Shown: positions 1-64,000 of the stretch, in pieces | How positions within the stretch are numbered: position 1 is the first letter of the stretch | Layout of the letters: the number at the start of each line of letters is the position of its first letter | Assembly: GCF_044647545.1 (NCBI RefSeq) | Contig: NZ_CP172818.1 | Strand: one strand, 5' to 3' | Source of the DNA: Escherichia coli | GTDB taxonomy: Bacteria > Pseudomonadota > Gammaproteobacteria > Enterobacterales > Enterobacteriaceae | Length of the DNA stretch: 64,000 nucleotides | Made by a program: the position numbers and the translations under genes | Notes under the pieces: model-generated | What the model saw: only the letters and a program-made list of their open reading frames with translations | Database searches by the model: none | What the model was told of the DNA's origin: nothing

Positions 1-452
1 GCGGTTTAATGCTACGCCAACTCATGCGCCAGGCGCGTCAGCGTATCGCCAAAGGCGGGAGTGTGATCCGCACCTCGGTCTCCACATTTATGGAGTTCAT
101 CGGTAATAATCCTAACGCCTTCCGGTTATTATTGCGGGAACGCTCCGGCACCTCCGCTGCGTTTCGTGCCGCCGTTGCGCGTGAAATTCAGCACTTCATT
201 GCGGAACTTGCGGACTATCTGGAACTCGAAAACCATATGCCGCGTGCGTTTACTGAAGCGCAAGCCGAAGCCATGGTGACGATTGTCTTCAGTGCGGGTG
301 CCGAGGCGTTGGACGTCGGCGTTGAACAACGTCGGCAATTAGAAGAGCGACTGGTACTGCAACTGCGAATGATTTCGAAAGGGGCTTATTACTGGTATCG
401 CCGTGAACAAGAGAAAACCGCAATTATTCCGGGAAATGTGAAGGACGAGTAA
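1..452 (+). CDS. fabR: Fatty-acid biosynthesis transcriptional repressor FabR (TetR family), 3' portion; 5' end lies upstream of the window
   Basis: ORF 9..452 is open in-frame to the window start; translated tail recognised as FabR; stop TAA 450-452 overlaps yijD ATG (TAATG). Confidence 0.85.
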
Positions 453-811
453 TGAAACAAGCAAATCAAGATAGAGGTACGCTGCTGCTGGCGCTGGTGG
501 CTGGCTTATCGATTAATGGTACTTTCGCAGCGCTGTTTAGCTCCATTGTGCCATTTTCTGTATTCCCGATTATTTCCCTGGTGCTGACAGTTTACTGCCT
601 GCATCAACGTTATCTTAATCGCACTATGCCGGTAGGCTTGCCGGGTCTGGCTGCTGCTTGTTTTATTCTCGGCGTACTGCTGTACAGCACGGTAGTTCGT
701 GCGGAATATCCGGATATCGGCTCTAACTTCTTCCCGGCAGTACTGTCCGTCATTATGGTGTTCTGGATTGGCGCGAAGATGCGTAACCGTAAGCAGGAAG
801 TTGCTGAGTAA
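452..811 (+). CDS. yijD: Inner-membrane protein YijD (DUF1422), 119 aa
   Basis: ORF track 452..811; hydrophobic multi-TM protein; conserved position downstream of fabR. Confidence 0.85.
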
Positions 812-820
812 TCGGTATCA

Positions 821-845
821 TGCCGGATGCTGGCGCATCCGGCAT
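821..845. terminator. REP-like GC-rich palindrome between convergent yijD and trmA; probable bidirectional terminator
   Basis: tGCCGGATGC-tgg-CGCATCCGGCa perfect inverted repeat directly after yijD stop and before trmA stop. Confidence 0.5.
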
Positions 846-850
846 AGGTT

Positions 851-1951
851 TTACTTCGCGGTCAGTAATACGCCGCACTCCATATGGTGCGTGTAGGGGA
901 ACTGATCAAACAGAGCCAGACGTTCAACCTTGTGCGTCTGGCTTAATGTTTCCAGATTCTTGCATAACGTTTCCGGATTGCAGGAGATATACAGAATACG
1001 TGGATACGCCTGCACCATTTTCTCGGTTTCACTGTCCAGACCGCTGCGCGGTGGGTCGACAAAAATGGTTTCGCACTGATAACTCTTCAAGTCGATCCCT
1101 TGCAGGCGATGAAACTCGCGCACACCATTCATCGCCTGAGTAAATTCTTCTGCCGCCATACGAATAATTTGGACGTTATCAATATGGTTAGCGGCAATGT
1201 TGTATTGCGCGGCAGCGACCGAAGGCTTGGCGATTTCGGTGGCTAATACCCGATCAAAATTGCGCGCCAGGGCTAATGAGAAGTTACCGTTGCCGCAGTA
1301 CAGCTCCAGTAAATCGCCTTTTGAGCCTTTGGTGACGTCCAGCGCCCATTCCAGCATCTGAATATTCATCGCCGCGTTCGGTTGGGTAAAGCTGTTTTCT
1401 ACCTGACGGTAGATCATCTCTTTCCCTGCGACCGGCAGACGTTCATCGATGTAATCTTGGTCCAGCTCGATTTTGGTTTTCGTTGCCCGACCAATCAGAT
1501 GCACATTCAGATTCTGCGCGCGCAGTGCATCGCGCAGGGCTTCCGCTTCCTGACGCCACTCATCATCCAGCTTCTTATGGTACAGCAGGGAAACCACCGC
1601 CTGATTACTCAGCGTGGTGAGGTAATCAATCTGGAACAACTTGTGGCGCAGAACGGGATTATTACGCACACCCGCAATCATCGCCGTCATCAACTGGTTG
1701 ATAAGTTCACTGGCGGCGGGGAAGCTATCCACGCGGATGCGGCTTTTGGTTTGTTGATCGAAAATGATGTGGTACAGGTCATCGCCATCGTGCCAGATGC
1801 GGAACTCCGCACGCATCCGGTAATGACTGACCGGCGAGCGAAACACTTCCGGAACCAGGTCAGAAAACGGTGCCATCATACTTTGCAAACGTACCACTTT
1901 TTCGGCTAACTGCGCTTCATACTGTTCTGTTGGAAGGTGTTCGGGGGTCAT
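851..1951 (-). CDS. trmA: tRNA (uracil54-C5)-methyltransferase TrmA, 366 aa
   Basis: ORF track 851..1951 (-); full-length match to TrmA including SAM-methyltransferase region. Confidence 0.95.
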
Positions 1952-2079
1952 GATGTATCCTGAAAAATTAAAGTACGCGGCGATTGTAGGGATTGCTCAT
2001 CAGATGTCCAGATCTTGATGAATTCCTATTTGTGAGCTACGTCTGGACAGTAACTTGTTACAACCTGTAGCATCCACTT

Positions 2080-2300
2080 GCCGGTCCTGTGAGTTAATAG
2101 GGAATCCAGTGCGAATCTGGAGCTGACGCGCAGCGGTAAGGAAAGGTGCGATGATTGCGTTATGCGGACACTGCCATCCGGTGGGAAGTCATCATCTCTT
2201 AGTATCTTAGATACCCCTCCAAGCCCGAAGACCTGCCGGCTAACGTCGCATCTGGTTCTCATCATCGCGTAATATTGATGAAACCTGCGGCATCCTTCTT
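2080..2300 (+). promoter_or_regulatory. Adenosylcobalamin (B12) riboswitch in the btuB 5' leader
   Basis: ~240-nt untranslated leader upstream of btuB ATG containing the conserved btuB leader sequence (GCCGGTCCTGTGAGTTAATAGGGAATCCAGTGCGAATCTGGAGCTGACGCGCAGCGGTAAGGAAAGGTGCGATGATTGCGTTATGCGGACACTGCCA...), recognised from the classical E. coli btuB riboswitch. Confidence 0.8.
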
Positions 2301-2319
2301 CTATTGTGGATGCTTTACA

Positions 2320-4164
2320 ATGATTAAAAAAGCTTCGCTGCTGACGGCGTGTTCTGTCACAGCCTTTTCTGCTTGGGCACAGGATACCAGCCCGGATACT
2401 CTCGTCGTTACTGCTAACCGTTTTGAACAGCCGCGCAGCACTGTGCTTGCACCAACCACCGTTGTGACCCGTCAGGATATTGACCGCTGGCAGTCGACCT
2501 CGGTCAATGATGTGCTGCGCCGTCTTCCGGGTGTCGATATCACCCAAAACGGCGGTTCAGGTCAGCTCTCATCTATTTTTATTCGCGGTACAAATGCCAG
2601 TCATGTGCTGGTGTTAATTGATGGCGTCCGCCTGAATCTGGCGGGAGTGAGTGGTTCTGCCGACCTTAGCCAGTTCCCTATTGCGCTTGTCCAGCGTATT
2701 GAATATATCCGTGGACCGCGCTCCGCTGTTTATGGTTCCGATGCAATAGGCGGGGTGGTGAATATCATCACGACGCGCGATGAACCCGGAACGGAAATTT
2801 CAGCAGGGTGGGGAAGCAATAGTTATCAGAACTATGATGTCTCCACGCAGCAACAACTGGGGGATAAGACACGGGTAACGCTGTTGGGCGATTATGCCCA
2901 TACTCATGGTTATGATGTTGTTGCCTATGGTAATACCGGAACGCAAGCGCAGACAGATAACGATGGTTTTTTAAGTAAAACGCTTTATGGCGCGCTGGAG
3001 CATAACTTTACTGATGCCTGGAGCGGCTTTGTGCGCGGCTATGGCTATGATAACCGTACCAATTATGACGCGTATTATTCTCCCGGCTCACCGTTGCTCG
3101 ATACCCGTAAACTCTATAGCCAAAGTTGGGACGCCGGGCTGCGCTATAACGGCGAACTGATTAAATCACAACTCATTACCAGCTATAGCCATAGCAAAGA
3201 TTACAACTACGATCCCCATTATGGTCGTTATGATTCGTCCGCGACGCTGGATGAGATGAAGCAATACACCGTCCAGTGGGCAAACAATGTCATCGTTGGT
3301 CACGGTAGTATTGGTGCGGGTGTCGACTGGCAGAAACAGACTACGACGCCGGGTACAGGTTATGTTGAGGATGGATATGATCAACGTAATACCGGCATCT
3401 ATCTGACCGGGCTGCAACAAGTCGGCGATTTTACCTTTGAAGGCGCAGCACGCAGCGACGATAACTCACAGTTTGGTCGTCATGGAACCTGGCAAACGAG
3501 TGCCGGTTGGGAATTCATCGAAGGCTATCGTTTTATCGCTTCTTATGGCACGTCGTACAAGGCACCTAATCTTGGGCAACTGTATGGTTTCTACGGAAAT
3601 CCGAATCTGAATCCTGAGAAAAGCAAACAGTGGGAAGGCGCGTTTGAAGGCTTAACCGCTGGGGTGAACTGGCGTATTTCCGGATATCGTAACGATGTCA
3701 GTGATTTGATCGATTATGATGATCACACCCTGAAATATTACAACGAAGGGAAAGCGCGGATTAAGGGGGTCGAGGCGACCGCCAATTTTGATACCGGACC
3801 ACTGACGCATACTGTGAGTTATGATTATGTCGATGCGCGTAATGCGATTACCGACGTGCCGTTGTTACGCCGTGCTAAACAGCAGGTGAAATACCAGCTC
3901 GACTGGCAATTGTATGACTTCGACTGGGGTATTACTTATCAGTATTTAGGCACTCGCTATGATAAGGATTACTCATCTTATCCTTATCAAACCGTTAAAA
4001 TGGGCGGTGTGAGCTTGTGGGATCTTGCGGTTGCGTATCCGGTCACCTCTCATCTGACAGTTCGTGGTAAAATAGCCAACCTGTTCGACAAAGATTATGA
4101 GACAGTCTATGGCTACCAAACTGCAGGACGGGAATACACCTTGTCTGGCAGCTACACCTTCTGA
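2320..4164 (+). CDS. btuB: TonB-dependent outer-membrane vitamin B12 receptor BtuB, 614 aa
   Basis: ORF track 2275..4164; true start taken at ATG 2320 ([20 protein letters not shown] signal peptide, TonB box DTLVVTANR); C-terminal aromatic residue typical of beta-barrel. Confidence 0.95.
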
Positions 4165-4966
4165 ACCACGTCCCACCGTGCTGGTGTTTGACTCCGGCGT
4201 CGGTGGGTTGTCGGTCTATGACGAGATCCGGCATCTCTTACCGGATCTCCATTACATTTATGCTTTCGATAACGTCGCTTTCCCGTATGGCGAAAAAAGC
4301 GAAGCGTTTATTGTTGAGCGAGTGGTGGCAATTGTCACCGCAGTGCAAAAACGTTATCCCCTTGCGCTGGCTGTGGTCGCTTGCAACACTGCCAGTACCG
4401 TTTCACTTCCTGCATTACGCGAAAAGTTCGACTTCCCGGTTGTTGGTGTCGTGCCGGCGATTAAACCTGCTGCACGTCTGACGGCAAATGGCATTGTCGG
4501 ATTACTGGCAACCCGCGGAACAGTTAAACGTTCTTATACTCATGAGCTGATCGCGCGTTTCGCTAATGAATGCCAGATAGAAATGCTGGGCTCGGCAGAG
4601 ATGGTTGAGTTGGCTGAAGCGAAGCTGCATGGCGAAGATGTTTCTCTGGATGCGCTAAAACGTATCTTGCGTCCGTGGTTAAGAATGAAAGAGCCGCCAG
4701 ATACCGTTGTATTGGGTTGCACCCATTTCCCTCTACTACAAGAAGAACTCTTACAGGTGCTGCCAGAGGGAACCCGGCTGGTGGATTCTGGCGCAGCGAT
4801 TGCTCGCCGAACGGCCTGGCTGTTAGAACATGAAGCCCCGGATGCAAAATCTGCCGATGCGAATATTGCCTTTTGTATGGCAATGACGCCAGAAGCTGAA
4901 CAATTATTGCCCGTTTTACAGCGTTACGGCTTCGAAACGCTCGAAAAACTGGCAGTTTTAGGCTGA
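4109..4966 (+). CDS. murI: Glutamate racemase MurI, 285 aa
   Basis: ORF track 4097..4966; start taken at ATG 4109 ([11 protein letters not shown]...); overlaps 3' end of btuB by 56 nt in another frame. Confidence 0.93.
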
Positions 4967-4984
4967 TTTGGTTGAATGTTGCGC

Positions 4985-5215
4985 GGTCAGAAAATTATTT
5001 TAAATTTCCTCTTGTCAGGCCGGAATAACTCCCTATAATGCGCCACCACTGACACGGAACAACGGCAAACACGCCGCCGGGTCAGCGGGGTTCTCCTGAG
5101 AATCTCAACAGAGAAAAGCAAAAAAATGCTTGACTCTGTAGCGGGAAAGCGTATTATGCACACCCCGCACCGCTGAGAAAAAGCGAAGCGGCACTGCTCT
5201 TTAACAATTTATCAG
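4985..5215 (+). promoter_or_regulatory. rrnB control region: UP element + P1 (-35 TTGTCA 5012-5017, -10 TATAAT 5034-5039), P2 (-35 TTGACT 5130-5135, -10 TATTAT 5152-5157), boxA antiterminator (TGCTCTTTAACAA 5195-5207)
   Basis: Hexamers with 16-nt spacing read directly; AT-rich UP element upstream of P1; boxA motif in leader. Confidence 0.85.
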
Positions 5216-5338
5216 ACAATCTGTGTGGGCACTCGAAGATACGGATTCTTAACGTCGCAAGACGAAAAATGAATACCAAGTCTCAAGAGTGAACACGTAA
5301 TTCATTACGAAGTTTAATTCTTTGAGCATCAAACTTTT

Positions 5339-6880
<1,542 letters not shown>

Positions 6881-6958
6881 CCTTAAAGAAGCGTACTTTG
6901 AAGTGCTCACACAGATTGTCTGATAGAAAGTGAAAAGCAAGGCGTAAGCAGACGATAC

Positions 6959-7034
6959 GTCCCCTTCGTCTAGAGGCCCAGGACACCGCCCTTTCACGGC
7001 GGTAACAGGGGTTCGAATCCCCTAGGGGACGCCA
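6959..7034 (+). tRNA. gltT: tRNA-Glu (UUC) in 16S-23S spacer
   Basis: GTCCCCTTCGTCTAGAGGCCCAGGACACCGCCCTTTCACGGCGGTAACAGGGGTTCGAATCCCCTAGGGGACGCCA, 76 nt. Confidence 0.97.
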
Positions 7035-7229
7035 CTTGCTGGTTTGTGAGTGAAAGTCACCTGCCTTAATATCTCAAAACTCATCTTCGGGTGACGTTTG
7101 AGATATTTGCTCTTTAAAAATCTGGATCAAGCTGAAAATTGAAACACTGAATAGTCGAAAGATTATTCGTGAGTCTCTCAAATTTTCGCAACACGATGAT
7201 GAATCGAAAGAAACATCTTCGGGTTGTGA

Positions 7230-10134
<2,905 letters not shown>

Positions 10135-10225
10135 ACAACGCCGAAGATGTTTTGGCGGATGAGAGAAGATTTTCAGCCTGATACAGATTAAATCAGAACG
10201 CAGAAGCGGTCTGATAAACAGAATT

Positions 10226-10345
10226 TGCCTGGCGGCCTTAGCGCGGTGGTCCCACCTGACCCCATGCCGAACTCAGAAGTGAAACGCCGTAGCGCCGATG
10301 GTAGTGTGGGGTCTCCCCATGCGAGAGTAGGGAACTGCCAGGCAT
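10226..10345 (+). rRNA. rrfB: 5S ribosomal RNA (rrnB operon), 120 nt
   Basis: TGCCTGGCGGCC...GGGAACTGCCAGGCAT. Confidence 0.97.
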
Positions 10346-10359
10346 CAAATTTAGCAGAA

Positions 10360-10387
10360 GGCCCAGTCGGAAGACTGGGCCTTTTTG
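10360..10387 (+). terminator. rrnB intrinsic terminator (single hairpin + T-tract)
   Basis: GGCCCAGTC-GGAA-GACTGGGCC followed by TTTTTGCG immediately after 5S. Confidence 0.8.
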
Positions 10388-10479
10388 CGTTTCTACAAAC
10401 ACTCCCTGTCGTCATAACTACAAGCCATCCCCCCACAGATACGGTAAACTAGCCTCGTTTTTGCATCAGGAAAGCAGCT

Positions 10480-11508
10480 ATGAACCACTCCTTAAAACCC
10501 TGGAACACATTTGGCATTGATCATAATGCTCAGCACATTGTATGTGCCGAAGACGAACAACAACTACTCAATGCCTGGCAGCATGCAACCGCAAAAGGAC
10601 AATCCGTTCTTATTCTGGGTGAAGGAAGTAATGTACTTTTTCTGGAAGACTATCGCGGTACGGTGATCATCAACCGGATCAAAGGTATCGAAATTCATGA
10701 TGAACCTGATGCGTGGTATTTACATGTAGGAGCCGGAGAAAACTGGCATCGCCTGGTAAAATACACTTTGCAGGAAGGTATGCCTGGTCTGGAAAATCTG
10801 GCATTAATTCCTGGTTGTGTCGGCTCATCACCTATCCAGAATATTGGTGCTTATGGCGTAGAATTACAGCGAGTTTGCGCTTATGTTGACTGTGTTGAAC
10901 TGGCGACAGGCAAGCAAGTGCGCTTAACTGCCAAAGAGTGCCGTTTTGGCTATCGCGACAGTGTTTTTAAACATGAATACCAGGACCGCTTCGCCATTGT
11001 AGCCGTAGGTCTGCGTCTGCCAAAAGAGTGGCAACCTGTACTAACGTATGGTGACTTAACTCGTCTGGATCCTACAACCGTAACGCCACAGCAAGTATTT
11101 AATGCGGTGTGTCATATGCGCACCACCAAACTCCCTGATCCAAAAGTGAATGGCAATGCCGGTAGTTTCTTCAAAAACCCTGTTGTATCTGCCGAAACGG
11201 CTAAAGCATTACTGGCACAATTTCCAACAGCACCAAATTATCCCCAGGCGGATGGTTCAGTAAAACTGGCAGCAGGTTGGCTTATCGATCAGTGCCAGCT
11301 AAAAGGGATGCAAATGGGTGGGGCTGCGGTGCACCGTCAACAGGCGTTAGTCCTCATTAATGAAGACAATGCAAAAAGCGAAGATGTGGTGCAACTGGCA
11401 CATCATGTAAGACAAAAAGTGGGTGAAAAATTTAATGTCTGGCTTGAGCCTGAAGTTCGCTTTATTGGTGCATCAGGTGAAGTTAGCGCAGTGGAGACGA
11501 TTTCATGA
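10480..11508 (+). CDS. murB: UDP-N-acetylenolpyruvoylglucosamine reductase MurB, 342 aa
   Basis: ORF track; full-length MurB. Confidence 0.95.
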
Positions 11509-12470
11509 AGGATAATACCGTTCCGCTGAAATTAATCGCGCTGTTAGCGAATGGCGAATTTCACTCTGGTGAGCAGTTGGGTGAAACGTTAGGAATGAGC
11601 CGGGCGGCTATTAATAAACACATTCAGACACTGCGTGACTGGGGCGTTGATGTCTTTACCGTTCCGGGTAAAGGATACAGCCTGCCTGAGCCTATCCAGT
11701 TACTTAATGCTGAACAGATATTGGGTCAGCTGGATGGCGGTAGTGTAACTGTGCTACCCGTTATTGACTCCACGAATCAGTACCTTCTTGATCGTATCGG
11801 AGAGCTTAAATCGGGCGATGCCTGTGTTGCAGAATACCAGCAGGCTGGCCGTGGTCGCCGGGGTCGGAAATGGTTTTCGCCTTTTGGCGCAAACTTATAT
11901 TTGTCGATGTTCTGGCGTCTGGAACAAGGCCCGGCGGCGGCGATTGGTTTAAGTCTGGTTATCGGTATCGTGATGGCGGAAGTATTACGCAAGCTGGGTG
12001 CAGATAAAGTTCGTGTTAAATGGCCTAATGACCTCTATCTGCAGGATCGCAAGCTGGCAGGCATTCTTGTGGAGCTGACTGGTAAAACCGGCGATGCGGC
12101 GCAAATAGTCATTGGAGCCGGGATCAACATGGCAATGCGTCGTGTTGAAGAGAGTGTCGTTAATCAGGGGTGGATCACGCTGCAGGAAGCGGGGATCAAT
12201 CTCGATCGTAATACGTTGGCGGCCATGCTAATACGTGAATTACGCGCGGCGCTGGAACTCTTCGAACAAGAAGGATTGGCACCTTATCTTTCGCGCTGGG
12301 AAAAGCTGGATAATTTTATTAATCGCCCAGTGAAACTTATCATTGGTGATAAAGAAATATTTGGCATTTCACGCGGAATAGACAAACAGGGCGCTTTATT
12401 GCTTGAGCAGGATGGAATAATAAAACCCTGGATGGGCGGTGAAATATCCCTGCGTAGTGCAGAAAAATAA
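11505..12470 (+). CDS. birA: Biotin-protein ligase / bio operon repressor BirA, 321 aa
   Basis: ORF track; N-terminal HTH plus ligase core (GRGRRGR motif); 4-nt overlap with murB stop. Confidence 0.95.
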
Positions 12471-12473
12471 GAA

Positions 12474-12493
12474 AGGGGAGCATTAGCTCCCCT
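12474..12493. terminator. Bidirectional hairpin terminator between convergent birA and coaA
   Basis: AGGGGAGC-ATTA-GCTCCCCT stem-loop with flanking A/T tracts on both sides. Confidence 0.65.
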
Positions 12494-12498
12494 GCAAA

Positions 12499-13449
12499 TT
12501 ATTTGCGTAGTCTGACCTCTTCTACCGCATGATTAGCACTTTTCGTCAGGATTAAACTGGCGCGCTCACGAGTAGGTAGAATATTTTGCTTTAAGTTCAG
12601 CCAGTTGATCTCTTTCCACAACGTCATGGCAGTCTTAATAGCTTCTTCTTTAGTTAATTTCGCGTAGTTATGAAAATAGGAATCCGGGTCTGTAAAAGCC
12701 CCTTCGCGGAATTTCAGAAAACGGTTGATATACCATGTCTGAAGTAAGTCTTCCGGAGCATCAACATATATCGAAAAATCGACAAAATCAGAAACAAATA
12801 CATGATGTGGATCGTGTGGATAATCCATCCCGCTCTGTAAGACATTTAACCCTTCAAGAATTAAAATATCAGGCTGAACAACCGTTTTATCTCCATCCGG
12901 GATCACATCATAAATAAGATGCGAGTAAACAGGGGCTGTAACGTTTGGCACGCCGGACTTGAGATCGGAAACAAACTTCACCAGGCGATGCATATCATAC
13001 GATTCCGGGAAGCCTTTCTTCTTCATCAGACCTCGTTCTTTCAGAACCTGATTAGGGTGAAGGAAGCCATCTGTAGTGATCAGTTCAACACGACGATGTT
13101 CCGGCCAACGGCTTAATAGCGCCTGCAATACACGGGCGGTTGTACTTTTCCCCACCGCGACACTACCAGCAATACTGATAATGTAAGGAATGCGTTGCCC
13201 GTTGGTACCAAGAAACTGTTCCAGAACTGCCTGACGGCGCAGATTCGAGCTTATATAGAAGTTCAGCAAACGTGACAGAGGTAAATAGATCTCGGCAACT
13301 TCTTCTAACGAGAGATCTTCATTAATACCTTTGAGACGGGCGATCTCATCTTCCGATAACGTCATAGGTACGGAATCACGCAGAGCTGCCCACTGGTTGC
13401 GGTCAAACTGTAGGTAAGGCGTCATTAACGTTTGCTCTTTTATACTCAT
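12499..13449 (-). CDS. coaA: Pantothenate kinase CoaA, 316 aa
   Basis: ORF track 12499..13605; start set to ATG at 13449 ([14 protein letters not shown]...), Walker-[10 protein letters not shown] present. Confidence 0.93.
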
Positions 13450-13767
13450 AAGCATGTTTCTGGCGGTCATAGCTCTATCGGCAAAGCGATATTTGCCATG
13501 GCGCGTCACAGTTCTGTTGAATGGGTTAATGGGCAGGAGGGTAACACCAGATGGGGAGGAATAATAAGAAAAAATCTCTCCCAGGAAGCTATCGTTGAAA
13601 AGCAATGTGACAGATATTCCATCTGATAAAAAGAATTATGGTTTAGCAGGAGCGCATTGTTGAGCACAATGATGTTGAAAAAGTGTGCTAATCTGCCCTC
13701 CATTCGGCTGTTTCTTCATCGTGTCGCATAAAATGTGACCAATAAAACAAATTATGCAATTTTTTAG

Positions 13768-13796
13768 TTGCATGAACTCGCATGTCTCCATAGAAT
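13768..13796 (+). promoter_or_regulatory. Promoter of thrU-tyrU-glyT-thrT-tufB operon (-35 TTGCAT, -10 TAGAAT, 17-nt spacer) with upstream AT-rich UP-like element
   Basis: Hexamers read at 13768-13773 and 13791-13796, about 15 nt upstream of thrU. Confidence 0.6.
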
Positions 13797-13810
13797 GCGC
13801 GCTACTTGAT

Positions 13811-13886
<76 letters not shown>

Positions 13887-13894
13887 TCAAGTCC

Positions 13895-13979
<85 letters not shown>

Positions 13980-14095
13980 ATTTCGGCCACGCGATGGCGT
14001 AGCCCGAGACGATAAGTTCGCTTACCGGCTCGAATAAAGAGAGCTTCTCTCGATATTCAGTGCAGAATGAAAATCAGGTAGCCGAGTTCCAGGAT

Positions 14096-14170
<75 letters not shown>

Positions 14171-14176
14171 AGATGT

Positions 14177-14252
14177 GCTGATATAGCTCAGTTGGTAGAG
14201 CGCACCCTTGGTAAGGGTGAGGTCGGCAGTTCGAATCTGCCTATCAGCACCA
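14177..14252 (+). tRNA. thrT: tRNA-Thr (GGU)
   Basis: GCTGATATAGCTCAGTTGGTAGAGCGCACCCTTGGTAAGGGTGAGGTCGGCAGTTCGAATCTGCCTATCAGCACCA. Confidence 0.96.
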
Positions 14253-14330
14253 CTTCTTTTCTCCTCCCTGTTTTTTCCTTCTGTTTATTGCATTCAACAA
14301 GTCGGGCATGTTGCCTGGTTGATGTGGTGA

Positions 14331-15551
<1,221 letters not shown>

Positions 15552-15583
15552 TTGCCGATAACATTTGACGCAATGCGCACTAA

Positions 15584-15609
15584 AAGGGCATCATTTGATG
15601 CCCTTTTTG
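15584..15609 (+). terminator. tufB intrinsic terminator
   Basis: AGGGCATCA-TTTG-ATGCCCT followed by TTTTGC. Confidence 0.75.
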
Positions 15610-15780
15610 CACGCTTTCGTACCAGAACCTGGCTCATCAGTGATTTTCTTTGTCATAATCATTGCTGAGACAGGCTCTGTTGAGGGCGTATAATCCGAAA
15701 AGCTAATACGCGTTTCGATTTGGTTTGCCTCGCGATCGCGGGGTGAAAATGTTTGTAGAAAACTTCTGACAGGTTGGTTT

Positions 15781-16164
15781 ATGAGTGCGAATACCGAAGC
15801 TCAAGGAAGCGGGCGCGGCCTGGAAGCGATGAAGTGGGTCGTTGTGGTGGCATTGCTCCTGGTGGCGATTGTCGGCAACTATCTTTATCGCGACATTATG
15901 CTGCCGCTGCGTGCGCTGGCCGTAGTAATTCTGATTGCTGCAGCGGGTGGTGTCGCGCTGTTAACGACAAAAGGTAAAGCTACCGTTGCTTTTGCCCGTG
16001 AAGCGCGTACCGAAGTCCGTAAGGTCATTTGGCCGACTCGCCAGGAAACATTGCACACCACGCTGATTGTGGCTGCGGTTACCGCAGTAATGTCACTGAT
16101 CCTGTGGGGACTGGATGGTATTCTGGTTCGCCTGGTATCCTTTATCACTGGCCTGAGGTTCTGA
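15781..16164 (+). CDS. secE: Protein translocase subunit SecE, 127 aa
   Basis: ORF track; three-TM protein; immediately upstream of nusG. Confidence 0.95.
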
Positions 16165-16165
16165 G

Positions 16166-16711
16166 ATGTCTGAAGCTCCTAAAAAGCGCTGGTACGTCGT
16201 TCAGGCGTTTTCCGGTTTTGAAGGCCGCGTAGCAACGTCGCTGCGTGAGCATATCAAATTACACAACATGGAAGATTTGTTTGGTGAAGTCATGGTACCA
16301 ACCGAAGAAGTGGTTGAAATCCGTGGCGGTCAGCGTCGCAAAAGCGAACGTAAATTCTTCCCTGGCTACGTCCTCGTTCAGATGGTGATGAACGACGCGA
16401 GCTGGCACCTGGTGCGCAGCGTACCGCGTGTGATGGGCTTCATCGGCGGTACTTCCGATCGTCCTGCACCAATCAGCGATAAAGAAGTCGATGCGATTAT
16501 GAACCGCCTGCAGCAGGTTGGTGATAAGCCGCGTCCGAAAACGCTGTTTGAACCGGGTGAAATGGTCCGTGTTAATGATGGTCCGTTCGCTGACTTCAAC
16601 GGTGTTGTTGAAGAAGTGGATTACGAGAAATCTCGTCTGAAAGTGTCTGTTTCTATCTTCGGTCGTGCGACCCCGGTAGAGCTGGACTTCAGCCAGGTTG
16701 AAAAAGCCTAA
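16166..16711 (+). CDS. nusG: Transcription termination/antitermination factor NusG, 181 aa
   Basis: ORF track; NGN and KOW domains. Confidence 0.96.
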
Positions 16712-16750
16712 CCCAGCGATCAAAAAAGCGGCGATTTAATCGTTGCACAA

Positions 16751-16790
16751 GGCGCGAGATTGGAATACAATTTCGCGCCTTTTGTTTTTA
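16751..16790 (+). terminator. Hairpin + T-tract after nusG (partial terminator preceding rplK promoter)
   Basis: GGCGCGA...TCGCGCC stem followed by TTTTGTTTTTA. Confidence 0.5.
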
Positions 16791-16806
16791 TGGGCCTTGC
16801 CCGTAA

Positions 16807-18006
<1,200 letters not shown>

Positions 18007-18297
18007 TGCCTTTACGTGGGCGGTGATTTTGTCTACAATCTTACCCCCACGTATGCTAACGAAAGTTAGCAGCTAAAAAGATTTGTTCGTTGGAGCCTGG
18101 CCTATCCAGGCCTCCGTCGAAGACCGCAGGAGTTTCGCAAGAAACTTAATCCCCTGCGTAGACGGTGACAGAACGCTAAGATTATTCTTTTATATTCTGG
18201 CTTGTTTCTGCTCACCGTAATTAAGACGCTCTCTCCGTTTGGAGGAGTGAAGTGAGTTCCAGAGATTTTCTCTGGCAAACATCCAGGAGCAAAGCTA
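18007..18297 (+). promoter_or_regulatory. rplJL leader region (PL10 promoter and long structured leader targeted by L10-(L12)4 autoregulation)
   Basis: ~290-nt untranslated region between rplA and rplJ; function assigned from established knowledge of the operon, boundaries approximate. Confidence 0.5.
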
Positions 18298-18795
18298 ATG
18301 GCTTTAAATCTTCAAGACAAACAAGCGATTGTTGCTGAAGTCAGCGAAGTAGCCAAAGGCGCGCTGTCTGCAGTAGTTGCGGATTCCCGTGGCGTAACTG
18401 TAGATAAAATGACTGAACTGCGTAAAGCAGGTCGCGAAGCTGGCGTATACATGCGTGTTGTTCGTAACACCCTGCTGCGCCGTGCTGTTGAAGGTACTCC
18501 GTTCGAGTGCCTGAAAGACGCGTTTGTTGGTCCGACCCTGATTGCATACTCTATGGAACACCCGGGCGCTGCTGCTCGTCTGTTCAAAGAGTTCGCGAAA
18601 GCGAATGCAAAATTTGAGGTCAAAGCCGCTGCCTTTGAAGGTGAGCTGATCCCGGCGTCTCAGATCGACCGCCTGGCAACTCTGCCGACCTACGAAGAAG
18701 CAATTGCACGCCTGATGGCAACCATGAAAGAAGCTTCGGCTGGCAAACTGGTTCGTACTCTGGCTGCTGTACGCGATGCGAAAGAAGCTGCTTAA
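18298..18795 (+). CDS. rplJ: 50S ribosomal protein L10, 165 aa
   Basis: ORF track. Confidence 0.97.
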
Positions 18796-18861
18796 TCGCA
18801 GTTATCTTTTTAACGCATTCGCTTACGTATAAACTTATTCTGATATTCAGGAACAATTTAA

Positions 18862-19227
<366 letters not shown>

Positions 19228-19245
19228 GCCAACCCTTCCGGTTGC

Positions 19246-19298
19246 AGCCTGAGAAATCAGGCTGATGGCTGGTGACTTTTTAGTCACCAGCCTTTTTG
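19246..19298 (+). terminator. rplL-rpoB intercistronic attenuator (partial terminator)
   Basis: Two hairpins CAGCCTGA-GAAA-TCAGGCTG and GGCTGGTGAC-TTTTTA-GTCACCAGCC followed by TTTTTG. Confidence 0.8.
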
Positions 19299-19546
19299 CG
19301 CTGTAAGGCGCCAGTAGCGTTTCACACTGTTTGACTACTGCTGTGCCTTTCAATGCTTGTTTCTATCGACGACTTAATATACTGCGACAGGACGTCCGTT
19401 CTGTGTAAATCGCAATGAAATGGTTTAAGCGTGATAGCAACAGGCATTGCGGAAAGTGTTCCATTTTCCGGTCAACAAAATAGTGTTGCACAAACTGTCC
19501 GCTCAATGGACAGATGGGTCGACTTGTCAGCGAGCTGAGGAACCCT

Positions 19547-22500
19547 ATGGTTTACTCCTATACCGAGAAAAAACGTATTCGTAAGGATTTTGGTAAACGT
19601 CCACAAGTTCTGGATGTACCTTATCTCCTTTCTATCCAGCTTGACTCGTTTCAGAAATTTATCGAGCAAGATCCTGAAGGGCAGTATGGTCTGGAAGCTG
19701 CTTTCCGTTCCGTATTCCCGATTCAGAGCTACAGCGGTAATTCCGAGCTGCAATACGTCAGCTACCGCCTTGGCGAACCGGTGTTTGACGTCCAGGAATG
19801 TCAAATCCGTGGCGTGACCTATTCCGCACCGCTGCGCGTTAAACTGCGTCTGGTGATCTATGAGCGCGAAGCGCCGGAAGGCACCGTAAAAGACATTAAA
19901 GAACAAGAAGTCTACATGGGCGAAATTCCGCTCATGACAGACAACGGTACCTTTGTTATCAACGGTACTGAGCGTGTTATCGTTTCCCAGCTGCACCGTA
20001 GTCCGGGCGTCTTCTTTGACTCCGACAAAGGTAAAACCCACTCTTCGGGTAAAGTGCTGTATAACGCGCGCATTATCCCTTACCGTGGTTCCTGGCTGGA
20101 CTTCGAATTCGATCCGAAGGACAACCTGTTCGTACGTATCGACCGTCGCCGTAAACTGCCTGCGACCATCATTCTGCGCGCCCTGAACTACACCACAGAG
20201 CAGATCCTCGACCTGTTCTTTGAAAAAGTTATCTTTGAAATCCGTGATAACAAGCTGCAGATGGAACTGGTGCCGGAACGCCTGCGTGGTGAAACCGCAT
20301 CTTTTGACATCGAAGCTAACGGTAAAGTGTACGTAGAAAAAGGCCGCCGTATCACTGCGCGCCACATTCGCCAGCTGGAAAAAGACGACGTCAAACTGAT
20401 CGAAGTCCCGGTTGAGTACATCGCAGGTAAAGTGGTTGCTAAAGACTATATTGATGAGTCTACCGGCGAGCTGATCTGCGCAGCGAACATGGAGCTGAGC
20501 CTGGATCTGCTGGCTAAGCTGAGCCAGTCTGGTCACAAGCGTATCGAAACGCTGTTCACCAACGATCTGGATCACGGCCCATATATCTCTGAAACCTTAC
20601 GTGTCGACCCAACTAACGACCGTCTGAGCGCACTGGTAGAAATCTACCGTATGATGCGCCCTGGCGAGCCGCCGACTCGTGAAGCAGCTGAAAGCCTGTT
20701 CGAGAACCTGTTCTTCTCCGAAGACCGTTATGACTTGTCTGCGGTTGGTCGTATGAAGTTCAACCGTTCTCTGCTGCGCGAAGAAATCGAAGGTTCCGGT
20801 ATCCTGAGCAAAGACGACATCATTGATGTTATGAAAAAGCTCATTGATATCCGTAACGGTAAAGGCGAAGTCGATGATATCGACCACCTCGGCAACCGTC
20901 GTATCCGTTCCGTTGGCGAAATGGCGGAAAACCAGTTCCGCGTTGGCCTGGTACGTGTAGAGCGTGCGGTGAAAGAGCGTCTGTCTCTGGGCGATCTGGA
21001 TACCCTGATGCCTCAGGATATGATCAACGCCAAGCCGATTTCTGCAGCAGTGAAAGAGTTCTTCGGTTCCAGCCAGCTGTCTCAGTTTATGGACCAGAAC
21101 AACCCGCTGTCTGAGATTACGCACAAACGTCGTATCTCCGCACTCGGCCCAGGTGGTCTGACCCGTGAACGTGCAGGCTTCGAAGTTCGAGACGTACACC
21201 CGACTCACTACGGTCGCGTATGTCCAATCGAAACCCCTGAAGGTCCGAACATCGGTCTGATCAACTCTCTGTCCGTGTACGCACAGACTAACGAATACGG
21301 CTTCCTTGAGACTCCGTATCGTAAAGTGACCGACGGTGTTGTAACTGACGAAATTCACTACCTGTCTGCTATCGAAGAAGGCAACTACGTTATCGCCCAG
21401 GCGAACTCCAACCTGGATGAAGAAGGCCACTTCGTAGAAGACCTGGTAACTTGCCGTAGCAAAGGCGAATCCAGCTTGTTCAGCCGCGACCAGGTTGACT
21501 ACATGGACGTATCCACCCAGCAGGTGGTATCCGTCGGTGCGTCCCTGATCCCGTTCCTGGAACACGATGACGCCAACCGTGCATTGATGGGTGCGAACAT
21601 GCAACGTCAGGCCGTTCCGACTCTGCGTGCTGATAAGCCGCTGGTTGGTACGGGTATGGAACGTGCTGTTGCCGTTGACTCCGGTGTAACTGCGGTTGCT
21701 AAACGTGGTGGTGTCGTTCAGTACGTGGATGCTTCCCGTATCGTTATCAAAGTTAACGAAGATGAGATGTATCCGGGTGAAGCAGGTATCGACATCTACA
21801 ACCTGACCAAGTACACCCGTTCTAACCAGAACACCTGTATCAACCAGATGCCGTGTGTGTCTCTGGGTGAACCGGTTGAACGTGGCGACGTGCTGGCAGA
21901 CGGTCCGTCCACCGACCTCGGTGAACTGGCGCTTGGTCAGAACATGCGCGTAGCGTTCATGCCGTGGAATGGTTACAACTTCGAAGACTCCATCCTCGTA
22001 TCCGAGCGTGTTGTTCAGGAAGACCGTTTCACCACCATCCACATTCAGGAACTGGCGTGTGTGTCCCGTGACACCAAGCTGGGGCCGGAAGAGATCACCG
22101 CTGACATCCCGAACGTGGGTGAAGCTGCTCTCTCCAAACTGGATGAATCCGGTATCGTTTACATTGGTGCGGAAGTGACCGGTGGCGACATTCTGGTTGG
22201 TAAGGTAACGCCGAAAGGTGAAACTCAGCTGACCCCAGAAGAAAAACTGCTGCGTGCGATCTTCGGTGAGAAAGCGTCTGACGTTAAAGACTCTTCTCTG
22301 CGCGTACCAAACGGTGTATCCGGTACGGTTATCGACGTTCAGGTCTTTACTCGCGATGGCGTAGAAAAAGACAAACGTGCGCTGGAAATCGAAGAAATGC
22401 AGCTCAAACAGGCGAAGAAAGACCTGTCTGAAGAACTGCAAATCCTCGAAGCGGGTCTGTTCAGCCGTATCCGTGCTGTGCTGGTAGCTGGTGGCGTTGA

Positions 22501-23575
22501 AGCTGAGAAGCTCGACAAACTGCCGCGCGATCGCTGGCTGGAGCTGGGCCTGACCGACGAAGAGAAACAAAATCAGCTGGAACAGCTGGCTGAGCAGTAT
22601 GACGAACTGAAACACGAGTTCGAGAAGAAACTCGAAGCGAAACGCCGCAAAATCACCCAGGGCGACGATCTGGCACCGGGCGTGCTGAAGATTGTTAAGG
22701 TATATCTGGCGGTTAAACGCCGTATCCAGCCTGGTGACAAGATGGCAGGTCGTCATGGTAACAAGGGTGTAATTTCTAAGATCAACCCGATCGAAGATAT
22801 GCCTTACGATGAAAACGGTACGCCGGTAGACATCGTACTGAACCCGCTGGGCGTACCGTCTCGTATGAACATTGGTCAGATCCTCGAAACCCACCTGGGT
22901 ATGGCTGCGAAAGGTATCGGCGACAAGATCAACGCCATGCTGAAACAGCAGCAAGAAGTCGCGAAACTGCGCGAATTCATCCAGCGTGCGTACGATCTGG
23001 GCGCTGATGTTCGTCAGAAAGTTGACCTGAGTACCTTCAGCGATGAAGAAGTTATGCGTCTGGCTGAAAACCTGCGCAAAGGTATGCCAATCGCAACGCC
23101 GGTGTTCGACGGTGCGAAAGAAGCAGAAATTAAAGAGCTGCTGAAACTTGGCGACCTGCCGACTTCTGGTCAGATCCGCCTGTACGACGGTCGCACTGGT
23201 GAACAGTTCGAGCGTCCGGTAACCGTTGGTTACATGTACATGCTGAAACTGAACCACCTGGTCGACGACAAGATGCACGCGCGTTCCACCGGTTCTTACA
23301 GCCTGGTTACTCAGCAGCCGCTGGGTGGTAAGGCACAGTTCGGTGGTCAGCGTTTCGGGGAGATGGAAGTGTGGGCGCTGGAAGCATACGGCGCAGCATA
23401 CACCCTGCAGGAAATGCTCACCGTTAAGTCTGATGACGTGAACGGTCGTACTAAGATGTATAAAAACATCGTGGACGGCAACCATCAGATGGAGCCGGGC
23501 ATGCCAGAATCCTTCAACGTATTGTTGAAAGAGATTCGTTCGCTGGGTATCAACATCGAACTGGAAGACGAGTAA
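19547..23575 (+). CDS. rpoB: DNA-directed RNA polymerase beta subunit RpoB, 1342 aa
   Basis: ORF track 19514..23575; start set at ATG 19547 ([16 protein letters not shown]...). Confidence 0.97.
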
Positions 23576-23651
23576 TTCTCGCTCAAACAGGTCACTGCTG
23601 TCGGGGTAAAACCCGGCAGCGGATTGTGCTAACTCCGACGGGAGCAAATCC

Positions 23652-26600
23652 GTGAAAGATTTATTAAAGTTTCTGAAAGCGCAGACTAAAACCGAAGAGT
23701 TTGATGCGATCAAAATTGCTCTGGCTTCGCCAGACATGATCCGTTCATGGTCTTTCGGTGAAGTTAAAAAGCCGGAAACCATCAACTACCGTACGTTCAA
23801 ACCAGAACGTGACGGCCTTTTCTGCGCCCGTATCTTTGGGCCGGTAAAAGATTACGAGTGCCTGTGCGGTAAGTACAAGCGCCTGAAACACCGTGGCGTC
23901 ATCTGTGAGAAGTGCGGCGTTGAAGTGACCCAGACTAAAGTACGCCGTGAGCGTATGGGCCACATCGAACTGGCTTCCCCGACTGCGCACATCTGGTTCC
24001 TGAAATCGCTGCCGTCCCGTATCGGCCTGCTGCTCGATATGCCGCTGCGCGATATCGAACGCGTACTGTACTTCGAATCCTATGTGGTTATCGAAGGCGG
24101 TATGACCAACCTGGAACGTCAGCAGATCCTGACTGAAGAGCAGTATCTGGACGCGCTGGAAGAGTTCGGTGACGAATTCGACGCGAAGATGGGTGCGGAA
24201 GCAATCCAGGCTCTACTGAAGAGCATGGATCTGGAGCAAGAGTGCGAACAGCTGCGTGAAGAGCTGAACGAAACCAACTCCGAAACCAAGCGTAAAAAGC
24301 TGACCAAGCGTATCAAACTGCTGGAAGCGTTCGTTCAGTCTGGTAACAAACCAGAGTGGATGATCCTGACCGTTCTGCCGGTACTGCCGCCAGATCTGCG
24401 TCCGCTGGTTCCGCTGGATGGTGGTCGTTTCGCGACTTCTGACCTGAACGATCTGTATCGTCGCGTCATTAACCGTAACAACCGTCTGAAACGTCTGCTG
24501 GATCTGGCTGCGCCGGACATCATCGTACGTAACGAAAAACGTATGCTGCAGGAAGCGGTAGACGCCCTGCTGGATAACGGTCGTCGCGGTCGTGCAATCA
24601 CCGGTTCTAACAAGCGTCCTCTGAAATCTTTGGCCGACATGATCAAAGGTAAACAGGGTCGTTTCCGTCAGAACCTGCTCGGTAAGCGTGTTGACTACTC
24701 CGGTCGTTCTGTAATCACCGTAGGTCCATACCTGCGTCTGCATCAGTGCGGTCTGCCGAAGAAAATGGCGCTGGAGCTGTTCAAACCGTTCATCTACGGC
24801 AAGCTGGAACTGCGTGGTCTTGCTACCACCATCAAAGCTGCGAAGAAAATGGTTGAGCGCGAAGAAGCTGTCGTTTGGGATATCCTGGACGAAGTTATCC
24901 GCGAACACCCGGTACTGCTGAACCGTGCACCGACTCTGCACCGTCTGGGTATCCAGGCATTTGAACCGGTACTGATCGAAGGTAAAGCTATCCAGCTGCA
25001 CCCGCTGGTTTGTGCGGCATATAACGCCGACTTCGATGGTGACCAGATGGCTGTTCACGTACCGCTGACGCTGGAAGCCCAGCTCGAAGCGCGTGCGCTG
25101 ATGATGTCTACCAACAACATCCTGTCCCCGGCGAACGGCGAACCAATCATCGTTCCGTCTCAGGACGTTGTACTGGGTCTGTACTACATGACCCGCGACT
25201 GTGTTAACGCCAAAGGCGAAGGCATGGTGCTGACTGGCCCGAAAGAAGCAGAACGTCTGTATCGCTCTGGTCTGGCTTCTCTGCATGCGCGCGTTAAAGT
25301 GCGTATCACCGAGTATGAAAAAGATGCTAACGGTGAATTAGTGGCGAAAACCAGCCTGAAAGACACGACTGTTGGCCGTGCCATTCTGTGGATGATTGTA
25401 CCGAAAGGTCTGCCTTACACCATCGTCAACCAGGCGCTGGGTAAAAAAGCAATCTCCAAAATGCTGAACACCTGCTACCGCATTCTCGGTCTGAAACCGA
25501 CCGTTATTTTTGCGGACCAGATCATGTATACCGGCTTTGCATATGCAGCGCGTTCTGGTGCATCTGTTGGTATCGATGACATGGTCATCCCGGAGAAGAA
25601 ACACGAAATCATCTCCGAGGCAGAAGCAGAAGTTGCTGAAATTCAGGAGCAGTTCCAGTCTGGTCTGGTAACTGCGGGCGAACGCTACAACAAAGTTATC
25701 GATATCTGGGCTGCGGCGAACGATCGTGTATCCAAAGCGATGATGGATAACCTGCAAACTGAAACCGTTATTAACCGTGACGGTCAGGAAGAGAAGCAGG
25801 TTTCCTTCAACAGCATCTACATGATGGCCGACTCCGGTGCGCGTGGTTCTGCGGCACAGATTCGTCAGCTTGCTGGTATGCGTGGTCTGATGGCGAAGCC
25901 GGATGGCTCCATCATCGAAACGCCAATCACCGCGAACTTCCGTGAAGGTCTGAACGTACTCCAGTACTTCATCTCCACCCACGGTGCTCGTAAAGGTCTG
26001 GCGGATACCGCACTGAAAACTGCGAACTCCGGTTACCTGACTCGTCGTCTGGTTGACGTGGCGCAGGACCTGGTGGTTACCGAAGACGATTGTGGTACCC
26101 ATGAAGGTATCATGATGACTCCGGTTATCGAAGGTGGTGACGTTAAAGAGCCGCTGCGCGATCGCGTACTGGGTCGTGTAACTGCTGAAGACGTTCTGAA
26201 GCCGGGTACTGCTGATATCCTCGTTCCGCGCAACACGCTGCTGCACGAACAGTGGTGTGACCTGCTGGAAGAGAACTCTGTCGACGCGGTTAAAGTACGT
26301 TCTGTTGTATCTTGTGACACCGACTTTGGTGTATGTGCGCACTGCTACGGTCGTGACCTGGCGCGTGGCCACCTCATCAACAAAGGTGAAGCAATCGGTG
26401 TTATCGCGGCACAGTCCATCGGTGAACCGGGTACACAGCTGACCATGCGTACGTTCCACATCGGTGGTGCGGCATCTCGTGCGGCTGCTGAATCCAGCAT
26501 CCAGGTGAAAAACAAAGGTAGCATCAAGCTCAGCAACGTGAAGTCGGTTGTGAACTCCAGCGGTAAACTGGTTATCACTTCCCGTAACACCGAACTGAAA

Positions 26601-27875
26601 CTGATCGACGAATTCGGTCGTACCAAAGAAAGCTACAAAGTACCTTACGGTGCGGTACTGGCGAAAGGCGATGGCGAACAGGTTGCTGGCGGCGAAACCG
26701 TTGCAAACTGGGACCCGCACACCATGCCGGTTATCACCGAAGTAAGCGGTTTTGTACGCTTTACTGACATGATCGACGGCCAGACCATTACTCGTCAGAC
26801 CGACGAATTGACCGGTCTGTCTTCGCTGGTGGTTCTGGATTCCGCAGAACGTACCGCAGGTGGTAAAGATCTGCGTCCGGCACTGAAAATCGTTGATGCT
26901 CAGGGTAACGACGTTCTGATCCCGGGTACCGATATGCCTGCGCAGTACTTCCTGCCGGGTAAAGCGATTGTTCAGCTGGAAGATGGCGTACAGATCAGCT
27001 CTGGTGACACCCTGGCGCGTATTCCGCAGGAATCCGGCGGTACCAAGGACATCACCGGTGGTCTGCCGCGCGTTGCGGACCTGTTCGAAGCACGTCGTCC
27101 GAAAGAGCCGGCAATCCTGGCTGAAATCAGCGGTATCGTTTCCTTCGGTAAAGAAACCAAAGGTAAACGTCGTCTGGTTATCACCCCGGTAGACGGTAGC
27201 GATCCGTACGAAGAGATGATTCCGAAATGGCGTCAGCTCAACGTGTTCGAAGGTGAACGTGTAGAACGTGGTGACGTAATTTCCGACGGTCCGGAAGCGC
27301 CGCACGACATTCTGCGTCTGCGTGGTGTTCATGCTGTTACTCGTTACATCGTTAACGAAGTACAGGACGTATACCGTCTGCAGGGCGTTAAGATTAACGA
27401 TAAACACATCGAAGTTATCGTTCGTCAGATGCTGCGTAAAGCTACCATCGTTAATGCGGGCAGCTCCGACTTCCTGGAAGGCGAACAGGTTGAATACTCT
27501 CGCGTCAAGATCGCAAACCGCGAACTGGAAGCGAACGGCAAAGTGGGTGCAACTTACTCCCGCGATCTGCTGGGTATCACCAAAGCGTCTCTGGCAACCG
27601 AGTCCTTCATCTCCGCGGCATCGTTCCAGGAGACCACTCGCGTGCTGACCGAAGCAGCCGTTGCGGGCAAACGCGACGAATTGCGCGGCCTGAAAGAGAA
27701 CGTTATCGTGGGTCGTCTGATCCCGGCAGGTACCGGTTACGCGTACCACCAGGATCGTATGCGTCGCCGTGCTGCGGGTGAAGCTCCGGCTGCACCGCAG
27801 GTGACTGCAGAAGACGCATCTGCCAGCCTGGCAGAACTGCTGAACGCAGGTCTGGGCGGTTCTGATAACGAGTAA
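23652..27875 (+). CDS. rpoC: DNA-directed RNA polymerase beta' subunit RpoC, 1407 aa
   Basis: ORF track; NADFDGD catalytic motif present. Confidence 0.97.
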
Positions 27876-27896
27876 TCGTTAATCCGCAAATAACGT

Positions 27897-27922
27897 AAAA
27901 ACCCGCTTCGGCGGTTTTTTTA
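27897..27922 (+). terminator. rpoC intrinsic terminator
   Basis: AAAAACCCGC-TTCG-GCGGTTTTTTT. Confidence 0.8.
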
Positions 27923-28108
27923 AACAAATCCAGACTTTGCTTCACGGGAAATATTAAGAAAGGCAGGGCGAAACGAGGAAGAAGCTTTTCGCCCTGGACA
28001 ACATTCCTGCTGACGGCACTACCATAAAAAAACACAACGCTTTCAACAACCTTGCGTTTTTCATCTTCCGTAGCGGCTCGGAATAAATTTACGTTGTTAC
28101 ATTCTGTT

Positions 28109-29242
28109 TCATGGCCTTTGCGAGGCGCGTCCCAGATAGCTGTCCCAGTCTTTCCATACCGGCTGCAAACCCTGAGCAGTTAACGCGGCAGCAACCGCTT
28201 CCGGTCTGCGATCGTCGTGCGGTGAGAACTGTTCCAGCTCGGGGTGATTGTCGGCATAGCCACCTGGCTGCGTTTTCGAAAAAGCGCTGACGTTATTAAT
28301 TGCCAGCGGAATCACGCGATCGCGAAACCACGGTGATTCCCGCGTGGAGAGTGACAGTTCAATCTCCGGTGCAAGCAGTCGGAAGGCGCAGATGGTTTGC
28401 ACTAACTGGCGTTCATCCATAATCGACGCAGGCTCAATGCCGCCAGTACATGGACGCAGGCGTGGGAAGGAGACAGAGTAGCGGCTTTGCCAGTAATGCT
28501 GTTGCAGCCATAGCAAATGTTCTGCAACCATATAGCAGTCAACGCGCCAGCTGTCGGAAAGGCCAATTAGCGCGCCGAGGCCTATCTTATCAATCCCCGC
28601 ACGGCCCAGCCGATCCGGCGTTTCCAGCCGCCAGAAGAAGTCCTGTTTTTTGCCTTTCAGATGATGGCGGGCATAAGTCGCCTCGTGATATGTCTCCTGA
28701 TAAACCATCACGCCATCGAGACCCAGCTGTTTTAGCTCGGCATATTCCGCCTCCGCCAGCGGTTGCACTTCCATCTGTAGTGAAGAGAACTGTTCACGCA
28801 GGGCAGGGAGATGACGACGAAAGTAATCCATCCCCACTTTCGCCTGATGTTCACCAGTGACTAAAAGCAGATGTTCAAAGCCCATCTCCCGTATAGCGGC
28901 GCTTTCCCTGGCAATATCCGCTTCATCCAGTGTTTTGCGCTTGATGCGATTGCTCATGGAAAATCCGCAGTACGTGCAGTCGTTAGCGCAAAGATTGGAA
29001 AGATAAAGCGGGACGTAGAAACTAACTGTGTTGCCAAATCGCTGACGGGTCAGACGCTGCGCTCGCTGGGCCAGTGGTTCCAGATAGCCACTGGCGGCGG
29101 GTGATAGCAATGCCATCATGTCGTCGCGGGTGAGTTGCGAGGCATTTAGCGCCCGCTCTACGTCAGCAGCCGTTTTGCCGTTGATACGCAGGCGGATGTC
29201 GTCCCAGTCCAGTTGTCGCCAGCGATCGCTGAAGGTTTTCAT
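28109..29242 (-). CDS. thiH: 2-iminoacetate synthase ThiH (radical SAM), 377 aa
   Basis: ORF track; CxxxCxxC radical-SAM cysteine cluster (CANDCTYC). Confidence 0.95.
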
Positions 29243-30009
29243 GCAGATGCCTCCAGAAATCCAGTCAGCGGGCTGGTGGCATGAGCAAAATGACTGCGGC
29301 TGCCCGGTCCGGACTGACGTGCCAGCAGGCCTGCTTCTACCGCCAGACGAAATGCCTTCGCCATGTTGACGGGATCGTCCGCGACGGCAATCGCCGTATT
29401 CACTAACACCGCGTCGGCCCCCATTTCCAGCGCCTGCGCGGCATGGCTGGGAACGCCGATGCCAGCATCGACAACCACCGGAACCGTGGCCTGCTGGATA
29501 ATAATCTCCAGCATGGCGCGGGTTTCCAGTCCCTGATTCGAGCCAATCGGCGCGCCGAGCGGCATCACCGCTGCACAGCCGACTTCTTCCAGACGTTTAC
29601 ACAATACCGGATCGGCCCCGCAGTAAGGCAGCACGACAAATCCCTGTTGTACCAGCGTTTCGGCGGCTTTCAGGGTTTCGATGGGATCGGGCAACAGCCA
29701 GCGGGCGTCAGGGTGAATCTCCAATTTTAGCCAGTTTGCGCCTAACGCTTCACGTGCCAGATGGGCAGCAAAGATCGCTTCTTCCGCAGTTTTCGCTCCG
29801 GAAGTATTCGGCAGCAGTGTTACACCCGCCGCGATAAGTGGTTCGAGGATAGCGTCGTTGTGCTGGCGCAAGTCGACACGTTTCATCGCCAGCGTCACCA
29901 GTTGGCTGCCGGAAGCGCGAATAGACTCCACCATCAGTTGTGAAGAGGCGAATTTTCCGGTGCCAGTAAACAGATGTGAATCAAACGTTTTGTCCGCAAT
30001 ATGTAACAT
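29239..30009 (-). CDS. thiG: Thiazole synthase ThiG, 256 aa
   Basis: ORF track 29239..30267; start set at ATG 30009 ([20 protein letters not shown]...). Confidence 0.93.
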
Positions 30010-30010
30010 C

Positions 30011-30211
30011 TCAACCCCCTGCAATAACCTGAAAAAGCAGGATCTGGTCGCCATCCTGCACGATATGTTGCGCCCACTGCTCACGCGGGACGATTTGCTG
30101 ATTAATCGCCAGAGCCGCGCCCGCTTGTCGTTGGTCGAGTTGCTCCAGCAGTTCGTGAACCGTTTGCCCGGCGGCGCACTGCATCGGTTGATCGTTAAAC
30201 AGGATCTGCAT
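30011..30211 (-). CDS. thiS: Sulfur-carrier protein ThiS, 66 aa
   Basis: ORF track 30011..30238; start at ATG 30211 ([11 protein letters not shown]...), C-terminal GG. Confidence 0.92.
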
Positions 30212-30950
30212 TGCTTCCTCCGCATACCGGGCAACCACTGGCGCGGCGCAAAGCCAGGCTGCGCCACTGGCTCGACTTACCGTCGAACAGTCGGAGTTCT
30301 CCCGCAGGCGTCTCTATACCGCTTAATAACTTAATGGCTTCCAGGGCCTGCAAAGTGCCCATAACCCCGACCACCGGGCCAACCACGCCCGCCGTGCGGC
30401 AGTTGCGTTCAGGCTCCTGGTTATCTGGCCACAGGCAGCGGTAACACCCCTGCTCCCAGGGCGGCGTCAGTACCATCAACTGACCGCCAAATCCGACCGC
30501 GCTGGCGGTGATAAGCGGTGTGTTGAGTGCCACGCAGGCGGCATTAATCTCCTGGCGAGTCGCCATATTGTCGGTACAGTCGAGCACCACATCGGCTTGT
30601 GCAACCGCATCTTTTAACGTCTCACCCGTTAATCGTTGTTGTAATGCCATCAGTTGAATGTCGGGATTCAACTGTGTCAGTCGCTGATGGCTGACCTGTG
30701 ATTTCGGGCGATCGATATCTTCAGTGGTAAAGAGGATTTGTCGTTGCAGATTGCTTAAATGCACATCGTCGTCATCTGCCAGTACCAGCGTCCCGACGCC
30801 AGCCCCCGCCAGGTATAGCGCAGCAGGTGTACCCAGCCCGCCAAGACCAATAATCAGCACCTGGCTGTCGAGCAGTTTTTGCTGCCCGTCCAGAGCGATA
30901 TCGTCGAGCAGGATTTGGCGGCTATAACGCATAAAGTCACGGTCATTCAT
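30195..30950 (-). CDS. thiF: ThiS adenylyltransferase ThiF, 251 aa
   Basis: ORF track 30195..31043; start at ATG 30950 ([15 protein letters not shown]...), GxGxxG nucleotide loop. Confidence 0.93.
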
Positions 30951-31577
30951 CGCCAGCTCCTGCAATTTCCAGCAACTGTGCCGTTGCCAAACGCCAGTCT
31001 GCGGCTTGAGTAATGGCGCTGACGACGGCGATACTGCCGACACCCGTTGCTATCACCTCAGGCGCGCGCGCCAGACTGATACCGCCAATCGCCACGGTGG
31101 GATAATCCACCAGGCGCTCAACATGCCGTGCCAGCTGTTCCAGCCCCTGCGGTGCGGAAGGCATCTGTTTGGTTTGTGTCGGAAACACATGTCCCAGCGC
31201 GATATAAGAAGGATGTGCCGCCAGCGCGACGTCGATTTCCATATCATCATGTGTCGAAACGCCCAGTCGCAGACCTGCCGCGCGGATGGCGCTGAGATCG
31301 GTGGCTTGCAAATCTTCCTGCCCCAAATGGACGCCGTATGCTTGATGCTTGATCGCCAGCCGCCAGTAATCATTAATAAACAATCGCGCGTTATAGCGGC
31401 GGCCCAGCGCAATTGCCGCCACCACATCGGCTTCTACCTCTTCATCGCGCCGATCTTTGATGCGTAGCTGGAGAGTACGTACGCCTGCATCCAACAGACG
31501 TTCGATCCACTGTACGCTGTCAACCACCGGGTACAGCCCTAAACGAAAGGGTACAGGAGGAAACTCAGGCTGATACA

Positions 31578-31578
<1 letters not shown>
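30943..31578 (-). CDS. thiE: Thiamine-phosphate synthase ThiE, 211 aa
   Basis: ORF track 30943..31581 (GTG); ATG at 31578 preferred ([20 protein letters not shown]...). Confidence 0.93.
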
Positions 31579-33476
<1,898 letters not shown>

Positions 33477-33539
33477 TCATTCCAAAAAGTTAAGGACGTG
33501 GCTTGTCAGACGACGGATGAAGCAAGAGACGATCGCCGC

Positions 33540-33650
33540 AAAGGCGATGCGATAGCAGATTAACTCTTGTTCCCTTCGCAGGTATTAGCCTGATCAGGTT
33601 CCGCGGATCCCGAATAAACGGTCTCAGCCAGTTAAGGCACTCCGACAAGA
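33540..33650 (-). promoter_or_regulatory. TPP riboswitch (thi box) in thiC leader
   Basis: Reverse complement reads ...GGCTGAGACCG...GGGATCCGCGGAACCTGATCAGGCTAATACCTGCGAAGGGAACAAG..., the conserved THI-element core, ~100 nt upstream of thiC start. Confidence 0.8.
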
Positions 33651-33705
33651 AATTAGCCCCGCAAACGGGGCGTTGAATGTAAATTACGCGTTAACAGCGC
33701 AGAAC

Positions 33706-34182
33706 TCAAGCAGGATGTTTGACGCGGGCGGCGTCAAGCACCAGCAGAATCAGCTTATCTTCCAGCACAAAGCGCGCTTCCAGGGCCTCGCCGATGTCAG
33801 ATAAAACCTGTTGAAACTCAAGGTAATTATCATGATCGATAGCGGTTTCCAGGCTGGAATCGTAGTAATCCATAATCTGTTGGGTATTGGCTTCGAGTTG
33901 TGGCCAAATCTTCGCGGCGCGTGCGAGTTGCCCATTGCCTTCCAGTTTATGAAGAATGCGCTCATAAATACTGAAATGTCCGGCAGACAAGTAATCGACC
34001 AGGCTCTGACAAAAATCATCAAGGGCTTTTTCGTTTAGCCTCATGTACGATTCTTTGCCAGGCTTAATGCCAACCAGATTGTAGTAAGCCACGAGCAGAT
34101 GCTTACGTACATGTAGCCAGCGATCAACCAGTTTGTTACTTCCTCTGACGCGCTCCGTCAGGTTATCGAGCTGGTTAAGCAT
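33706..34182 (-). CDS. rsd: Regulator of sigma D (anti-sigma70) Rsd, 158 aa
   Basis: ORF track. Confidence 0.93.
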   Translation of the reverse strand: MLNQLDNLTERVRGSNKLVDRWLHVRKHLLVAYYNLVGIKPGKESYMRLNEKALDDFCQSLVDYLSAGHFSIYERILHKLEGNGQLARAAKIWPQLEANTQQIMDYYDSSLETAIDHDNYLEFQQVLSDIGEALEARFVLEDKLILLVLDAARVKHPA

Positions 34183-34276
34183 GATTGACTCCGCAAGTTT
34201 GTATTCAAAAACTGCTCAGTGAGAAATGTAAAAACCATGTTAAACATGCCAGTGATGCAAAGGTAGTGCAAGAGTT

Positions 34277-35050
34277 ATGGATCGTATAATTGAAAAATTA
34301 GATCACGGCTGGTGGGTCGTCAGCCATGAACAAAAATTATGGTTGCCGAAGGGAGAATTGCCATATGGCGAAGCGGCAAATTTCGATCTTGTGGGTCAGC
34401 GCGCACTACAAATCGGCGAATGGCAGGGGGAACCTGTTTGGTTAGTACAACAGCAGCGGCGTCACGATATGGGGTCGGTACGTCAGGTCATTGATCTCGA
34501 TGTTGGGCTGTTTCAACTGGCCGGACGAGGCGTACAACTGGCGGAGTTTTACCGATCGCATAAATACTGTGGTTACTGCGGGCATGAAATGTATCCAAGC
34601 AAAACCGAATGGGCGATGCTGTGCAACCATTGCCGTGAGCGTTACTACCCGCAAATCGCCCCCTGCATTATTGTTGCCATCCGTCGCGATGATTCGATCC
34701 TCCTCGCCCAGCATACCCGCCATCGTAACGGTGTCCATACGGTACTTGCCGGATTCGTCGAAGTGGGCGAAACCCTCGAGCAGGCTGTCGCGCGGGAAGT
34801 GATGGAAGAGAGCGGAATTAAAGTTAAAAACTTGCGTTACGTGACTTCCCAGCCGTGGCCGTTTCCTCAGTCTTTAATGACCGCGTTTATGGCGGAATAT
34901 GACAGCGGCGAGATCGTGATCGACCCGAAAGAATTGCTTGAGGCGAACTGGTATCGCTATGACGATTTGCCGTTACTCCCGCCGCCCGGCACCGTAGCGC
35001 GCCGTCTGATAGAAGATACAGTGGCGATGTGTCGGGCAGAGTATGAGTGA
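34277..35050 (+). CDS. nudC: NADH pyrophosphatase (Nudix) NudC, 257 aa
   Basis: ORF track; zinc-ribbon cysteines and Nudix box. Confidence 0.94.
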
Positions 35051-35089
35051 TGATACACTGACCGCCTGACGCACTAAGGAACAGCCAAA

Positions 35090-36154
35090 ATGACCGAACT
35101 TAAAAACGATCGTTATCTGCGGGCGCTGCTGCGCCAGCCCGTTGATGTCACTCCAGTATGGATGATGCGCCAGGCGGGTCGCTATCTACCGGAATATAAA
35201 GCCACGCGCGCCCAGGCGGGCGATTTTATGTCGCTGTGCAAAAATGCCGAGCTGGCGTGCGAAGTGACTTTGCAACCGCTGCGTCGCTATCCGCTGGATG
35301 CGGCGATCCTCTTTTCCGATATCCTCACCGTGCCAGACGCGATGGGTTTAGGGCTCTATTTTGAAGCCGGAGAAGGTCCGCGTTTTACCTCGCCAGTCAC
35401 CTGCAAAGCCGACGTCGATAAACTGCCAATTCCGGACCCGGAAGATGAGCTGGGTTACGTGATGAACGCGGTGCGTACCATTCGTCGCGAACTGAAAGGC
35501 GAAGTGCCGCTGATTGGTTTTTCCGGCAGCCCGTGGACGCTGGCGACCTACATGGTGGAAGGCGGCAGCAGCAAAGCGTTCACCGTGATCAAAAAAATGA
35601 TGTATGCCGATCCACAGGCGCTGCACGCGCTACTCGATAAACTGGCGAAAAGCGTCACTTTGTATCTGAATGCGCAGATTAAAGCCGGTGCTCAGGCAGT
35701 GATGATTTTCGACACCTGGGGCGGCGTGCTTACCGGGCGCGATTATCAACAGTTCTCGCTCTATTACATGCATAAAATTGTTGATGGTTTACTGCGTGAA
35801 AACGACGGTCGCCGCGTGCCAGTCACGCTGTTTACCAAAGGTGGCGGACAGTGGCTGGAAGCGATGGCAGAAACCGGTTGCGATGCGCTGGGCCTCGACT
35901 GGACAACGGACATCGCCGATGCGCGCCGCCGCGTCGGCAATAAAGTCGCGTTGCAGGGCAATATGGATCCGTCGATGCTGTATGCGCCGCCTGCCCGCAT
36001 TGAAGAAGAAGTGGCGTCTATACTTGCCGGTTTCGGTCACGGCGAAGGTCATGTCTTTAACCTTGGTCACGGCATTCATCAGGATGTGCCGCCAGAACAT
36101 GCTGGCGTGTTTGTGGAGGCAGTGCATCGCCTGTCTGCGCCTTATCATCTGTAA
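35090..36154 (+). CDS. hemE: Uroporphyrinogen decarboxylase HemE, 354 aa
   Basis: ORF track. Confidence 0.96.
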
Positions 36155-36163
36155 GGAGTGGTT

Positions 36164-36835
36164 ATGGATCTCGCGTCATTACGCGCTCAACAAATCGAAC
36201 TGGCTTCTTCTGTGATCCGCGAGGATCGACTCGATAAAGATCCACCGGATCTGATCGCCGGAGCCGATGTCGGATTTGAGCAGGGCGGAGAAGTGACGCG
36301 AGCGGCGATGGTGCTGCTGAAATACCCCTCGCTTGAGCTGGTGGAGTATAAAGTGGCCCGCATCGCCACCACCATGCCTTACATTCCAGGTTTTCTCTCC
36401 TTCCGCGAATATCCTGCGCTGCTGGCAGCGTGGGAGATGCTGTCACAAAAGCCGGATTTAGTGTTTGTCGATGGTCACGGGATCTCGCATCCTCGCCGTC
36501 TTGGTGTCGCCAGCCATTTTGGCTTATTGGTGGATGTGCCAACGATAGGCGTGGCGAAAAAACGGCTCTGCGGTAAATTCGAACCGCTCTCCAGCGAACC
36601 GGGCGCGCTGGCCCCACTGATGGATAAAGGCGAGCAGCTGGCCTGGGTCTGGCGCAGCAAAGCGCGCTGTAACCCATTGTTTATCGCTACCGGCCATCGG
36701 GTCAGCGTGGACAGCGCGCTGGCGTGGGTACAACGCTGCATGAAAGGCTATCGTCTGCCGGAGCCAACGCGCTGGGCGGACGCGGTGGCCTCGGAACGTC
36801 CGGCGTTCGTGCGCTATACAGCAAATCAGCCCTAA
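36164..36835 (+). CDS. nfi: Endonuclease V (deoxyinosine 3' endonuclease), 223 aa
   Basis: ORF track 36158..36835 (GTG); ATG 36164 preferred, 5 nt after AAGGAG SD. Confidence 0.93.
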
Positions 36836-36877
36836 TTCAGGTAAACTGCGGATAATTTCCGTATTTGAGAACTCAAC

Positions 36878-37468
36878 ATGTTACAAAACCCAATTCATCT
36901 GCGTCTGGAGCGCCTGGAAAGCTGGCAGCACGTCACTTTCATGGCTTGCTTATGCGAACGCATGTACCCCAATTACGCCATGTTCTGCCAGCAAACCGGT
37001 TTTGGTGATGGGCAGATTTACCGCCGCATTCTCGATCTCATCTGGGAAACGCTGACCGTCAAAGACGCAAAAGTAAATTTCGACAGCCAACTGGAGAAAT
37101 TTGAAGAAGCGATTCCTTCAGCCGACGATTTCGATCTGTACGGCGTTTATCCGGCAATCGATGCCTGCGTGGCGTTAAGTGAACTGGTCCATTCGCGTTT
37201 GAGTGGTGAAACGCTCGAACACGCGGTGGAAGTGAGTAAGACCTCCATCACGACCGTTGCGATGCTGGAAATGACTCAGGCTGGTCGCGAAATGAGCGAT
37301 GAAGAGCTCAAAGAAAACCCAGCTGTAGAGCAAGAATGGGACATTCAGTGGGAAATATTCCGACTTTTAGCTGAGTGCGAAGAACGCGATATCGAGCTGA
37401 TAAAAGGCCTTAGGGCAGACCTGCGTGAGGCGGGTGAGAGCAATATTGGTATAATTTTTCAGCAATAA
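36878..37468 (+). CDS. yjaG: DUF416 protein YjaG, 196 aa
   Basis: ORF track. Confidence 0.9.
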   Translation: MLQNPIHLRLERLESWQHVTFMACLCERMYPNYAMFCQQTGFGDGQIYRRILDLIWETLTVKDAKVNFDSQLEKFEEAIPSADDFDLYGVYPAIDACVALSELVHSRLSGETLEHAVEVSKTSITTVAMLEMTQAGREMSDEELKENPAVEQEWDIQWEIFRLLAECEERDIELIKGLRADLREAGESNIGIIFQQ

Positions 37469-37654
37469 GACCAGAAAACGTGATTTAACGCCTGATTTGT
37501 CGTACCTGGAGTCTTCCCTTTCGCCCCCCGTCTGGTCTACATTTGGGGGGCGAAAAAAAGTGGCTATCGGTGCGTGTATGCAGGAGAGTGCTATTCTGGC
37601 ATTTCCGTCGCACTCGATGCTTAGCAAGCGATAAACACATTGTAAGGATAACTT

Positions 37655-37927
37655 ATGAACAAGACTCAACTGATTGATGTAATTGCAGAGAAAGCAGAAC
37701 TGTCCAAAACCCAGGCTAAAGCTGCTCTGGAGTCCACTCTGGCTGCAATTACTGAGTCTCTGAAAGAAGGCGATGCTGTACAACTGGTTGGTTTCGGTAC
37801 CTTCAAAGTGAACCACCGCGCTGAGCGTACTGGCCGCAACCCGCAGACCGGTAAAGAAATCAAAATTGCCGCAGCTAACGTACCGGCATTTGTTTCTGGC
37901 AAGGCACTGAAAGACGCAGTTAAGTAA
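37655..37927 (+). CDS. hupA: DNA-binding protein HU-alpha, 90 aa
   Basis: ORF track. Confidence 0.97.
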
Positions 37928-37933
37928 GATTGC

Positions 37934-38635
37934 GTGGCAGTGAACAGTTTTAACGAAGGGGTGGTTTCACCCCTTTTGTCTTTCTGGCGTCGATCATTGA
38001 TGCTGGCAGGCGCTCTGTTTCTCACTGCCTGTAGTCACAACTCTTCACTTCCTCCCTTTACCGCCAGTGGATTTGCTGAAGACCAGGGCGCGGTACGCAT
38101 CTGGCGAAAAGACAGCGGCGATAATGTGCATCTGCTTGCCGTGTTTAGCCCGTGGCGCAGTGGCGATACCACCACGCGAGAGTATCGCTGGCAGGGCGAT
38201 AACCTCACGCTCATCAATATCAATGTTTACAGCAAACCGCCGGTGAATATTCGCGCGCGTTTTGACGATCGCGGCGATCTGAGCTTTATGCAACGTGAAT
38301 CCGATGGGGAAAAGCAGCAGCTTTCTAACGACCAAATCGATTTATACCGTTATCGTGCTGATCAGATCCGCCAGATTAGCGATGCCTTACGTCAGGGGAG
38401 AGTCGTGCTGCGCCAGGGGCGCTGGCATGCGATGGAACAGACCGTGACCACCTGCGAAGGGCAAACCATTAAACCTGATTTAGATTCGCAGGCGATAGCG
38501 CATATCGAGCGCCGCCAGAGCCGCTCTTCTGTTGATGTCAGCGTGGCATGGCTGGAAGCGCCCGAAGGTTCGCAATTACTGTTGGTGGCAAACTCTGATT
38601 TCTGTCGCTGGCAACCCAACGAGAAAACGTTCTGA
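37934..38635 (+). CDS. yjaH: DUF1481 putative lipoprotein YjaH (start uncertain; ORF track GTG 37934, alternative TTG 37976 or ATG 38000)
   Basis: ORF track 37934..38635; N-terminus has signal-peptide-like RRSLMLAGALFLTAC with lipobox LTAC. Confidence 0.8.
   Translation: MAVNSFNEGVVSPLLSFWRRSLMLAGALFLTACSHNSSLPPFTASGFAEDQGAVRIWRKDSGDNVHLLAVFSPWRSGDTTTREYRWQGDNLTLININVYSKPPVNIRARFDDRGDLSFMQRESDGEKQQLSNDQIDLYRYRADQIRQISDALRQGRVVLRQGRWHAMEQTVTTCEGQTIKPDLDSQAIAHIERRQSRSSVDVSVAWLEAPEGSQLLLVANSDFCRWQPNEKTF
37956..37984 (+). terminator. hupA intrinsic terminator
   Basis: AAGGGGTG-GTTT-CACCCCTT followed by TTGTCTTTC. Confidence 0.8.
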
Positions 38636-38636
38636 T

Positions 38637-39062
38637 TTACCAGTGGCCCATACCCATATGACCGCCACCACCGCAGCCGCCGTAGCCCATGCCCATTCCG
38701 GCTCCGCGCGGAATACCCGCTTCAGCCATCGCAATATCTCGTTTCACCCGTAACTCATCTAACGACTGACGCAAATTCTCCATCTCTTTGGCGACCGCGT
38801 TAATTTTGCTGCTATCCGGTGGGTTCGCGGCTAACAGGGCATTGTATTCATAACGCTTCGTCACCAGTTGCTGTTGCAGTGCGCTGCTTTGAGCGTAAAA
38901 GTCATTATGGATTTTCTGCCACGCTGTCTGTTGTTCGCTGGTCAAAGGCGCGGCATTTTGCTGCCACATACCATGTCCGCCGTGAGCAAATGCCGATGTC
39001 GATCCCATCGCCATTGCTGAAAGCGCCATCATTACCAGGGCAATTTTCGTGTTCCGTTTCAT
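38637..39062 (-). CDS. zraP: Zinc-resistance-associated periplasmic protein ZraP, 141 aa
   Basis: ORF track 38637..39203; start set to ATG 39062 (MKRNTKIALVMMALSAMAMGSTSAFA signal peptide); Gly/His/Met-rich C-terminus. Confidence 0.92.
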   Translation of the reverse strand: MKRNTKIALVMMALSAMAMGSTSAFAHGGHGMWQQNAAPLTSEQQTAWQKIHNDFYAQSSALQQQLVTKRYEYNALLAANPPDSSKINAVAKEMENLRQSLDELRVKRDIAMAEAGIPRGAGMGMGYGGCGGGGHMGMGHW

Positions 39063-39096
39063 GGTTAATCCTCCAGTGGTTGTCTTACTTCGGGTA

Positions 39097-39113
39097 TTGC
39101 ATCTTCCGTGCCA
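39097..39113 (-). promoter_or_regulatory. sigma54 (-24/-12) promoter of zraP
   Basis: Reverse complement TGGCACGGAAGATGCAA matches TGGCAC-N5-TTGCA. Confidence 0.75.
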
Positions 39114-39155
39114 ACGGCGAAACGCTGATATGACGGGTAATCTGGCATGATAAAC

Positions 39156-39201
39156 GAGTAAAAATGACTCGCCTGCTGCGGGTAGCGAGTCATTTTTACT
39201 C
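39156..39201. promoter_or_regulatory. ZraR enhancer sites: two 17-bp inverted repeats in the zraP-zraS divergent region
   Basis: GAGTAAAAATGACTCGC (39156-39172) and its exact reverse complement GCGAGTCATTTTTACTC (39185-39201). Confidence 0.75.
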
Positions 39202-39252
39202 ATTGAAACTTAAGCCTTTGTGTTACAGCGCAGGGTAAGCGCTGATAAAAGA

Positions 39253-39268
39253 TGGCATGATTTCTGCC
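39253..39268 (+). promoter_or_regulatory. sigma54 (-24/-12) promoter of zraSR
   Basis: TGGCATGATTTCTGCC with GG and GC separated by 10 nt, ~30 nt upstream of zraS ATG. Confidence 0.65.
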
Positions 39269-39299
39269 GTCAGAAAGGGATGAGCAGGCAAAGAAGAAG

Positions 39300-40676
39300 A
39301 TGCGTTTTATGCAACGTTCTAAAGATTCCTTAGCTAAATGGTTAAGCGCGATCCTCCCCGTGGTCATTGTTGGGCTGGTGGGGCTGTTTGCGGTGACAGT
39401 GATTCGCGATTATGGGCGCGAGACTGCCGCCGCCAGACAAACGCTGCTGGAAAAAGGCAGTGTACTTATTCGCGCTCTTGAATCCGGCTCGCGCGTCGGT
39501 ATGGGGATGCGCATGCATCATGCGCAGCAGCAGGCCTTACTGGAAGAAATGGCCGGGCAGCCTGGAGTACGTTGGTTTGCGGTCACGGATGAACAAGGAA
39601 CAATCGTGATGCATAGCAACTCCGGCATGGTGGGAAAACAGCTTTATTCCCCGCAGGAAATGCAGCAGTTACATCCGGGAGATGAAGAAGCGTGGCGGCG
39701 GATCGATAGCGCAGACGGCGAGCCTGTTCTGGAAATTTATCGCCAGTTTCAACCGATGTTTGCTGCTGGAATGCACCGGATGCGCCATATGCAGCAATAT
39801 GCCGCGACACCACAAGCAATTTTCATTGCTTTCGACGCCAGTAACATTGTGAGTGCCGAAGATCGTGAGCAGAGAAATACCCTGATTATCCTCTTCGCCC
39901 TGGCGACGGTCTTGCTGGCAAGCGTGTTGTCATTCTTCTGGTATCGTCGCTATCTGCGCTCGCGCCAGTTGTTGCAGGATGAAATGAAGCGCAAAGAGAA
40001 GCTGGTGGCGCTGGGGCATCTTGCGGCAGGTGTTGCCCACGAAATCCGTAACCCACTTTCCTCGATTAAAGGACTGGCGAAATACTTTGCCGAACGCGCG
40101 CCAGCAGGGGGAGAAGCGCATCAACTGGCGCAGGTGATGGCGAAAGAAGCCGACCGTTTAAACCGCGTGGTAAGCGAGTTGCTGGAACTGGTTAAGCCAA
40201 CGCATCTGGCTTTGCAGGCGGTGGATCTCAACACGCTGATTAACCACTCATTACAGCTGGTAAGCCAGGATGCAAACAGCCGGGAGATCCAGTTACGCTT
40301 TACCGCCAACGACACATTACCGGAAATTCAGGCCGATCCGGACAGGCTGACTCAGGTCCTGTTGAATCTCTATCTCAATGCCATTCAGGCTATTGGTCAG
40401 CATGGCGTGATTAGCGTTGTGGCAAATGAAAGCGGAGCGGGCGTGAAAATCAGCGTTACCGACAGCGGTAAGGGAATTGCGGCAGATCAGCTTGAAGCCA
40501 TCTTCACCCCGTACTTCACCACCAAAGCCGAAGGTACCGGACTGGGGCTGGCGGTCGTGCATAATATTGTTGAACAACACGGTGGTACAATTCAGGTCGC
40601 AAGCCAGGAGGGAAAAGGCGCAACGTTCACCCTTTGGCTTCCGGTCAATATTACGCGTAAGGACCCACAAGGATGA
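39300..40676 (+). CDS. zraS: Sensor histidine kinase ZraS, 458 aa
   Basis: ORF track; HEIRNPL H-box and ATPase G-boxes. Confidence 0.94.
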   Translation: MRFMQRSKDSLAKWLSAILPVVIVGLVGLFAVTVIRDYGRETAAARQTLLEKGSVLIRALESGSRVGMGMRMHHAQQQALLEEMAGQPGVRWFAVTDEQGTIVMHSNSGMVGKQLYSPQEMQQLHPGDEEAWRRIDSADGEPVLEIYRQFQPMFAAGMHRMRHMQQYAATPQAIFIAFDASNIVSAEDREQRNTLIILFALATVLLASVLSFFWYRRYLRSRQLLQDEMKRKEKLVALGHLAAGVAHEIRNPLSSIKGLAKYFAERAPAGGEAHQLAQVMAKEADRLNRVVSELLELVKPTHLALQAVDLNTLINHSLQLVSQDANSREIQLRFTANDTLPEIQADPDRLTQVLLNLYLNAIQAIGQHGVISVVANESGAGVKISVTDSGKGIAADQLEAIFTPYFTTKAEGTGLGLAVVHNIVEQHGGTIQVASQEGKGATFTLWLPVNITRKDPQG

Positions 40677-41998
40677 CGCACGATAATATCGATATTCTGG
40701 TGGTGGATGATGACATTAGCCACTGCACTATTTTGCAGGCTTTGCTGCGCGGCTGGGGCTATAACGTGGCGCTTGCGAACAGCGGGCGACAGGCGCTGGA
40801 GCAGGTGCGGGAACAGGTTTTTGATCTTGTGCTTTGCGATGTGCGAATGGCAGAGATGGACGGCATCGCCACGCTCAAAGAGATCAAAGCGTTAAATCCG
40901 GCAATTCCGGTACTGATTATGACCGCGTACTCCAGCGTCGAGACGGCGGTAGAGGCGTTGAAAACCGGGGCGCTGGATTATCTCATCAAGCCGCTGGATT
41001 TCGATAACCTGCAGGCGACGCTGGAAAAGGCGCTCGCACATACGCACAGTGTTGACGCTGAAACGCCTGCGGTGTCTGCCAGCCAGTTCAGTATGGTCGG
41101 TAAAAGCCCGGCGATGCAACACCTGCTCAGTGAAATCGCCCTCGTCGCGCCATCGGAAGCCACGGTGCTGATCCACGGCGATTCCGGCACCGGTAAAGAG
41201 CTGGTCGCCAGGGCGATTCACGCCAGTAGCGCACGTAGCGAAAAACCGCTGGTAACGCTCAACTGCGCGGCGCTCAACGAATCCTTGCTGGAGTCTGAAT
41301 TGTTCGGTCACGAAAAAGGGGCGTTTACCGGGGCCGACAAACGCCGGGAAGGGCGCTTTGTTGAGGCGGACGGCGGCACGTTGTTTCTCGATGAAATTGG
41401 CGATATCTCGCCGATGATGCAGGTGCGTCTGCTACGTGCGATTCAGGAGCGCGAAGTTCAGCGTGTCGGTAGCAACCAGACTATTTCGGTTGATGTCCGG
41501 CTGATTGCGGCGACCCATCGCGATCTTGCCGCAGAGGTGAATGCCGGGCGTTTTCGCCAGGATCTCTACTATCGCCTGAACGTGGTGGCGATTGAAGTAC
41601 CATCGCTGCGTCAGCGGCGGGAAGATATTCCTCTGCTGGCAAACCATTTTCTTCAGCGCTTTGCCGAGCGTAATCGCAAGGCGGTAAAAGGTTTTACGCC
41701 CCAGGCGATGGATCTGCTGATTCACTACGACTGGCCGGGAAATATTCGTGAACTGGAAAACGCGGTGGAACGGGCGGTGGTGCTGCTGACCGGGGAATAT
41801 ATTTCCGAACGCGAGCTGCCGCTGGCGATTGCGAGTACGCCGATCCCGCTGGTACAAAGTCAGGATATTCAGCCGCTGGTGGAAGTCGAAAAAGAGGTGA
41901 TTCTTGCGGCACTGGAGAAAACGGGCGGCAACAAAACCGAAGCCGCCCGTCAGTTAGGGATCACGCGCAAAACGCTCTTGGCAAAACTGTCGCGTTAG
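40673..41998 (+). CDS. zraR: sigma54-dependent response regulator ZraR (NtrC family), 441 aa
   Basis: ORF track; receiver domain, AAA+ Walker [15 protein letters not shown] motif, C-terminal HTH. Confidence 0.95.
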
Positions 41999-43284
41999 TT
42001 CTGCTCGCGTTCGATAGCGCGCCAGCCGATATCTTTCCGGCAGAAGCAGTCGTCCCAATGGATATCGGTCATTAAGGCATAAGCGCGTTTCTGCGCTTCT
42101 GCCACGGTATGACCCAGCGCGGTGACGCACAGTACGCGCCCGCCGCTGGTCACTACCTGCTCGTCATCCGCCAGTTTCGTGCCAGCGTGGAACACTTTGC
42201 CGTCAGACACTTCTTCCAGCGGCAGGCCGTGGATCACATCGCCGGTGCGGTAATCGCCCGGATATCCACCCGCAGCCATCACCACGCCGAGAGAAGCGCG
42301 TTCATCCCACTCGGACGTTTTCTCGTCCAGCTTGCCTTCACAGGCCGCCAGGCAAAGCTCAACCAGATCGGACTTCATGCGCAGCATAATCGGCTGGGTT
42401 TCTGGATCGCCAAAGCGGCAGTTAAATTCAATAACCTTCGGATTGCCCTGTTTGTCGATCATCAGGCCCGCGTAGAGAAAACCAGTGTAGGTGTTGCCTT
42501 CTGCCGCCATGCCTTTCACGGTTGGCCAGATGATTCGTTCCATCGTGCGCTGATGAACCTCATCGGTCACTACTGGCGCAGGGGAGTAAGCGCCCATCCC
42601 GCCGGTGTTCGGCCCGGTATCTTTATCGCCTACGCGTTTGTGATCCTGGCTGGTGGCCATCGGCAGCACATGCTCGCCGTCTACCATCACGATAAAGCTC
42701 GCTTCTTCGCCGTCGAGGAACTCTTCGATAACAATGCGATGCCCCGCGTCGCCAAACGCGTTGCCCGCCAGCATATCGTGAACAGCCGCTTCCGCTTCTT
42801 CCAGCGTCATCGCTACGATAACGCCTTTCCCGGCAGCCAGACCGTCAGCTTTAATGACGATTGGCGCGCCTTTCTCACGCAGATACGCCAGCGCAGGTTC
42901 TACCTCGGTGAAGTTCTGGTATTCCGCCGTAGGGATCTTATGGCGGGCCAGGAAATCTTTGGTAAACGCTTTTGAGCCTTCCAGTTGGGCCGCACCTGCG
43001 GTTGGGCCGAAGATTTTCAGCCCGGCGGCGCGGAAGGTATCAACCACGCCTTTCACCAGCGGCGCTTCCGGGCCGACGATGGTTAGATCTACCTTTTCGT
43101 TTTGTGCGAAATCCAGCAGCGCCGGGATATCGGTTACGCCGATATCGACGTTTTGCAGTGCAGGTTCCAGCGCAGTGCCTGCGTTACCCGGAGCAACAAA
43201 AACAGTTTCAACCAGCGGCGACTGCGCCGCTTTCCAGGCCAGCGCGTGCTCGCGCCCGCCATTACCGATCACTAATACTTTCAT
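41995..43284 (-). CDS. purD: Phosphoribosylamine-glycine ligase PurD, 429 aa
   Basis: ORF track 41995..43296; start set at ATG 43284 (MKVLVIGNGGREHALAWK...). Confidence 0.95.
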   Translation of the reverse strand: MKVLVIGNGGREHALAWKAAQSPLVETVFVAPGNAGTALEPALQNVDIGVTDIPALLDFAQNEKVDLTIVGPEAPLVKGVVDTFRAAGLKIFGPTAGAAQLEGSKAFTKDFLARHKIPTAEYQNFTEVEPALAYLREKGAPIVIKADGLAAGKGVIVAMTLEEAEAAVHDMLAGNAFGDAGHRIVIEEFLDGEEASFIVMVDGEHVLPMATSQDHKRVGDKDTGPNTGGMGAYSPAPVVTDEVHQRTMERIIWPTVKGMAAEGNTYTGFLYAGLMIDKQGNPKVIEFNCRFGDPETQPIMLRMKSDLVELCLAACEGKLDEKTSEWDERASLGVVMAAGGYPGDYRTGDVIHGLPLEEVSDGKVFHAGTKLADDEQVVTSGGRVLCVTALGHTVAEAQKRAYALMTDIHWDDCFCRKDIGWRAIEREQN

Positions 43285-43295
43285 CTGTCGCTCCA

Positions 43296-44885
43296 TTAAT
43301 GGCGGAAGTGGCGCATGTCGGTGAAGAGCATCGCAATACCGTGCTCGTCGGCGGCGGCAATTACTTCGTCATCACGGATAGAACCGCCAGGCTGGATTAC
43401 ACAGGTCACACCCGCAGCGGCGGCGGCATCAATACCGTCGCGGAACGGGAAGAATGCGTCAGAAGCCATCGAGGAACCTTTCACTTCCAGGCCTTCATCG
43501 GCCGCTTTAATACCGGCGATTTTCGCGGAGTACACACGGCTCATCTGGCCTGCGCCAATACCGATGGTCATATTGTTTTTGGCATAGACGATAGCATTGG
43601 ATTTCACGAACTTCGCCACTTTCCAGCAGAACAGCGCATCACGCAGTTCCTGTTCGCTCGGCTGACGTTTGGTGACGACGCGCAGTTCTTCTGCACCGAC
43701 CATCCCCAGGTCTCGATCCTGAACCAGCAGACCGCCGTTCACGCGTTTGAAATCAAGACCCGGAACACGCTCGCCCCACTGACCGCAGGTCAGGACGCGT
43801 ACGTTCTGTTTGGCGGCGGTGATTTTCAGGGCTTCTTCGCTGGCGGACGGCGCAATAATCACTTCAACAAACTGACGAGAAATGATGGCCTGCGCGGTTT
43901 CCGCATCCAGCTCGCGGTTAAAGGCGATAATGCCGCCGAATGCGGAGGTCGGGTCGGTTTTGTACGCGCGATCGTAAGCATCAAGAATGGAATTGCCGAT
44001 AGCCACGCCGCAAGGGTTGGCGTGCTTCACAATCACACATGCCGGCTCGGCGAACTCTTTCACGCACTCCAGCGCCGCATCGGTATCGGCGATGTTGTTA
44101 TAAGAGAGGGCTTTACCCTGAACCTGGGTTGCGGTAGCAACGGAGGCTTCTTTGACATTCTCTTCTATATAGAAGGCAGCCTGCTGGTGGCTGTTCTCGC
44201 CGTAACGCATATCCTGCTTCTTAATGAAGTTCAGGTTCAGCGTGCGTGGGAAGCGACCGGCGGCTTCTTTGCTTTCACCGTGGTAAGCCGGAACCATGCT
44301 GCCGAAGTAGTTGGCAATCATGCTGTCGTAGGCGGCGGTGTGTTCGAAGGCTTTGATGGCAAGGTCAAAGCGAGTTTCCAGAGTCAGGGAGCCTTCATTG
44401 GCATCTATCTCTTTAATAATGGCGTCGTAGTCGCTGCTCTTCACCACGATGGCGACATCTTTATGGTTCTTGGCGGCAGAGCGCACCATCGTTGGGCCGC
44501 CGATATCGATGTTCTCAACCGCATCTTCCAGCGAGCAACCTTCACGGGCAACGGTCTGGGCGAACGGATACAGGTTAACAACCACCATATCGATAGGCTG
44601 GATCTGATGTTCTTCCATAATGGCATCGTCCTGGCCGCGACGGCCCAGAATGCCACCATGTACTTTCGGATGCAGGGTCTTCACGCGTCCATCCATCATC
44701 TCCGGGAAACCGGTGTAATCGGAAACTTCGGTTACCGGCAGACCTTTTTCTGCTAACAGACGGGCTGTGCCCCCTGTAGACAGCAGCTCCACACCGCGTG
44801 CGGAAAGTGCCTGGGCGAATTCGACGATACCGGCTTTGTCAGAAACACTGAGCAGAGCGCGGCGGACTGGACGACGTTGTTGCAT
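43296..44885 (-). CDS. purH: Bifunctional AICAR transformylase / IMP cyclohydrolase PurH, 529 aa
   Basis: ORF track. Confidence 0.96.
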
Positions 44886-44992
44886 GGTAAATCCCCTGGA
44901 TTTGACTATTACAGAGAGCGTTAGCTGAATTTTTCGCGAAAAACTCAGCTAACGCCCCTAACGGGGCATCCTTATTTTTCGCCCGCATTGTA

Positions 44993-45008
44993 ACGAAAAC
45001 GTTTGCGC
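44993..45008. promoter_or_regulatory. PurR operator (PUR box) upstream of purHD
   Basis: ACGAAAACGTTTGCGC, palindromic around AAACGTTT, close to consensus ACGCAAACGTTTTCGT. Confidence 0.6.
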
Positions 45009-45169
45009 AACGCTCGCGAATTTTTCTCTTTCAATGGTGATCAAAATTTTGACAGTGGTTACCGTGGGAAAAATACAGAAATTACATTGATGATTGTGGA
45101 TAACTCTGTGCGTAAAAAGGTATAAAGCGGGGTTTTGCTGGGGAATGCAGCAGTCAGTCATTTTTCTGC

Positions 45170-45370
45170 AATTTTTCTATTGCGGCCTGCGGAGAACTCC
45201 CTATAATGCGCCTCCATTGACACGGCGGATGTGAATCACTTCACACAAACAGCCGGTTCGGTTGAAGAGAAAAATCCTGAAATTCAGGGTTGACTCTGAA
45301 AGAGGAAAGCGTAATATACGCCACCTCGCGACAGTGAGCTGAAAGCCGCGTCGCAACTGCTCTTTAACAA
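45170..45370 (+). promoter_or_regulatory. rrnE control region: P1 (-35 TTGCGG 45180-45185, -10 TATAAT 45202-45207), P2 (-35 TTGACT 45290-45295, -10 TAATAT 45312-45317), boxA (TGCTCTTTAACAA)
   Basis: Hexamers with 16-nt spacing; boxA antiterminator in leader. Confidence 0.8.
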
Positions 45371-45501
45371 TTTATCAGACAATCTGTGTGGGCACTCGAA
45401 GATACGGATTCTTAACGTCGCAAGACGAAAAATGAATACCAAGTCTCAAGAGTGAACACGTAATTCATTACGAAGTTTAATTCTTTGAGCATCAAACTTT
45501 T

Positions 45502-47043
<1,542 letters not shown>

Positions 47044-47128
47044 CCTTAAAGAAGCGTACTTTGAAGTGCTCACACAGATTGTCTGATAGAAAGTGAAAAG
47101 CAAGGCGTCTTGCGAAGCAGACTGATAC

Positions 47129-47204
47129 GTCCCCTTCGTCTAGAGGCCCAGGACACCGCCCTTTCACGGCGGTAACAGGGGTTCGAATCCCCTAGGGGAC
47201 GCCA
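47129..47204 (+). tRNA. gltV: tRNA-Glu (UUC) in 16S-23S spacer
   Basis: Identical 76-nt sequence to gltT. Confidence 0.97.
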
Positions 47205-47399
47205 CTTGCTGGTTTGTGAGTGAAAGTCACCTGCCTTAATATCTCAAAACTCATCTTCGGGTGACGTTTGAGATATTTGCTCTTTAAAAATCTGGATCAA
47301 GCTGAAAATTGAAACACTGAATAGTCGAAAGATTATTCGTGAGTCTCTCAAATTTTCGCAACACGATGATGAATCGAAAGAAACATCTTCGGGTTGTGA

Positions 47400-50303
<2,904 letters not shown>

Positions 50304-50395
50304 ACAACGCCGAAGGTGTTTTGGCGGATTGAGAGAAGATTTTCAGCCTGATACAGATTAAATCAGAACGCAGAAGCGGTCTGATAAACAGAATT

Positions 50396-50515
50396 TGCCT
50401 GGCGGCCTTAGCGCGGTGGTCCCACCTGACCCCATGCCGAACTCAGAAGTGAAACGCCGTAGCGCCGATGGTAGTGTGGGGTCTCCCCATGCGAGAGTAG
50501 GGAACTGCCAGGCAT
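50396..50515 (+). rRNA. rrfE: 5S ribosomal RNA (rrnE operon), 120 nt
   Basis: Identical to rrfB copy. Confidence 0.97.
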
Positions 50516-50602
50516 CAAATTTAGCAGAAGCCCTGCGCTGGCGCACGCTCCAGCTTCACCGCGCGATAGCACTCGATAGGCGGTCGCACTTACCAGGCCA
50601 GC

Positions 50603-51046
50603 TTATTCCCCCACATATGCCAGATTCAGCAATGGATACGGTTTCCCCAAATCGTCCACCTCAGAGCGTCCCGTAACCTTAAAACCCATCTTCTTATAGA
50701 ACCCAACAGCCTGCTTATTTTGCTCATTAACATTGGTTGTCAGTTCCGGTGCCATCGAGAGCGCATGTTCCACCAGCATCCGGCCCACGCCACAACCGCG
50801 CGCATCAGGATCGACAAAAAGCGCATCCATATGCTGCCCACTTAACAACATAAACCCAACCAGCCGATCCCGCTCATTAACCGCGACCCACAACGGCGCT
50901 TCCGGCAAGAAGGAACGAACTAGCTCCTCCAGCTCGGCCCGATACTCTGCTGATAAAAAATCGTGAGTGGCATCGACAGAACGACACCAAATCGCAACGA
51001 GTTCCTCCCCTTCCTCATGCCGTGAGCGGCGAATACTAATAACCAT
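50603..51046 (-). CDS. yjaB: GNAT-family N-acetyltransferase YjaB, 147 aa
   Basis: ORF track; GNAT acetyl-CoA motif (R/Q-x-x-G-x-G/A: RGCGVGRML). Confidence 0.92.
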   Translation of the reverse strand: MVISIRRSRHEEGEELVAIWCRSVDATHDFLSAEYRAELEELVRSFLPEAPLWVAVNERDRLVGFMLLSGQHMDALFVDPDARGCGVGRMLVEHALSMAPELTTNVNEQNKQAVGFYKKMGFKVTGRSEVDDLGKPYPLLNLAYVGE

Positions 51047-51150
51047 TTTCTCTCCTTTTCGTCATTCTTATATTCTAACGTAGCCTTTTCCTTGAAACTT
51101 TCTCACCTTCAACATGCAGACTCGACATTGGCAAATTTTCTGGTTATCTT

Positions 51151-51182
51151 CAGCTATCTGGATGTCTAAACGTATAAGCGTA
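51151..51182 (+). promoter_or_regulatory. Probable MetJ operator (tandem degenerate met boxes) upstream of metA
   Basis: Four tandem 8-mers AGCTATCT-GGATGTCT-AAACGTAT-AAGCGTAT, each 5-6/8 to AGACGTCT, 20-50 nt upstream of metA ATG. Confidence 0.45.
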
Positions 51183-51202
51183 TGTAGTGAGGTAATCAGG
51201 TT

Positions 51203-52132
51203 ATGCCGATTCGTGTGCCGGACGAGCTACCCGCCGTCAATTTCTTGCGTGAAGAAAACGTCTTTGTGATGACAACTTCTCGTGCGTCTGGTCAGGAAAT
51301 TCGTCCGCTAAAGGTACTTATCCTTAACCTGATGCCGAAGAAGATCGAAACTGAAAATCAGTTTCTGCGCCTGCTTTCAAACTCACCTTTGCAGGTCGAT
51401 ATTCAGCTGTTGCGCATTGATTCCCGTGAATCGCGCAACACGCCCGCAGAGCATCTGAATAACTTCTACTGTAACTTTGAAGATATTCAGGAACAAAACT
51501 TTGACGGTCTGATAGTTACCGGCGCGCCGCTGGGCCTGGTGGAGTTTAATGATGTCGCTTACTGGCCGCAGATCAAACAGGTGCTGGAGTGGTCGAAAGA
51601 TCACGTCACCTCGACGCTGTTTGTCTGCTGGGCGGTACAGGCCGCGCTAAATATCCTCTACGGCATTCCTAAGCAAACTCGCACCGACAAACTCTCTGGC
51701 GTTTACGAGCATCATATTCTCCATCCTCATGCGCTTCTGACGCGTGGCTTTGATGATTCATTCCTGGCACCGCATTCGCGCTATGCTGACTTTCCGGCAG
51801 CGTTGATTCGTGATTACACCGATCTGGAAATTCTGGCAGAGACGGAAGAAGGGGATGCATATCTGTTTGCCAGCAAAGATAAGCGCATTGCCTTTGTGAC
51901 GGGCCATCCCGAATATGATGCGCAAACGCTGGCGCAGGAATATTTCCGCGATGTGGAAGCCGGACTAGACCCGGAAGTACCGTATAACTATTTCCCGCAC
52001 AATGATCCGCAAAACAAACCGCGAGCGAGCTGGCGTAGTCACGGTAATTTGCTGTTTACCAACTGGCTCAACTATTACGTCTACCAGATCACGCCATACG
52101 ATCTACGGCACATGAATCCAACGCTGGATTAA
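51203..52132 (+). CDS. metA: Homoserine O-succinyltransferase MetA, 309 aa
   Basis: ORF track. Confidence 0.96.
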
Positions 52133-52176
52133 TCTTCTGTGATAGTCGATCGTTAAGCGATTCAGCACCTTACCTC

Positions 52177-52200
52177 AGGCACCTTCGGGTGCCTTTTTTA
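52177..52200 (+). terminator. metA intrinsic terminator
   Basis: AGGCACC-TTCG-GGTGCCT followed by TTTTTTA. Confidence 0.85.
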
Positions 52201-52276
52201 TTTCCGAAACGCACCTCAGTAGGTGAATAAAATTTATTCATATTGTTATCAATAAGTTATCAAGTATTTTTAATTA

Positions 52277-52313
52277 AAATGGAAATTGTTTTTGATTTTG
52301 CATTTTAAATGAG
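52277..52313 (+). promoter_or_regulatory. aceBAK promoter region with putative IclR operator
   Basis: AAAATGGAAATTGTTTTTGATTTTGCATTTTAAATGAG contains TGGAAAT half-site; ~90 nt upstream of aceB ATG. Confidence 0.45.
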
Positions 52314-52400
52314 TAGTCTTAGTTGTGCTGAACGAAAAGCGCACAACAATCCTTCGTTCACAGTGGGGAAGTTTTCGGATCCATGACGAGGAGCTGCACG

Positions 52401-54002
52401 ATGACTGAACAGGCAACAACAACCGATGAACTGGCTTTCATAAGGCCGTATGGCGAGCAGGAGAAGCAAATTCTTACTGCCGAAGCGGTAGAATTTCTGA
52501 CTGAGCTGGTGACGCATTTTACGCCACAACGCAATAAACTTCTGGCAGCGCGCATTCAGCAGCAGCAGGATATCGATAACGGAACGTTGCCTGATTTTAT
52601 TTCGGAAACAGCTTCCATTCGTGATGCTGACTGGAAAATTCGTGGTATTCCCGCGGACTTACAAGATCGTCGGGTAGAGATTACCGGCCCGGTTGAGCGC
52701 AAGATGGTGATCAACGCGCTCAACGCCAATGTGAAAGTCTTTATGGCCGATTTCGAAGATTCACTGGCCCCGGACTGGAACAAAGTGATCGATGGGCAAA
52801 TTAACCTGCGCGATGCGGTTAACGGCACCATCAGCTATAGCAATGAAGCAGGCAAAATTTATCAGCTCAAGCCCAATCCAGCGGTTTTGATTTGTCGGGT
52901 ACGCGGTCTGCACTTGCCGGAAAAACATGTCACCTGGCGTGGTGAGGCAATCCCCGGTAGCCTGTTTGATTTTGCGCTCTATTTCTTCCACAACTATCAG
53001 GCACTGTTGGCAAAGGGCAGCGGTCCCTATTTCTATCTGCCGAAAACCCAGTCCTGGCAGGAAGCGGCCTGGTGGAGCGAAGTCTTCAGCTATGCAGAAG
53101 ATCGCTTTAATCTGCCGCGCGGCACCATCAAGGCGACGTTGCTGATTGAAACGCTGCCCGCCGTGTTCCAGATGGATGAAATCCTTCACGCGCTGCGTGA
53201 CCATATTGTTGGTCTGAACTGCGGTCGTTGGGATTACATCTTCAGTTATATCAAAACGCTGAAAAACTATCCCGATCGCGTCCTGCCAGATAGACAGGCA
53301 GTGACGATGGATAAACCCTTCCTGAATGCTTACTCACGCCTGTTGATTAAAACCTGCCATAAACGCGGTGCTTTTGCGATGGGCGGTATGGCGGCATTTA
53401 TTCCGAGCAAAGATGAAGAGCGCAATAACCAGGTGCTCAACAAAGTAAAAGCGGATAAATCGCTGGAAGCTAATAACGGTCACGATGGCACATGGATTGC
53501 CCACCCAGGCCTTGCGGATACGGCAATGGCGGTATTCAACGACATTCTCGGCTCCCGTAAAAATCAGCTTGAAGTGATGCGCGAACAAGACGCGCCGATT
53601 ACTGCCGATCAGCTGCTGGCACCTTGTGATGGTGAACGCACCGAAGAAGGTATGCGCGCCAACATTCGCGTGGCTGTGCAGTACATCGAAGCGTGGATCT
53701 CTGGCAATGGCTGTGTGCCGATTTATGGCCTGATGGAAGATGCGGCGACGGCTGAAATTTCCCGTACCTCAATCTGGCAGTGGATCCATCATCAAAAAAC
53801 GTTGAGCAATGGCAAACCGGTGACTAAAGCCTTGTTCCGCCAGATGCTGGGCGAAGAGATGAAAGTCATTGCCAGCGAACTGGGCGAAGAACGTTTCTCC
53901 CAGGGGCGTTTTGACGATGCCGCACGCTTGATGGAACAGATCACCACTTCCGATGAGTTAATTGATTTCCTGACCCTGCCAGGCTACCGCCTGTTAGCGT
54001 AA
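52401..54002 (+). CDS. aceB: Malate synthase A, 533 aa
   Basis: ORF track 52383..54002; start set at ATG 52401 ([13 protein letters not shown]...). Confidence 0.95.
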
Positions 54003-54031
54003 ACCACCACATAACTATGGAGCATCTGCAC

Positions 54032-55336
54032 ATGAAAACCCGTACACAACAAATTGAAGAATTACAGAAAGAGTGGACTCAACCGCGTTGGGAAGGCATT
54101 ACTCGCCCGTACAGCGCGGAAGATGTGGTGAAATTACGCGGTTCAGTCAATCCTGAATGCACGCTGGCGCAACTGGGTGCGGCGAAAATGTGGCGTCTGC
54201 TGCACGGCGAGTCGAAAAAAGGCTACATCAACAGCCTCGGTGCACTGACTGGCGGTCAGGCGCTGCAACAGGCGAAAGCGGGTATTGAAGCAGTCTATCT
54301 GTCGGGATGGCAGGTAGCGGCGGACGCTAACCTGGCGGCCAGCATGTATCCGGATCAGTCGCTCTATCCGGCAAACTCGGTGCCAGCTGTGGTGGAGCGG
54401 ATCAACAACACCTTCCGCCGTGCGGATCAGATCCAATGGTCCGCAGGCATTGAGCCGGGCGATCCGCGCTATGTCGATTACTTCCTGCCGATCGTTGCCG
54501 ATGCGGAAGCCGGTTTTGGCGGTGTCCTGAATGCCTTTGAACTGATGAAAGCGATGATTGAAGCCGGTGCAGCGGCAGTTCACTTCGAAGATCAGCTGGC
54601 ATCAGTGAAGAAATGCGGTCACATGGGCGGCAAAGTTTTAGTGCCAACTCAGGAAGCTATTCAGAAACTGGTCGCGGCGCGTCTGGCAGCTGACGTGACG
54701 GGCGTTCCAACCCTGCTGGTTGCTCGTACCGATGCCGATGCGGCGGATCTGATTACCTCCGATTGCGACCCATATGACAGCGAATTTATTACCGGCGAGC
54801 GTACCAGCGAAGGCTTCTTCCGTACTCATGCAGGTATTGAACAAGCGATCAGCCGTGGCCTGGCGTATGCGCCATATGCTGACCTGGTATGGTGTGAAAC
54901 CTCCACGCCGGATCTGGAACTGGCGCGTCGCTTTGCACAAGCCATCCACGCGAAATATCCGGGCAAACTGCTGGCTTATAACTGCTCGCCGTCGTTCAAC
55001 TGGCAGAAAAACCTCGACGACAAAACTATTGCCAGCTTCCAGCAGCAGCTGTCGGATATGGGCTACAAGTTCCAGTTCATCACCCTGGCAGGCATCCACA
55101 GCATGTGGTTTAACATGTTCGATCTGGCAAACGCCTATGCCCAGGGCGAAGGTATGAAGCACTACGTTGAGAAAGTGCAGCAGCCGGAATTTGCCGCCGC
55201 GAAAGATGGCTATACCTTCGTATCTCACCAGCAGGAAGTGGGTACAGGTTACTTCGATAAAGTGACGACCATTATTCAGGGCGGCACGTCTTCAGTCACC
55301 GCGCTGACCGGCTCCACTGAAGAATCGCAGTTCTAA
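54032..55336 (+). CDS. aceA: Isocitrate lyase, 434 aa
   Basis: ORF track 54017..55336; start at ATG 54032 ([15 protein letters not shown]...); KKCGH active-site motif. Confidence 0.96.
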
Positions 55337-55357
55337 GCAACCTACAAACGTTGCTGA

Positions 55358-55397
55358 CTGTAGGCCACGGATAAGGCATTTACGCCGCATCCGGCAA
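55358..55397. repeat. REP (repetitive extragenic palindromic) element between aceA and aceK
   Basis: CTGTAGGCCACGGATAAGGCATTTACGCCGCATCCGGCAA, canonical REP-like palindrome. Confidence 0.7.
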
Positions 55398-55423
55398 TTC
55401 TCTGCTCCTGATGAGGGCGCTAA

Positions 55424-57968
<2,545 letters not shown>

Positions 57969-57991
57969 GACAGTCTCCTTTTTCTGTATCG

Positions 57992-58006
57992 TGGAAATCA
58001 TTTTCA
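57992..58006. promoter_or_regulatory. Putative IclR autoregulatory operator upstream of iclR
   Basis: TGGAAATCATTTTCA, near-palindromic match to IclR box TGGAAAT-N-ATTTCCA, 24-38 nt upstream of iclR start. Confidence 0.45.
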
Positions 58007-58167
58007 TTTTTATTGTTAGCTAATGCAATAGTTGCTGAACTGATCCGATGAGTTAATGTTGAACAAATCTCATGTTGCGTGGTGGTCGCTTTTACCACAG
58101 ATGCGTTTATGCCAGTATGGTTTGTTGAATTTTTATTAAATCTGGGTTGAGCGTGTCGGGAGCAAGT

Positions 58168-61851
<3,684 letters not shown>

Positions 61852-61883
61852 TTCACAAATCTGTCACTTTTCCTTACAACAAA

Positions 61884-61917
61884 CAGGGCGCTCAATGAGT
61901 GCCCTGTCTCTTTATTA
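61884..61917 (+). terminator. Probable metH terminator
   Basis: CAGGGC-GCTCAATGAGT-GCCCTG hairpin followed by TCTCTTTATT. Confidence 0.45.
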
Positions 61918-62070
61918 ATATGAAACACTTATACTGGAAACAGGCTGGAATAATCTTAGCCGGAAAAACGAATGTCAAAAGGCACAGTAAAGATGCCAGT
62001 CAGCGTGTTTCCGGTCCTTTGGTCATTCAATTGCTTCAGGAACATATAACGATAAGGAGAACCTGAACTC

Positions 62071-63702
62071 GTGTTAACGCTGCTTCACCTGCTTTCTGCC
62101 GTCGCCCTGCTGGTCTGGGGGACTCATATTGTTCGAACCGGCGTAATGCGCGTCTTCGGCGCGCGTCTGCGTACTGTTCTTAGCCGAAGCGTCGAAAAGA
62201 AGCCGCTCGCCTTTTGCGCGGGGATAGGCGTTACCGCACTGGTGCAGAGCAGTAATGCCACCACCATGCTGGTGACCTCGTTTGTCGCTCAGGATCTGGT
62301 AGCCCTCGCACCGGCTCTGGTGATTGTGCTGGGTGCAGATGTCGGGACGGCGCTAATGGCGCGTATTCTCACCTTCGACTTATCCTGGCTGTCACCGTTA
62401 CTTATTTTTATCGGCGTGATTTTTTTCCTCGGACGCAAACAGTCACGCGCCGGGCAACTGGGCCGCGTCGGTATTGGTCTTGGGCTGATTTTGCTGGCGC
62501 TGGAGTTGATTGTGCAGGCCGTAACGCCGATCACCCAGGCAAACGGCGTTCAGGTGATCTTTGCCTCGCTGACCGGCGATATTCTGCTGGATGCGCTGAT
62601 TGGCGCGATGTTCGCCATTATCAGCTACTCCAGCCTTGCTGCTGTACTGCTGACCGCGACTCTGACCGCCGCAGGCATTATCTCCTTCCCCGTGGCGCTC
62701 TGTCTGGTGATTGGTGCTAACCTCGGTTCCGGTCTGCTGGCGATGCTCAACAACAGTGCCGCCAATGCCGCAGCCCGCCGTGTCGCGCTGGGTAGCCTGC
62801 TGTTTAAGCTGGTGGGTAGCCTGATTATCCTGCCGTTTGTTCATTTGCTGGCAGAGACAATGGGGAAGTTGCCATTGCCAAAAGCGGAACTGGTGATCTA
62901 TTTCCACGTCTTCTACAACCTTGTACGCTGCCTGGTCATGTTGCCATTCGTTGACCCGATGGCACGGTTTTGCAAAACGATTATTCGCGATGAACCGGAA
63001 CTGGATACCCAGCTACGGCCTAAACATCTGGATGTCAGCGCGCTGGATACGCCCACGCTTGCTCTGGCGAACGCTGCCCGCGAAACCCTGCGCATTGGCG
63101 ACGCCATGGAACAGATGATGGAAGGGTTGAATAAAGTGATGCACGGCGAGCCACGGCAGGAGAAAGAGCTGCGTAAGCTGGCTGATGATATCAACGTTCT
63201 CTATACCGCCATTAAGCTGTATCTGGCGCGGATGCCAAAAGAAGAGCTGGCGGAGGAAGAGTCGCGCCGCTGGGCGGAGATCATCGAAATGTCGCTCAAC
63301 CTTGAACAGGCCTCCGATATCGTCGAGCGCATGGGGAGCGAAATTGCCGATAAATCGCTGGCAGCACGGCGGGCATTTTCGCTTGATGGCTTGAAGGAAC
63401 TGGATGCGCTCTATGAGCAATTGCTCAGTAATTTAAAACTGGCAATGTCGGTTTTCTTCTCTGGCGATGTTACCAGCGCCCGTCGTTTGCGCCGCAGCAA
63501 GCATCGCTTTCGCATTCTTAATCGCCGTTATTCCCATGCTCACGTCGATCGCCTGCATCAGCAAAACGTGCAAAGCATTGAAACCAGTTCGCTACATTTA
63601 GGCTTACTGGGAGATATGCAGCGTCTGAACTCGCTGTTTTGTTCGGTGGCTTACAGTGTGCTGGAACAGCCGGATGAAGACGAAGGACGGGACGAGTATT
63701 AA
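62071..63702 (+). CDS. yjbB: Na+/phosphate cotransporter family (PNaS) membrane protein YjbB, 543 aa
   Basis: ORF track (GTG start); polytopic N-terminal domain plus PhoU-like C-terminal domain. Confidence 0.92.
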   Translation: MLTLLHLLSAVALLVWGTHIVRTGVMRVFGARLRTVLSRSVEKKPLAFCAGIGVTALVQSSNATTMLVTSFVAQDLVALAPALVIVLGADVGTALMARILTFDLSWLSPLLIFIGVIFFLGRKQSRAGQLGRVGIGLGLILLALELIVQAVTPITQANGVQVIFASLTGDILLDALIGAMFAIISYSSLAAVLLTATLTAAGIISFPVALCLVIGANLGSGLLAMLNNSAANAAARRVALGSLLFKLVGSLIILPFVHLLAETMGKLPLPKAELVIYFHVFYNLVRCLVMLPFVDPMARFCKTIIRDEPELDTQLRPKHLDVSALDTPTLALANAARETLRIGDAMEQMMEGLNKVMHGEPRQEKELRKLADDINVLYTAIKLYLARMPKEELAEEESRRWAEIIEMSLNLEQASDIVERMGSEIADKSLAARRAFSLDGLKELDALYEQLLSNLKLAMSVFFSGDVTSARRLRRSKHRFRILNRRYSHAHVDRLHQQNVQSIETSSLHLGLLGDMQRLNSLFCSVAYSVLEQPDEDEGRDEY

Positions 63703-63712
63703 TACCGTGACC

Positions 63713-63788
63713 CTGTAGGCCTGATAAGACGCGTAAAGCGTCGCATCAGGCACGATGAACAAGATGCCGGATCATGCATCCGGCAATT
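63713..63788. repeat. Two REP-like palindromes between yjbB and pepE
   Basis: CTGTAGGCCTGATAAGACGCGTAAAGCGTCGCATCAGGCA and ATGCCGGATCATGCATCCGGCAAT. Confidence 0.7.
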
Positions 63789-63791
63789 CAT

Positions 63792-64000
63792 TTAAAAACG
63801 GTGACCCGCTTCCAGCGGCACCGCTTCTTCACCAGCCTTAAACACATAAGTGGTGTTCGGGCCACCCAGCGTAGCGTGACCTTTACTCACCGTGATCCAG
63901 TTACCTTCCGGTAGACCAATAATTGTGAGTTCTGGCGCGACGACCAGCAGTTCGCGAATACGCTGCTCACGCGTTTCACCTTTATGGCCTTCCGGCAGCG
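63792..64000 (-). CDS. pepE: Peptidase E (alpha-aspartyl dipeptidase) PepE, 3' portion; 5' end beyond window end
   Basis: Reverse strand reads ...PLEAGHRF-stop with stop codon at 63792-63794; conserved position after yjbB; too short for ORF track. Confidence 0.7.

Follow-up and report, generated by a model that had tools for sequence, protein, structure and literature searches.

The overlap of btuB and murI in Escherichia coli and a probable murI promoter within the last codons of btuB

The start of murI, an essential cell-envelope gene, lies inside the end of btuB, the gene for a B12 receptor whose leader carries a cobalamin riboswitch, and this raises the question of how murI is kept free of repression by B12. 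We examined the locus in a stretch of 64,000 nucleotides of E. coli DNA (contig NZ_CP172818.1), here called the window; coordinates are window positions, and all features given with them lie on the plus strand. The btuB gene occupies 2320-4164, from ATG 2320 to TGA 4162-4164, and its open reading frame translates into a TonB-dependent B12 receptor of 614 amino acids. The murI gene occupies 4109-4966, from ATG 4109 to TGA 4964-4966, and encodes a glutamate racemase of 285 amino acids; RefSeq carries both genes. The original prediction, that murI initiates out of frame 56 nt inside the 3' end of btuB, is exact in coordinates and description, and the open reading frames and RefSeq both place ATG 4109 within the last 18 btuB codons, as it had stated. 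The 56 shared nucleotides (4109-4164) encode residues 597-614 of BtuB and, in the other frame, residues 1-18 of MurI together with two bases of its codon 19. Relative to btuB, the murI frame is +1, its ATG starting one base into the btuB Tyr codon at 4108-4110, and the bases read twice comprise 18 btuB sense codons and the stop.

The BtuB protein matches the Pfam domains Plug and TonB_dep_Rec_b-barrel (PF07715 and PF00593), the plug and 22-strand barrel of a TonB-dependent receptor. Its C terminus reads ...YTLSGSYTF, with the aromatic residue Phe last, and SGSYTF is kept in all loci compared. MurI matches the Pfam family Asp_Glu_race (PF01177; E = 3.3e-22) and aligns over its full length with PDB 2JFN (2 residue differences over 285 amino acids; E = 4.7e-187). 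In a 42-sequence alignment, C92, C204, D28, S29, G30, G32, and G33 are invariant, which accounts for the catalytic Cys pair and the DSG.GG motif. From these matches MurI is classed as a glutamate racemase of the Asp/Glu racemase fold. For the K-12 protein, racemase activity and activation by UDP-MurNAc-L-Ala are known from the literature and cited in PMC10802341.

The locus differs from that of K-12 at strain level only. The K-12 genes btuB (b3966; 4163639-4165483 in the MG1655 RefSeq record NC_000913.3) and murI (b3967; 4165428-4166285) overlap by the identical 56 nt, the junction is equal save one base nearby, and MurI carries 2 substitutions relative to the K-12 protein in 2JFN. The gene order is likewise shared: yijD, trmA, riboswitch, btuB, murI, and an rrn operon. 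Phylogroup-F-type strains such as CE10 and ST648 are 100% identical to the window over 3600-4600, and the RefSeq record of CE10 annotates the same 56-nt overlap.

The btuB leader contains a cobalamin (AdoCbl) riboswitch aptamer at 2065-2254 (Rfam RF00174; 87.8 bits, gathering score 31.5), also annotated in CE10, and by this match btuB would be a cobalamin riboswitch-controlled gene. PMC11162775 reports that AdoCbl acting on the btuB riboswitch blocks translation, which is followed by Rho-dependent termination at +81 to +210 of the open reading frame. Placed by position only, the region mapped in K-12 would correspond to 2400-2529 of the window. We assume that Rho-linked repression operates here as in K-12, because the leader is near-identical to that of K-12. 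With termination so early in btuB, read-through into murI must fall, so that the question of how murI escapes B12 repression, posed in the original prediction, is a legitimate one.

The overlap itself is a long-known and annotated feature of E. coli, and the internal start is already in a public dataset. In PMC8921622, btuB and murI are described as "well-characterized" overlapping open reading frames sharing 56 bp, both of them called translated by most Ribo-seq tools. Our comparison contributes support from across the order, both for the start codon and for a putative promoter embedded in btuB. Conservation of the overlap across strains, which had been proposed as a check, was borne out: of 5426 complete E. 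coli genomes, 5425 contain the 127-nt junction (4044-4170) at 95% identity or more. We also sampled the murI locus from 80 Enterobacteriaceae species, and 78 of them have an intact btuB whose end lies exactly 56 nt past the conserved murI ATG. In the remaining two, btuB is disrupted upstream, by an in-frame stop in Intestinirhabdus alba and by a frameshift in one Citrobacter amalonaticus assembly, and the junction sequence is kept. The same 56-nt overlap occurs in Proteus, Serratia odorifera, and Xenorhabdus nematophila, whose MurI proteins are 66 to 76% identical to that of the window; conservation of the overlap thereby spans three families of Enterobacterales. On sequence comparison a chance open reading frame is excluded, and btuB/murI qualifies as a genuine co-directional out-of-frame overlap in which both products match their own families and the spacing is fixed.

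The murI frame opens after a TAG at 4073-4075, and the candidate starts that follow are ATG 4097, ATG 4109, GTG 4178, and GTG 4184. ATG 4109 is found in 80 of 80 Enterobacteriaceae species, and no other in-frame start is conserved throughout the order. A Shine-Dalgarno-like GAGA, read from the sequence, lies at 4099-4102, its GAG ending 7 nt before ATG 4109; across 79 sequences this codon is fixed at 100% as GAG in preference to GAA, and Proteus, Serratia, and Xenorhabdus retain it as well. The E. coli MurI that was crystallised (2JFN), a cloned construct, is the 285-residue protein beginning MATKLQ. That the overlap is real and that MurI starts at 4109 can be regarded as practically certain.

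A start at ATG 4097 (4097-4099) would give a protein of 289 amino acids beginning MRQSMATK and an overlap of 68 nt. Both the window and K-12 have this codon in an open murI frame, and the original 1992 description of murI reportedly predicted 289 residues, in agreement with such a start. However, the T that creates ATG 4097 is the minority variant of a btuB TAT/TAC codon at 4096-4098, where TAC, the majority form, is used in 97% of sequences; ATG 4097 occurs only in the window, in K-12, and in one other Escherichia locus, the other Escherichia and all other genera having TAC. No Shine-Dalgarno-like sequence precedes it, RefSeq and the crystallised protein both have the 285-residue form, and a transcript 5' end at 4081, discussed below, would leave a leader of only 16 nt. 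ATG 4097 is not conserved and we do not take it as the start; initiation there is very improbable.

The original prediction would also fall if MurI started beyond the btuB stop, at GTG 4178 or GTG 4184, in which case there would be no real coding overlap and the N-terminal extension would be an annotation artefact. Other glutamate racemases do begin roughly there, residues 1-13 have low confidence in the structural model described below, and, according to a TraDIS preprint (10.1101/2025.12.01.691526), the overlap tolerates transposon insertions, at a ratio of about 10:1 in favour of one orientation. That orientation bias counts against the later starts, the authors crediting transcription and translation starts supplied by the transposon. 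Moreover, several genera lack the GTG codons, while ATG 4109 shows no variation; no Shine-Dalgarno-like sequence precedes GTG 4178 or GTG 4184; and the beginning MA..Q.(D/E)NT is recognisable even in Proteus and Xenorhabdus. We consider a start at either GTG scarcely credible and retain ATG 4109.

The shared nucleotides appear to carry different weight in the two frames. In the AlphaFold2 model of MurI the mean pLDDT is 93, residues 1-13 have a pLDDT below 50, and the first strand begins at residue 21. Other MurI proteins align from residue 17 or later, mostly from about 20-26. From the low pLDDT and the late alignment of the homologues, the 56 nt probably encode a disordered N-terminal tail of MurI, about 20 residues long in all, read over the codons of the BtuB C-terminal strand. 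Between E. coli and Proteus, 6 of 18 residues are changed in the BtuB frame of the overlap and about 11 of 19 in the MurI frame, so that BtuB appears to be the more constrained reading.

The tail is present in the Enterobacterales MurI proteins compared and absent from Shewanella and the other homologues compared. Racemases that lack it (the MurI of Shewanella decolorationis and PDB entries 1B73, 2JFX, and 1ZUW) share the fold and the catalytic residues, but, unlike E. coli MurI, they begin 3-10 residues before the first strand. In Shewanella decolorationis, murI directly adjoins a divergent trmA; btuB does not intervene, and both the overlap and the tail are absent. In Zooshikella and one metagenomic contig, murI has other neighbours, and two further contigs outside Enterobacterales are too short to show the neighbours of murI. 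Most other MurI representatives outside the order are metagenomic proteins. A literature search for a role of the MurI N-terminal tail gave nothing useful.

For each btuB codon in an alignment of 79 Enterobacteriaceae sequences, we took the sequences with the majority amino acid and calculated the fraction that use one synonymous codon. The reference region, 3409-4059, had a mean fraction of 0.60 over 152 degenerate codons. Within the overlap (4108-4161; 18 degenerate codons) the mean was 0.98, and directly before it (4060-4107; 16 degenerate codons) it was 0.93; the P values against the reference, 9e-12 and 1.8e-9, respectively (Mann-Whitney), compare regions inside one alignment of related species and do not represent independent events. 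Dual coding would by itself lead to high fixation in the overlap. The block of low synonymous variation upstream of it (4060-4108) is not dual-coding, the murI frame being closed by the TAG at 4073-4075.

That block contains an extended -10 element, TGGTAAAAT, at 4065-4073, inside the btuB codons for Arg-Gly-Lys-Ile. Its TGn directly precedes a TAnnnT hexamer, the arrangement of an extended -10 sigma-70 promoter, and the third codon positions at 4065, 4068, and 4071 are 100% fixed. The pattern TGnTAnAAT is kept in every genus inspected. Where Lys is replaced by Arg, in Cedecea, Serratia, and Proteus, the Arg codon is AGA and the element becomes TGGTAGAAT; where Gly is replaced by Ala, in Xenorhabdus, the TG is retained and the element becomes TGCTAAAAT. 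The window contains 7 copies of TGNTANAAT, where 5.7 would be expected, and, given this lack of enrichment, we did not count the motif alone as evidence. No -35 match was found for the element at 4065-4073, and the promoter scan of the window made no call there. The only plus-strand candidate that the scan gave in the 3' half of btuB, at 3936-3963 (TTATCA-16-TATGAT), was rejected, synonymous variation there being ordinary (0.4-0.6).

A published transcript 5' end coincides with this element. Table S1 of Mendoza-Vargas et al. 2009 (PMC2760140), a genome-wide map by the RegulonDB group, lists a murI 5' end at -28, detected by 454 (HTPS) with a frequency of 2, and assigns it the -10 box tcgtGGTAAAATagcc, or GGTAAAAT in extended form, with the TG extension marked "yes". 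Both the box and the distance to the ATG equal those of the window, where the element occupies 4065-4073 and the 5' end falls at 4081, 28 nt before ATG 4109 and after a gap of 7 nt from the -10 box. An end about 7 nt past the hexamer has the spacing of a promoter start, here published from two reads. The method maps cDNA 5' ends, and a search of the text of PMC2760140 showed no 5'-triphosphate selection step. With two 454 reads and no such step, the 5' end could be a processing site. The mapped base at 4081 is a C, a less usual initiating base. The Kim 2012 supplements do not mention murI. The Mendoza-Vargas entry is a two-read high-throughput call (PMC2760140, Table S1), to which the present comparison adds order-wide synonymous-site conservation. 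Two independent lines, the 5' end at -28 and the synonymous fixation from 4060 onward, support the internal promoter in btuB that the original prediction held to be implied, and we judge such a promoter for murI to be likely.

The conserved block could instead reflect the needs of translation initiation alone. In that case murI would have no promoter of its own and would depend on residual read-through from btuB, and the 50 conserved nucleotides would serve ribosome landing, the Shine-Dalgarno sequence, an unstructured region, or coupling to btuB translation. In keeping with this, PMC10802341 treats btuB-murI as one operon, a scan of the window found no terminator-like site between the two genes, and the evidence for a transcription start amounts to two reads. 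A ribosome footprint with a Shine-Dalgarno sequence would explain roughly the last 20-25 nt before the ATG, but the fixation reaches 45-50 nt upstream and falls exactly on the TG and TAnAAT bases, with AGA used when Lys changes to Arg; the mapped 5' end, moreover, lies 7 nt past the -10 box. Rho terminates early in btuB in the presence of AdoCbl, yet murI is essential. A strain in which a kanamycin cassette replaces the btuB start codon and the rest of the first ~1000 bp of the gene is viable, as stated in the TraDIS preprint (10.1101/2025.12.01.691526). The cassette in that strain could itself drive transcription into murI. Overall, we regard an absence of any murI promoter as improbable.

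Alternatively, the synonymous conservation might serve BtuB itself and not murI, for example by pacing the folding or targeting of the last beta-strands through codon choice, or through a conserved RNA structure. The C terminus of BtuB is highly conserved as a protein, and one Ile residue in the block is encoded by ATA, a rare codon in E. coli. However, the third position of that codon is among the least fixed in the block (0.70), and btuB pseudogenes retain the block. We rejected RNA structure as an explanation, since neither a stable structure (z = -0.24) nor covariation was found over 4081-4170. A function in BtuB alone is therefore hardly plausible as the reason for the conserved block, and a murI promoter remains the reading that we prefer.

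In the account that we favour and consider probable, the known btuB-murI junction yields MurI from ATG 4109, and murI is transcribed by two routes. One would be read-through from the riboswitch-controlled btuB promoter, which AdoCbl would cut through the action of Rho early in btuB. The other would be the internal sigma-70 extended -10 promoter, with transcription from about 4081 and a leader of ~28 nt that carries the GAG Shine-Dalgarno-like element. This second route would free murI expression from B12, and we infer that it is the main B12-independent source of MurI.

A comparable arrangement is that of ftsZ, an essential downstream gene served from upstream coding sequence by promoters inside ddlB, ftsQ, and ftsA. 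As in that case, a promoter within upstream codons would free an essential cell-envelope gene from the control of the gene before it. The two cases differ in that the btuB and murI frames overlap by 56 nt and in that btuB is shut by a riboswitch and Rho and not by promoter regulation.

A very different btuB allele was seen in 283 of the 5426 complete E. coli genomes (about 5%); in the stretch from roughly 2410 to 4000 its protein shares 56 to 57% identity with the common BtuB, and its DNA shares about 55%. The 3' boundary of the divergent segment lies at about 4002 in one example and at about 4053 in another. Both boundaries precede the -10 box, which would follow if murI holds the last ~105 nt of btuB in place, and in all E. 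coli strains with a replaced allele the 55-105 nt directly before the murI ATG are retained.

A broader reading, which we put forward tentatively and think rather doubtful, is that the promoter, leader, and overlap form one unit of ~105 nt (4060-4164), fixed across Enterobacterales, that would be the main B12-independent source of MurI and would constrain the evolution of btuB. Replacement btuB alleles, selected by phage and colicin pressure, would always recombine upstream of the unit, and btuB pseudogenes would retain it. Overprinting of the last strand of BtuB, once btuB came between trmA and murI, would have created the MurI tail, which may have acquired a function later on, such as a part in the UDP-MurNAc-L-Ala dependence of the enzyme.

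The arrangement also has practical meaning for work on btuB. A clean deletion of btuB is impossible without harm to the essential murI, and the TraDIS preprint (10.1101/2025.12.01.691526) gives the overlap as the reason for the absence of btuB from the Keio collection and also describes false murI hits in phage-receptor transposon screens. Where btuB is engineered, whether for resistance to phage or colicins or with B12 uptake in view, at least its last ~105 nt should be spared, because the probable murI promoter, the leader, and the start codon are located there. The locus opens no new question, and it offers a tidy example of how an essential gene situated behind a riboswitch-controlled gene would be kept independent of it.

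A second, deeply divergent btuB allele is segregating in E. coli, as seen when window positions 2410 to 4053 are set beside two of the murI loci taken for comparison, L004 and L003. Across the mature protein, the divergent DNA is only about 55% identical to that of the window and the encoded BtuB protein 56 to 57% identical, whereas the flanks are 98 to 100% identical. Of 5426 complete E. coli genomes, 283 carry this allele at the btuB locus, and the sequence pattern suggests that the receptor was replaced under pressure from phages or colicins. The 3' junction of the divergent segment falls at approximately 4002 in L004 and 4053 in L003 (window coordinates), in both cases upstream of the candidate murI -10 box. 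Interrupted btuB copies were found in Intestinirhabdus alba (L040, 1637 to 3556), with an in-frame stop, and in Citrobacter amalonaticus (L065, 1612 to 3556), with a frameshift that could stem from misassembly. Both loci nevertheless retain an intact stretch of the final ~170 nucleotides of btuB, along with the -10 box and the 56-nucleotide overlap with murI. A search of 5426 E. coli genomes for the btuB-murI junction gave no match in one genome, and two of the matches in the E. coli collection lie on records classed as plasmids.

Within btuB, a synonymous TAT/TAC polymorphism at the codon 4096 to 4098 creates an ATG at 4097 that is in frame with murI and would yield a 289-amino-acid MurI. TAT is the minority state, present among the loci compared only in the window, K-12, and L005. 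The genome-wide 5'-end map of 2009 lists another murI-associated 5' end at +178, with a -10 candidate tttcGATAACGTcgct and a frequency of 2 (PMC2760140). This end and its -10 candidate correspond to approximately 4262 to 4287 of the window, inside the murI coding sequence; the 5' end probably reflects RNA processing or noise.

The window contains two complete rRNA operons, at 5339 to 10343 and 45502 to 50513, each with an Rfam StyR-44 match in its 16S-23S spacer (7112 to 7222 and 47282 to 47392). Downstream of murI, two strong promoter-like sites are predicted at 5012 to 5039 and 5130 to 5157, which fit the tandem rrn promoters. The spacer of the operon that follows murI carries a single tRNA-Glu (6959 to 7034), whereas that of E. 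coli strain CE10 carries tRNA-Ile and tRNA-Ala; CE10 and the window are identical over 3600 to 4600. Other RNA features of the window are four clustered tRNA genes (13811 to 14249, plus strand), a match to the Rfam sRNA family P26 (19232 to 19293, plus strand), and a TPP riboswitch (33554 to 33654, minus strand).

Four representative MurI relatives with 46 to 56% identity (P0125, P0129, P0130, and P0131) are rich in lysine and isoleucine, a composition that may point to insect endosymbionts, and each has an N-terminal tail that is either shortened or rewritten. Loss of btuB from the organisms encoding these proteins, should it have occurred, would leave the MurI tail free to decay.

Follow-up and report, generated by a model that had tools for sequence, protein, structure and literature searches.

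The interval between rrfB and murB in this Escherichia coli DNA very probably holds a normal single Rho-independent rrnB terminator (10346-10393) of a lineage without the rrB tRNA-linked repeat (TLR), that is, an ordinary allele. The window, as we call the whole stretch of 64,000 nucleotides analysed, runs from the btuB riboswitch through rrnB, murB, birA, the thrU-tufB tRNA cluster and thiC to rrnE. With the end of rrfB at 10345, fixed through alignment with MG1655 rrfB, and the murB ATG at 10480, the interval covers 10346-10479, or 134 nt, and reads in order as the leader CAAATTTAGCAGAA, the hairpin GGCCCAGTC-GGAA-GACTGGGCC, the tail TTTTTGCGTTTCTACAAAC, about 80 nt more, and the murB start codon. 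An earlier sequence-only reading had given the same 134 nt and a single terminator placed directly after 5S, and both points hold: the interval contains exactly one strong hairpin, at 10360-10381, followed by a T-tract, and its remainder is without comparable structure. The features of the region are as follows.

10226..10345, + strand: rrfB, 5S rRNA, the last gene of rrnB (Rfam RF00001 match at 10228-10343, 93.2 bits)
10346..10359, + strand: leader CAAATTTAGCAGAA, A/U-rich and T2-type, from the mature 5S 3' end to the hairpin (13 of 14 positions as in the K-12 T2 leader)
10360..10381, + strand: terminator hairpin GGCCCAGTC-GGAA-GACTGGGCC with a T1-type core (folding, covariation, 21 of 22 positions as in K-12 rrnA/rrnD T1)
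10382..10393, + strand: T-tract and proximal tail TTTTTGCGTTTC (direct reading; identical to the K-12 rrnB T2 tail)
10394..10479, + strand: rrnB-specific spacer and murB 5' region (conserved ahead of murB in genera from Escherichia to Enterobacter and Kosakonia)
10480..11508, + strand: murB, UDP-N-acetylenolpyruvoylglucosamine reductase, read in the same direction as rrnB (strain ST648, identical in sequence here, is annotated the same way in RefSeq)

The hairpin has a 9-bp stem with seven G-C pairs and a GNRA-type GGAA tetraloop, and its 22-mer occurs once in the 64-kb window against an expectation of 0. Together with its flanks it folds at -26.8 kcal/mol (z = -6.7), and none of 200 shuffles folded equally well. 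In the minimum-free-energy structure the leader at 10354-10359 pairs with 10383-10388 in the T-tract. The U-rich tract TTTTTGCGTTTC begins at 10382, directly 3' of the stem, and 10382..10393 is where release of the RNA would be expected. When 49 rrnB 3' ends were folded jointly with RNAalifold, a hairpin of 11 pairs appeared at the same position, seven of these pairs showing compensatory double changes, and the TTTTTGC after the hairpin was near-invariant across genera in the same alignment. The stretch 10360-10393 therefore combines what defines an intrinsic terminator, namely a stable G+C-rich stem-loop, an adjacent U-rich tract and compensatory change.

A rule-based terminator scan of 10000-11000 called no site, despite this textbook hairpin and T-tract at 10360-10393. 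The tool probably missed it because pairing between the A-rich leader and the T-tract makes the stem longer and leaves too few T for the run that its rule requires. We rejected the empty scan as evidence that no terminator is present, since folding and covariation give a clear one. A consensus promoter scan over the same 10000-11000 found nothing, and Rfam at a permissive threshold returned no family for the 134-nt interval nor for the spacer of K-12 described below. Open reading frames across the interval were discarded as frame artefacts that run through 5S, with no evidence of coding. On the murB side, the block ACGGTAAACTAG within 10394..10479 is conserved across genera upstream of murB. 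It includes TAAACT at 10445-10450, which may serve as a murB -10 element and is put forward here as a candidate, and an AGGA at 10468-10471, ahead of murB, is Shine-Dalgarno-like.

The corresponding interval of MG1655 is 300 nt long. It begins with the T1 hairpin, which a spacer separates from an 18-nt repeat of the 5S 3' end; the T2 hairpin comes next, ahead of the tail and the murB upstream region that MG1655 shares with the window. The sequence-only reading had described K-12 correctly as a region of about 300 nt with tandem T1 and T2 and a partial duplication of the 5S 3' end; it had also named a 134-nt interval identical in MG1655 as the result that would tell against it, and the alignment instead opens a gap of 166 columns on the side of the window. 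What K-12 has in addition is the TLR rrB, which exists in three near-identical copies at rrnA, rrnB and rrnD (Stenum et al. 2021, PMC8144298). TLR transcripts arise when T1 is read through, and their processing yields RrA, RrB and RrF, sRNAs that in vitro bind both Hfq and CsrA (PMC8144298), and an 18-bp repeat of the 5S end has been noted at the K-12 TLR (PMC8144298, Figure 1 legend). Termination in K-12 is quoted as 87% at T1 and 100% at T2 (Orosz et al. 1991, as cited in PMC8144298), and the other four K-12 rrn operons have a single terminator (PMC8144298). The seven rrn 3' ends of MG1655 that we read agree with this published picture; between rrnA and rrnB the module differs at 1 of 209 positions, and in comparison with rrnD at 11-12. 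The RrA/B/F module has been described as conserved in Enterobacterales, with mild knockout phenotypes.

Presence or absence of the rrB, rrA and rrF type of TLR accounts for the 166-nt difference in length between K-12 and the window, where it is absent. None of the marks of a K-12-type tandem (two hairpins, the 18-nt repeat, the RrB spacer) was found in the window's interval. Moreover, we could not find the 54-nt spacer core anywhere in the 64-kb window with 3 mismatches allowed, and a search of the window for the 18-nt 5S end AACTGCCAGGCATCAAAT with 2 mismatches allowed returned only the two genuine 5S ends and no extra copy.

The terminator itself is a mosaic, with a T1-type core set between a T2-type leader and a T2-type tail. 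The sequence-only reading had already pointed to the T1-like hairpin and the T2-like tail, and it had not mentioned that the leader also resembles T2. The hairpin is identical to the K-12 rrnB T1 hairpin at 20 of 22 positions and to the rrnA and rrnD T1 hairpins, which likewise have a GGAA loop, at 21 of 22; the single stem difference, T to C, turns a G-U pair of T1 into a G-C pair in the window. However, the flanks of T1 are different, its leader CAAATAAAACGAAA and tail TTTCGTTTTATCTG forming an 18-20-bp stem of -32.6 kcal/mol, and T1 precedes the RrB spacer, whereas the window hairpin stands in T2-type surroundings. With K-12 rrnB T2 the window terminator has in common its position relative to murB, the tail TTTTTGCGTTTCTACAAAC (19/19), the leader CAAATTTAGCAGAA (13/14), the outer GGCC...GGCC stem pairs and the design in which an A-rich leader pairs with the U-tract. 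The cores are distinct, ATCCTGACGGAT in T2 and CAGTCGGAAGACTG in the window, and the 8-bp T2 stem at -22.7 kcal/mol is predicted to be less stable than the 9 bp of the window. T2 also follows the 5S-end repeat, whereas the window hairpin directly follows the true 5S.

A third arrangement is found in BL21/C41(DE3), whose rrfB-murB interval measures 132 nt and carries a pure T2-type single terminator. It has the compact one-terminator layout of the window, the same tail and no TLR, but its core is T2-type. K-12 rrnG and the rrnB operons of other Enterobacteriaceae, too, show one hairpin directly after 5S and then TTTTTGC, as in the window; the core type of these single terminators differs, most genera having ATCC...GGAT or another sequence. 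The rrfB-murB junction is hence polymorphic in E. coli, existing as a tandem (K-12, 300 nt), a single T2-type terminator (BL21, 132 nt) and a single terminator with a CAGTC core (window, 134 nt).

To explain the hybrid, the sequence-only reading had proposed a collapse of T1 and T2, which would mean that this strain or its lineage once had a K-12-like T1-spacer-5S'-T2 arrangement whose duplicated 5S-end segments, the 18-nt repeats, recombined with each other. The direct repeat does flank the extra DNA in K-12, and the T2-type leader of the window is as this proposal predicts, but the proposal fails at the hairpin. A crossover within the 5S-end copies removes T1 and the spacer and therefore leaves 5S, the T2 leader, the T2 hairpin and the T2 tail, so that GGCCATCCTGACGGATGGCC would be retained where the window has a CAGTC core. 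The BL21 allele fits that outcome, being either the product of such a recombination from K-12 or the state before insertion of the TLR. As the window allele is moreover present in ~39% of complete genomes and in E. whittamii, and its nearest relatives have no T1-spacer copy anywhere, we consider this collapse very improbable. A T1-type core between T2-type flanks requires another crossover point and further changes, or another history, and presence or absence of the TLR alone does not explain it.

The window allele is far from private. We read it directly in O157:H7 Xuzhou21, in EC958 (ST131), in an O6:K2:H1 strain and in FDAARGOS_1268, and the rrfB-murB region is 100% identical to that of many complete genomes, including ST648-type strains. 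Counted from megablast matches by coverage and identity thresholds rather than by inspection of each genome, a CAGTC-core terminator joined to the rrnB-specific tail (66-nt junction query) occurs in ~2123 of 5426 complete E. coli genomes (~39%), and the K-12 spacer joined without a break to the murB-proximal tail, the mark of a tandem at rrnB (spacer-to-murB query), in 2516 of them (46%), 55989 included. The remaining ~790 genomes are presumably BL21-like or other. Over the whole 134 nt, 197 records from complete E. coli genomes show 99% identity or more; coverage of this query is unusable for counting because megablast aligns through the differing core, genomes of the K-12 type scoring 91% over the full length. 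The single form was seen in strains that we assign to phylogroups B2, E and F, and the tandem in strains of A and B1, with BL21 as a phylogroup A strain that has the single form. We found no paper on strain-to-strain variation of the rrfB-murB interval in the literature searched, where Stenum et al. 2021 alone dealt with the K-12 tandem and the TLR.

Such recurrence also bears on whether the compact interval could be a tandem repeat region collapsed by the assembler. Several rrn operons do carry the T1-spacer module, and such repetition can confuse assemblers, but dozens of independent complete genomes contain the 393-nt sequence from 5S to murB at 100% identity, 267 records match it at 99% or more, and the architecture is that of the ~2123 genomes above, which makes an artefact hardly credible. 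These data suggest that the window allele is old and common, rather than a recent collapse, and that it is not specific to one strain.

Taken apart from its position, the T1-spacer sequence is present in 3978 of the 5426 complete E. coli genomes and absent in ~27%. The module occupies a median of 2 places per genome and up to 10, and its location varies (rrnA, rrnB and rrnD in K-12, rrnE in BL21). To follow TLR presence genome-wide we joined the spacer to a unique segment of murB and searched with this chimera. The nearest relatives of the window, GF131 (100%) and 23CRST013 (99.9%), match it at the murB place only, and therefore carry no TLR anywhere. The rrnA and rrnE operons were compared in FDAARGOS_497, a genome that matches the window exactly at rrnB; the assembly of the ST648 strain is rearranged, and the K-12 spacing lands there in an unrelated region. 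In FDAARGOS_497 the single CAGTC-core terminator of rrnB recurs at both rrnA and rrnE with near-identical flanks, which appears to be evidence for concerted evolution of rrn 3' ends.

Outside E. coli, murB gave tblastn matches in 80 loci, and a 5S gene lies directly upstream of it across the Enterobacteriaceae. Among 47 informative species loci from Enterobacteriaceae and neighbours, anchored on MurB with one genome per species and including many draft assemblies that break at rRNA repeats, 45 have a single hairpin terminator after 5S without the spacer module. The T1-spacer-5S'-T2 order before murB was seen only in Kluyvera genomosp. 3 and Citrobacter portucalensis. Within the genus, E. whittamii has a 134-nt interval of the CAGTC type (GGCTCAGTCGAAAGACTGAGCC), and hairpins of the ATCC type stand in the 132-nt intervals of Escherichia sp. 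E1V33 and strain E69. E. albertii reads GGCCCGGTCGAAAGACCGGGCC in a contig that begins at the leader, so that single and tandem forms look alike there. The compact single terminator thus appears to be the norm of the family. At rrnB, outgroups and the basal lineages of E. coli share the one-terminator form, and the tandem of K-12 is there more likely to be derived, a polarity drawn from one genome per species and a few E. coli reference strains with phylogroups taken from general knowledge.

The origin of the mosaic may then lie further back. In one possible though doubtful account, a tandem region in an ancestor of Escherichia lost its spacer by deletion between the 7-nt GGCCTTT shoulders that T1 and T2 both have 3' of the hairpin core, so that a T1 hairpin was fused to a T2 tail, after which 2-3 substitutions would have made the leader T2-like and restored pairing, and gene conversion would have spread the result. 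GGCCTTT does follow both the T1 and the T2 hairpins. The 14-nt core CAGTCGGAAGACTG is that of rrnA/rrnD T1, a likeness far beyond chance, and the leader of EC958 departs from that of T1 at no more than ~3 of 23 positions. A T1 with the CAGTC core is old, being identical in Kluyvera, and the single CAGTC type was met only in Escherichia among the 47 species loci; the presence of the same terminator at rrnA, rrnB and rrnE of one genome also agrees with this account. However, it requires extra changes in the leader or a second exchange, a homology of 7 nt is very short for RecA-dependent recombination, and an intermediate with T1 leader, T1 hairpin and T2 tail was not seen in the sequences examined.

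The ancestry might also run the other way. The single CAGTC terminator would then be the old resident rrn terminator of Escherichia and the T1 of the TLR its paralogue, CAGTC and ATCC cores having been exchanged by short conversion tracts with no recombination between T1 and T2. Consistently with this, single terminators with either type of core exist in Escherichia other than E. coli, the spacing staying at 132-134 nt, and hairpin cores turn over between genera while position and flanks stay fixed. Outside Escherichia, however, the only CAGTC core that we saw was that of T1 within the TLR of Kluyvera, which suggests that T1 is the older carrier and slightly favours an old T1-derived origin; we regard the reversed ancestry as unlikely. 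A short conversion patch is a further option for how the mosaic arose. The fuller version of the T1-derived history, in which the 134-nt allele is a fossil of an ancient excision of the rrB TLR by exchange between T1 and T2 at the hairpin shoulders and then spread through rrnA, rrnB and rrnE by gene conversion, is offered only tentatively, and with slightly more doubt than the fusion at the shoulders taken by itself. If true, about a quarter of E. coli, including the lineage of the window, would be natural nulls for the Hfq- and CsrA-binding RrA, RrB and RrF; rrnB would have one terminator there instead of two, and readthrough from this very strong operon into murB-birA could change.

On the reading that we prefer, a normal single terminator in a lineage without the TLR, RNA polymerase would complete 5S, transcribe the 14-nt A/U-rich leader and then the 9-bp G+C-rich hairpin with its GGAA loop, whose stem could be extended to ~15 bp by pairing of leader and U-tract, and the transcript would be released at the U-tract UUUUUGCGUUU, ~90 nt ahead of murB. 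The same hairpin is probably the 3' end of the pre-5S precursor. By analogy with the 9S RNA of K-12, the leader is likely the site of pre-5S 3' processing, and leader and hairpin together the part trimmed from the pre-5S 3' end. What is known of K-12 rrnB suggests, in addition, that the hairpin stops antitermination-modified polymerase before it reaches murB. What the sequences show directly is the anatomy, the predicted fold, the conserved position with covariation, and the distribution among strains and outgroups; that the element terminates transcription, that it takes part in processing and which way the alleles changed are what we infer. The T1-T2 tandem of K-12 would correspond to the resident single terminator with a TLR module of 166-168 nt, made up of the T1 hairpin, the RrB sRNA sequence and the 18-nt 5S-end copy, placed between 5S and that terminator, and the three junction alleles would have been shuffled among rrn operons through gene conversion. 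More transcription from rrnB may reach murB-birA in single-terminator strains than in K-12.

The element is well understood and the allele common. The picture of rRNA operon termination is unchanged, and for that of strain polymorphism the result has minor descriptive value. The rrnB T1T2 cassette of vectors represents one allele, of the K-12 type, found next to murB in ~46% of genomes, and not the norm of the species. That ~27% of complete E. coli genomes are missing the RrA/B/F module fits the mild phenotypes of its knockouts. The 3' ends of rrn operons can be regarded as exchangeable cassettes, which matters for markers and for the inference of rrn-mediated rearrangements.

In Escherichia sp. 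MOD1-EC7003 a ~300-nt extra segment with an ORF-like stretch is present upstream of murB; it sits between a T2-type terminator with a rrnA/rrnG-type tail and the murB upstream region, and represents another rearranged junction allele.

At the other end of the window, the 3' flank of rrnE (50516-50602, with the differing block at 50522-50598) is missing the terminator hairpin in comparison with the nearest complete genome, FDAARGOS_497. A 46-nt deletion takes out the CAGTC hairpin and the T-tract, and small indels and a 15-nt insertion accompany it; the flanks of the block are identical to FDAARGOS_497 over 1.2 kb. We could not find any terminator-like site on the + strand between rrnE and either the convergent yjaB (50603-51046, - strand) or the co-directional metA (from 51203 onward), and the block gave no match in searches of the 5426 complete E. 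coli genomes nor in two exact-match scans of metagenome contigs. We see in it either a real but rare allele or an artefact of assembly.

The neighbourhood of rrnE varies as well. MG1655 has yjaA and a terminator of its own between rrfE and yjaB, and in the window (50516-51203), 55989, BL21/C41(DE3) and FDAARGOS_497 the convergent yjaB comes directly after rrnE. Some 55 nt downstream of the MG1655 rrnG terminator (TCCCACATATGCCAGATTCAGCAACGGATACGGCTTCCCCAA...) resemble the 3' end of yjaB by rrnE (window 50600-50660), a likeness that suggests a past exchange between rrn operons carrying flanking DNA. Finally, the leaders after both 5S genes of the window (10351-10352 and 50521-50522) read CAAATTTAGC, where most E. 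coli have CAAATTAAGC. FDAARGOS_497 has the TTT leader variant only at rrnB, and the variant shared by the two operons of the window hints at a local conversion from rrnB to rrnE in the source of this DNA.

What the first reader, a model, noticed from the sequence alone, without database searches (positions are those of the whole stretch)
27924..28108. No yjaZ/htrC gene between rpoC and thiH
The rpoC terminator ends ~27922 and the thiH stop codon is at 28109, leaving ~185 nt with no ATG-initiated ORF on either strand. In K-12 MG1655 this position carries yjaZ (htrC, b3989, ~540 bp). The interval instead holds a 10-bp-stem hairpin (CAGGGCGAAA...TTTCGCCCTG, ~27961-27995) that could serve as the thiH terminator on the minus strand.
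Basis: partly seen in the sequence, partly recalled or inferred. Interest (0 to 1): 0.35.

Follow-up and report, generated by a model that had tools for sequence, protein, structure and literature searches.

The report
Common yjaZ-sroH-free rpoC-thiH spacer
This E. coli strain lacks the small, non-essential yjaZ-sroH gene islet that K-12 carries between rpoC and thiH, as do about 30% of sequenced E. coli, so the gap is an ordinary and already documented strain difference.

Summary
rpoC ends at 27875 and thiH (minus strand) ends at 28109. The spacer is 233 bp, against 1161 bp in K-12, and the window has no yjaZ in any frame. K-12 has a ~0.93-kb, AT-rich islet here that carries yjaZ and also the convergent small RNA gene sroH, so the window lacks both.

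The absence is common. The islet is in 3741 of 5426 complete E. coli genomes, and 1630 have the contiguous islet-free form. Loss of sroH from the B2+D lineages was published in 2012. The window is nearly identical to ST648-type strains.

It lies in a spacer shared by essentially all E. coli, K-12 included. In K-12 a strong minus-strand RNA 3' end maps 6 nt after it (Term-seq), which supports the terminator idea.

Two side results:
- yjaZ-sroH travels as a pair on plasmids.
- The window's junction (27912-27939) is private. It lacks one G of the rpoC terminator stem. It is one of four unexplained private clusters in this window, and they could be real or assembly artefacts.

Verdict: real, ordinary, already known.

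The parts
23652..27875 (+). rpoC coding sequence (RNA polymerase beta'), last gene of the rplKAJL-rpoBC unit
   Evidence: ORF of 1407 aa. Annotated as rpoC in the near-identical FDAARGOS_497.
27903..27921 (+). rpoC intrinsic terminator. Stem CCGC/GCGG (27903-27906 / 27911-27914), UUCG loop, T7 run (27915-27921). One G shorter than the canonical CCCGC-UUCG-GCGGG.
   Evidence: Sequence. Comparison with K-12, FDAARGOS_497, BS-01, N3 and 26 metagenome contigs, all of which have GGCGGG. Predicted stability is -7.8 against -15.2 kcal/mol for the canonical form.
27922..27940 (.). Private junction AAACAAATCCAGACTTTGC, at the position where K-12 has the 938-bp yjaZ-sroH islet and other islet-free strains have ATGGGNGTTATTCAGAGGGCAAAGTC
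   Evidence: Unique in the window. Absent from 5426 complete E. coli genomes, GTDB species representatives and JGI metagenomes. TCCAGACTTTGC equals the right end of the islet in E69/K-12, and AGACTTTGC is the reverse complement of the GCAAAGTCT in the common islet-free allele.
27941..28108 (.). Spacer shared by essentially all E. coli, both islet-containing and islet-free: the 3' untranslated region downstream of thiH
   Evidence: 5416 of 5426 genomes cover at least 80% of 27920-28108 at 95-100% identity. Nearly invariant across 31 loci, including a sister Escherichia lineage. No Rfam family.
27964..27996 (-). Most likely the 3'-end-forming element for minus-strand (thi) transcripts.
   Evidence: -15.0 kcal/mol, z = -3.5. 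There are no substitutions in the stems in 31 loci. The K-12 Term-seq 3' end at 4190584(-) lies 6 nt after the identical hairpin.
27958..27958 (-). Position homologous to the mapped K-12 RNA 3' end (...CCCUGCCUUUC-3')
   Evidence: Transferred by sequence identity from PMC7815308, supplementary file 1. Not measured in this strain.
28026..28062 (-). Hairpin B: a weaker, G-U-containing hairpin followed by U7 on the minus strand (A-run 28026-28032 on plus). Looks terminator-like, but no mapped 3' end in K-12.
   Evidence: Folds to -14.6 kcal/mol on the minus strand but only -5.5 on the plus strand. There are no Term-seq 3' ends at MG1655 41906xx-41907xx.
28109..29242 (-). thiH coding sequence (2-iminoacetate synthase), last gene of thiCEFSGH
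   Evidence: ORF of 377 aa. 100% identical DNA to thiH of FDAARGOS_497 and other genomes.
27954..28064 (-). Mechanical 36-aa ATG ORF inside the spacer; not considered a gene
   Evidence: No NCBIfam match. Frameshifted by A-run length variants in L011 and L030. Not annotated in the RefSeq records examined.

Best explanation
The window carries the islet-free allele of an old presence/absence polymorphism at the rpoC-thiH convergent junction.

K-12-type strains have a ~0.93-kb, AT-rich islet immediately after the rpoC terminator. The islet holds yjaZ (a protein of retracted or unknown function) and the convergent small RNA gene sroH, which share a bidirectional terminator. This strain belongs to an ST648-like, phylogroup F/B2-type lineage and lacks the islet. 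Here the two convergent transcription units end in a compact 233-bp spacer:
- rpoBC transcripts stop at the rpoC terminator (27903-27921).
- Minus-strand transcripts coming out of thiH run through about 150 nt of conserved 3' UTR and end just after hairpin A (27964-27996, 3' end near 27958).

Shown here: the absence of yjaZ and sroH, the exact indel position, the allele frequencies, the conservation of the spacer, and the mapped 3' end in K-12.

Inferred: that the same 3' end forms in this strain, and the direction of the event. I lean about 60:40 towards this allele being the retained empty site, into which a plasmid-type yjaZ-sroH module was once inserted, rather than a secondary deletion. 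Both alleles have since been shuffled among lineages by homologous recombination.
For: Position and content of the indel:
- K-12 L001 563-1500 (938 bp) replaces window 27922-27930.
- MG1655 annotates yjaZ at 4189786-4190325 and sroH at 4190327-4190487 between rpoC and thiH.
- Rfam finds sroH at 201 bits in K-12 and nothing in the window.
- No YjaZ by tblastn.

Frequency:
- The islet is in 3741 of 5426 complete genomes.
- The contiguous islet-free form is in 1630 and in 26 metagenome contigs.

Literature:
- sroH is inferred lost from B2+D, E. coli C, S. flexneri and S. sonnei (PMC3318445).
- The htrC function has been retracted (PMC11551758).

Lineage of the window:
- 100% identical to FDAARGOS_497, strain 'ST648' and others over the thi operon.
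- No yjaA and no arpA.

Foreign origin of the islet:
- 41.6% GC against 52.6% for the window.
- YjaZ homologues are on 577 plasmids.
- sroH sits next to them on four plasmids of different types.

Age of the polymorphism:
- The sister lineage E69 (thiH at most 93.8% identical to any E. coli) has the islet at the same site, gap-free against K-12.
- Contigs L021 and L025, from that same lineage, have the common islet-free junction.

Terminator role of hairpin A: Term-seq 3' end at 4190584(-), with 74,886-527,736 reads in three conditions.
Against: - The junction itself is not the canonical islet-free junction. It is private to this window, so the strain is not a textbook copy of the common allele.
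- The direction of the event (empty site versus deletion) is not resolved. The published parsimony analysis favoured loss, and the islet is present in a sister lineage.
- Hairpin A has a 13-nt loop and only a moderate U-tract. It fails the simple terminator scan.
- The mapped K-12 3' end is classed 'orphan' and is not higher in thiamine-free medium. It might therefore belong to a separate RNA rather than to thi mRNA.
Confidence: 0.93

Rival explanations
1. The strain lost the islet recently and independently. The private junction would be the scar of a strain-specific deletion from an islet-containing ancestor, not the common islet-free allele.
For: - The junction contains TCCAGACTTTGC, which is the right-end sequence of the islet in E69 and K-12. 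The common islet-free allele instead has the reverse-complement core GCAAAGTCT.
- Independent deletions do occur. BS-01 has K-12-type RpoC and ThiH proteins and a different junction with a 224-bp spacer.
- E. coli C, S. flexneri and S. sonnei also lack sroH.
Against: - The window is identical to FDAARGOS_497 over about 18 kb on each side, and to metagenome contig L033 in rpoC and thiH. Both have the common islet-free junction, so an islet-containing recent ancestor is unlikely.
- No islet-containing genome shows ...CAGACTTTGC joined to TTCACGGGAAATATT.
- The 9 nt AAACAAATC match no known islet end.
Confidence: 0.08
2. The private junction, including the missing G in the rpoC terminator, is a local assembly or polishing artefact. 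The true sequence would be the common islet-free allele.
For: - The variant is found nowhere else.
- It is one of four private clusters. The others are 50522-50598, 55366-55367 and 57118-57134. The background otherwise has no isolated SNP against the nearest relatives in about 53 kb.
- Three of the four clusters sit on hairpins (terminators, a REP element).
- One cluster replaces and extends the AceK C-terminus, giving a protein not on record in a 153-billion-gene collection.
Against: - The window's homopolymer runs in rRNA genes agree with K-12, so the assembly is not generally error-prone.
- The changes are multi-base replacements rather than typical read errors.
- A K-12-guided consensus artefact is not supported at the other sites.
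- No reads are available.
Confidence: 0.5
3. yjaZ is present but was missed: in another frame, degraded, or moved elsewhere.
For: None within the window. The rest of the genome and its plasmids are not available, and YjaZ homologues are frequent on plasmids.
Against: tblastn of two YjaZ/HtrC variants against all six frames of the 64 kb gives a best E-value of 0.55. blastn of the whole islet finds nothing. There is no sroH by Rfam.
Confidence: 0.02

Closest known systems
E. coli K-12 MG1655/W3110 rpoC-yjaZ-sroH-thiH locus (b3988-b3990, b4691)
   Same: Same flanking genes and orientation, and the same rpoC terminator apart from one G. The 168-178 nt thiH-proximal spacer with both hairpins is the same, at about 96-100% identity.
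   Different: K-12 has a 938-bp, 41.6% GC islet carrying yjaZ (179 aa) and sroH (161 nt) right after the rpoC terminator. The window has 9-19 nt of unrelated junction sequence there.
Common islet-free allele of B2/D/F-type E. coli (for example FDAARGOS_497 NZ_CP033850.1, strain N3, 26 metagenome contigs)
   Same: rpoC and thiH are adjacent, with no yjaZ or sroH. The sequence from TTCACGGGAAATATTAAG onward is identical. FDAARGOS_497 is otherwise identical to the window over about 36 kb around the site.
   Different: The canonical junction is GGGTTTTTTTATGGGNGTTATTCAGAGGGCAAAGTC, giving a 241-bp spacer. The window has GG-TTTTTTTAAACAAATCCAGACTTTGC, giving 233 bp.
Independent islet deletion in strain BS-01 (NZ_CP172816.1)
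   Same: An islet-free rpoC-thiH spacer with a non-canonical junction.
   Different: BS-01 has a K-12-type background and junction ...TTTTTTTATACACTTCTTCACGGAAAATATT, giving a 224-bp spacer. Its rpoC terminator is intact.
Term-seq 'orphan' RNA 3' end at MG1655 4190584(-) (Adams et al. 2021, PMC7815308)
   Same: The hairpin sequence CAGGGCGAAAAGCUUCUUCCUCGUUUCGCCCUG and the following CCUUUCUUAA are identical in the window.
   Different: It was mapped only in K-12. The downstream context differs after 10 nt (AAAUUC in K-12, UAUUUCC here). In K-12 the islet with sroH follows, whereas here the rpoC terminator follows within 40 nt.

Membership tests
Islet-free rpoC-thiH allele of E. coli (B2/D/F type) | rpoC and thiH convergent and adjacent, with a spacer of about 0.24 kb | tested here: met
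   233 bp between the stops, against 241 bp in FDAARGOS_497 and N3.
Islet-free rpoC-thiH allele of E. coli (B2/D/F type) | No yjaZ (NCBIfam NF007263) and no sroH (Rfam RF00372) at the locus | tested here: met
   tblastn and blastn are negative. Rfam is negative in the window and positive in K-12. K-12 YjaZ matches NF007263 at 430 bits.
Islet-free rpoC-thiH allele of E. coli (B2/D/F type) | Canonical junction ATGGGNGTTATTCAGAGGGCAA(A/T)(G/T)(T/C)C directly after the terminator T-run | tested here: not met
   The window has AAACAAATCCAGACTTTGC. All 26 metagenome contigs, and all but 3 of the 1630 complete genomes with the contiguous form, fall in the identity band of the canonical junction.
Intrinsic (Rho-independent) terminator - hairpin A, minus strand | G+C-rich stem | tested here: met
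   10-bp perfect stem with 6 G-C pairs, -15.0 kcal/mol, z = -3.5.
Intrinsic (Rho-independent) terminator - hairpin A, minus strand | Short loop (3-8 nt) and a U-rich tract immediately 3' of the stem | tested here: inconclusive
   The loop is 13 nt and the tail is CCUUUCUU (5 U in 8). The element is not called by the consensus scan.
Intrinsic (Rho-independent) terminator - hairpin A, minus strand | RNA 3' end mapped a few nt downstream of the stem | not testable with these tools
   Met for the identical sequence in K-12 (3' end 6 nt after the stem, in three conditions). No data exist for this strain.
Canonical rpoC terminator | CCCGC-UUCG-GCGGG stem-loop followed by U7 | tested here: not met
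   The window has GCGG, one G fewer. The stem is 4 G-C pairs and the predicted stability is -7.8 against -15.2 kcal/mol. The U7 run is intact.
sroH RNA (RF00372) | Covariance-model match at or above 80 bits | tested here: not met
   No match in 27400-28700 even at E <= 1.

The most novel reading that the evidence does not exclude
The private 28-bp junction is real. In that case this strain has re-arranged the empty islet site: part of it now reads as the reverse complement of the common allele, and one G is lost from the rpoC terminator stem, which halves its predicted stability. This lesion would be one of four private, mostly hairpin- or scar-associated lesions in 64 kb (27912-27939, 50522-50598, 55366-55367, 57118-57134), in a background with no ordinary SNPs. 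That would point to a strain-specific mutational process acting on structured intergenic DNA. A possible consequence is read-through from the highly transcribed rpoBC unit into the thi 3' region.
Probability: 0.2. Interest if true: 0.4.

Novelty: already known. Interest (0 to 1): 0.08.

Why it matters
As a finding it matters little. yjaZ and sroH are accessory, the islet-free state is common, and it has been documented.

It is useful mainly as annotation guidance. In islet-free strains nothing should be predicted in the 233-bp spacer except the two terminators. The conserved hairpin at 27964-27996 can be annotated as the minus-strand 3'-end element.

The side results are of modest interest:
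- yjaZ-sroH behaves as a mobile protein/sRNA pair on plasmids. This offers a handle on two genes of unknown function.
- Both alleles at this site are shared between E. coli and a sister lineage.

Tried and rejected
- **Rfam** on 27400-28700 found nothing in the interval. There was only a sub-threshold rsmX-like hit, which is simply the rpoC terminator.
- **The consensus promoter/terminator scan** of 27700-28300 found no sites. Even the rpoC terminator was missed, because of its shortened stem.
- **The private junction** was sought in complete E. coli genomes, GTDB species representatives and JGI metagenomes. It was absent from all of them.
- **An ectopic donor** for the junction within the window was sought and not found.
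- **A template-switch or inversion origin** explains only the 9-mer AGACTTTGC (the reverse complement of GCAAAGTCT). It does not explain AAACAAATC or the lost G.
- **A K-12-guided consensus artefact** was tested at the two other gene-absence sites. The private bases there do not match K-12.
- **General homopolymer error** in the assembly was tested and rejected, because the rRNA G-runs agree with K-12.
- **Looking up the window's unique AceK** to find the source genome returned no record.
- **YjaZ** has no Pfam or PADLOC match and no phage homologues.
- **Covariation in the two hairpins** is uninformative. The stems of hairpin A are invariant, and the changes in hairpin B are not compensatory.
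- **The literature** gave nothing on a thiH 3'UTR sRNA.

Full report
**1. The observation**

- rpoC occupies 23652-27875 (+), and thiH occupies 28109-29242 (-).
- After the rpoC stop comes the terminator: CCGC-TTCG-GCGG (27903-27914) and T7 (27915-27921).
- The stop-to-stop spacer is 233 bp, 42.5% GC.
- In K-12 the same interval is 1161 bp. It contains yjaZ (540 bp, 179 aa) and, on the other strand, the small RNA gene sroH.
- A pairwise comparison places the difference precisely. Window 27800-27921 matches K-12 locus L001 441-562, and window 27931-28249 matches L001 1501-1818. A 938-bp K-12 segment (L001 563-1500) therefore replaces 9 nt of the window.
- tblastn of K-12 YjaZ and of the shorter O157 HtrC against the whole window finds nothing better than E = 0.55. 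The islet DNA finds nothing.

Two details need correcting. There is a mechanical 36-aa ATG ORF at 27954-28064 (-). It has no family match and is frameshifted in other strains. Also, the hairpin is not present 'instead' of yjaZ, as section 2 shows.

**2. What the K-12 insert is, and what is shared**

- Rfam places sroH (RF00372, 201 bits) at L001 1270-1430 on the minus strand. It is inside the insert, convergent with yjaZ, and ends one base after the yjaZ stop at a shared bidirectional terminator. MG1655 annotates it as b4691.
- The window has no sroH even at E <= 1, so the window lacks two genes, not one.
- The insert is 41.6% GC, against 52.6% for the window.
It is almost invariant in 31 loci from diverse lineages, and the stems of that hairpin carry no substitution at all.

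**3. How common the islet-free state is**

- The islet is found in 3741 of 5426 complete E. coli genomes.
- A junction-spanning query shows the contiguous islet-free form in 1630 genomes. A gapped pattern anchored in the rpoC terminator and the hairpin recovered 26 more islet-free contigs from metagenomes.
- Skippington and Ragan (2012, PMC3318445) already list sroH as missing from the 'B2 + D' lineages, E. coli C, S. flexneri and S. sonnei, and they infer secondary loss.
- EcoCyc-based work notes that the original htrC function was retracted (PMC11551758). SroH has no known function, although its deletion mutant is reported to be sensitive to envelope stress (PMC5389530).
- The window belongs to such a lineage. 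Its thi operon is 100% identical to FDAARGOS_497, to the strain named ST648 and to others. It also lacks yjaA and arpA, two phylotyping markers that would lie in this window. By the Clermont scheme (my own knowledge), that fits phylogroup F or B2.

**4. Origin and age of the polymorphism**

- YjaZ (NCBIfam NF007263, 'stationary phase growth adaptation protein'; no Pfam or PADLOC match) has homologues on 577 plasmid records and on no phage records.
- On four plasmids of different kinds, a significant sroH (99-144 bits) sits immediately downstream of the yjaZ homologue in the same convergent arrangement. The four are an 88-kb phage-like plasmid of E. fergusonii, a 2.4-kb ColE1-type plasmid, and conjugative plasmids of Kosakonia and Serratia. 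The proteins are 57-78% identical to K-12 YjaZ.
- The distant Vibrio and Klebsiella homologues (29-36% identity) lack sroH.
- DNA homology between the K-12 islet and these plasmids covers only the yjaZ-sroH core, L001 715-1401.
- yjaZ-sroH is therefore a mobile two-gene module, and the chromosomal islet is one landed copy.
- A genome labelled E. coli E69 has a thiH at most 93.8% identical to that of any complete E. coli. It carries the islet at the same site with no gaps relative to K-12. Divergence is similar to the flanks: yjaZ 91.3%, thiH 93.0%, sroH 98.8%.
- Two metagenome contigs of that same lineage (thiH 98.6-99.6% identical to E69) have the common islet-free junction.
- Both alleles therefore segregate in E. 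coli and in a sister lineage. Each allele has a single recognisable junction structure, so the polymorphism is old and has been moved around by homologous recombination.
- Whether today's islet-free allele is the original empty site or a deletion cannot be decided here. I lean 60:40 to the empty site, for two reasons. The module is demonstrably foreign. Also, only one other species representative among 100,044 had a close yjaZ, though that scan detects only near-identical peptides.
- Independent deletions certainly occur. BS-01 has K-12-type proteins and its own junction.

**5. How the spacer most likely works**

Plus strand:
- rpoBC transcription ends at the rpoC terminator.

Minus strand, downstream of thiH, where two hairpins follow:
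- Hairpin B (28062-28027, then U7) folds to -14.6 kcal/mol on the minus strand but only -5.5 on the plus strand.

Published Term-seq data for K-12 (Adams et al. 2021, PMC7815308, supplementary file 1):
- They list a strong minus-strand 3' end at 4190584.
- Its 50-nt upstream sequence is exactly hairpin A plus CCUUUC.
- Read counts are 130,816 (LB, OD 0.4), 527,736 (LB, OD 2.0) and 74,886 (M63). These are comparable with the sroH terminator.
- There is no 3' end at hairpin B.
- The homologous position in the window is 27958.

Two cautions apply:
- The 3' end is classed 'orphan' and is not higher in thiamine-free medium. It could therefore mark a separate, unannotated RNA rather than thi mRNA.
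- Nothing has been measured in an islet-free strain.

**6. The private junction (unexplained)**

- Outside the rRNA operons, the window is identical to FDAARGOS_497 from 9871 to 46166 except at 27912-27939. There, one G of the terminator stem is missing, and ATGGGTGTTATTCAGAGGGCAAAGTC is replaced by AAACAAATCCAGACTTTGC.
- No complete genome matches this better than 90.2%.
- The exact junction is absent from GTDB representatives and from JGI metagenomes.
- Contig L033 is identical to the window in rpoC and thiH, and it has the common junction.
- The new sequence contains TCCAGACTTTGC, the right-end sequence of the islet in E69. Its core is the reverse complement of the GCAAAGTCT in the common allele. 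An in-place inversion or template switch explains only those 9 nt.
- The shortened stem halves the predicted terminator stability, from -15.2 to -7.8 kcal/mol.

Comparing the rest of the window revealed three more private clusters:
- 50522-50598, where the rrn terminator hairpin is gone.
- 55366-55367, a 2-nt insertion in a REP stem.
- 57118-57134, where the last codons of aceK are changed and the ORF is extended to 588 aa.

None of the three occurs in any complete genome. The AceK variant is not on record in a very large gene collection.

Clusters A (27912-27939), B (50522-50598) and D (57118-57134) lie exactly where K-12 has extra genes (yjaZ, yjaA, arpA). The private bases do not match K-12 there, however. 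The window's rRNA homopolymers agree with K-12. Without reads I cannot tell real strain-specific lesions from local assembly or polishing artefacts, and I rate the two about equally.

**7. Verdict**

The finding is real but ordinary. It is the common, already published islet-free allele of the rpoC-thiH junction, and the hairpin's terminator role is supported by K-12 data. Novelty: already known. Interest: low. The side observations are recorded separately: the mobile yjaZ-sroH module, the trans-lineage polymorphism, the orphan 3' end, and the private lesions.

Noticed in passing
L035 2501-3193; L036 1090-1789; L037 1192-1890; L038 1192-1888 (plasmids); L001 729-1430 (K-12): yjaZ homologues (57-78% aa identity) on four different plasmids are each followed by an Rfam-significant sroH (99-144 bits) in the same convergent arrangement as in K-12. 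The plasmids are an E. fergusonii phage-like plasmid, a 2.4-kb ColE1-type plasmid, and Kosakonia and Serratia conjugative plasmids. yjaZ-sroH therefore looks like a mobile protein/sRNA module. The distant homologues (29-36%) in Vibrio and Klebsiella lack sroH.
   Followed up: partly
window 50522-50598, 55366-55367, 57118-57134: Three further private sequence clusters relative to the otherwise identical nearest genomes. In the first, the rrn terminator hairpin between rrf and yjaB is missing. The second is a 2-nt insertion in a REP stem between aceA and aceK. The third is a stretch about 20 nt shorter at the aceK 3' end, which changes and extends AceK to 588 aa, overlapping iclR. None is in 5426 complete E. 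coli genomes. The AceK variant is not on record in the public gene collection.
   Followed up: partly
window 27958-28108 (minus strand); MG1655 4190584-4190734: In K-12 the RNA 3' end after hairpin A is classed 'orphan'. It is as abundant as the sroH terminator, highest in LB stationary phase, and not raised in thiamine-free medium. The conserved 150-nt stretch may therefore give rise to an unannotated stable RNA (a thiH 3'UTR fragment or an independent sRNA). No promoter-like site was found by the simple scan.
   Followed up: partly
L007 (CP089930.1, 'E. coli E69') versus L021 and L025: A sister Escherichia lineage (thiH at most 93.8% identical to any E. coli) contains both the islet-bearing allele (E69) and the islet-free allele (two metagenome contigs). 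The junction structures are the same as in E. coli. This is a presence/absence polymorphism shared across lineages.
   Followed up: partly
L005 (NZ_CP172816.1, strain BS-01) 1016-1241: BS-01 has K-12-type RpoC and ThiH proteins but lacks the islet, with its own junction (TTTTTTTATACACTTCTTCACGGAAAATATT, 224-bp spacer). This is an independent recent deletion.
   Followed up: yes
window about 50534-50600 and 57144-57190: yjaA (between rrf and yjaB in K-12) and arpA (between aceK and iclR in K-12) are both absent from the window by tblastn. This fits a phylogroup F/B2-type background.
   Followed up: yes
L003 (O157:H7) 789-1232; H126 (strain ET650): O157:H7 strains carry a variant islet with a deletion of about 70 bp that truncates HtrC to 147 aa. 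Strain ET650 has an IS1 inserted in the islet. The islet is decaying in several lineages.
   Followed up: no
window 6345-6360 and 46508-46523: Both 16S rRNA copies in the window carry the variant CATCCACAGAACTTTCCAGAGATGGATTGGTGCC. This differs from both the FDAARGOS_497 copies and K-12 rrsE at this spot. It is probably ordinary rRNA operon microheterogeneity.
   Followed up: no

Follow-up and report, generated by a model that had tools for sequence, protein, structure and literature searches.

Coding overlaps between consecutive genes of the Escherichia coli thiCEFSGH operon and of neighbouring gene pairs

Consecutive genes share coding sequence along the thiCEFSGH operon of Escherichia coli and in neighbouring gene pairs. 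The overlaps at the thi junctions are real and conserved, and we consider it probable that they are genuine overlaps of consecutive cistrons in compact operons, and neither annotation errors nor a special device. They are part of the ordinary, already known packing of bacterial operons, for which translational coupling is the textbook reading. By analogy with gene pairs studied elsewhere, coupling is plausible at the junctions with spacings of -8 to +1 nt (negative values denote overlaps), and thiF/thiS is the pair where it would be least expected, because this junction lies at -17 and coupling decays with overlap length. Any coupling, its strength at the individual junctions and its physiological purpose are what we infer from this arrangement.

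Genes and junctions of the thi operon and its neighbourhood

The window, i.e. the whole 64,000-nt stretch of E. coli DNA analysed here, carries fabR, yijD, trmA, btuB, murI, rrnB, murB, birA, coaA, four tRNAs, tuf, secE, nusG, rplKAJL and rpoBC, followed by thiHGSFEC (minus strand), rsd, nudC, hemE, nfi, yjaG, hupA, yjaH, zraP, zraSR, purDH (minus strand), rrnE, yjaB, metA, aceBAK, iclR, metH, yjbB and pepE. This order is that of the RefSeq/PGAP annotation, transferred from a strain that is 100% identical over positions 28000-34300. In the strain studied, yjaZ is absent between rpoC and thiH. Several sequenced E. coli chromosomes are 100% identical to the window over the 6.3-kb thi region, and at least 80% of this region is present in 5,419 of 5,426 complete E. 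coli genomes.

All six thi genes lie on the minus strand. The first gene of the operon, thiC (31578-33473; 631 aa; stop TGA at 31580-31578), is supported by the ORF list, RefSeq and the Pfam families ThiC_Rad_SAM and ThiC-associated, and is preceded by a TPP riboswitch aptamer (33554-33654, minus strand), which matched Rfam RF00059 with 74.8 bits (gathering score 54.3) and is also annotated in RefSeq. This riboswitch is the control point of the whole operon. Downstream follow thiE (30943-31578; 211 aa; ORF list, RefSeq, Pfam TMP-TENI), thiF (30195-30950; 251 aa; RefSeq, Pfam ThiF, with PDB 1ZUD and 1ZFN aligning over the full length) and thiS (30011-30211), a 66-aa protein with a Gly-Gly end that is present in the ORF list and RefSeq, matches Pfam ThiS over residues 3-66 and aligns with PDB 1F0Z and 1ZUD over residues 1-66. 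The operon is completed by thiG (29239-30009; 256 aa; ORF list, RefSeq, Pfam ThiG) and, as its last gene, thiH (28109-29242; 377 aa; ORF list, RefSeq, Pfam Radical_SAM and BATS). The six proteins thus occur in the enterobacterial thiCEFSGH order by Pfam, with the TPP riboswitch in front (Rfam RF00059) and in agreement with RefSeq. That these genes form a single transcript is assumed from publications in which the operon is named; where their coding regions overlap, no space is left for an intergenic terminator or promoter.

At the thiC/thiE junction (31576-31590, minus strand), a Shine-Dalgarno (SD) sequence GGAGG (31590-31586) and a 7-nt spacer precede TGATG, in which the thiC stop (31580-31578) and the thiE ATG (31578-31576) share one nucleotide (spacing -1). 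A GTG at 31581 could serve as an alternative thiE start, which would turn this junction into a GTGA, -4 layout. At thiE/thiF (30943-30961, minus strand), the SD AGGAG (30961-30957) is followed by ATGAATGA (30943-30950), which contains both the thiF ATG (30950-30948) and the thiE TGA (30945-30943) and gives an 8-nt overlap. The longest overlap of the operon, 17 nt at thiF/thiS (30195-30211, minus strand), extends from the thiS ATG (30211-30209) to the thiF TAA (30197-30195); the thiS SD GGAGG (30217-30221, minus strand) lies 5 nt upstream of the ATG and is encoded by the Gly244-Gly245 codons of thiF. At thiS/thiG (30007-30019, minus strand), a G-rich SD GGGGG (30019-30015), formed by the ThiS Gly65-Gly66 codons, is followed by the thiS TGA (30013-30011), a single spacer nucleotide G and the thiG ATG (30009-30007), resulting in a spacing of +1. 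Finally, thiG and thiH (29239-29254, minus strand) overlap by 4 nt in an ATGA (29242-29239), with the SD GGAGG at 29254-29250 and a 7-nt spacer.

The initial annotation had reported overlaps of 1 nt at thiC/thiE (31578), 17 nt at thiF/thiS and 4 nt at thiG/thiH, all of which are present in the sequence, with identical starts and stops in RefSeq. Its description of overlaps throughout the operon holds for four of the five junctions, including the 8-nt thiE/thiF overlap that it did not list, but not for thiS/thiG with its 1-nt spacer. The 4-nt overlaps that it gave for two plus-strand pairs outside the operon were likewise found in the sequence and in RefSeq, and both pairs stand at -4 in the K-12 table discussed below: murB (10480-11508) and birA (11505-12470) share the ATGA at 11505-11508, with GGAGA 7 nt upstream of the ATG, and zraS (39300-40676) and zraR (40673-41998) share the ATGA at 40673-40676. 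Sequence and RefSeq also agree with its convergent overlapping stop codons of zraR and purD, a TTAG at 41995-41998 that comprises the zraR TAG (41996-41998, plus strand) and the purD TAA (41997-41995, minus strand), so that 4 nt are common to the coding regions and 2 nt to the stop codons. No terminator-like hairpin was found around this site within 41400-42600 (600 nt on each side). The zraR/purD overlap only shows two transcription units without intergenic space and has no bearing on translational coupling.

Start codons, spacing and conservation of the overlaps

The co-directional overlaps depend on correctly assigned start codons. Predicted starts are often wrong, and in thiS an in-frame Met10 follows after the thiF stop; the overlaps might be annotation artefacts that vanish once the true starts are placed further downstream. 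We give this reading next to no credence. The thiS ATG was kept in 79 of 79 usable Enterobacterales loci, in which residues 1-7 are conserved as protein (M-x-[IV]-x-[FVLI]-N-D), and several species carry I, L, V, F or Y in place of Met10, the next in-frame Met. The 66-aa ThiS aligns end to end with the same-length PDB chains 1F0Z and 1ZUD, the latter being the solved ThiF-ThiS complex, and the 251-aa ThiF does likewise with 1ZUD. ThiS enters its Pfam domain at residue 3, ZraR (receiver domain) at residue 8 and BirA (HTH domain) at residue 9, i.e. within a few residues of the annotated starts, with which PGAP and the K-12 table concur. Reassignment of the start codons, which the initial annotation had named as the outcome that would remove the overlaps, was rejected on the grounds of the conserved ATG and N-terminus and of the PDB and Pfam alignments, and the overlaps stand.

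The motifs ATGA and TGATG alone are not improbable, and spacing was therefore taken as the better test. The window contains 29 co-directional CDS pairs, among them 8 overlaps, and 10 of the 29 pairs fall within -8 to +6 nt. Compared with 707 of 2,987 unidirectional pairs (24%) in this range across the E. coli genome (PMC10666635), this is no enrichment (p = 0.13). Within the thi operon, this range holds four of the five junctions (p = 0.013), the exception being thiF/thiS at -17. Spacings of -4, -1 and -8 nt are the commonest between co-directional genes of prokaryotes and form the peaks of the E. coli distribution (PMC10666635, PMC12548453).

To what extent the spacings are kept was determined in 80 Enterobacterales species with ThiF identities of 72-96%; all 80 loci belong to one order, and shared ancestry accounts for part of the conservation. 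The thiC/thiE spacing was -1 in all 80 loci and the thiS/thiG spacing +1 in 75 of 76. The other junctions alternated between two states each, with -8 in 66 and -14 in 15 loci for thiE/thiF, -17 in 48 and -20 in 31 of the 79 loci for thiF/thiS, and -4 in 60 and -1 in 15 loci for thiG/thiH. Over 1,695 species, the published median spacing is -4 between ThiE and ThiF, +4 between ThiS and ThiG, and about +2 between ThiG and ThiH.

The best 120 homologues of a plain search were close relatives only, and more distant thi operons were obtained from a search of representative proteins together with eight inspections of gene context. Three hits (P0129, P0132 and P0136) had no thiS downstream and were set aside, two of them lying beside prfA/prmC (MoeB-like) and one after a likely thiE. 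In five operons with ThiF identities of 48-62%, whose ThiS N-termini support the called starts, the thiF/thiS spacing was -17, -10, -4, +13 and -20. What is conserved is the close junction directly behind the CxxC motif, rather than the 17-nt overlap per se.

Ribosome-binding sites, stop codons and the ThiF tail

At all five thi junctions, a conserved SD lies inside the last codons of the upstream gene. The mean energy of the SD duplex with the 16S tail ranged from -7 to -11 kcal/mol at the five internal starts, compared with -3.3 kcal/mol at thiC in the window, with a mean of -11 kcal/mol at the thiC/thiE junction and a value of -9.5 kcal/mol for the thiS SD. Two of these sites coincide with functional glycines: the thiS SD sits in the Gly-Gly after the CPVC motif of ThiF, and the thiG SD in the essential C-terminal Gly-Gly of ThiS. 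ThiF Gly244 is encoded by GGA in 75 of 79 loci, as opposed to 9% of the other 1,640 thiF Gly codons, and ThiS Gly65 by GGG or GGA in 76 of 76 loci, as opposed to 32% of the other ThiS Gly codons. The thiS and thiG SD sites are thus kept by synonymous-codon selection on rare purine-rich Gly codons. This preservation is a small addition to what is known of the operon, as is the origin of two of its stop codons.

Conserved codons of the next gene make up the stops of thiE and thiF, namely the codons for ThiF Asn2-Asp3 and ThiS residues 5-7. In the first case, AAT-GAY provides the thiE TGA; in the second, NTT-AAY gives TAA (-17) and NTC-AAT-GAY gives TGA (-20), and the TAA in the window is formed by the Phe5-Asn6 codons of thiS (TTT-AAC). 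Codons 5 and 6 of thiS occurred in the combinations T/AAC (38 loci), T/AAT (10) and C/AAT (31); C/AAC, the sole combination that leaves no stop at codons 5-7, was found in 0 loci, although independence of the two sites would predict about 15. This covariation has a Fisher p of 1e-13, which is not corrected for phylogeny, and involves at least 14 changes of state along a neighbour-joining tree. The argument is weaker than it looks at first sight, since many loci carry a back-up TGA one codon further on and loss of the thiF stop would cost little. For recoding or refactoring of thiF or thiS, the GGA-GGN and the TTT-AAC or AAT-GAY codons are worth keeping.

These parts, i.e. the strong SD written in rare Gly codons, the thiS start that precedes the thiF stop by 14-17 nt and the stop that is never lost from thiS codons 5-7, can be assembled into a selected hand-over device, in which the terminating ribosome would first block access to the thiS start and afterwards be caught again by the SD, so that one ThiS would be made per ThiF. 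Were this so, ThiS would be made beside its new E1-like partner, favouring co-translational ThiF-ThiS assembly, and at this natural junction backward reinitiation would work efficiently across an overlap whose length gives little coupling in synthetic reporters. We hold such a device to be very unlikely.

The overlap itself constrains the two proteins little. ThiF residues C240, C243, G244 and G245 are invariant or nearly so, whereas residues 246-251 form a variable tail, in which residues 247-251 reach the 93rd percentile of ThiF variability; the Pfam ThiF domain extends to residue 242 and the alignment with MoeB to residue 244. The third-position entropy of thiS is 1.33 bits inside the overlap and 1.43 bits outside. 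A variable ThiF tail together with free third positions in thiS indicates that the tail is an unconstrained run-on and that the overlap is nearly cost-free.

An unconstrained, variable tail also fits the view that there is no functional coupling, that each gene initiates independently at its own strong SD and that the overlaps are neutral by-products of compaction and stop-codon drift. In line with this, all five internal starts have a strong conserved SD, overlap lengths have switched repeatedly (-17/-20, -8/-14, -4/-1), one distant operon has a +13 gap, and no coupling was seen for bioBF, a native E. coli -4 pair (PMC6728339). However, in the same study four of five native E. coli -4 pairs tested were coupled, and genome-wide spacings are not smoothly distributed but peak sharply at -4, -1 and -8. 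Moreover, a terminating and an initiating ribosome should be unable to share sites 1 to 17 nt apart, which would make some interaction between them unavoidable. Complete independence of the cistrons is therefore unlikely in our estimate.

Translational coupling and comparison with known systems

The initial annotation had considered the overlaps consistent with translational coupling, in particular of the partners ThiF and ThiS and of the sensor-regulator pair ZraS-ZraR. Coupling is currently explained by two models, RNA unfolding and reinitiation (PMC12548453). For termination-reinitiation, a spacing of -8 to +10 is treated as predictive (PMC10666635), and thiC/thiE, thiE/thiF, thiS/thiG, thiG/thiH, murB/birA and zraS/zraR all lie within this range; the thi junctions also join co-directional genes of one transcript, with an SD in the 3' end of the upstream gene, which coupled pairs usually have but do not require. 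In contrast, thiF/thiS falls outside the range, both here (-17) and in the 79 loci (-17 or -20). In reporters, coupling dropped steeply with longer overlap and was absent at -25 (PMC12548453). The part of the claim concerning the short junctions is thus plausible by analogy, given their spacing and the coupled -4 pairs, and the part concerning ThiF-ThiS is its weakest, as this start has a strong SD of its own, no conserved RNA structure and an overlap whose length varies in distant operons. A literature search for coupling in the thi operon (thiS, thiF, thiCEFSGH, overlap) found nothing on these genes, and the entries listed in the supplement of Mori et al. 2021 include one internal ThiS peptide.

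Taken in full, the proposal of the initial annotation would be strict termination-reinitiation at every junction including thiF/thiS, selected for equimolar ThiF:ThiS, ThiG:ThiH and ZraS:ZraR. Several observations speak for it. ThiF-ThiS is a solved complex (PDB 1ZUD), and tight pairs are 4.5-fold enriched for subunits of complexes (PMC10666635). The -17/-20 layout and the SD are conserved in 79 loci without loss of the thiF stop from thiS codons 5-7, and, judging from its footprint size, a ribosome terminating at this stop would cover the thiS start. These points are opposed by the decay of coupling in the reporters and the -8 to +10 range of Huber et al., by the variation of the thiF/thiS overlap in the distant operons and by the lack of an occluding RNA structure at thiS. 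Furthermore, the same ATGA is shared by murB and birA, although MurB and BirA are not known to belong to a common complex. We therefore regard strict coupling at every junction as doubtful.

In the RNA-unfolding model, the downstream start would have to be occluded by structure. RNAalifold over 40 species revealed no conserved structure in the thiS start region (-0.71 kcal/mol, one 4-bp helix, 0 compensatory pairs), and the window sequence around the thiS start folded no better than shuffled controls (z = -0.74). With RNAplfold applied to 64 operons, accessibility percentiles were 0.37-0.62 for the internal starts and 0.84 for thiC; such predicted mid-range accessibility supports neither occlusion nor an especially open site at the internal starts. 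As none of RNAplfold, RNAalifold and single-sequence folding gave a signal, RNA-unfolding coupling at thiS was rejected.

With thiS in the +1 frame relative to thiF, programmed +1 frameshifting at the junction might also produce a fused ThiF-ThiS protein. Upstream of the thiS ATG, no stop interrupts the thiS frame over at least 15 codons, and public assemblies contain single instances of ORFs of 303-312 aa in which ThiF and ThiS are fused. However, these fusions stem from frameshifts or deletions further upstream, through which the CPVC motif is lost, and look like errors or mutants. No slippery codon is conserved before the stop: the final sense codon differs among the 79 loci (GTT, ATT, CTT, CAA), and the stop shifts between -17 and -20. 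In the frameshift layout of prfB the SD lies 3 nt upstream of the stop, compared with about 17 nt upstream of the thiF stop, so the junction does not resemble a prfB-like +1 site. Programmed frameshifting was rejected for lack of a slippery site and because of the origin of the database fusions, and we consider it extremely improbable.

We thus favour overlapping consecutive cistrons in a compact operon, which could work as follows. The thiCEFSGH mRNA is made under control of the TPP riboswitch, and the spacing between each downstream start and the stop before it is between -17 and +1 nt. A ribosome ending one cistron would expose the next start and might be partly re-used there. At the -1, -8, +1 and -4 junctions of the operon and at murB/birA and zraS/zraR, a large part of downstream initiation probably comes from termination-reinitiation. 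At thiS, whose start precedes the thiF stop codon by 14 nt, initiation would probably occur mainly via the strong SD GGAGG, either de novo or after a short backslide of the 30S subunit, which would make coupling weaker. The overlap lengths would be by-products: the upstream frame would run past its last functional residues (CPVCGG in ThiF) to the first out-of-frame stop, which conserved N-terminal codons of the downstream gene provide (NTT-AAY for TAA, AAT-GAY for TGA). Continuous ribosome cover would carry the riboswitch control of thiC along the operon with no untranslated gap.

For K-12, Supplementary Table S2 of Huber et al. 2023 (PMC10666635) lists spacings of -1 for fabR-yijD, -56 for btuB-murI, -4 for murB-birA, -1 for thiC-thiE, -8 for thiE-thiF, -17 for thiF-thiS, +1 for thiS-thiG, -4 for thiG-thiH, -4 for zraS-zraR and +11 for purH-purD. 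As this table gives the exact spacings, the overlaps were already catalogued, and they matter little in themselves, their spacings being common and these E. coli pairs, including thiF/thiS at -17, being tabulated in print.

Among known systems, the RNA-unfolding model of coupling (Brown & Wade) shares with the thi operon its tightly packed co-directional cistrons and differs in the inhibitory structure, which was not found at thiS. The reporters of Tian & Salis with overlaps of -4 to -25 (Brown & Wade review) resemble thiF/thiS in that the downstream start lies upstream of the stop and a backward move of the ribosome is needed; coupling in these reporters fell with overlap and was gone at -25, and the strong native SD of thiS might rescue it at -17 or -20. 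The thiF/thiS pair would be a convenient native case to probe the reach of backward reinitiation. With the overlapping stop-start pairs of Huber et al. 2019/2023 and of Brown & Wade 2025, the junctions studied here share the motifs TGATG (thiC/thiE), ATGA (thiG/thiH, murB/birA, zraS/zraR) and ATGAATGA (thiE/thiF) as well as the SD in the upstream gene; thiF/thiS at -17 lies outside the -8 to +10 range of Huber et al. Compared with the enterobacterial thiCEFSGH operon under a TPP riboswitch, the genes, their order and the riboswitch are all alike, and nothing of substance differs.

Origin of the thiE and thiF stop codons

The minus-strand thi operon contains an 8-nt thiE/thiF overlap (30943-30950) and a 17-nt thiF/thiS overlap (30195-30211). 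In both, AAT-GAY (Asn-Asp) codons at the N-terminal end of the second gene's product, M-N-D in ThiF and F-N-D in ThiS, supply a TGA that is read out of frame as the stop of the gene before it. The stops at these two junctions arise in one common way.

Among the database proteins recovered in the ThiF homologue search (P0003, P0006, P0007, and P0008) were ThiF-ThiS fusion ORFs of 303-312 aa and a ThiE-ThiF fusion ORF of 426 aa, all singletons in public assemblies. These resulted from frameshifts or deletions close to the overlaps; CPVC, the CxxC motif near the ThiF C-terminus, is missing from the ThiF-ThiS fusions. Both types of fusion probably represent sequencing errors or mutant alleles. In one distant, AT-rich thi operon adjoining rpoC (L090; ThiF 49% identical), thiF and thiS do not overlap but lie 13 nt apart, and thiF ends directly after the CxxC motif.

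Further tight junctions and annotated features

Of all co-directional gene pairs in the window, btuB and murI overlap the most (56 nt, 4109-4164, plus strand), with the murI ATG at 4109 and the btuB TGA at 4162-4164. The initial annotation had listed overlaps in the thi operon and at murB/birA, zraS/zraR, and zraR/purD, a list that was incomplete in leaving out this one. Also missing from it were the 1-nt fabR/yijD overlap (452, plus strand) and the gaps of 1 nt between secE and nusG (16164-16166) and 3 nt between rplK and rplA (17298-17302).

A 42-aa hypothetical protein predicted by PGAP (39065-39193, minus strand) ends 2 nt before zraP begins; its frame is not that of the long ORF 38637-39203, which includes zraP. 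Rfam features, all on the plus strand, comprised a cobalamin riboswitch upstream of btuB (2065-2254), P26 in the rplL-rpoB intergenic region (19232-19293), and StyR-44 in the tRNA-Glu/23S rRNA gene interval of each of two rRNA operons (7112-7222 and 47282-47392).

Comparison with K-12

The K-12 spacings of Huber et al. (Supplementary Table S2, PMC10666635) likewise give -56 for btuB/murI. In the same table, neither thiF-thiS nor thiG-thiH is classed as a pair coding for subunits of a complex, which for thiF-thiS is at odds with the ThiF-ThiS complex in PDB 1ZUD. Because this pair was scored as non-complex despite 1ZUD, the enrichment of complexes among tight pairs in that study is conservative.

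Only 1,634 of 5,420 E. coli genomes contain a match covering 80% or more of the short rpoC-thiH spacer (27876-28108). Strain FDAARGOS_497, otherwise identical to the window, differs from it in this spacer (96% identity, 8-nt length difference). Whereas K-12 carries yjaZ (htrC) between rpoC and thiH, the window has none.

What the first reader, a model, noticed from the sequence alone, without database searches (positions are those of the whole stretch)
37518..37560. Homopolymeric G/C hairpin with inverted flanks in the yjaG-hupA intergenic region
CGCCCCCC-(15-nt loop)-GGGGGGCG is preceded by CCTTT and followed by AAAAAAA. With the T-run before and the A-run after the stem on the + strand, it is not a canonical intrinsic terminator for either strand, and neither flanking gene is on the minus strand. 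It may be a structural element in the hupA promoter region or a relic.
Basis: seen in the sequence. Interest (0 to 1): 0.15.

Follow-up and report, generated by a model that had tools for sequence, protein, structure and literature searches.

The report
hupA core promoter's known inverted repeat

Summary
The sequence is as described: CGCCCCCC (37522-29), a 15-nt loop, GGGGGGCG (37545-52), then A7. TTT/AAA extend it to a perfect 11-bp inverted repeat, against about 0.3 expected per 64 kb.

It is neither a terminator nor an RNA element of hupA. The mapped hupA start site, 105 nt before the ATG, falls at 37550, inside the 3' arm.
- The "loop" holds the -10 box TACATT (37538-43).
- The 5' arm is the C-rich spacer of an 18-bp-spaced promoter. 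Its -35 is TTCCCT in E. coli and TTCACA in other genera.
- The G-run is the discriminator.
- The A-run is +4 to +10 of the hupA mRNA.

Kohno et al. 1994 already described an inverted repeat overlapping this promoter and proposed an HU-promoted cruciform that represses hupA.

In 84 species of three Enterobacterales families the -10/loop core is invariant, but the arms decay independently. There is no real covariation (79.0% of cells paired vs 78.8% in shuffles). Only 2 of 32 haplotypes keep all 11 pairs. The commonest non-Escherichia hairpin is no better than shuffled sequence.

The conserved feature is therefore the promoter. The perfect palindrome is limited to Escherichia and two other loci in this sample. 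Already known; low interest.

The parts
36878..37468 (+). yjaG CDS (DUF416), the upstream gene; there is no intrinsic terminator between it and hupA
   Evidence: ORF list; RefSeq annotation of MG1655; terminator scan
37514..37519 (+). -35 hexamer of hupAp, TTCCCT (-36 to -31). It matches TTGACA at 3 of 6 positions in E. coli; at the same position the TTCACA variant in the Kluyvera-, Dickeya-, Erwinia- and Pantoea-type haplotypes matches at 5 of 6
   Evidence: Mendoza-Vargas 2009 supplement gives the -35 box 'tggaGTCTTCCCTttcg' for the -105 TSS; alignments: CTTC is invariant
37519..37529 (+). 5' arm TTTCGCCCCCC, the C-rich part of the 18-bp promoter spacer (-31 to -21); not transcribed from hupAp
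   Evidence: position relative to the TSS
37530..37544 (+). The 'loop' GTCTGGTCTACATTT (-20 to -6). It contains the -10 hexamer TACATT (37538-37543, -12 to -7) with a C at -13. CTGGTCTACATTT (37532-37544) is invariant in all 36 distinct haplotypes
   Evidence: invariant columns; -10 box 'ctggTCTACATTTGgggg'
37545..37555 (+). 3' arm GGGGGGCGAAA: the G-rich discriminator (-5 to -1), the TSS G at 37550 (+1), and +2 to +6 of the mRNA
   Evidence: TSS at -105 from the ATG by 5' RACE, agreeing with Kohno 1990 and Claret 1996; coordinates checked against NC_000913.3
37553..37559 (+). A7 run, +4 to +10 of the hupA mRNA (initial transcribed sequence); 97-100% conserved in Enterobacteriaceae
37550..37654 (+). 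hupA 5' UTR (105 nt), nearly invariant across genera. Its last ~30 nt are the RaiZ sRNA target reported in Salmonella
   Evidence: PMC5391140
37655..37927 (+). hupA CDS (HU-alpha, 90 aa)
37590..37603 (+). Minor secondary start: -10 box GCTATTCT and a TSS at -52 (37603). The A at 37593 is Escherichia-specific
   Evidence: 3 reads by 454 sequencing

Best explanation
The element is the core sigma-70 promoter of hupA (hupAp) and acts as double-stranded DNA. It is not an RNA hairpin of the hupA transcript. Read 5' to 3':
- -35 TTCCCT (37514-19).
- An 18-bp spacer whose 3' part is the C-run (the 5' arm).
- -10 TACATT (37538-43), inside the 'loop'.
- A G-rich discriminator (the 3' arm).
- Transcription start at G 37550, inside the 3' arm.
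- An A-rich initial transcribed sequence (the A-run).

Because the 5' arm lies upstream of the start site, hupA mRNA contains only the last 3 nt of the 8-bp 3' arm (6 nt of the 11-nt extended arm) and cannot form the hairpin.

Shown:
- The sequence and its position.
- The mapped TSS (from the literature).
- Conservation of the promoter sequence.
- No conservation of the complementarity.

Inferred: selection acts mainly on the promoter parts (-35, -10 with its flanks, discriminator, 5' UTR). The perfect 11-bp complementarity is a feature limited to Escherichia and two other loci in this sample.

In E. coli the inverted repeat has been reported to allow an HU-promoted structural transition (cruciform or steric hindrance) that represses the promoter, giving negative autoregulation. 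I rate it at about one in three that this structural step is real and physiologically relevant.
For: TSS:
- Mendoza-Vargas 2009 (PMC2760140) lists hupA p1 at -105 both as known (Kohno 1990, Claret 1996) and by their own 5' RACE.
- Their supplement gives the boxes GTCTTCCCT and TCTACATTTG.
- -105 from the ATG at 37655 is 37550, which is 7 nt after TACATT.

Conservation:
- The yjaG-hupA spacer is 185-187 nt in 78 Enterobacteriaceae loci.
- It is nearly invariant from 37524 to the ATG and variable upstream.
- The core CTGGTCTACATTT and the -35 CTTC are invariant out to Erwinia, Pantoea and Dickeya.
- The -35 improves to TTCACA in many genera at the same spacing.

Prior description:
- PMC3969353 summarises Kohno et al. 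1994 (J Biochem 115:1113).
- According to that summary, the hupA promoter overlaps an inverted repeat able to form a cruciform, and HU is proposed to favour it and block RNA polymerase.

Consistent with a supercoiling-sensitive inhibitory structure: hupA is reported as activated by DNA relaxation (PMC8301835), although G/C-rich discriminators are usually associated with activation by negative supercoiling (PMC9221221).

Not a terminator or RNA family.

No RNA 3' end at the hairpin in Term-seq tables.
Against: - The simple consensus scan finds no promoter here at its threshold, because the E. coli -35 matches at only 3 of 6 positions. The assignment rests on published TSS mapping that I could read only through a later paper and its supplement.
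- I could not read Kohno 1994. PMC3969353 calls the repeat 'large', so that it is the same repeat as this 11-bp one is inferred. This is the only sizeable inverted repeat overlapping the promoter.
- Against the structural sub-claim, all 11 pairs vary almost only by disruptive one-sided changes (C-A, C-T, A-G).
- 79.0% of cells are paired against 78.8% in shuffles, and the covariation score is 0.066 against 0.061.
- Only 2 of 32 haplotypes keep 11 pairs and 6 of 32 keep all 8 core pairs.
- The commonest non-Escherichia haplotype folds at -4.3 kcal/mol, z -0.2.
- My rough energetics: melting 37 bp costs about 55 kcal/mol, and the two hairpins return about 27. The net cost of about +28 kcal/mol before any junction penalty equals the supercoiling energy released at sigma of about -0.06. 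That is roughly twice the unconstrained level in vivo.
- The 15-nt spacer is long for spontaneous extrusion.
Confidence: 0.85

Rival explanations
1. Functional cruciform switch (the model of Kohno 1994 taken at face value). Under high negative superhelicity and/or high HU, the 11-bp arms extrude as a cruciform. This sequesters the -10 region in the two hairpin loops, and HU binds the four-way junction. RNA polymerase cannot bind, so HU-alpha represses its own gene and the promoter is favoured by DNA relaxation.
For: - The published proposal is summarised in PMC3969353.
- E. coli has a perfect 11-bp inverted repeat with strong DNA hairpins on both strands.
- The 66-nt element is identical in 5355 of 5388 E. 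coli genomes.
- hupA is reported as relaxation-activated.
- HU's preference for cruciform and junction DNA is established knowledge (papers listed).
Against: - There is no covariation, and complementarity erodes freely in other genera while the promoter stays intact.
- The hairpin is indistinguishable from shuffled sequence in the commonest haplotype.
- The loop is 15 nt, and the estimated net cost of about 28 kcal/mol needs sigma of about -0.06 unconstrained (rough estimate).
- Identity within E. coli is uninformative, because the whole intergenic region is at least 99% identical in almost all strains.
Confidence: 0.3
2. RNA hairpin at the 3' end of yjaG or read-through transcripts. Transcripts coming from yjaG contain both arms. 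They could fold into the 11-bp hairpin, which would act as a non-canonical terminator or as a block to 3' exonucleases.
For: - No intrinsic terminator lies between the yjaG stop and hupA.
- The RNA fold is very stable, -30.2 kcal/mol with z -3.5.
- The hairpin lies about 50 nt after the yjaG stop codon.
Against: - There is no U-tract after the stem on either strand.
- There is no compensatory change.
- The Term-seq tables of Adams 2021 list no 3' end assigned to yjaG or near 4200178-4200186. The mapped 3' ends in this area are at 4200253, 4200389 and 4200605.
- Conservation begins at the promoter rather than at the yjaG stop.
Confidence: 0.05
3. Phase-variable homopolymer tracts. Slippage in the C6 run would change the -35/-10 spacing (18 to 17 or 19 bp) and switch hupA expression. 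This would resemble homopolymeric-tract promoters in Neisseria, Haemophilus and Bordetella.
For: The C-run lies in the promoter spacer. Two species differ in run length: C7 in Citrobacter amalonaticus L006 and C5 in Kluyvera genomosp. 3 L073.
Against: - 5355 of 5388 E. coli genomes carry the 66-nt element exactly.
- The one variant I inspected has 1-nt deletions in three separate homopolymers, which looks like a sequencing artefact.
- From general knowledge, six-base runs are short for efficient slippage.
Confidence: 0.02

Closest known systems
hupAp, the single major promoter of E. coli hupA, with its inverted repeat (Kohno et al. 1990, J Mol Biol 213:27; Kohno et al. 1994, J Biochem 115:1113; Claret & Rouviere-Yaniv 1996, J Mol Biol 263:126)
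   Same: Same locus and the same TSS (-105 from the ATG, window 37550). An inverted repeat overlapping the functional promoter domains has been described. HU autorepression and CRP/Fis control have been reported.
   Different: Nothing differs in kind; this is that element. What I add is comparative. The complementarity is not conserved outside Escherichia and two other loci, whereas the -10 region, discriminator and 5' UTR are.
Stringent-type promoters with G/C-rich discriminators (rrnB P1, fis, tyrT)
   Same: There is a G/C-rich stretch between the -10 box and +1, a sub-optimal -35, and a gene for an abundant growth-phase-regulated nucleoid protein.
   Different: The spacer is 18 bp rather than 16 bp. 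The G at the second position after the -10 would favour, not disfavour, contact with sigma region 1.2 (my knowledge of Haugen et al. 2006). hupA is reported as relaxation-activated, the opposite of rrn and fis. ppGpp control of hupAp was not established here.
Rho-independent (intrinsic) terminators, including bidirectional ones
   Same: A G/C-rich stem flanked by homopolymeric A and T runs.
   Different: The flanks are the wrong way round: T before and A after on both strands. The loop is 15 nt. No RNA 3' end maps here.
HU binding site (hbs) of the gal operon and other inverted repeats proposed to be recognised by HU as cruciform-like distortions
   Same: An inverted repeat near a promoter, a requirement for supercoiling, and HU-dependent repression.
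   Different: gal needs GalR looping, and its hbs lies between operators rather than over the -10 box. No partner repressor is known at hupA.

Membership tests
sigma-70 core promoter | An experimentally mapped transcription start 5-9 nt downstream of a -10-like hexamer | tested here: met
   TSS at -105 from the ATG (5' RACE plus earlier S1 and primer-extension work, read through PMC2760140) equals 37550. That is 7 nt after TACATT 37538-43.
sigma-70 core promoter | -35 and -10 hexamers resembling TTGACA and TATAAT, 16-18 bp apart | tested here: inconclusive
   TACATT matches at 4 of 6 positions, TTCCCT at 3 of 6, and the spacer is 18 bp. The consensus scan does not call it at its threshold of 9 of 12. 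In other genera the -35 is TTCACA (5 of 6) at the same spacing, which supports the assignment.
Intrinsic terminator | G/C-rich stem, loop of 3-8 nt, followed by a U-rich tract on the transcribed strand | tested here: not met
   The stem is met. The loop is 15 nt. The 3' flank is AAAAAAA on the + strand and AAAGGG on the - strand. The scan finds no site here, and there is no Term-seq 3' end.
Structured RNA element (Rfam family or conserved hairpin) | A match to a curated covariance model, or base pairs maintained by compensatory changes | tested here: not met
   The only Rfam hit is a chance miRNA match, E = 3.1 and 16 bits against a gathering score of 76. 79.0% of cells are paired against 78.8% in shuffles, and the covariation score is reached by 135 of 500 shuffles.
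Cruciform-forming inverted repeat | A perfect or near-perfect inverted repeat with a short central spacer | tested here: inconclusive
   The 11-bp arms are perfect in E. coli, but the spacer is 15 nt. The arms are imperfect in 30 of 32 haplotypes.
Cruciform-forming inverted repeat | Demonstrated extrusion on supercoiled DNA or in vivo, and a functional consequence | not testable with these tools
   Only a second-hand account of Kohno 1994 is available. My rough energy estimate puts the threshold near sigma -0.06.
Dispersed palindromic repeats (REP/BIME, ERIC) | Many copies per genome | tested here: not met
   The median is one place per E. coli genome. C6-N-G6 occurs once in the window.
Phase-variable homopolymeric promoter tract | Tract length polymorphism among closely related strains | tested here: not met
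   5355 of 5388 genomes are identical over 66 nt. The variant I inspected looks like an assembly error.

The most novel reading that the evidence does not exclude
The perfect 11-bp palindrome is a derived gain seen in Escherichia and two other loci in this sample, laid over an ancient and otherwise invariant hupA promoter. It would give these lineages an extra supercoiling- or HU-sensing brake on HU-alpha synthesis, through a cruciform or another non-B transition over the -10 region. Relatives such as the Salmonella, Raoultella and Kluyvera species sampled here, whose arms carry C-A mismatches, would lack it. On this reading HU autoregulation by this route would differ between closely related enterobacteria.
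Probability: 0.15. Interest if true: 0.35.

Novelty: already known. Interest (0 to 1): 0.1.

Why it matters
HU is one of the most abundant nucleoid proteins, and the ratio of its alpha and beta subunits changes with growth phase, so how hupA senses HU level and DNA topology is a real question. This particular element, however, has been mapped and discussed since 1990-1994. The value of the present check is mostly negative. It removes a supposed odd hairpin from the list of unexplained features. It also shows that the published cruciform model has no phylogenetic support beyond Escherichia and two other loci, which tells anyone revisiting HU autoregulation which mutants and which species comparisons would be informative.

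Tried and rejected
- **Rfam scan** of 37300-38100 at a permissive E-value: only chance hits.
- **Consensus promoter/terminator scan**: no promoter called and no terminator at the element; only the hupA terminator at 37955-76.
- **Primary papers**: Kohno 1994 (PMID 7982891) and the Thomason 2015 dRNA-seq paper (PMC4288677) are not held. I relied on PMC2760140 with its supplement and on PMC3969353.
- **Other papers opened**: PMC4992867, PMC3333857, PMC2634741, PMC13010138, PMC7765392, PMC4454661 and bioRxiv 2021.06.17.448862 contained nothing specific on the hupA promoter structure.
- **RNA 3' end at the hairpin**: none in the Term-seq tables.
- **Phase variation**: rejected.
- **Second inverted repeat** AGACCAGA (37468-75) / TCTGGTCT (37531-38): the left arm lies in the variable region next to the yjaG stop codon, so I treat it as chance.
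- **CRP site over the hairpin**: the loop's TCTACATTT resembles a CRP right half-site, but no matching left half lies 6 bp upstream. Rejected by inspection.
- **G-quadruplex or i-motif**: a single G6 or C6 run cannot form one intramolecularly (general knowledge).
- **Deeper taxa** (Yersinia, Serratia, Vibrio): not sampled. The single genome-collection scan returned only loci with at least 90% YjaG identity. I added four more distant loci through exact-protein look-ups.

Full report
**Observation.** The window around the finding reads ...GAGTCTTCCCTTTCGCCCCCCGTCTGGTCTACATTTGGGGGGCGAAAAAAAGTGG....
- The 5' arm CGCCCCCC is 37522-37529, the loop is 37530-37544 (15 nt), the 3' arm GGGGGGCG is 37545-37552, and the A7 run is 37553-37559.
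- TTT (37519-21) and AAA (37553-55) extend the repeat to 11 nt, 100% complementary.
- It is not a chance feature in E. coli. Perfect 11-bp inverted repeats with a loop of 20 nt or less average 0.3 per shuffled window. C6-N(3-30)-G6 occurs once against 0.03 expected.
- The RNA folds are -30.2 and -25.9 kcal/mol (z -3.5 and -3.2). The DNA hairpins are -14.0 and -13.3 kcal/mol (z -4.4 and -4.0).
- The window is E. coli. yjaG is 36878-37468 and hupA is 37655-37927, both on the + strand. Window position plus 4,162,626 gives the NC_000913.3 coordinate.

**What it is not.** On both strands the T-run precedes the stem and A's follow it, so there is no U-tract. The terminator scan calls only the hupA terminator at 37955-76. 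No Rfam family matches. The element is single-copy in the genome, so it is not a REP-type repeat.

**What it is.**
- Mendoza-Vargas et al. 2009 (PMC2760140) list hupA p1 with a known TSS at -105, citing Claret 1996 and Kohno 1990. They reproduced that exact position by directed 5' RACE.
- Their supplement gives the associated boxes tggaGTCTTCCCTttcg (-35) and ctggTCTACATTTGgggg (-10).
- Counting 105 nt back from the ATG at 37655 gives 37550, the last G of the G6 run.
- The anatomy is therefore: -35 TTCCCT at 37514-19 (-36 to -31); an 18-bp spacer whose 3' part is the C-run, so the 8-bp 5' arm is -28 to -21; and a 'loop' at -20 to -6 that contains the -10 hexamer TACATT (37538-43, -12 to -7) preceded by a C at -13.
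- The 3' arm covers the discriminator (-5 to -1), +1 and +2/+3. The A7 run is +4 to +10 of the hupA mRNA.
- The hupA transcript starts inside the 3' arm, so it cannot contain the hairpin. Any structural role must be at the DNA level or in read-through RNA from yjaG.

**Prior knowledge.**
- PMC3969353 summarises Kohno et al. [quoted passage not shown]
- According to that summary, the hupA promoter overlaps an inverted repeat able to form a cruciform. HU is proposed to favour extrusion by raising local negative superhelicity, and the structure is proposed to block RNA polymerase.
- I could not obtain the primary paper. That its repeat is the present one is an inference. The present repeat is the only substantial inverted repeat overlapping the promoter.
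- Reviews report hupA as activated by DNA relaxation, unlike hupB (PMC8301835). G/C-rich discriminators are generally linked to activation by negative supercoiling (PMC9221221). That contrast is compatible with an extra supercoiling-dependent inhibitory structure, but it does not prove one.

**Comparative test: conservation of the promoter.**
- A scan with YjaG returned 80 species-level loci from Enterobacteriaceae. Exact-protein look-ups added Dickeya, Erwinia, Pantoea and Cronobacter.
- Synteny hemE-nfi-yjaG-hupA-yjaH is constant.
- The yjaG-hupA spacer is 185-187 nt in 78 loci. Dickeya carries an insertion of about 125 nt further downstream in the 5' UTR.
- Conservation is sharply asymmetric. 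The region from 37469 to about 37523 is variable. The region from 37524 to the ATG is almost invariant.
- The core CTGGTCTACATTT and the CTTC of the -35 region are invariant in all 36 distinct haplotypes, including Erwiniaceae and Pectobacteriaceae.
- In many genera the -35 reads TTCACA, a 5-of-6 match, at the same spacing. This independently supports the promoter assignment.

**Comparative test: the arms are not co-conserved.**
- G37547 is A or T in 12 of 32 haplotypes and G37548 is A in 5, while the partner C's stay unchanged. Position 37522 varies among C, T, A and G, and 37521 among T, C and G.
- Only 2 of 32 haplotypes have all 11 pairs and 6 of 32 have all 8 core pairs.
- On alignment A2, 79.0% of cells pair against 78.8% in column shuffles (234 of 500 shuffles reach that value). 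The covariation score is 0.066 against 0.061 (135 of 500 shuffles).
- The three 'both sides changed' cells are singletons in the outer pairs.
- The commonest non-Escherichia haplotype folds as DNA at -4.3 kcal/mol, z -0.2.
- C6...G6 is present in 30 of 84 species loci.
- Within E. coli the 66-nt element is identical in 5355 of 5388 genomes. The variant I inspected shows single-base deletions in three homopolymers, typical of assembly error. This excludes phase variation, but it says little about structure because the whole intergenic region is equally uniform.

**Physical plausibility (rough, my estimate).**
- Melting the 37 bp from 37519 to 37555 costs about 55 kcal/mol by nearest-neighbour sums. 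The two hairpins give back about 27 kcal/mol.
- That leaves about +28 kcal/mol before any junction penalty.
- Removing 3.5 helical turns releases about 450 x |sigma| kcal/mol. The break-even point is therefore near sigma = -0.06, about twice the unconstrained superhelicity usually assumed in vivo.
- Extrusion would thus need help from a protein or from transcription-driven supercoiling. That is what the 1994 model invokes for HU.

**Read-through RNA.** No intrinsic terminator separates yjaG from hupA, so yjaG transcripts could fold the hairpin. The Term-seq tables of Adams et al. 2021 list no 3' end for yjaG or near 4,200,178-186. The listed ends are 4,200,253, 4,200,389 and 4,200,605. There is also no U-tract and no covariation. 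I give this rival about 5%.

**Verdict.**
- The element is the well-mapped hupA core promoter. Its inverted repeat has been in the literature since 1994, together with a proposed cruciform and HU autoregulation mechanism.
- What is conserved across Enterobacterales is the promoter sequence, not the hairpin.
- The perfect palindrome is confined to Escherichia and two other loci in this sample, and its functional relevance remains unproven.
- Novelty: already known. Interest: low.

Noticed in passing
L082 (Dickeya fangzhongdai) about 1916-2045, corresponding to window ~37594: An insertion of about 125 nt in the hupA 5' UTR contains GAATCCCCGTGAGCTTACTTGAGTAAGTGAATGGGGTGAGCG. From my memory of the ERIC1R/ERIC2 primer sequences, this looks like an ERIC (enterobacterial repetitive intergenic consensus) element. 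It sits where E. coli has its minor -52 start.
   Followed up: no
window 37590-37603: A minor hupA TSS at -52 (37603; 3 reads) uses the -10 box TATTCT (37592-97) with a TG two bases upstream. The essential A at 37593 is present only in most Escherichia loci. The other genera have T or C there, apart from one Siccibacter locus, so this secondary promoter is probably Escherichia-specific.
   Followed up: partly
window 37444-37497: AAAACGTGA (37475-83, about -75 to -67 of hupAp) is invariant in an otherwise variable stretch. It resembles a CRP half-site with its centre near -63.5. A predicted Fis site, TATTGGTATAATTTTTCAGCAATA, covers the last codons of yjaG at 37444-67. The literature reports CRP and Fis control of hupA (title of Claret 1996).
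   Followed up: no
window 37627 (NC_000913.3 4200253) and 37955-37979: Term-seq lists an RNA 3' end inside the hupA 5' UTR at 4200253 in one condition. The hupA intrinsic terminator (3' end at 4200605) lies inside the annotated yjaH ORF, which starts at 4200566.
   Followed up: no
L086 (E. coli Ec73552, NZ_CP151643.1): This assembly differs from the window only by 1-nt deletions in three homopolymer runs (CCC, G6, A7) within 40 nt. These are very probably long-read assembly errors rather than biology.
   Followed up: yes
L038; P0089: A contig labelled 'Chryseobacterium sp. 18061' and a protein labelled 'Vagococcus sp. WN89Y' carry enterobacterial yjaG at 87-94% identity. This probably reflects contamination or mislabelled assemblies.
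   Followed up: no
window 39158-39200: A perfect inverted repeat of about 15 bp (GTAAAAATGACTCGC, 12 nt between the arms) lies in the divergent zraP-zraS intergenic region. It is plausibly an operator or enhancer-binding site.
   Followed up: no
window 37468-37475 / 37531-37538: A second 8-nt inverted repeat, AGACCAGA / TCTGGTCT, links the yjaG stop codon region with the invariant promoter core, 55 nt apart. The left arm is not conserved, so it is likely chance.
   Followed up: partly

What the first reader, a model, noticed from the sequence alone, without database searches (positions are those of the whole stretch)
37934..38040. yjaH start is ambiguous: longest ORF begins inside the hupA terminator; N-terminus encodes a lipoprotein signal
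The longest ORF (GTG 37934) starts 7 nt after the hupA stop and reads through the hupA intrinsic terminator hairpin (37956-37975) and its T-tract. In-frame alternative starts TTG 37976 (giving MSFWRRSLMLAGALFLTAC...) or ATG 38000 (MLAGALFLTAC...) lie just after the hairpin. The RR-containing n-region, hydrophobic core and lipobox LTAC indicate YjaH is a lipoprotein; the TTG start gives the most canonical signal peptide.
Basis: partly seen in the sequence, partly recalled or inferred. Interest (0 to 1): 0.3.

Follow-up and report, generated by a model that had tools for sequence, protein, structure and literature searches.

The report
yjaH start overlaps the hupA terminator
The lipoprotein gene yjaH really does begin inside the transcription terminator of the neighbouring hupA gene, so databases disagree on its start codon. 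The mature protein is the same whichever start is used, so this is mainly an annotation and gene-expression curiosity.

Summary
The yjaH ORF (37934-38635) runs through the hupA intrinsic terminator. The hairpin lies at 37955-37976, and published Term-seq places the RNA 3' end at 37979. RefSeq starts yjaH at GTG 37940, not 37934. All four N-terminal versions (233, 231, 219 and 211 aa) exist in public databases.

The lipoprotein call is supported but not new. The lipobox Cys is invariant across DUF1481. STEPdb already lists YjaH as an outer-membrane lipoprotein, and published proteomics finds it in outer-membrane fractions.

Comparative data favour a start upstream of the hairpin:
- 77 of 77 distinct Enterobacteriaceae loci keep a GTG or ATG 5-13 nt after the hupA stop.
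- 8 of 77 have lost the TTG and have no other usable start.
- Several distant clades can only start upstream.
- The frame stays open through the terminator in 18 of 19 clade representatives.

ATG 38000 is rejected: only 10 residues precede the Cys, and the Met is not conserved.

The likely mechanism is inferred, not shown. Transcription reaches yjaH by terminator read-through. Translation begins without a Shine-Dalgarno site, by reinitiation coupled to hupA. Signal peptidase II then removes the whole ambiguous N-terminus.

The parts
37655..37927 (+). hupA (HU-alpha) coding sequence, stop TAA at 37925-37927
   Evidence: ORF list; RefSeq annotation. hupA lies directly upstream of the DUF1481 gene in every locus that has enough upstream sequence.
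37934..37936 (+). GTG, start of the longest ORF (233 aa)
   Evidence: It is GTG or ATG in most Enterobacteriaceae and GTA in 5 loci. It is replaced by ATG in L009, L053, L084 and L096. There is no Shine-Dalgarno match: anti-SD duplex -1.4 kcal/mol.
37940..37942 (+). GTG, the RefSeq-annotated yjaH start (231 aa)
   Evidence: It is GCG or GTA in 5 loci that keep the first GTG. All 77 distinct loci keep at least one of the two upstream start codons.
37937..37954 (+). Block GCAGTGAACAGTTTTAAC, conserved at nucleotide level, between the hupA stop and the hairpin
   Evidence: Majority-base fraction is 0.95/0.91/0.94 for codon phases 1/2/3, so there is no wobble pattern. '(C)AGTGAA' recurs in distant loci, including ones where it cannot encode YjaH. 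No Rfam match.
37955..37976 (+). hupA intrinsic terminator hairpin (9 bp, loop GTTT), inside the yjaH ORF
   Evidence: Covariation: 99.2% of cells paired, CG<->UA and GC<->UA/UG exchanges, 0 of 500 shuffles as good.
37974..37984 (+). Interrupted U-tract TTTTGTCTTTC. The published RNA 3' end is at 37979.
   Evidence: Adams et al. 2021 (PMC7815308), supplementary files 1 and 3: 3' end at MG1655 4200605(+), 102,752 reads, Rho score 0.74 (not Rho-dependent), intrinsic-terminator score 5.76. Coordinates mapped through.
37976..37978 (+). TTG, candidate start giving an 18-residue signal peptide (MSFWRRSLMLAGALFLTA|C)
   Evidence: The only start that passes all three classical lipoprotein-signal rules. 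Present in 69 of 77 distinct Enterobacteriaceae loci and absent in 8. Opening energy 23 kcal/mol; the SD-like AAGGGGU is 12 nt away and lies inside the stem.
38000..38002 (+). ATG, candidate start (211 aa); rejected
   Evidence: The Cys would be at position 11, with no K/R before it. The Met is not conserved. Gene callers nevertheless chose it on at least 1000 contigs.
38021..38032 (+). Lipobox L-T-A-C; Cys codon at 38030-38032, with Ser at +2
   Evidence: The Cys is invariant in 31 diverse family members. The lipobox spectrum is LTAC, LSAC, LAGC, LSGC and similar.
38030..38635 (+). Mature YjaH, from the lipid-modified Cys to the stop at 38633-38635. The DUF1481 domain spans 38063-38620.
   Evidence: Pfam PF07356, E = 9.4e-73, residues 44-229. 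AlphaFold2 model with mean pLDDT 91.8. Detected with 4 peptides in outer-membrane fractions.

Best explanation
yjaH encodes a DUF1481 outer-membrane lipoprotein whose 5' end is fused onto the 3' untranslated region of hupA.

Shown: the hupA intrinsic terminator (hairpin 37955-37976, RNA 3' end at 37979) lies inside the yjaH reading frame. Most transcripts stop there.

Inferred: only read-through transcripts carry yjaH. Translation most likely starts at the GTG codons 6-12 nt after the hupA UAA (37940, or 37934). These have no Shine-Dalgarno sequence, so ribosomes finishing hupA would have to reinitiate there. They would then read through the hairpin. TTG 37976 may act as a secondary start.

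Inferred from the invariant lipobox: the choice of start does not alter the product. Signal peptidase II cuts before Cys 38030, so every start gives the same mature lipoprotein. Ser at +2 predicts sorting to the outer membrane.
For: Terminator:
- Canonical hairpin plus U-tract.
- Covariation across 57 sequences.
- Term-seq 3' end with 102,752 reads, Rho-independent.

Lipoprotein:
- Invariant lipobox Cys, plus two further invariant Cys.
- Lipobox pattern in 30 of 31 family members.
- STEPdb class OMLP and a matching outer-membrane gradient profile.

Upstream start:
- 77 of 77 distinct Enterobacteriaceae loci have a GTG or ATG 5-13 nt after the hupA stop.
- 8 of 77 (Kluyvera and the Citrobacter amalonaticus group) have TCG in place of TTG and no other in-frame start at least 13 codons before the Cys.
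- In distant relatives only an upstream start works. L090 gives MKKIIR...; L094 has TTA in the U-tract; the L101/L103/L104/L105/L120 clade has CAG there and starts MKRIS....
- The first GTG is replaced by ATG in four lineages.
- From the upstream start through the hairpin the yjaH frame has no stop in 18 of 18 representatives of the short-spacing arrangement. The other two frames are stop-free in only 8 of 36 cases.
- Indels downstream of 37934 are all multiples of 3, including +3 in the hairpin loop of L072. The spacer upstream of 37934 varies by 1-2 nt.

Coupling:
- None of the candidate yjaH starts has a usable SD: -1.4 and -1.5 kcal/mol for the upstream GTGs, against -5.9 for the hupA ATG used as a control.
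- The upstream GTGs cost 10.5 kcal/mol to open, against 23 for TTG 37976.
Against: - No direct initiation-site or N-terminal data for yjaH were found in the supplements held.
- Region 37934-37975 shows no codon-type wobble. Conservation by codon phase is 0.95/0.91/0.94 upstream of the hairpin and 0.905/0.93/0.91 within it. The normal coding pattern begins only after 37976. Constraint there is therefore at the RNA or DNA level and does not by itself prove translation.
- The conserved 'AGTGAA' also occurs in loci where the GTG opens only a 3-codon ORF (L106/L107/L116). Conservation of the GTG is thus not specific evidence that it starts yjaH.
- TTG 37976 gives the only textbook signal peptide. 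Its G is invariant in 75 Enterobacteriaceae although it interrupts the U-tract. It is replaced by ATG in L102.
- A 30-residue signal with an 18-residue n-region containing Glu is unusually long. This last point is from general knowledge and was not tested.
Confidence: 0.55

Rival explanations
1. Translation starts at TTG 37976, in the U-tract just after the hairpin, giving an 18-residue signal peptide. The open frame upstream is untranslated hupA 3' UTR.
For: - It is the only start with a K/R in the first 7 residues and the Cys at position 19.
- Coding-type third-position variation begins only after 37976.
- An in-frame TTG lies 16-19 codons before the Cys in many distant loci (L084, L087-L089, L091, L096-L100) and is ATG in L102.
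- The G at 37978 is invariant although it weakens the U-tract.
- The SD-like AAGGGGU scores -7.6 kcal/mol.
Against: - TTG is TCG in 8 of 77 distinct Enterobacteriaceae loci and in 2 metagenomic loci, with no replacement start. It is CAG in the L101 clade and TTA in L093 and L094.
- The start codon abuts a stable hairpin. Opening energy is 23 kcal/mol, and the SD-like run is 12 nt away and base-paired.
- This reading does not explain why the frame stays open back to a start codon next to the hupA stop in 18 of 18 representatives, when the other frames are open in only 8 of 36.
Confidence: 0.25
2. Both sites are used. Coupled ribosomes start at the upstream GTGs, and some de novo initiation occurs at TTG 37976. 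The two precursors are processed to the same mature protein.
For: Both codon classes are retained together in 69 of 77 distinct Enterobacteriaceae loci and in several distant clades. Because both give the same mature product, there is no selection against dual use.
Against: There are no direct data. The TTG can be lost in at least two lineages. The hairpin makes independent initiation at the TTG energetically costly.
Confidence: 0.15
3. Translation starts at ATG 38000 (or TTG 37997), as many automatic gene callers annotate it.
For: ATG is the strongest start codon. The 211-aa version is present on at least 1000 contigs in public data.
Against: Only 10-11 residues would precede the Cys, with no positive charge, which fails the 15-35 position rule. 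The Met is replaced by Thr, Ala, Leu, Trp and others in most genera. There is no SD.
Confidence: 0.03
4. The RR motif marks a twin-arginine (Tat) signal, which would explain a long N-terminal region.
For: The sequence W-R-R-S-L-M-L loosely resembles the Tat consensus, and Tat signals tend to be long. The second point is from general knowledge.
Against: The second Arg is replaced by H, Q, G, S, K, M or C in many Enterobacteriaceae genera, and distant members lack RR. No Tat-signal model matched in Pfam or NCBIfam.
Confidence: 0.02

Closest known systems
Sec/SPase II-dependent outer-membrane lipoproteins of E. coli (STEPdb class OMLP)
   Same: Hydrophobic core, lipobox L-T-A-C, invariant Cys and a non-Asp residue at +2. 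YjaH is listed as OMLP and fractionates with the outer membrane.
   Different: With the annotated start the signal is 30 residues long. Its first 12-14 codons are the upstream gene's terminator hairpin. There is no K/R in the first 7 residues.
ORF-internal RNA 3' ends catalogued by Term-seq (Adams et al. 2021, PMC7815308)
   Same: This site is in that catalogue, as a 3' end 'internal' to yjaH at +39, with an intrinsic-terminator score of 5.76.
   Different: It is not a premature stop that regulates yjaH alone. It is the primary terminator of the highly expressed upstream gene hupA. Its position and reading phase inside the downstream ORF are kept across distant relatives.
Translationally coupled gene pairs (termination-reinitiation at a start codon a few nucleotides from the upstream stop)
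   Same: A start codon lies 0-13 nt after the hupA stop in all loci of the short-spacing arrangement, with no Shine-Dalgarno sequence.
   Different: Coupled pairs normally sit inside one operon with no terminator between them (general knowledge). Here a strong terminator lies 15-21 nt downstream of the reinitiation codon. Coupling itself was not tested.
Leader-peptide transcription attenuators (trp and his type)
   Same: A ribosome translating across a terminator hairpin could prevent its formation and allow read-through. This is an inference.
   Different: No alternative antiterminator structure or regulatory codons are evident. The translated ORF is the downstream gene itself rather than a separate leader peptide.

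Membership tests
Bacterial lipoprotein (Lgt/LspA/Lnt substrate) | Lipobox [LVI][ASTVI][GAS]-C preceded by an uncharged hydrophobic stretch | tested here: met
   L-T-A-C with six preceding non-DERK residues. The Cys is invariant in 31 diverse members, and 30 of 31 have a lipobox-like motif.
Bacterial lipoprotein (Lgt/LspA/Lnt substrate) | Cys at position 15-35 of the precursor | tested here: met
   Position 33, 31, 24 or 19 for starts 37934, 37940, 37961 and 37976. Not met for 37997 (position 12) or 38000 (position 11).
Bacterial lipoprotein (Lgt/LspA/Lnt substrate) | At least one Lys/Arg in the first seven residues | tested here: inconclusive
   Met only with TTG 37976. With the annotated GTG 37940 the two Arg are at positions 17-18. 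The outcome depends on the unresolved start.
Bacterial lipoprotein (Lgt/LspA/Lnt substrate) | Membrane association in cells | tested here: met
   Published data: 4 peptides, a gradient profile rising into the dense outer-membrane fractions, and a call that matches STEPdb 'OMLP' (PMC7055658 supplement).
Bacterial lipoprotein (Lgt/LspA/Lnt substrate) | Lipid modification of the Cys and globomycin-sensitive processing | not testable with these tools
   Needs palmitate labelling, globomycin treatment or mass spectrometry of the N-terminus.
Pfam DUF1481 (PF07356) | Profile match above the gathering threshold | tested here: met
   244.4 bits against a cut-off of 25, E = 9.4e-73, full profile 1-186.
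Intrinsic (Rho-independent) terminator | G+C-rich hairpin followed by a U-tract | tested here: met
   9-bp stem with 5 G-C pairs, followed by TGTCTTTCTG; part of a -28.3 kcal/mol local fold.
Intrinsic (Rho-independent) terminator | Structure conserved with compensatory changes | tested here: met
   99.2% of cells paired; 2 pairs changed on both sides; 0 of 500 shuffles reach the observed covariation; slid controls give 51-80% paired.
Intrinsic (Rho-independent) terminator | RNA 3' end in the U-tract, insensitive to Rho inhibition | tested here: met
   Published Term-seq 3' end at 4200605 (window 37979), 102,752 reads, Rho score 0.74 ('No').
Translational coupling by termination-reinitiation | Downstream start within a few nucleotides of the upstream stop, without its own Shine-Dalgarno site | tested here: met
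   GTG or ATG 5-13 nt after the hupA stop in 77 of 77 distinct loci. Anti-SD duplex only -1.4 and -1.5 kcal/mol.
Translational coupling by termination-reinitiation | Downstream translation depends on upstream translation | not testable with these tools
   Needs hupA nonsense or stop-relocation mutants with a YjaH reporter.
Twin-arginine (Tat) signal peptide | Near-invariant RR in an S/T-R-R-x-F-L-K-like motif | tested here: not met
   The second Arg is replaced in many genera (WRH, WRQ, WRG, WRS, WRK, WRM). No Tat model matched.

The most novel reading that the evidence does not exclude
The hupA terminator has been kept inside the cleaved-off signal-peptide region of the downstream lipoprotein gene across Enterobacterales and more distant relatives, as a working expression device. 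Under this reading, ribosomes that finish hupA reinitiate a few nucleotides later and melt the terminator hairpin while translating through it. Read-through transcription and translation of yjaH are therefore both tied to hupA translation. This would hold YjaH at a small fixed fraction of HU-alpha without a promoter or ribosome-binding site of its own.
Probability: 0.2. Interest if true: 0.55.

Novelty: new member of a known kind. Interest (0 to 1): 0.3.

Why it matters
Practically, yjaH is annotated with four different N-termini in public databases. The very common 211-aa version lacks a functional signal peptide, so localisation predictors run on it would miss an outer-membrane lipoprotein.

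Biologically, the locus is a clean, conserved case of a strong intrinsic terminator sitting inside a downstream reading frame, next to one of the most highly expressed genes of the cell. If coupling to hupA is confirmed, it would show how a minor envelope protein can be expressed at a fixed low ratio to a nucleoid protein with no promoter or ribosome-binding site of its own.

The stakes for the protein itself are low, because the disputed residues are removed during maturation.

Tried and rejected
- Direct start-site data. I searched the supplements held for Ribo-RET (bioRxiv 10.1101/520783, no files held; PMC7115971, not held), TRAINSPOTTER, INRI-seq, Salmonella riboproteogenomics, REPARATION and a ribosome-signature paper. 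None had a yjaH entry.
- Rfam scan of 37400-38700: no match.
- Promoter scan of 37400-38800: no site found, which is uninformative.
- PDB sequence search: nothing significant.
- NCBIfam: no family.
- ProQ literature on hupA concerns the 5' UTR, not this 3' region.
- GTG 37961, inside the hairpin, is rejected as a start. It is GCG in most genera and has no K/R in the first 7 residues.
- A stem pairing the hupA stop region with CAGUUUUA appears in the single-sequence fold. It is rejected because the 5' arm varies without compensation while the 3' arm is invariant.
- Bridging upstream ORFs in the long-spacing loci. L085, L107 and L116 have one ending in an ATGA overlap with the yjaH start. This is not conserved in the close relative L106, so it is not claimed.

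Full report
**What is in the window**

The region is the E. coli yjaG-hupA-yjaH-zraP locus. It is 100% identical to sequenced E. coli genomes and present in 5,420 of 5,426 complete genomes. hupA occupies 37655-37927. The longest downstream ORF runs from GTG 37934 to 38635. RefSeq, in both K-12 MG1655 and PGAP-annotated strains, starts yjaH two codons later, at GTG 37940, giving 231 aa. In-frame start codons before the lipobox Cys (38030-38032) are GTG 37934, GTG 37940, GTG 37961, TTG 37976, TTG 37997 and ATG 38000.

**The terminator is real and lies inside the ORF**

- A 9-bp G+C-rich hairpin at 37955-37976 is followed by TGTCTTTCTG.
- The consensus scan alone is no better than chance for a 1.4-kb region. 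In an alignment of 57 non-identical sequences, however, the stem is paired in 99.2% of cells. Two pairs show compensatory exchanges, no shuffle reaches the observed covariation, and slid controls give 51-80% pairing.
- Adams et al. 2021 (PMC7815308, supplementary files 1 and 3) report a Term-seq 3' end at MG1655 4200605(+). It has 102,752 reads in LB at OD 0.4, and 27,872 and 14,561 reads in two other conditions. It is classed 'internal' to yjaH at +39, is not Rho-dependent (score 0.74), and has an intrinsic-terminator score of 5.76.
- Using the MG1655 annotation, that position is window 37979. hupA transcripts therefore end ...CCCCUUUUGU, one base past TTG 37976.

**YjaH is a lipoprotein, and this is already on record**

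- The protein matches Pfam DUF1481 over its whole profile (E = 9.4e-73).
- A search of 1.84 billion representative proteins found 116 relatives. In an alignment of 31 diverse full-length members (22-82% identity to the first sequence), the lipobox Cys is invariant, as are two further Cys.
- 30 of 31 carry a lipobox-like motif such as LTAC, LSAC, LAGC or LSGC.
- The residue at +2 is Ser. By the E. coli +2 rule (general knowledge), this predicts sorting to the outer membrane.
- In the supplement of Sueki et al. 2020 (PMC7055658), YjaH (P32681) was quantified from 4 peptides. It carries the STEPdb class 'OMLP', and its sucrose-gradient profile rises into the dense outer-membrane fractions, scored as a 'match'.
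- The RR is not a Tat motif. The second Arg is replaced in many genera, and no Tat model matched.

**Which start codon? Evidence from the sequence alone**

- Only TTG 37976 gives a precursor that passes all three classical rules: pattern, Cys at position 15-35, and a K/R in the first seven residues.
- The upstream GTGs fail only the K/R rule.
- TTG 37997 and ATG 38000 fail the length rule, with the Cys at position 12 or 11 and no charge.
- No candidate has a usable Shine-Dalgarno site. The upstream GTGs score -1.4 and -1.5 kcal/mol. TTG 37976 has AAGGGGU (-7.6), but it is 12 nt away and inside the stem, and opening its initiation region costs 23 kcal/mol. The upstream GTGs cost 10.5, and the hupA ATG used as a control costs 5.6.

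**Which start codon? Comparative evidence**

I fetched 80 species-level Enterobacteriaceae loci, 11 distant loci found through their proteins, and 27 metagenomic loci. The metagenomic loci were selected by motifs well downstream of the N-terminus (central and C-terminal), so they are unbiased with respect to the N-terminus. hupA lies directly upstream wherever there is enough upstream sequence to tell.

In 77 distinct Enterobacteriaceae sequences:
- The distance from the hupA stop to the Cys is 101-108 nt.
- All 77 keep a GTG or ATG 5-13 nt after the hupA stop.
- 69 keep the TTG 17-19 codons before the Cys.
- 8 (five Kluyvera and three of the Citrobacter amalonaticus group) have TCG there and no other in-frame start at least 13 codons before the Cys.

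In those lineages, with an otherwise intact gene, only an upstream start is available.

Where one upstream GTG is lost, the other is kept. It is GTA in Salmonella diarizonae and arizonae and in Leclercia, and GCG in four other loci. In two species the first GTG is ATG. Indels downstream of 37934 are all multiples of three, including +3 in the hairpin loop of Yokenella. The spacer before 37934 varies by 1-2 nt.

Among distant relatives two arrangements exist.

- *Short spacing* (stop to Cys 87-117 nt). The ORF runs from a start codon 0-13 nt after the hupA stop through the terminator. In L090 the only positively charged N-terminus (MKKIIR) is upstream of the hairpin. L094 has TTA in the U-tract and no other usable start. 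The clade L101/L103/L104/L105/L120 has CAG there and must start at the upstream GTG (MKRIS...). Its sisters have TTG (L097, L099, L100) or ATG (L102) at that codon. Across 18 representatives the yjaH frame has no stop between the upstream start and the hairpin end. The other two frames are stop-free in only 8 of 36 cases. One short-spacing locus, L095, is an exception: it has an in-frame stop and an ATG just after the terminator.
- *Long spacing* (177-184 nt; L085/L086 and L106/L107/L116). An ATG with a canonical 16-20-residue signal lies well downstream of the terminator.

**Counter-evidence**

- In 75 non-Escherichia Enterobacteriaceae, 37934-37975 shows no third-position wobble. Majority-base fractions by codon phase are 0.95/0.91/0.94 upstream of the hairpin and 0.905/0.93/0.91 within it. 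Ordinary coding periodicity appears after 37976 (0.79/0.915/0.735) and in the mature part (0.89/0.95/0.61). The extension is thus constrained as nucleic acid, by the terminator and the block GCAGTGAACAGTTTTAAC.
- A related 'AGTGAA' block persists even in long-spacing loci, where the GTG opens only a 3-codon ORF. Conservation of the GTG is therefore not by itself proof of a yjaH start.
- The G of TTG 37976 is invariant in Enterobacteriaceae although it interrupts the U-tract.
- I found no initiation-profiling or N-terminal data for yjaH.

**Conclusion and mechanism**

The best-supported reading (about 0.55 for the whole statement) has four steps.
1. Most hupA transcripts end at 37979. This is shown.
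2. yjaH is carried only by read-through transcripts. This is inferred; no promoter was detected, but the scan is weak.
3. Translation begins at GTG 37940 or 37934 by reinitiation of ribosomes terminating at the hupA UAA, and passes through the hairpin. This is inferred from conservation, the open frame, the lack of an SD and the energetics.
4. Signal peptidase II removes everything before Cys 38030. This is inferred from the invariant lipobox and is consistent with the outer-membrane localisation.

TTG 37976 as the sole start has about 0.25, dual use about 0.15, and ATG 38000 about 0.03. Because the mature protein is identical in every case, the ambiguity concerns expression control and annotation, not the product.

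**Comparison with what is known, and novelty**

- The lipoprotein status is already in STEPdb.
- The 3' end is already in a Term-seq table, as an ORF-internal end.
- All four N-terminal versions are in public databases: 231 and 211 aa on at least 1000 contigs each, 233 aa on 55 and 219 aa on 2.
- Full-text searches for 'yjaH' and 'DUF1481' returned no paper whose title or abstract concerns this gene or family. The two E. coli mentions I opened were a list entry and a computational pathway prediction. I therefore found no description of the conserved placement and phase of the hupA terminator inside the downstream signal-peptide region, or of a start codon always next to the hupA stop.
- This makes the locus a further, well-conserved example of known phenomena: ORF-internal terminators, translational coupling and lipoprotein signals. 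It is not a new kind of system.
- The structure model is confident (pLDDT 91.8) but has no informative neighbour among solved structures. The function of mature YjaH therefore remains open. A 2009 computational study placed it near LPS-core pathways (PMC2672614).

Noticed in passing
window 37937-37954: The block GCAGTGAACAGTTTTAAC, between the hupA stop and the terminator hairpin, is almost invariant at nucleotide level across 75 Enterobacteriaceae, third codon positions included. '(C)AGTGAA' recurs in distant loci where it cannot encode YjaH: a 3-codon ORF (GTG AAG GTT TGA) in L106/L107/L116, and a 36-codon upstream ORF in L085. It could be a hupA 3'-UTR element or a reinitiation site. There is no Rfam match and it remains unexplained.
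   Followed up: partly
L085 1394-1504; L107 and L116 609-692: In long-spacing relatives, a small ORF ends in an ATGA overlap with the yjaH ATG. In L085 it starts at the conserved GTG and runs through the terminator. In L107 and L116 it starts at a TTG in the U-tract. The close relative L106 lacks it, so it may be fortuitous.
   Followed up: partly
window 37655-38635: In E. coli the hupA and yjaH ORFs are in the same reading frame, separated only by UAA GAU UGC. Read-through of the stop codon would fuse HU-alpha to the YjaH precursor. Species with 104-nt spacing are not in frame, so this is probably incidental.
   Followed up: partly
window 38633-38639: The yjaH stop (38633-38635) and the convergent zraP stop (38637-38639) are 1 nt apart, with no terminator-like site found between them. 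The pair is listed as a convergent excludon in PMC12288877.
   Followed up: no
window 38637-39203 (- strand): The longest zraP ORF is 188 aa, from ATG 39203. RefSeq annotates 141 aa (38637-39062). PGAP adds a separate 42-aa hypothetical protein at about 39065-39193 in strain FDAARGOS_497. This is another start-site and annotation inconsistency.
   Followed up: no
[not shown]
   Followed up: partly
L004-L122 (all related loci): The gene order nfi-yjaG-hupA-DUF1481 holds from E. coli down to relatives with about 30% YjaH identity. The DUF1481 gene was found directly downstream of hupA wherever enough upstream sequence was available.
   Followed up: partly

What the first reader, a model, noticed from the sequence alone, without database searches (positions are those of the whole stretch)
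39063..39299. Complete divergent sigma54 control module for zraP / zraSR readable from sequence
The 237-bp zraP-zraS intergenic region contains a near-consensus sigma54 promoter for zraP (TGGCACGGAAGATGCAA, minus strand), a weaker one for zraSR (TGGCATGATTTCTGCC), and between them two 17-bp elements that are exact reverse complements of each other (GAGTAAAAATGACTCGC / GCGAGTCATTTTTACTC) 12 bp apart, matching the expected ZraR enhancer. ZraR carries the GAFTGA sigma54-contact motif. This is known biology, included because the whole regulatory logic is visible in sequence.
Basis: partly seen in the sequence, partly recalled or inferred. Interest (0 to 1): 0.2.

Follow-up and report, generated by a model that had tools for sequence, protein, structure and literature searches.

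The report
Known zraP/zraSR sigma-54 control region

Summary
Every sequence statement in the finding checks out. The window is E. coli. The zraP–zraS spacer is 39063-39299 (237 bp). It holds a sigma-54 promoter for zraP (39113→39097, minus strand) and one for zraSR (39253-39268, plus strand). Between them lie two exact 17-nt reverse-complement elements 12 bp apart.

- **Promoters:** a matrix built from 40 other E. coli sigma-54 ChIP-seq sites ranks these two as numbers 1 and 2 in the 64-kb window.
- **Published binding:** sigma-54 ChIP-seq, ZraR ChIP-exo and ZraR genomic SELEX in K-12 all map here. K-12's spacer differs at 3 bases, none in the enhancer or PzraP. The strongest ChIP-exo peak maps to window 39160-39192.
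- **Conservation:** both promoters and both ZraR sites are near-invariant in five genera.

Refinements:
- Each arm is itself a 17-bp dyad, CGAGT-N7-ACTCG. These are two dimer sites with centres a constant 31 bp apart.
- Exact complementarity between the arms is Escherichia-specific and shows no covariation.
- Escherichia has 11 bp less between PzraP and site 1.
- This strain carries a rare T→C just after the PzraS -12 GC.

Verdict: already known, low interest. One side observation: the ZraS periplasmic sensor domain is deeply dimorphic in E. coli.

The parts
38637..39062 (-). zraP coding sequence (141 aa periplasmic Metal_resist/CpxP-like protein). A strong GGAGG ribosome-binding site lies at 39074-39070.
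   Evidence: ORF list; RefSeq annotation of an identical genome; Pfam PF13801 at E=5e-23.
39097..39113 (-). PzraP sigma-54 promoter, TGGCACGGAAGATGCAA. The -24 GG is at 39112/39111 and the -12 GC at 39100/39099. The inferred start is 39087, giving a 25-nt leader.
   Evidence: Top matrix score in the window. Identical to K-12 sigma-54 ChIP-seq site OS38, listed distance 25, and to the Salmonella site. Near-invariant in 11 sequences from 5 genera.
39155..39171 (.). ZraR site 1: the 17-bp dyad CGAGT-AAAAATG-ACTCG, centre 39163. It sits at about -76 from the inferred zraP start and -116 from the inferred zraS start.
   Evidence: The core GRGTAAAAATGACYC is conserved in all 11 sequences. It partly underlies ZraR ChIP-exo peak_9, mapped to 39160-39192.
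39172..39185 (.). 14-bp spacer between the two ZraR sites. Its length is constant and its sequence is free.
   Evidence: The spacer is 14 bp in all 11 sequences but varies in sequence.
39186..39202 (.). ZraR site 2: the 17-bp dyad CGAGT-CATTTTT-ACTCA, centre 39194, which is 31 bp from site 1. Its asymmetric core is the mirror image of site 1's core. It sits at about -107 from the zraP start and -85 from the zraS start.
   Evidence: ChIP-exo peak_9.
39217..39238 (.). Partly conserved block TTTGTGT...GCAGGGTAA between site 2 and PzraS. Its role is unknown; a DNA bend or an accessory-protein site is possible.
   Evidence: Conserved columns in alignments A2 and A3. Only a 2-mismatch match to the IHF consensus overlaps it.
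39252..39268 (+). PzraS sigma-54 promoter, aTGGCATGATTTCTGCC. The -24 GG is at 39254/39255 and the -12 GC at 39266/39267. The inferred start is 39279, giving a 21-nt leader. Base 39268 is C here and T in K-12 and in the 10 other sequences aligned.
   Evidence: Second-best matrix score in the window. K-12 sigma-54 ChIP-seq site OS39, listed distance 21. Conservation. Allele counts.
39300..40676 (+). zraS: sensor histidine kinase, 458 aa. The periplasmic domain is encoded by about 39400-39880.
   Evidence: Pfam HisKA and HATPase_c; comparison with K-12.
40673..41998 (+). zraR: sigma-54 enhancer-binding response regulator, 441 aa. It has the phospho-acceptor D56, Walker A GDSGTGK at 169-175, GAFTGA at 216-221 (codons 41318-41335) and a C-terminal Fis-type helix-turn-helix.
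   Evidence: Pfam Response_reg, Sigma54_activat, AAA_lid_14 and HTH_8; 99% identity to K-12 ZraR; PDB 1OJL ZraR at E=2e-178.

Best explanation
The 237-bp spacer is the known bidirectional control region of the ZraPSR envelope-stress/zinc system.

- **Closed complexes.** RNA polymerase carrying sigma-54 sits at two divergent -24/-12 promoters: PzraP (39113→39097) and PzraS (39253-39268).
- **Enhancer.** Midway between them are two 17-bp dyad sites (CGAGT-N7-ACTCG; centres 39163 and 39194, 31 bp or about three helical turns apart). Each is inferred to bind a ZraR dimer through its C-terminal Fis-type helix-turn-helix.
- **Activation.** When ZraS senses periplasmic Zn/Pb or envelope stress, it phosphorylates ZraR on D56. 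ZraR then assembles on the tandem sites into an AAA+ ring and reaches either promoter by looping about 50-60 bp of DNA. Its GAFTGA loops contact sigma-54, and ATP hydrolysis opens the promoter.
- **Outputs.** zraP is induced strongly: it has the better-occupied promoter and a GGAGG ribosome-binding site. zraSR is induced modestly, which gives positive autoregulation. ZraP feeds back on ZraS.

Shown here or in the cited papers: the motifs, their conservation, sigma-54 occupancy, ZraR occupancy, and ZraR-dependent induction. Inferred from family knowledge: one dimer per dyad, ring assembly, looping, and the two start sites.
For: - **Sequence anatomy:**
- **Promoters:** the sigma-54 matrix ranks the two sites 1st and 2nd in 64 kb.
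- **Sigma-54 occupancy:** K-12 ChIP-seq peaks OS38 and OS39 carry these motifs. Their centres are 154 bp apart, as in the window. Salmonella shows sigma-54 binding and sigma-54-dependent transcripts at zraP (16-fold) and hydHG (3.7-fold).
- **ZraR occupancy:** ChIP-exo peak_9, the strongest of the ZraR peaks shown to me (signal-to-noise 73), maps to window 39160-39192 between the two site centres. Genomic SELEX gave 81 of 86 clones from this spacer.
- **ZraR dependence:** deleting zraR in zinc lowers zraP by 12.7 log2 units and zraS by 3.2.
- **Conservation:** in Escherichia, Citrobacter, Salmonella, Kosakonia and Pluralibacter, both promoters and both sites are near-invariant. The centre-to-centre distance is 31 bp in all 11 sequences, while the 14-bp spacer and the flanks vary freely.
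- **ZraR protein:** it has REC, Sigma54_activat, AAA-lid and HTH_8 domains with GAFTGA, and it matches the solved ZraR structure 1OJL.
Against: - The original in vitro footprint paper (Leonhartsberger 2001, PMID 11243806) is not held. The link between the exact dyads and ZraR therefore rests on a 33-bp ChIP-exo peak, SELEX at spacer resolution, and conservation.
- No experiment has been done on this strain. It has C instead of T right after the PzraS -12 GC, which costs 3.3 bits in my matrix.
- zraS expression in unstimulated LB is unchanged when zraR is deleted (log2 change -0.02). A basal ZraR-independent promoter must therefore exist. I could not find one: the sigma-70 consensus scan gave 0 hits.
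- A second ChIP-exo peak (window 39047-39072, over the zraP start codon) is not explained by any ZraR-like motif.
Confidence: 0.93

Rival explanations
1. The inverted repeat acts as a nucleic-acid structure, such as an RNA hairpin, a bidirectional terminator or a DNA cruciform, rather than as protein-binding sites.
For: In E. coli the arms are perfectly complementary over 17 nt, extending to 20 nt at 95%. On paper that would make a stable hairpin. A weak Rfam hit to a hairpin family (a plant microRNA precursor) falls on it, at E=0.67 and far below the family threshold.
Against: - Across 11 sequences the variable positions are not compensated between the arms. Pairs 147/190 and 159/178 are each broken in 3 sequences, and every covariation measure equals its shuffle mean.
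- The conserved feature is the sequence of each dyad (GRGT-AAAAATG-ACYC), not the pairing between arms.
- The repeat lies upstream of both inferred start sites, so neither sigma-54 transcript contains it.
- The terminator scan found nothing.
- ZraR occupies the spot in vivo.
Confidence: 0.02
2. PzraS is not the promoter that matters for zraSR. The operon is driven mainly by an unrecognised sigma-70-type promoter, and the sigma-54 match is a weak or vestigial site, especially with the C allele of this strain.
For: - Basal zraS expression does not depend on ZraR in LB.
- Sigma-54 occupancy at PzraS is about four times lower than at PzraP (score 9 against 39).
- By plain consensus the site has 3 mismatches.
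- The C at 39268 is rare at that position: 1 of the 40 ChIP-seq sites used.
Against: - Sigma-54 does occupy the K-12 site and the Salmonella site.
- TGGCATGAT(T/C)(T/C)CTGC is conserved in all 11 sequences across 5 genera.
- zraS drops 9-fold (3.2 log2 units) without ZraR in zinc.
- The sigma-70 scan found nothing in 38900-39450.
- Bound sigma-54 sites with C at that position exist, for example xdhA and OA05.

The likeliest picture is both at once: a sigma-54 promoter for induction, plus an unidentified low-level basal source.
Confidence: 0.07
3. Conservation of the spacer reflects a small protein-coding gene: the 42-aa 'hypothetical protein' that NCBI's pipeline calls at 39193→39065 in some genomes.
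For: RefSeq annotates it in an identical genome (WP_001298656.1). The ORF starts with ATG and is open.
Against: - It is not annotated in K-12.
- The stretch between PzraP and site 1 is unalignable outside Escherichia and differs by 11 bp, which shifts the frame.
- Conservation comes in blocks that coincide with the promoter and the dyads, not in a codon pattern.
- In Salmonella, stop-free stretches over PzraP are at most 31 aa.
Confidence: 0.02

Closest known systems
E. coli K-12 zraP–zraSR (hydHG) intergenic regulatory region (Leonhartsberger et al. 2001, J Mol Biol 307:93; RegulonDB/EcoCyc entries)
   Same: It is the same locus. The spacer is 237 bp in both. PzraP, both ZraR dyads and the 14-bp spacer are identical. 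As I recall it, that paper's abstract describes ZraR binding 'two inverted repeats separated by a 14 bp spacer'. That matches the 17-14-17 anatomy found here.
   Different: Three base differences: 39117-39118 is GC here and AT in K-12, and 39268 is C here and T in K-12, just after the PzraS -12 GC. The downstream ZraS sensor domain is a different allele.
Salmonella enterica zraP / hydHG control region
   Same: PzraP matches over all 17 bases of the site (its listed 18-mer is TGGCACGGAAGATGCAAG). PzraS is TGGCATGATCTCTGCT. Both are bound by sigma-54. Both dyads are present with the same 31-bp spacing. Gene order is the same.
   Different: There are 11 bp more between PzraP and site 1. Site 2 ends ACCC instead of ACTC, so the two arms are not exact reverse complements.
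NtrC enhancer at glnAp2 (two strong dyad sites about three helical turns apart upstream of a sigma-54 promoter). This entry is from established knowledge and was not tested here.
   Same: Tandem dyad sites for dimers of a response-regulator-type enhancer-binding protein, spaced about 31-32 bp apart on the same face of the helix. They nucleate an AAA+ oligomer that loops to the promoter.
   Different: The recognition sequence differs: TGCACC-N5-GGTGCA for NtrC against CGAGT-N7-ACTCG here. The ZraR enhancer serves two divergent promoters, and it lies closer to them (about -76/-107 and -85/-116).
norR–norVW divergent region (NorR enhancer; PMC2831303)
   Same: An enhancer-binding-protein gene and its target are divergently arranged, with the enhancer sites in the shared spacer. 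Genomic SELEX classifies both as single-target regulators.
   Different: NorR uses three sites and only norVW is sigma-54-dependent. Here there are two sites, and both divergent promoters are sigma-54-dependent.

Membership tests
Sigma-54 (RpoN) -24/-12 promoter | A GG and a GC dinucleotide exactly 10 bp apart, within TGGCAC-N5-TTGCW-like elements, oriented toward the downstream gene. | tested here: met
   PzraP has 1 mismatch. PzraS has the correct spacing. They rank 1st and 2nd by a matrix built from 40 independent sites, and each points at its own gene.
Sigma-54 (RpoN) -24/-12 promoter | Occupied by sigma-54 holoenzyme in vivo, with transcription that depends on RpoN. | not testable with these tools
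   Literature on identical or near-identical sequences: K-12 ChIP-seq peaks OS38 and OS39; Salmonella ChIP-chip and sigma-54-dependent transcripts. This strain's C allele at 39268 has not been tested.
Enhancer (upstream activating sequence) of an NtrC-family enhancer-binding protein | Dyad-symmetric sites, at least two of them, on the same helical face. | tested here: met
   Two CGAGT-N7-ACTCG dyads with centres 31 bp apart. The spacing is invariant in 11 sequences from 5 genera, while the spacer sequence varies.
Enhancer (upstream activating sequence) of an NtrC-family enhancer-binding protein | Located upstream of the -24 element, within looping distance. | tested here: met
   Site centres lie 51.5 bp from the PzraP GG and 60.5 bp from the PzraS GG. 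Outside Escherichia the distances are 62.5 and 59.5-60.5 bp.
Enhancer (upstream activating sequence) of an NtrC-family enhancer-binding protein | Bound by the cognate activator. | not testable with these tools
   Literature on K-12, whose enhancer is identical. ZraR ChIP-exo peak 4201786-4201818 maps to window 39160-39192. Genomic SELEX found this spacer as the single high-affinity target. The base-resolution footprint paper is not held.
ZraR (group I, response-regulator-type enhancer-binding protein) | Receiver domain with a phospho-acceptor Asp; AAA+ sigma-54 interaction domain with Walker A and GAFTGA; C-terminal Fis-type helix-turn-helix. | tested here: met
   Pfam Response_reg, Sigma54_activat, AAA_lid_14 and HTH_8. 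D56, GDSGTGK at 169-175 and GAFTGA at 216-221 are read from the alignment. 99% identity to K-12 ZraR. PDB 1OJL at E=2e-178.
ZraPSR three-component system | zraP divergent from a zraS-zraR operon; ZraP of the Metal_resist/CpxP-like family; ZraS a histidine kinase with a periplasmic sensor domain. | tested here: met
   Gene order hupA-yjaH-zraP / zraS-zraR-purD is conserved in five genera. Pfam domains confirmed. ZraS is only 85% identical to K-12, because its sensor domain is a different allele.

The most novel reading that the evidence does not exclude
The cis-acting logic (two promoters plus the mirrored enhancer) is fixed and already known. In E. coli, however, it is wired to two ancient and very different ZraS periplasmic sensor alleles.

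- The alleles are 59% identical over residues 40-195, while the rest of the protein is 98% identical.
- The window type is found in 4183 of 5426 complete genomes. It lacks a 7-residue stretch of a Cys-containing loop.
- The K-12 type is found in 1236 genomes.
- Each type is also found in other Escherichia lineages.

If the two alleles sense different signals or have different thresholds, then the same enhancer-and-promoter module reports different inputs in different strains. Published Zra work in E. coli, which as far as I know used K-12, would then describe only the minority sensor.

A smaller possibility also remains. The invariant, mirror-oriented AAAAATG cores and the 11-bp length change on the zraP side may encode a helical-phase-dependent geometry that sets how the one enhancer is shared between the two promoters.
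Probability: 0.3. Interest if true: 0.45.

Novelty: already known. Interest (0 to 1): 0.12.

Why it matters
As a finding it matters little. It re-reads from raw sequence a control region that was characterised in 2001 and re-confirmed by genome-wide sigma-54 and ZraR binding maps.

Its value is as a positive control. Promoters, enhancer and activator can all be located from sequence alone, and published in vivo binding data place them at the same coordinates.

The comparative work adds small, testable details:
- the unit of recognition is a 17-bp dyad;
- the spacing between dyads is a fixed 31 bp;
- the 11-bp length change in Escherichia is about one helical turn;
- this lineage carries a rare base change next to the PzraS -12 element.

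The side observation may deserve its own look. E. coli carries two very different ZraS sensor-domain alleles, and K-12 has the minority one. The Zra system is used in zinc and lead biosensors and has been linked to antibiotic tolerance.

Tried and rejected
- **Primary literature.** Neither the original footprint paper (PMID 11243806) nor a review I tried (PMC3429621) is held. Searching the held library for the site sequences returned only sigma-54 promoter papers. I relied on ChIP-exo supplement coordinates instead.
- **A third sigma-54 site.** TGGCATGAT occurs again at 39143-39151, inside a direct repeat AARCGCTGATA...TGGCATGAT (39120-51 against 39237-61). I rejected it. It scores 6.6 bits with no GC at -12. 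The 9-mer is already lost in E. whittamii and E. albertii, and the region is unalignable outside Escherichia.
- **IHF site.** Only 2-mismatch matches to WATCAANNNNTTR were found, and none is conserved.
- **Sigma-70 promoter or terminator in the spacer.** None found.
- **RNA element.** There is no covariation. Rfam gave only sub-threshold chance hits.
- **Other ZraR-like sites in the 64-kb window.** None with fewer than 3 mismatches.
- **Comparative set.** The single-protein scan of genome contigs returned only Escherichia and Citrobacter. I added Salmonella, Kosakonia, Pluralibacter and C. rodentium through a protein search and exact-protein contig look-ups.
- **Prior description of the ZraS dimorphism.** Two literature searches found nothing relevant. 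One of them was badly framed, so this absence is weak evidence.

Full report
**What the window is.** The 3.4 kb around the finding is 100% identical to several complete E. coli chromosomes, for example FDAARGOS_497 and ST648. It is present in 5420 of 5426 complete E. coli genomes. RefSeq annotation and the ORF list give the gene order hupA, yjaH, zraP (minus strand), then zraS and zraR (plus strand), then purD. The zraP start codon is at 39062-39060 and the zraS start codon at 39300.

**Checking the promoters.**
- TGGCACGGAAGATGCAA is at 39113→39097 on the minus strand, one mismatch from TGGCAC-N5-TTGCW.
- TGGCATGATTTCTGCC is at 39253-39268 on the plus strand, with the correct GG-N10-GC register.
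- A plain consensus search cannot separate the second site from chance. The window has 38 hits with up to 2 mismatches against 39 expected, and PzraS has 3 mismatches.
- I therefore built a position matrix from the 40 other intergenic sigma-54 ChIP-seq motifs listed by Bonocora et al. (PMC4591121), leaving out zraP and zraS.
- Over both strands of the 64-kb window, PzraP scores highest (15.4 bits) and PzraS second (14.5 bits). About 0.7 sites at or above 14.5 bits are expected per shuffled window.
- The two best sites in 64 kb thus lie 154 bp apart in one spacer, each pointing at its own gene.
- The same paper reports sigma-54 ChIP-seq peaks on exactly these motifs in K-12: OS38 for zraP (enrichment 39) and OS39 for zraS (enrichment 9). 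Their motif centres are 154 bp apart, and the listed distances to the genes are 25 and 21 nt.
- Those distances equal the leaders I infer from starts at 39087 and 39279.
- In Salmonella the corresponding sites are bound by sigma-54, and both transcripts are sigma-54-dependent (PMC3844500).

**Checking the repeat.** The two 17-nt elements, 39156-39172 and 39185-39201, are exact reverse complements with 12 nt between them. The match extends to 20 nt at 95%. It is one of only six inverted-repeat pairs of at least 15 nt with arms at most 40 nt apart in the whole window. The 15-mer core has no other match in the window with fewer than 3 mismatches.

**Is it the ZraR enhancer?**
- The window's spacer differs from K-12 at only three bases (39117, 39118, 39268). 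None is in the repeat or in PzraP, so K-12 experiments transfer.
- In the ChIP-exo supplement of Choudhary et al. (PMC7657598), the strongest of the ZraR peaks shown to me is 4201786-4201818, with signal-to-noise 73. Anchoring the zraP start (4201688) on window 39062 puts this peak at 39160-39192. That lies inside the 48-bp element 39155-39202, with its centre about 2.5 bp from the element's centre of symmetry.
- Genomic SELEX with purified ZraR recovered this spacer as the single high-affinity target: 81 of 86 clones (PMC8249747).
- Deleting zraR in zinc lowers zraP by 12.7 log2 units and zraS by 3.2.
- I could not read the original footprint paper. From memory, its abstract describes two inverted repeats separated by a 14-bp spacer.

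**Anatomy, refined by comparison.** I aligned the spacer from the window, K-12, E. whittamii, E. albertii, four Citrobacter, Salmonella, Kosakonia and Pluralibacter. Conservation is sharply blocky:
- the zraP ribosome-binding site and start codon;
- PzraP;
- two copies of (C/T)G(A/G)GT-AAAAATG-AC(T/C)C(G/A) in mirror orientation;
- a partly conserved TTTGTGT...GCAGGGTTA block;
- PzraS.

The element is best described as two 17-bp sites separated by 14 bp. The centre-to-centre distance is 31 bp in all 11 sequences, while the 14-bp spacer varies freely in sequence. Three helical turns between two dyads is the classic layout for two dimers of an NtrC-family activator on one face of the helix (family knowledge).

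Exact arm-to-arm complementarity is not the conserved property.
- Outside Escherichia the R and Y positions of the half-sites vary independently.
- A formal pair count shows broken pairs at the variable columns.
- No covariation measure exceeds its shuffle mean.
- The repeat lies upstream of both inferred starts, the terminator scan finds nothing, and Rfam has no family above threshold.

Together these points exclude a hairpin, terminator or cruciform reading.

The seven-base core AAAAATG is asymmetric, invariant, and mirrored between the sites. This suggests that it is read by ZraR or bends the DNA directionally. That is inference only.

**Distances.**
- In E. coli and E. whittamii, site 1's centre is 51.5 bp from the PzraP GG (50.5 bp in E. 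albertii). In the other four genera it is 62.5 bp, an 11-bp difference of about one helical turn.
- Site 2's centre is 59.5-60.5 bp from the PzraS GG in every sequence.
- This fits a face-of-the-helix constraint on looping but does not prove one.

**The activator.** ZraR in the window is 441 aa and 99% identical to K-12 ZraR. It has receiver, sigma-54-interaction AAA+, AAA-lid and Fis-type helix-turn-helix domains. D56, Walker A at 169-175 and GAFTGA at 216-221 are all present. It matches the solved ZraR structure 1OJL at E=2e-178.

**Mechanism.**
- Shown: sigma-54 holoenzyme occupies both promoters, ZraR occupies the tandem dyads, and induction by zinc requires ZraR.
- Inferred from the family: phospho-ZraR assembles into a ring at the two sites, loops to either promoter, and uses ATP and its GAFTGA loops to open the closed complex.
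- The unequal outputs (zraP far above zraSR) fit three observations: higher sigma-54 occupancy at PzraP, a perfect GGAGG ribosome-binding site for zraP, and a poor AAGAAG for zraS.
- Loose end 1: zraS expression in plain LB does not depend on ZraR, so a basal promoter exists that I could not find.
- Loose end 2: a second ChIP-exo peak maps to 39047-39072, over the zraP start codon, where there is no ZraR-like motif. It may reflect cross-linking through the looped polymerase complex. That is a guess.

**Strain-specific detail.** Base 39268, immediately after the PzraS -12 GC, is C in the window and T in K-12 and in the other 10 aligned sequences. A 41-nt query centred on the base finds the C form in 82 of 5426 genomes and the T form in at least 5028. 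C at this position is rare among bound sigma-54 sites (1 of 40) but does occur, at xdhA and OA05. It costs 3.3 bits in my matrix. Its effect is untested.

**Side observation.**
- ZraS is 458 aa here and 465 aa in K-12. All the divergence sits in the periplasmic sensor domain.
- DNA identity falls from 97-100% to 43-75% between about 39400 and 39880, including a 21-bp length difference, and then returns to 98%.
- The two alleles are 59% identical over residues 40-195. That is as far apart as either is from Citrobacter or Salmonella (59-67%).
- The window-type segment is in 4183 of 5426 genomes and the K-12 type in 1236.
- Each type also occurs in other Escherichia lineages.
- I found no description of this in the held literature, but those searches were weak.

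**Verdict.** The feature is the already-known zraP/zraSR control region. Interest is low (0.12). The only mildly new points are the comparative refinements and the sensor-domain dimorphism noticed in passing.

Noticed in passing
window 39400-39880 (zraS, periplasmic sensor domain): ZraS is deeply dimorphic in E. coli. The window allele (458-aa protein, lacking a 7-residue stretch of a Cys-containing loop) and the K-12 allele (465 aa) are 59% identical over residues 40-195, while the rest of the protein is 98% identical. DNA identity drops to 43-75% with sharp edges. The window type is in 4183 of 5426 complete genomes and the K-12 type in 1236. Each type is shared with other Escherichia lineages.
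   Followed up: partly
window 39268: There is a T→C change immediately after the -12 GC of PzraS. It is found in 82 of 5426 E. coli genomes, and all 10 other aligned sequences have T. It lowers the sigma-54 matrix score by 3.3 bits.
   Followed up: yes
window 39114-39154: Escherichia has 11 bp less (12 bp less in E. albertii) between PzraP and ZraR site 1 than Citrobacter, Salmonella, Kosakonia and Pluralibacter. That is about one helical turn, so the phase is kept.
   Followed up: yes
window 39047-39072: A second ZraR ChIP-exo peak from K-12 (4201673-4201698, signal-to-noise 34) maps onto the zraP start codon and ribosome-binding site. No ZraR-like motif is there. It may come from cross-linking through the looped polymerase complex.
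   Followed up: no
window 39217-39238: A partly conserved block, TTTGTGT...GCAGGGTAA, lies between ZraR site 2 and PzraS across five genera. No convincing IHF or sigma-70 match was found, and its role is unknown.
   Followed up: partly
window 39065-39193 (minus strand): NCBI's pipeline annotates a 42-aa 'hypothetical protein' (WP_001298656.1; MTRYPQQASHFYSF...) in some genomes. It runs through ZraR site 1 and PzraP. It is absent from K-12's annotation and incompatible with the 11-bp length change in other genera, so it is probably a spurious call.
   Followed up: partly
window 38637-39203 (minus strand): The zraP frame stays open upstream to an ATG at 39203, giving a 188-aa mechanical ORF. Several database 'ZraP' entries are 174-186 aa, apparently mis-called N-terminal extensions that read across the promoter and enhancer.
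   Followed up: no
window 39120-39151 and 39237-39261: A direct repeat, AARCGCTGATA...TGGCATGAT, lies on either side of the enhancer. The upstream copy has no -12 GC (6.6 bits). Its TGGCATGAT is already lost in E. whittamii and E. albertii, so it was judged to be chance or a vestige.
   Followed up: yes
window 44918-44955: A 38-bp near-perfect palindrome (GCGTTAGCTGAATTTTTCGCGAAAAACTCAGCTAACGC) lies just upstream of the purH start. It is the longest hairpin-type inverted repeat in the window.
   Followed up: no
K-12 expression data (PMC7657598 supplement): Deleting baeR changes zraP strongly: +6.1 log2 units in ethanol and -4.3 in LB. This hints at cross-talk between the Bae and Zra envelope-stress systems. 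I did not look for a BaeR site in the spacer.
   Followed up: no

Follow-up and report, generated by a model that had tools for sequence, protein, structure and literature searches.

The stretch of DNA analysed here (the window) is 64,000 nt of Escherichia coli sequence in which purH lies on the minus strand. Control of purHD, a core purine-biosynthesis operon, is usually ascribed to the DNA-binding regulators PurR, RbsR and PhoP. The first-pass annotation had identified the gene from the letters of the window alone, and the open reading frame, its translation and the annotation of E. coli genomes agree with that assignment. The PurR box upstream had also been placed exactly, and its sequence, ACGAAAACGTTTGCGC, is the one found for purH-purD by PurR ChIP-chip (PMC3159470). 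From the purH start through the PurR box, the window is identical to K-12 MG1655. The features of this region are collected in Table 1.

Table 1. Features of the purH control region and leader, with positions in the 64,000 nt window
Feature	Position	Strand	Basis or remark
purH open reading frame	43296-44885	minus	ORF list and translation; annotated purH in E. coli genomes
purH start codon, ATG	44885-44883	minus	
Small hairpin AAAUCC-AGG-GGAUUU containing the Shine-Dalgarno sequence GGGGA	44889-44903	minus	paired in the predicted ensemble
Pyrimidine-rich linker UCUCUGUAAUAGUC, 3' of the helix	44904-44917	minus	conserved
Long stem-loop, 17 bp plus CGCG loop within the 19-nt-arm repeat	44918-44955	minus	fold, pairing probability ~1.0; covariation
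Extended helix, 20 bp	44915-44958	minus	G-run 44958-44956 paired with UCU 44917-44915; competes with hairpin 1
Hairpin 1, GCCCC-GUUA-GGGGC (C-run, then G-run)	44954-44967	minus	5-bp stem, 4-nt loop
Predicted transcription start	44979-44981	minus	~7 nt past the -10; predicted from -10 geometry
-10 hexamer TACAAT	44987-44992	minus	adjoins PurR box directly; putative promoter element
PurR operator (DNA), ACGAAAACGTTTGCGC	44993-45008		same sequence as the purH-purD PurR ChIP-chip motif (PMC3159470)

The PurR-box core GCAAACGTTTTCG is kept in all of the Enterobacterales loci in the leader comparison described below, and TA(C/A/G)AAT occupies the -10 position in every locus showing the PurR-box/-10 pattern. 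The TACAAT hexamer was not flagged by a promoter consensus scan because of its poor -35. As it adjoins the PurR box, and as PurR boxes usually lie between the -35 and the -10 (PMC3159470), we place the start of transcription at approximately 44980, equivalent to 4207627 ± 3 in K-12 NC_000913.3, from which the 5' untranslated region would be about 95 nt long and would hold both of the hairpins described below. The supplements of Kim 2012 and of Cappable-seq contain no purH entry and no coordinate nearby.

Several other motifs were seen around the promoter. Copies of GCGAAAAA or TTTTTCGC are present at 44936-44943, 44975-44982 and also 44931-44938; those at the hairpin tip and at the predicted transcription start make up an 8-nt perfect inverted repeat, 31 nt apart, and the motifs are similar to the CGAAAAC half of the PurR box. 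Approximately 90 bp upstream of the PurR box, the minus strand contains a perfect DnaA box, TTATCCACA (45095-45103), and GAGTTATCCACA is likewise found upstream of the purH promoter in loci L009, L010, L012, L016, L022, L023, L033 and L044, which points to conservation of a DnaA site between purH and rrn. Sub-threshold hits to Ysr197 ('Yersinia sRNA 197') were returned at 45147-45380 on the plus strand (117 bits, against a gathering score of 167) and in L004 (126-369), L024 (1-211) and L031 (738-972). They evidently cover the rrnE promoter and leader, and the family may simply be rrn leader sequence.

Between the predicted start and the gene, the first-pass annotation had reported an inverted repeat with 14-bp arms and one mismatch, about 30 nt from the start codon. 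The repeat and its single mismatch are real, but it is larger than was stated, with 19-nt arms (44918-44936 and 44937-44955) that are 95% complementary and that include TTAGCTGAATTTTT-CGCG-AAAAACTCAGCTAA at 44921-44952. The spacing holds, as the repeat ends 32 nt upstream of the purH ATG. In K-12 NC_000913.3, it corresponds to 4207565-4207602. When the search required arms of at least 16 nt, no more than one mismatch and a loop of no more than 8 nt, this was the only inverted repeat returned from the 64-kb window and none was found in 20 block shuffles, and we conclude that it is not a product of chance. The mismatch, A/C on the plus strand, becomes a G.U wobble when read in the purH sense.

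The first-pass annotation had suggested an RNA fold as a check, and a strong hairpin was indeed obtained. The leader RNA has a folding energy of -40.1 kcal/mol, compared with -26.2 ± 3.2 kcal/mol for shuffled sequences (z = -4.3), and the long helix forms with a probability of approximately 1. In the E. coli fold, this helix can be extended to 20 contiguous pairs, including three G.U. The 20-bp extension is used by the minimum-free-energy folds and by the RNAalifold consensus, and is able to form in nearly all of 27 leaders, with a GAACG/CGUUC version in Brenneria.

Hairpin 1 reads GCCCC-TAAC-GGGGC on the plus strand and has 2 nt in common with the long repeat. A second GC hairpin had been seen here at first pass; it is present, and only its parsing, with a 4-nt loop, differs slightly from the earlier one. 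Across 17 Enterobacteriaceae, 95% of its cells are paired and one pair is altered on both sides. Of the 27 leaders, 21 are predicted to have a hairpin of -4 kcal/mol or better here, for example GCCUC/GAGGU, UCCCG/CGGGA or CCCCG/CGGGG. A terminator-like call on the plus strand at 44954-44967 was set aside, being hairpin 1 on the other strand with a T-run that is not conserved in other genera. A possible leader peptide, AUG CCC CGU UAG, was also rejected; its AUG, abutted by the SD-like AAGGA, is lacking from many Enterobacteriaceae and from every other family. AAGGAUG, at the start of this mini-ORF and immediately 5' of hairpin 1 (44967-44973, minus strand), is found in only about 9 of the 17 Enterobacteriaceae, and we take it to be similar to the CsrA SELEX core ARGGAUG; beside this CsrA-like motif, the SD supplies a second GGA.

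Downstream of the helix, the linker sequence GCTCTCTGT is invariant in 17/17 Enterobacteriaceae, and GCTCT is found in 24 of 26 Enterobacterales leaders, with GTTCT in loci L015 and L028. A TGTAAT hexamer lies between the helix and the SD (44908-44913, minus strand), matches the -10 consensus at 5/6 positions and is present in 16 of the 17 Enterobacteriaceae. Judged on sequence, it is possibly an internal, PurR-independent promoter, or just a part of the conserved linker. The hairpin containing the SD has 98% of its cells paired in the same 17 leaders, shows no covariation and has A, U or C as its first loop base; it is absent from the Erwiniaceae and Yersiniaceae leaders.

Within E. coli, a 321-nt query around the site found matches in 5418 of 5426 complete genomes. 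In 5392 of 5419 genomes the 100-nt leader had an identity of 99% or more, and identity over the wider 321-nt intergenic query was down to 90-95% in 320 genomes. The few natural leader variants inspected are transitions, in loops or keeping wobble pairing. The 100-nt query matched a median of two places per genome, the second of which we read as a self-match of the palindrome on the other strand; on that reading the leader is single-copy and belongs to no repeat family. With the leader so read, and with the repeat the only one of its kind in the window, REP, BIME, ERIC and MITE-like dispersed repeats were rejected as an identity for it.

One genome per species was scanned with the N-terminus of PurH, yielding 80 loci. 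The 26 Enterobacterales leaders among them are from Escherichia, Citrobacter, Kluyvera, Enterobacter, Klebsiella, Erwinia, Pantoea, Serratia, Yersinia, Rahnella, Brenneria and others, and have a recurring order: the PurR box and TACAAT, a C-run/G-run hairpin, the long hairpin, a pyrimidine-rich linker and the SD. The base of the long hairpin is conserved as GCGUUAnCUGA ... UCAnnUAACGCUCU. When the basal 19 pairs were aligned with the register anchored, 87.3% of the cells in the 26 leaders were found to be standard pairs, and 10 of the 19 pairs have changed on both sides; column 8-35, for example, is G-C, C-G, U-G or U-A. The observed values were reached in 0/500 shuffles, a test that related sequences can inflate, and only 32-43% of cells were paired when the partner was slid by 1-3 columns. 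A comparison across the Enterobacteriaceae had been proposed at first pass, and in these 17 leaders 93.1% of the cells of the helix are paired and six pairs have changes on both sides. All three leader helices are 91-98% paired within this family.

The basal register is kept while the length of the tip varies, from the 4-nt loop of E. coli to inserts of >50 nt, largely self-paired, in Serratia and one Klebsiella species. As the base is retained with compensatory changes while the tip is free to change in length, these alignments support a conserved structured RNA, the pairing of which has been maintained by compensatory change across the Enterobacterales. The first-pass annotation had offered two readings of the repeat. 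The 5'-UTR hairpin gains support from the covariation, the G.U wobbles and the tip of variable length. A protein-binding palindrome in DNA does not fit half-sites that are 4 to >50 nt apart, or an E. coli tip that is unconserved beyond a few genera. Because the arm spacing is free to vary between species, an operator of the LacI family (PurR or RbsR) with half-sites at a fixed spacing around a central CG was ruled out.

The leader of Photorhabdus caribbeanensis (L030) is about 250 nt long and has an insertion of approximately 120 nt at the hairpin tip relative to Photorhabdus cinerea (L039). The core of the insertion, GAATCCCTGGGAGC...GACCAGGGTGAGTG, resembles an ERIC/IRU element.

The strand on which the helix acts can be examined through its wobble pairs. 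There are 58 G.U or U.G cells against 11 A.C or C.A cells, although the asymmetry vanishes when counted by column, with 10 columns containing G.U and nine containing A.C. Of 24 distinct hairpins, 18 fold better as the sense strand, and the antisense folds better in six species, especially in Serratia L024.

The purH leaders of nine Vibrionaceae (L035, L036, L040, L042, L046, L048, L050, L057 and L062) are 170-270 nt long, lie behind their own PurR box and include a long hairpin in an equivalent position, about 60-130 nt upstream of purH. Its base, AGGUCUUUACCAAAACUGG ... UUCAUUUUUGGCAAAUAUCUU, is unlike the enteric one, and its tip is variable; 81.8% of cells are paired and 9 of 22 pairs have changes on both sides (0/500 shuffles). 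A YUCUUUAUCU-like linker that follows it is, by eye, similar to the enteric linker. We regard the two hairpins as analogous, whether homologous or convergent. Pasteurellaceae have short purH leaders without such a hairpin.

No known RNA family accounts for the leader. A cmscan search of 44500-45400 at E<=10 returned only spurious miRNA hits in addition to the Ysr197 match over the rrnE promoter, and no leader match to Rfam was found at E<=1 in ten related loci, the scanned loci including four of the Vibrionaceae (L036, L040, L046 and L057). The ZTP riboswitch and other Rfam cis-regulatory families were thus rejected, as no covariance model matched in the window or in the ten related loci. A ligand-sensing riboswitch is not what is found in E. 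coli, since the element is a plain perfect helix without a binding pocket. Rules for RNase III cleavage in vivo have been described (PMC6212723), and the intramolecular helix of approximately two turns that would mark a substrate is present, with 20 contiguous pairs at a probability of ~1. The sole entry between purH and rrsE in the RNase III tables (PMC5371410), at 4207874, is intergenic and outside the hairpin, and none lies in the purH leader. From the predicted start, about 13 nt would be unpaired ahead of hairpin 1, for which reason an ompA-type stabiliser at the 5' terminus probably does not fit.

Tentatively, we favour reading the inverted repeat as the DNA counterpart of an RNA stem-loop that lies in the 5' leader of purHD mRNA and has a cis-acting role independent of PurR. 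A cis-acting structural role is suggested by the finding that the base of the helix and its flanks matter and the tip does not. The helix would act at the level of the RNA, and PurR acts at that of the DNA. Its most likely role would be that of a rigid clamp fixing the fold of the leader, joining the G-run to the CUCU linker and setting the context of the pyrimidine-rich linker and the SD region. As roughly two turns of double-stranded RNA, it is also a plausible determinant of processing or decay and a candidate substrate of an RNase III type of enzyme. In either capacity, the helix would determine how much PurH and PurD is made basally, independently of PurR. As PurH recycles AICAR from histidine biosynthesis, such basal expression plausibly has physiological value.

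A bistable switch that gates purH translation would be a more elaborate role, and is unlikely. Four segments, the C-run (44966-44963), the G-run (44958-44955), the CUCU that follows the helix and the GGGG of the SD (44896-44893), would pair alternately to give hairpin 1, the extended long helix, or a state in which the C-run or CUCU is paired with the SD. The long helix would bring the segments together, and a protein, a small RNA or the speed of transcription would shift the balance. The RNAalifold consensus for the 17 Enterobacteriaceae pairs CCCC with the GGGG of the SD and the G-run with CUCU, and about 60% of the minimum-free-energy folds of single sequences contain both pairings. Hairpin 1 and the helix extension compete for one G-run and both are kept in most species, and enforced conformers are only 1-3 kcal/mol apart. 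However, the partition function for E. coli gives probabilities of ~0.006 for pairing of the C-run with the SD and ~0.10 for hairpin 1, and the anti-SD model from RNAalifold was demoted on account of the former. In addition, the columns that pair with the SD have no changes on both sides, complementarity to a G-rich SD is unavoidable for any GC hairpin, and the effector has no known candidate.

Also unlikely, in our estimate, is that the helix is an RNA operator for a sequence-specific RNA-binding protein, with a variable tip that merely closes the helix. The recognition site would be the basal GUUAnCUGA opposite UCAnnUAAC, with a persistently unpaired C. Four bases of the 5' arm (A7, C9, U10 and A12) do not vary and G11 hardly does, including in leaders whose partner base has changed. 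Of 24 sequences, 13 have a C-C or C-U mismatch at C9, and yet this base has never mutated. The conservation of the basal A.CUGA thus exceeds what pairing requires and hints at sequence-specific recognition, which a clamp or a generic stretch of double-stranded RNA would leave unexplained. Against this, no protein can be named as a candidate, the element matches no known family of protein-binding RNAs, the base of the Vibrionaceae hairpin differs in sequence, and in E. coli the C is simply paired. A k-turn in the Erwiniaceae (CUGA/UGAUG) was ruled out by inspection of the pairing register.

A broader proposal, which we hold to be unlikely, is that the purH leader helix, C-run, G-run, CUCU linker and SD hairpin constitute an unrecognised regulatory RNA switch, responsive to a protein, a small RNA or a metabolite and common to Enterobacterales and Vibrionaceae. 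It would control the AICAR-consuming enzyme independently of PurR in sampled loci that have no ZTP riboswitch match, and would tie purHD output to folate, histidine or AICAR status.

It is doubtful that the repeat is a relic with no present function, such as an old insertion, that has been kept paired by hairpin-templated mutation or correction of the DNA together with slow divergence. Quasi-palindrome correction can mimic compensatory change, and conservation among the Enterobacteriaceae is largely plain sequence identity. Neither a phenotype nor a processing site is to be found in the RNase III tables (PMC5371410) or the Term-seq supplements (PMC7815308). However, pairing outlasts the change in tip length from 4 to >50 nt and does so across families, and the many G.U pairs are not expected from DNA-templated correction. 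Within E. coli the leader is far more conserved than the adjoining intergenic DNA, the element is single-copy with no repeat family, and an analogous hairpin is kept in the Vibrionaceae.

Attenuation of transcription in the leader is very unlikely. Here the long hairpin and a downstream pyrimidine- and U-rich tract would terminate some of the transcripts, with hairpin 1 as a modulator. The base of the helix is GC-rich, and leaders of other genera have 4-8 U in the 12 nt that follow it, and in Serratia, Rahnella, Pantoea and Erwinia the tracts are CUCUUUUAUU-like, with 6-8 of the 12 nt being U. The E. coli tail, CUCUCUGU, has 4 U in 8 and falls below the >=5 U in 8 of an intrinsic terminator, and a terminator scan of the minus strand returned nothing at the hairpin. 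A stem of this length and AU content is not typical of terminators, and there is no purH 3' end among the Term-seq entries consulted (PMC7815308).

Least probable of all is an operator in the DNA, a palindrome that binds a dimeric regulator such as RbsR, for while the site is palindromic, its E. coli tip (TTTCGC/GCGAAA) resembles RbsR/PurR half-sites in everted order and RbsR is listed as binding and repressing the purHD promoter region (Shimada 2013, as cited in PMC10912719; table in PMC10100675), the half-sites are wrongly ordered for a LacI-type operator, the spacing of the conserved arms is 4 to >50 nt, the tip sequence is unconserved between genera, changes of the G.U type are tolerated, the site is downstream of the predicted start, and nothing in what these sources give of the RbsR site puts it on the palindrome.

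A search of the literature found no RIL-seq or CLIP-seq data on the purH leader, and likewise none under 'dyad symmetry'. Flannigan et al. (1990) reportedly mention in their abstract that purHD mRNA begins with two regions of dyad symmetry that exclude one another; if so, the E. coli hairpins were noted long ago, when the locus was sequenced. What is new here is the evidence that selection has acted on the structure in two orders, together with the rejection of a DNA operator, a terminator, a repeat element and a riboswitch family as readings of it. A helix kept by compensatory evolution in enterics, with a counterpart in vibrios, implies an uncharacterised post-transcriptional layer that is absent from Rfam. 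If the helix merely contributes structure or stability, it adds one more routine entry to the list of 5'-UTR structures.

Among known systems, the long 5'-leader hairpins of rnc, pnp and adhE in E. coli are targets of RNase III. The purH leader is like them in having an intramolecular helix of approximately 20 bp upstream of the ribosome-binding site, which it does not cover, and in retaining the length of this helix and not the sequence of its tip. It differs from them in that the RNase III tables show no cleavage in the purH hairpin (PMC5371410), and it differs from a generic double-stranded RNA target in a basal sequence that is conserved beyond need. In many other bacteria, purH is preceded by the ZTP (pfl) riboswitch (PMC10912719), which is likewise a structured leader. 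If the switch reading were true, the enteric leader would be a counterpart of that context. Unlike the ZTP riboswitch, the helix in E. coli is plain and perfect, with no ligand pocket and no covariance-model match. We know of no ligand response for the E. coli purH leader.

Leaders with alternative pairings include the trp type, with its 1:2, 2:3 and 3:4 hairpins, and those of pyrC and pyrD in enterics, where hairpins sequester the SD depending on the start site. The purH leader resembles these in belonging to nucleotide biosynthesis, in the mutual exclusion of hairpin 1 and the extension of the long helix, and in its pyrimidine runs complementary to the SD; it differs in lacking a conserved leader peptide and, in E. 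coli, a U-tract for termination, and switching between start sites is not in evidence. The PurR operator belongs to the same control region and is, like the long repeat, a palindrome in DNA. However, the operator is a fixed 16-bp DNA site, whereas in the long repeat the spacing of the arms varies and the behaviour is that of an RNA helix. The purH element thus appears to be a conserved 5'-UTR stem-loop of a familiar kind, with a putative function that makes it a modest lead and not a surprise.
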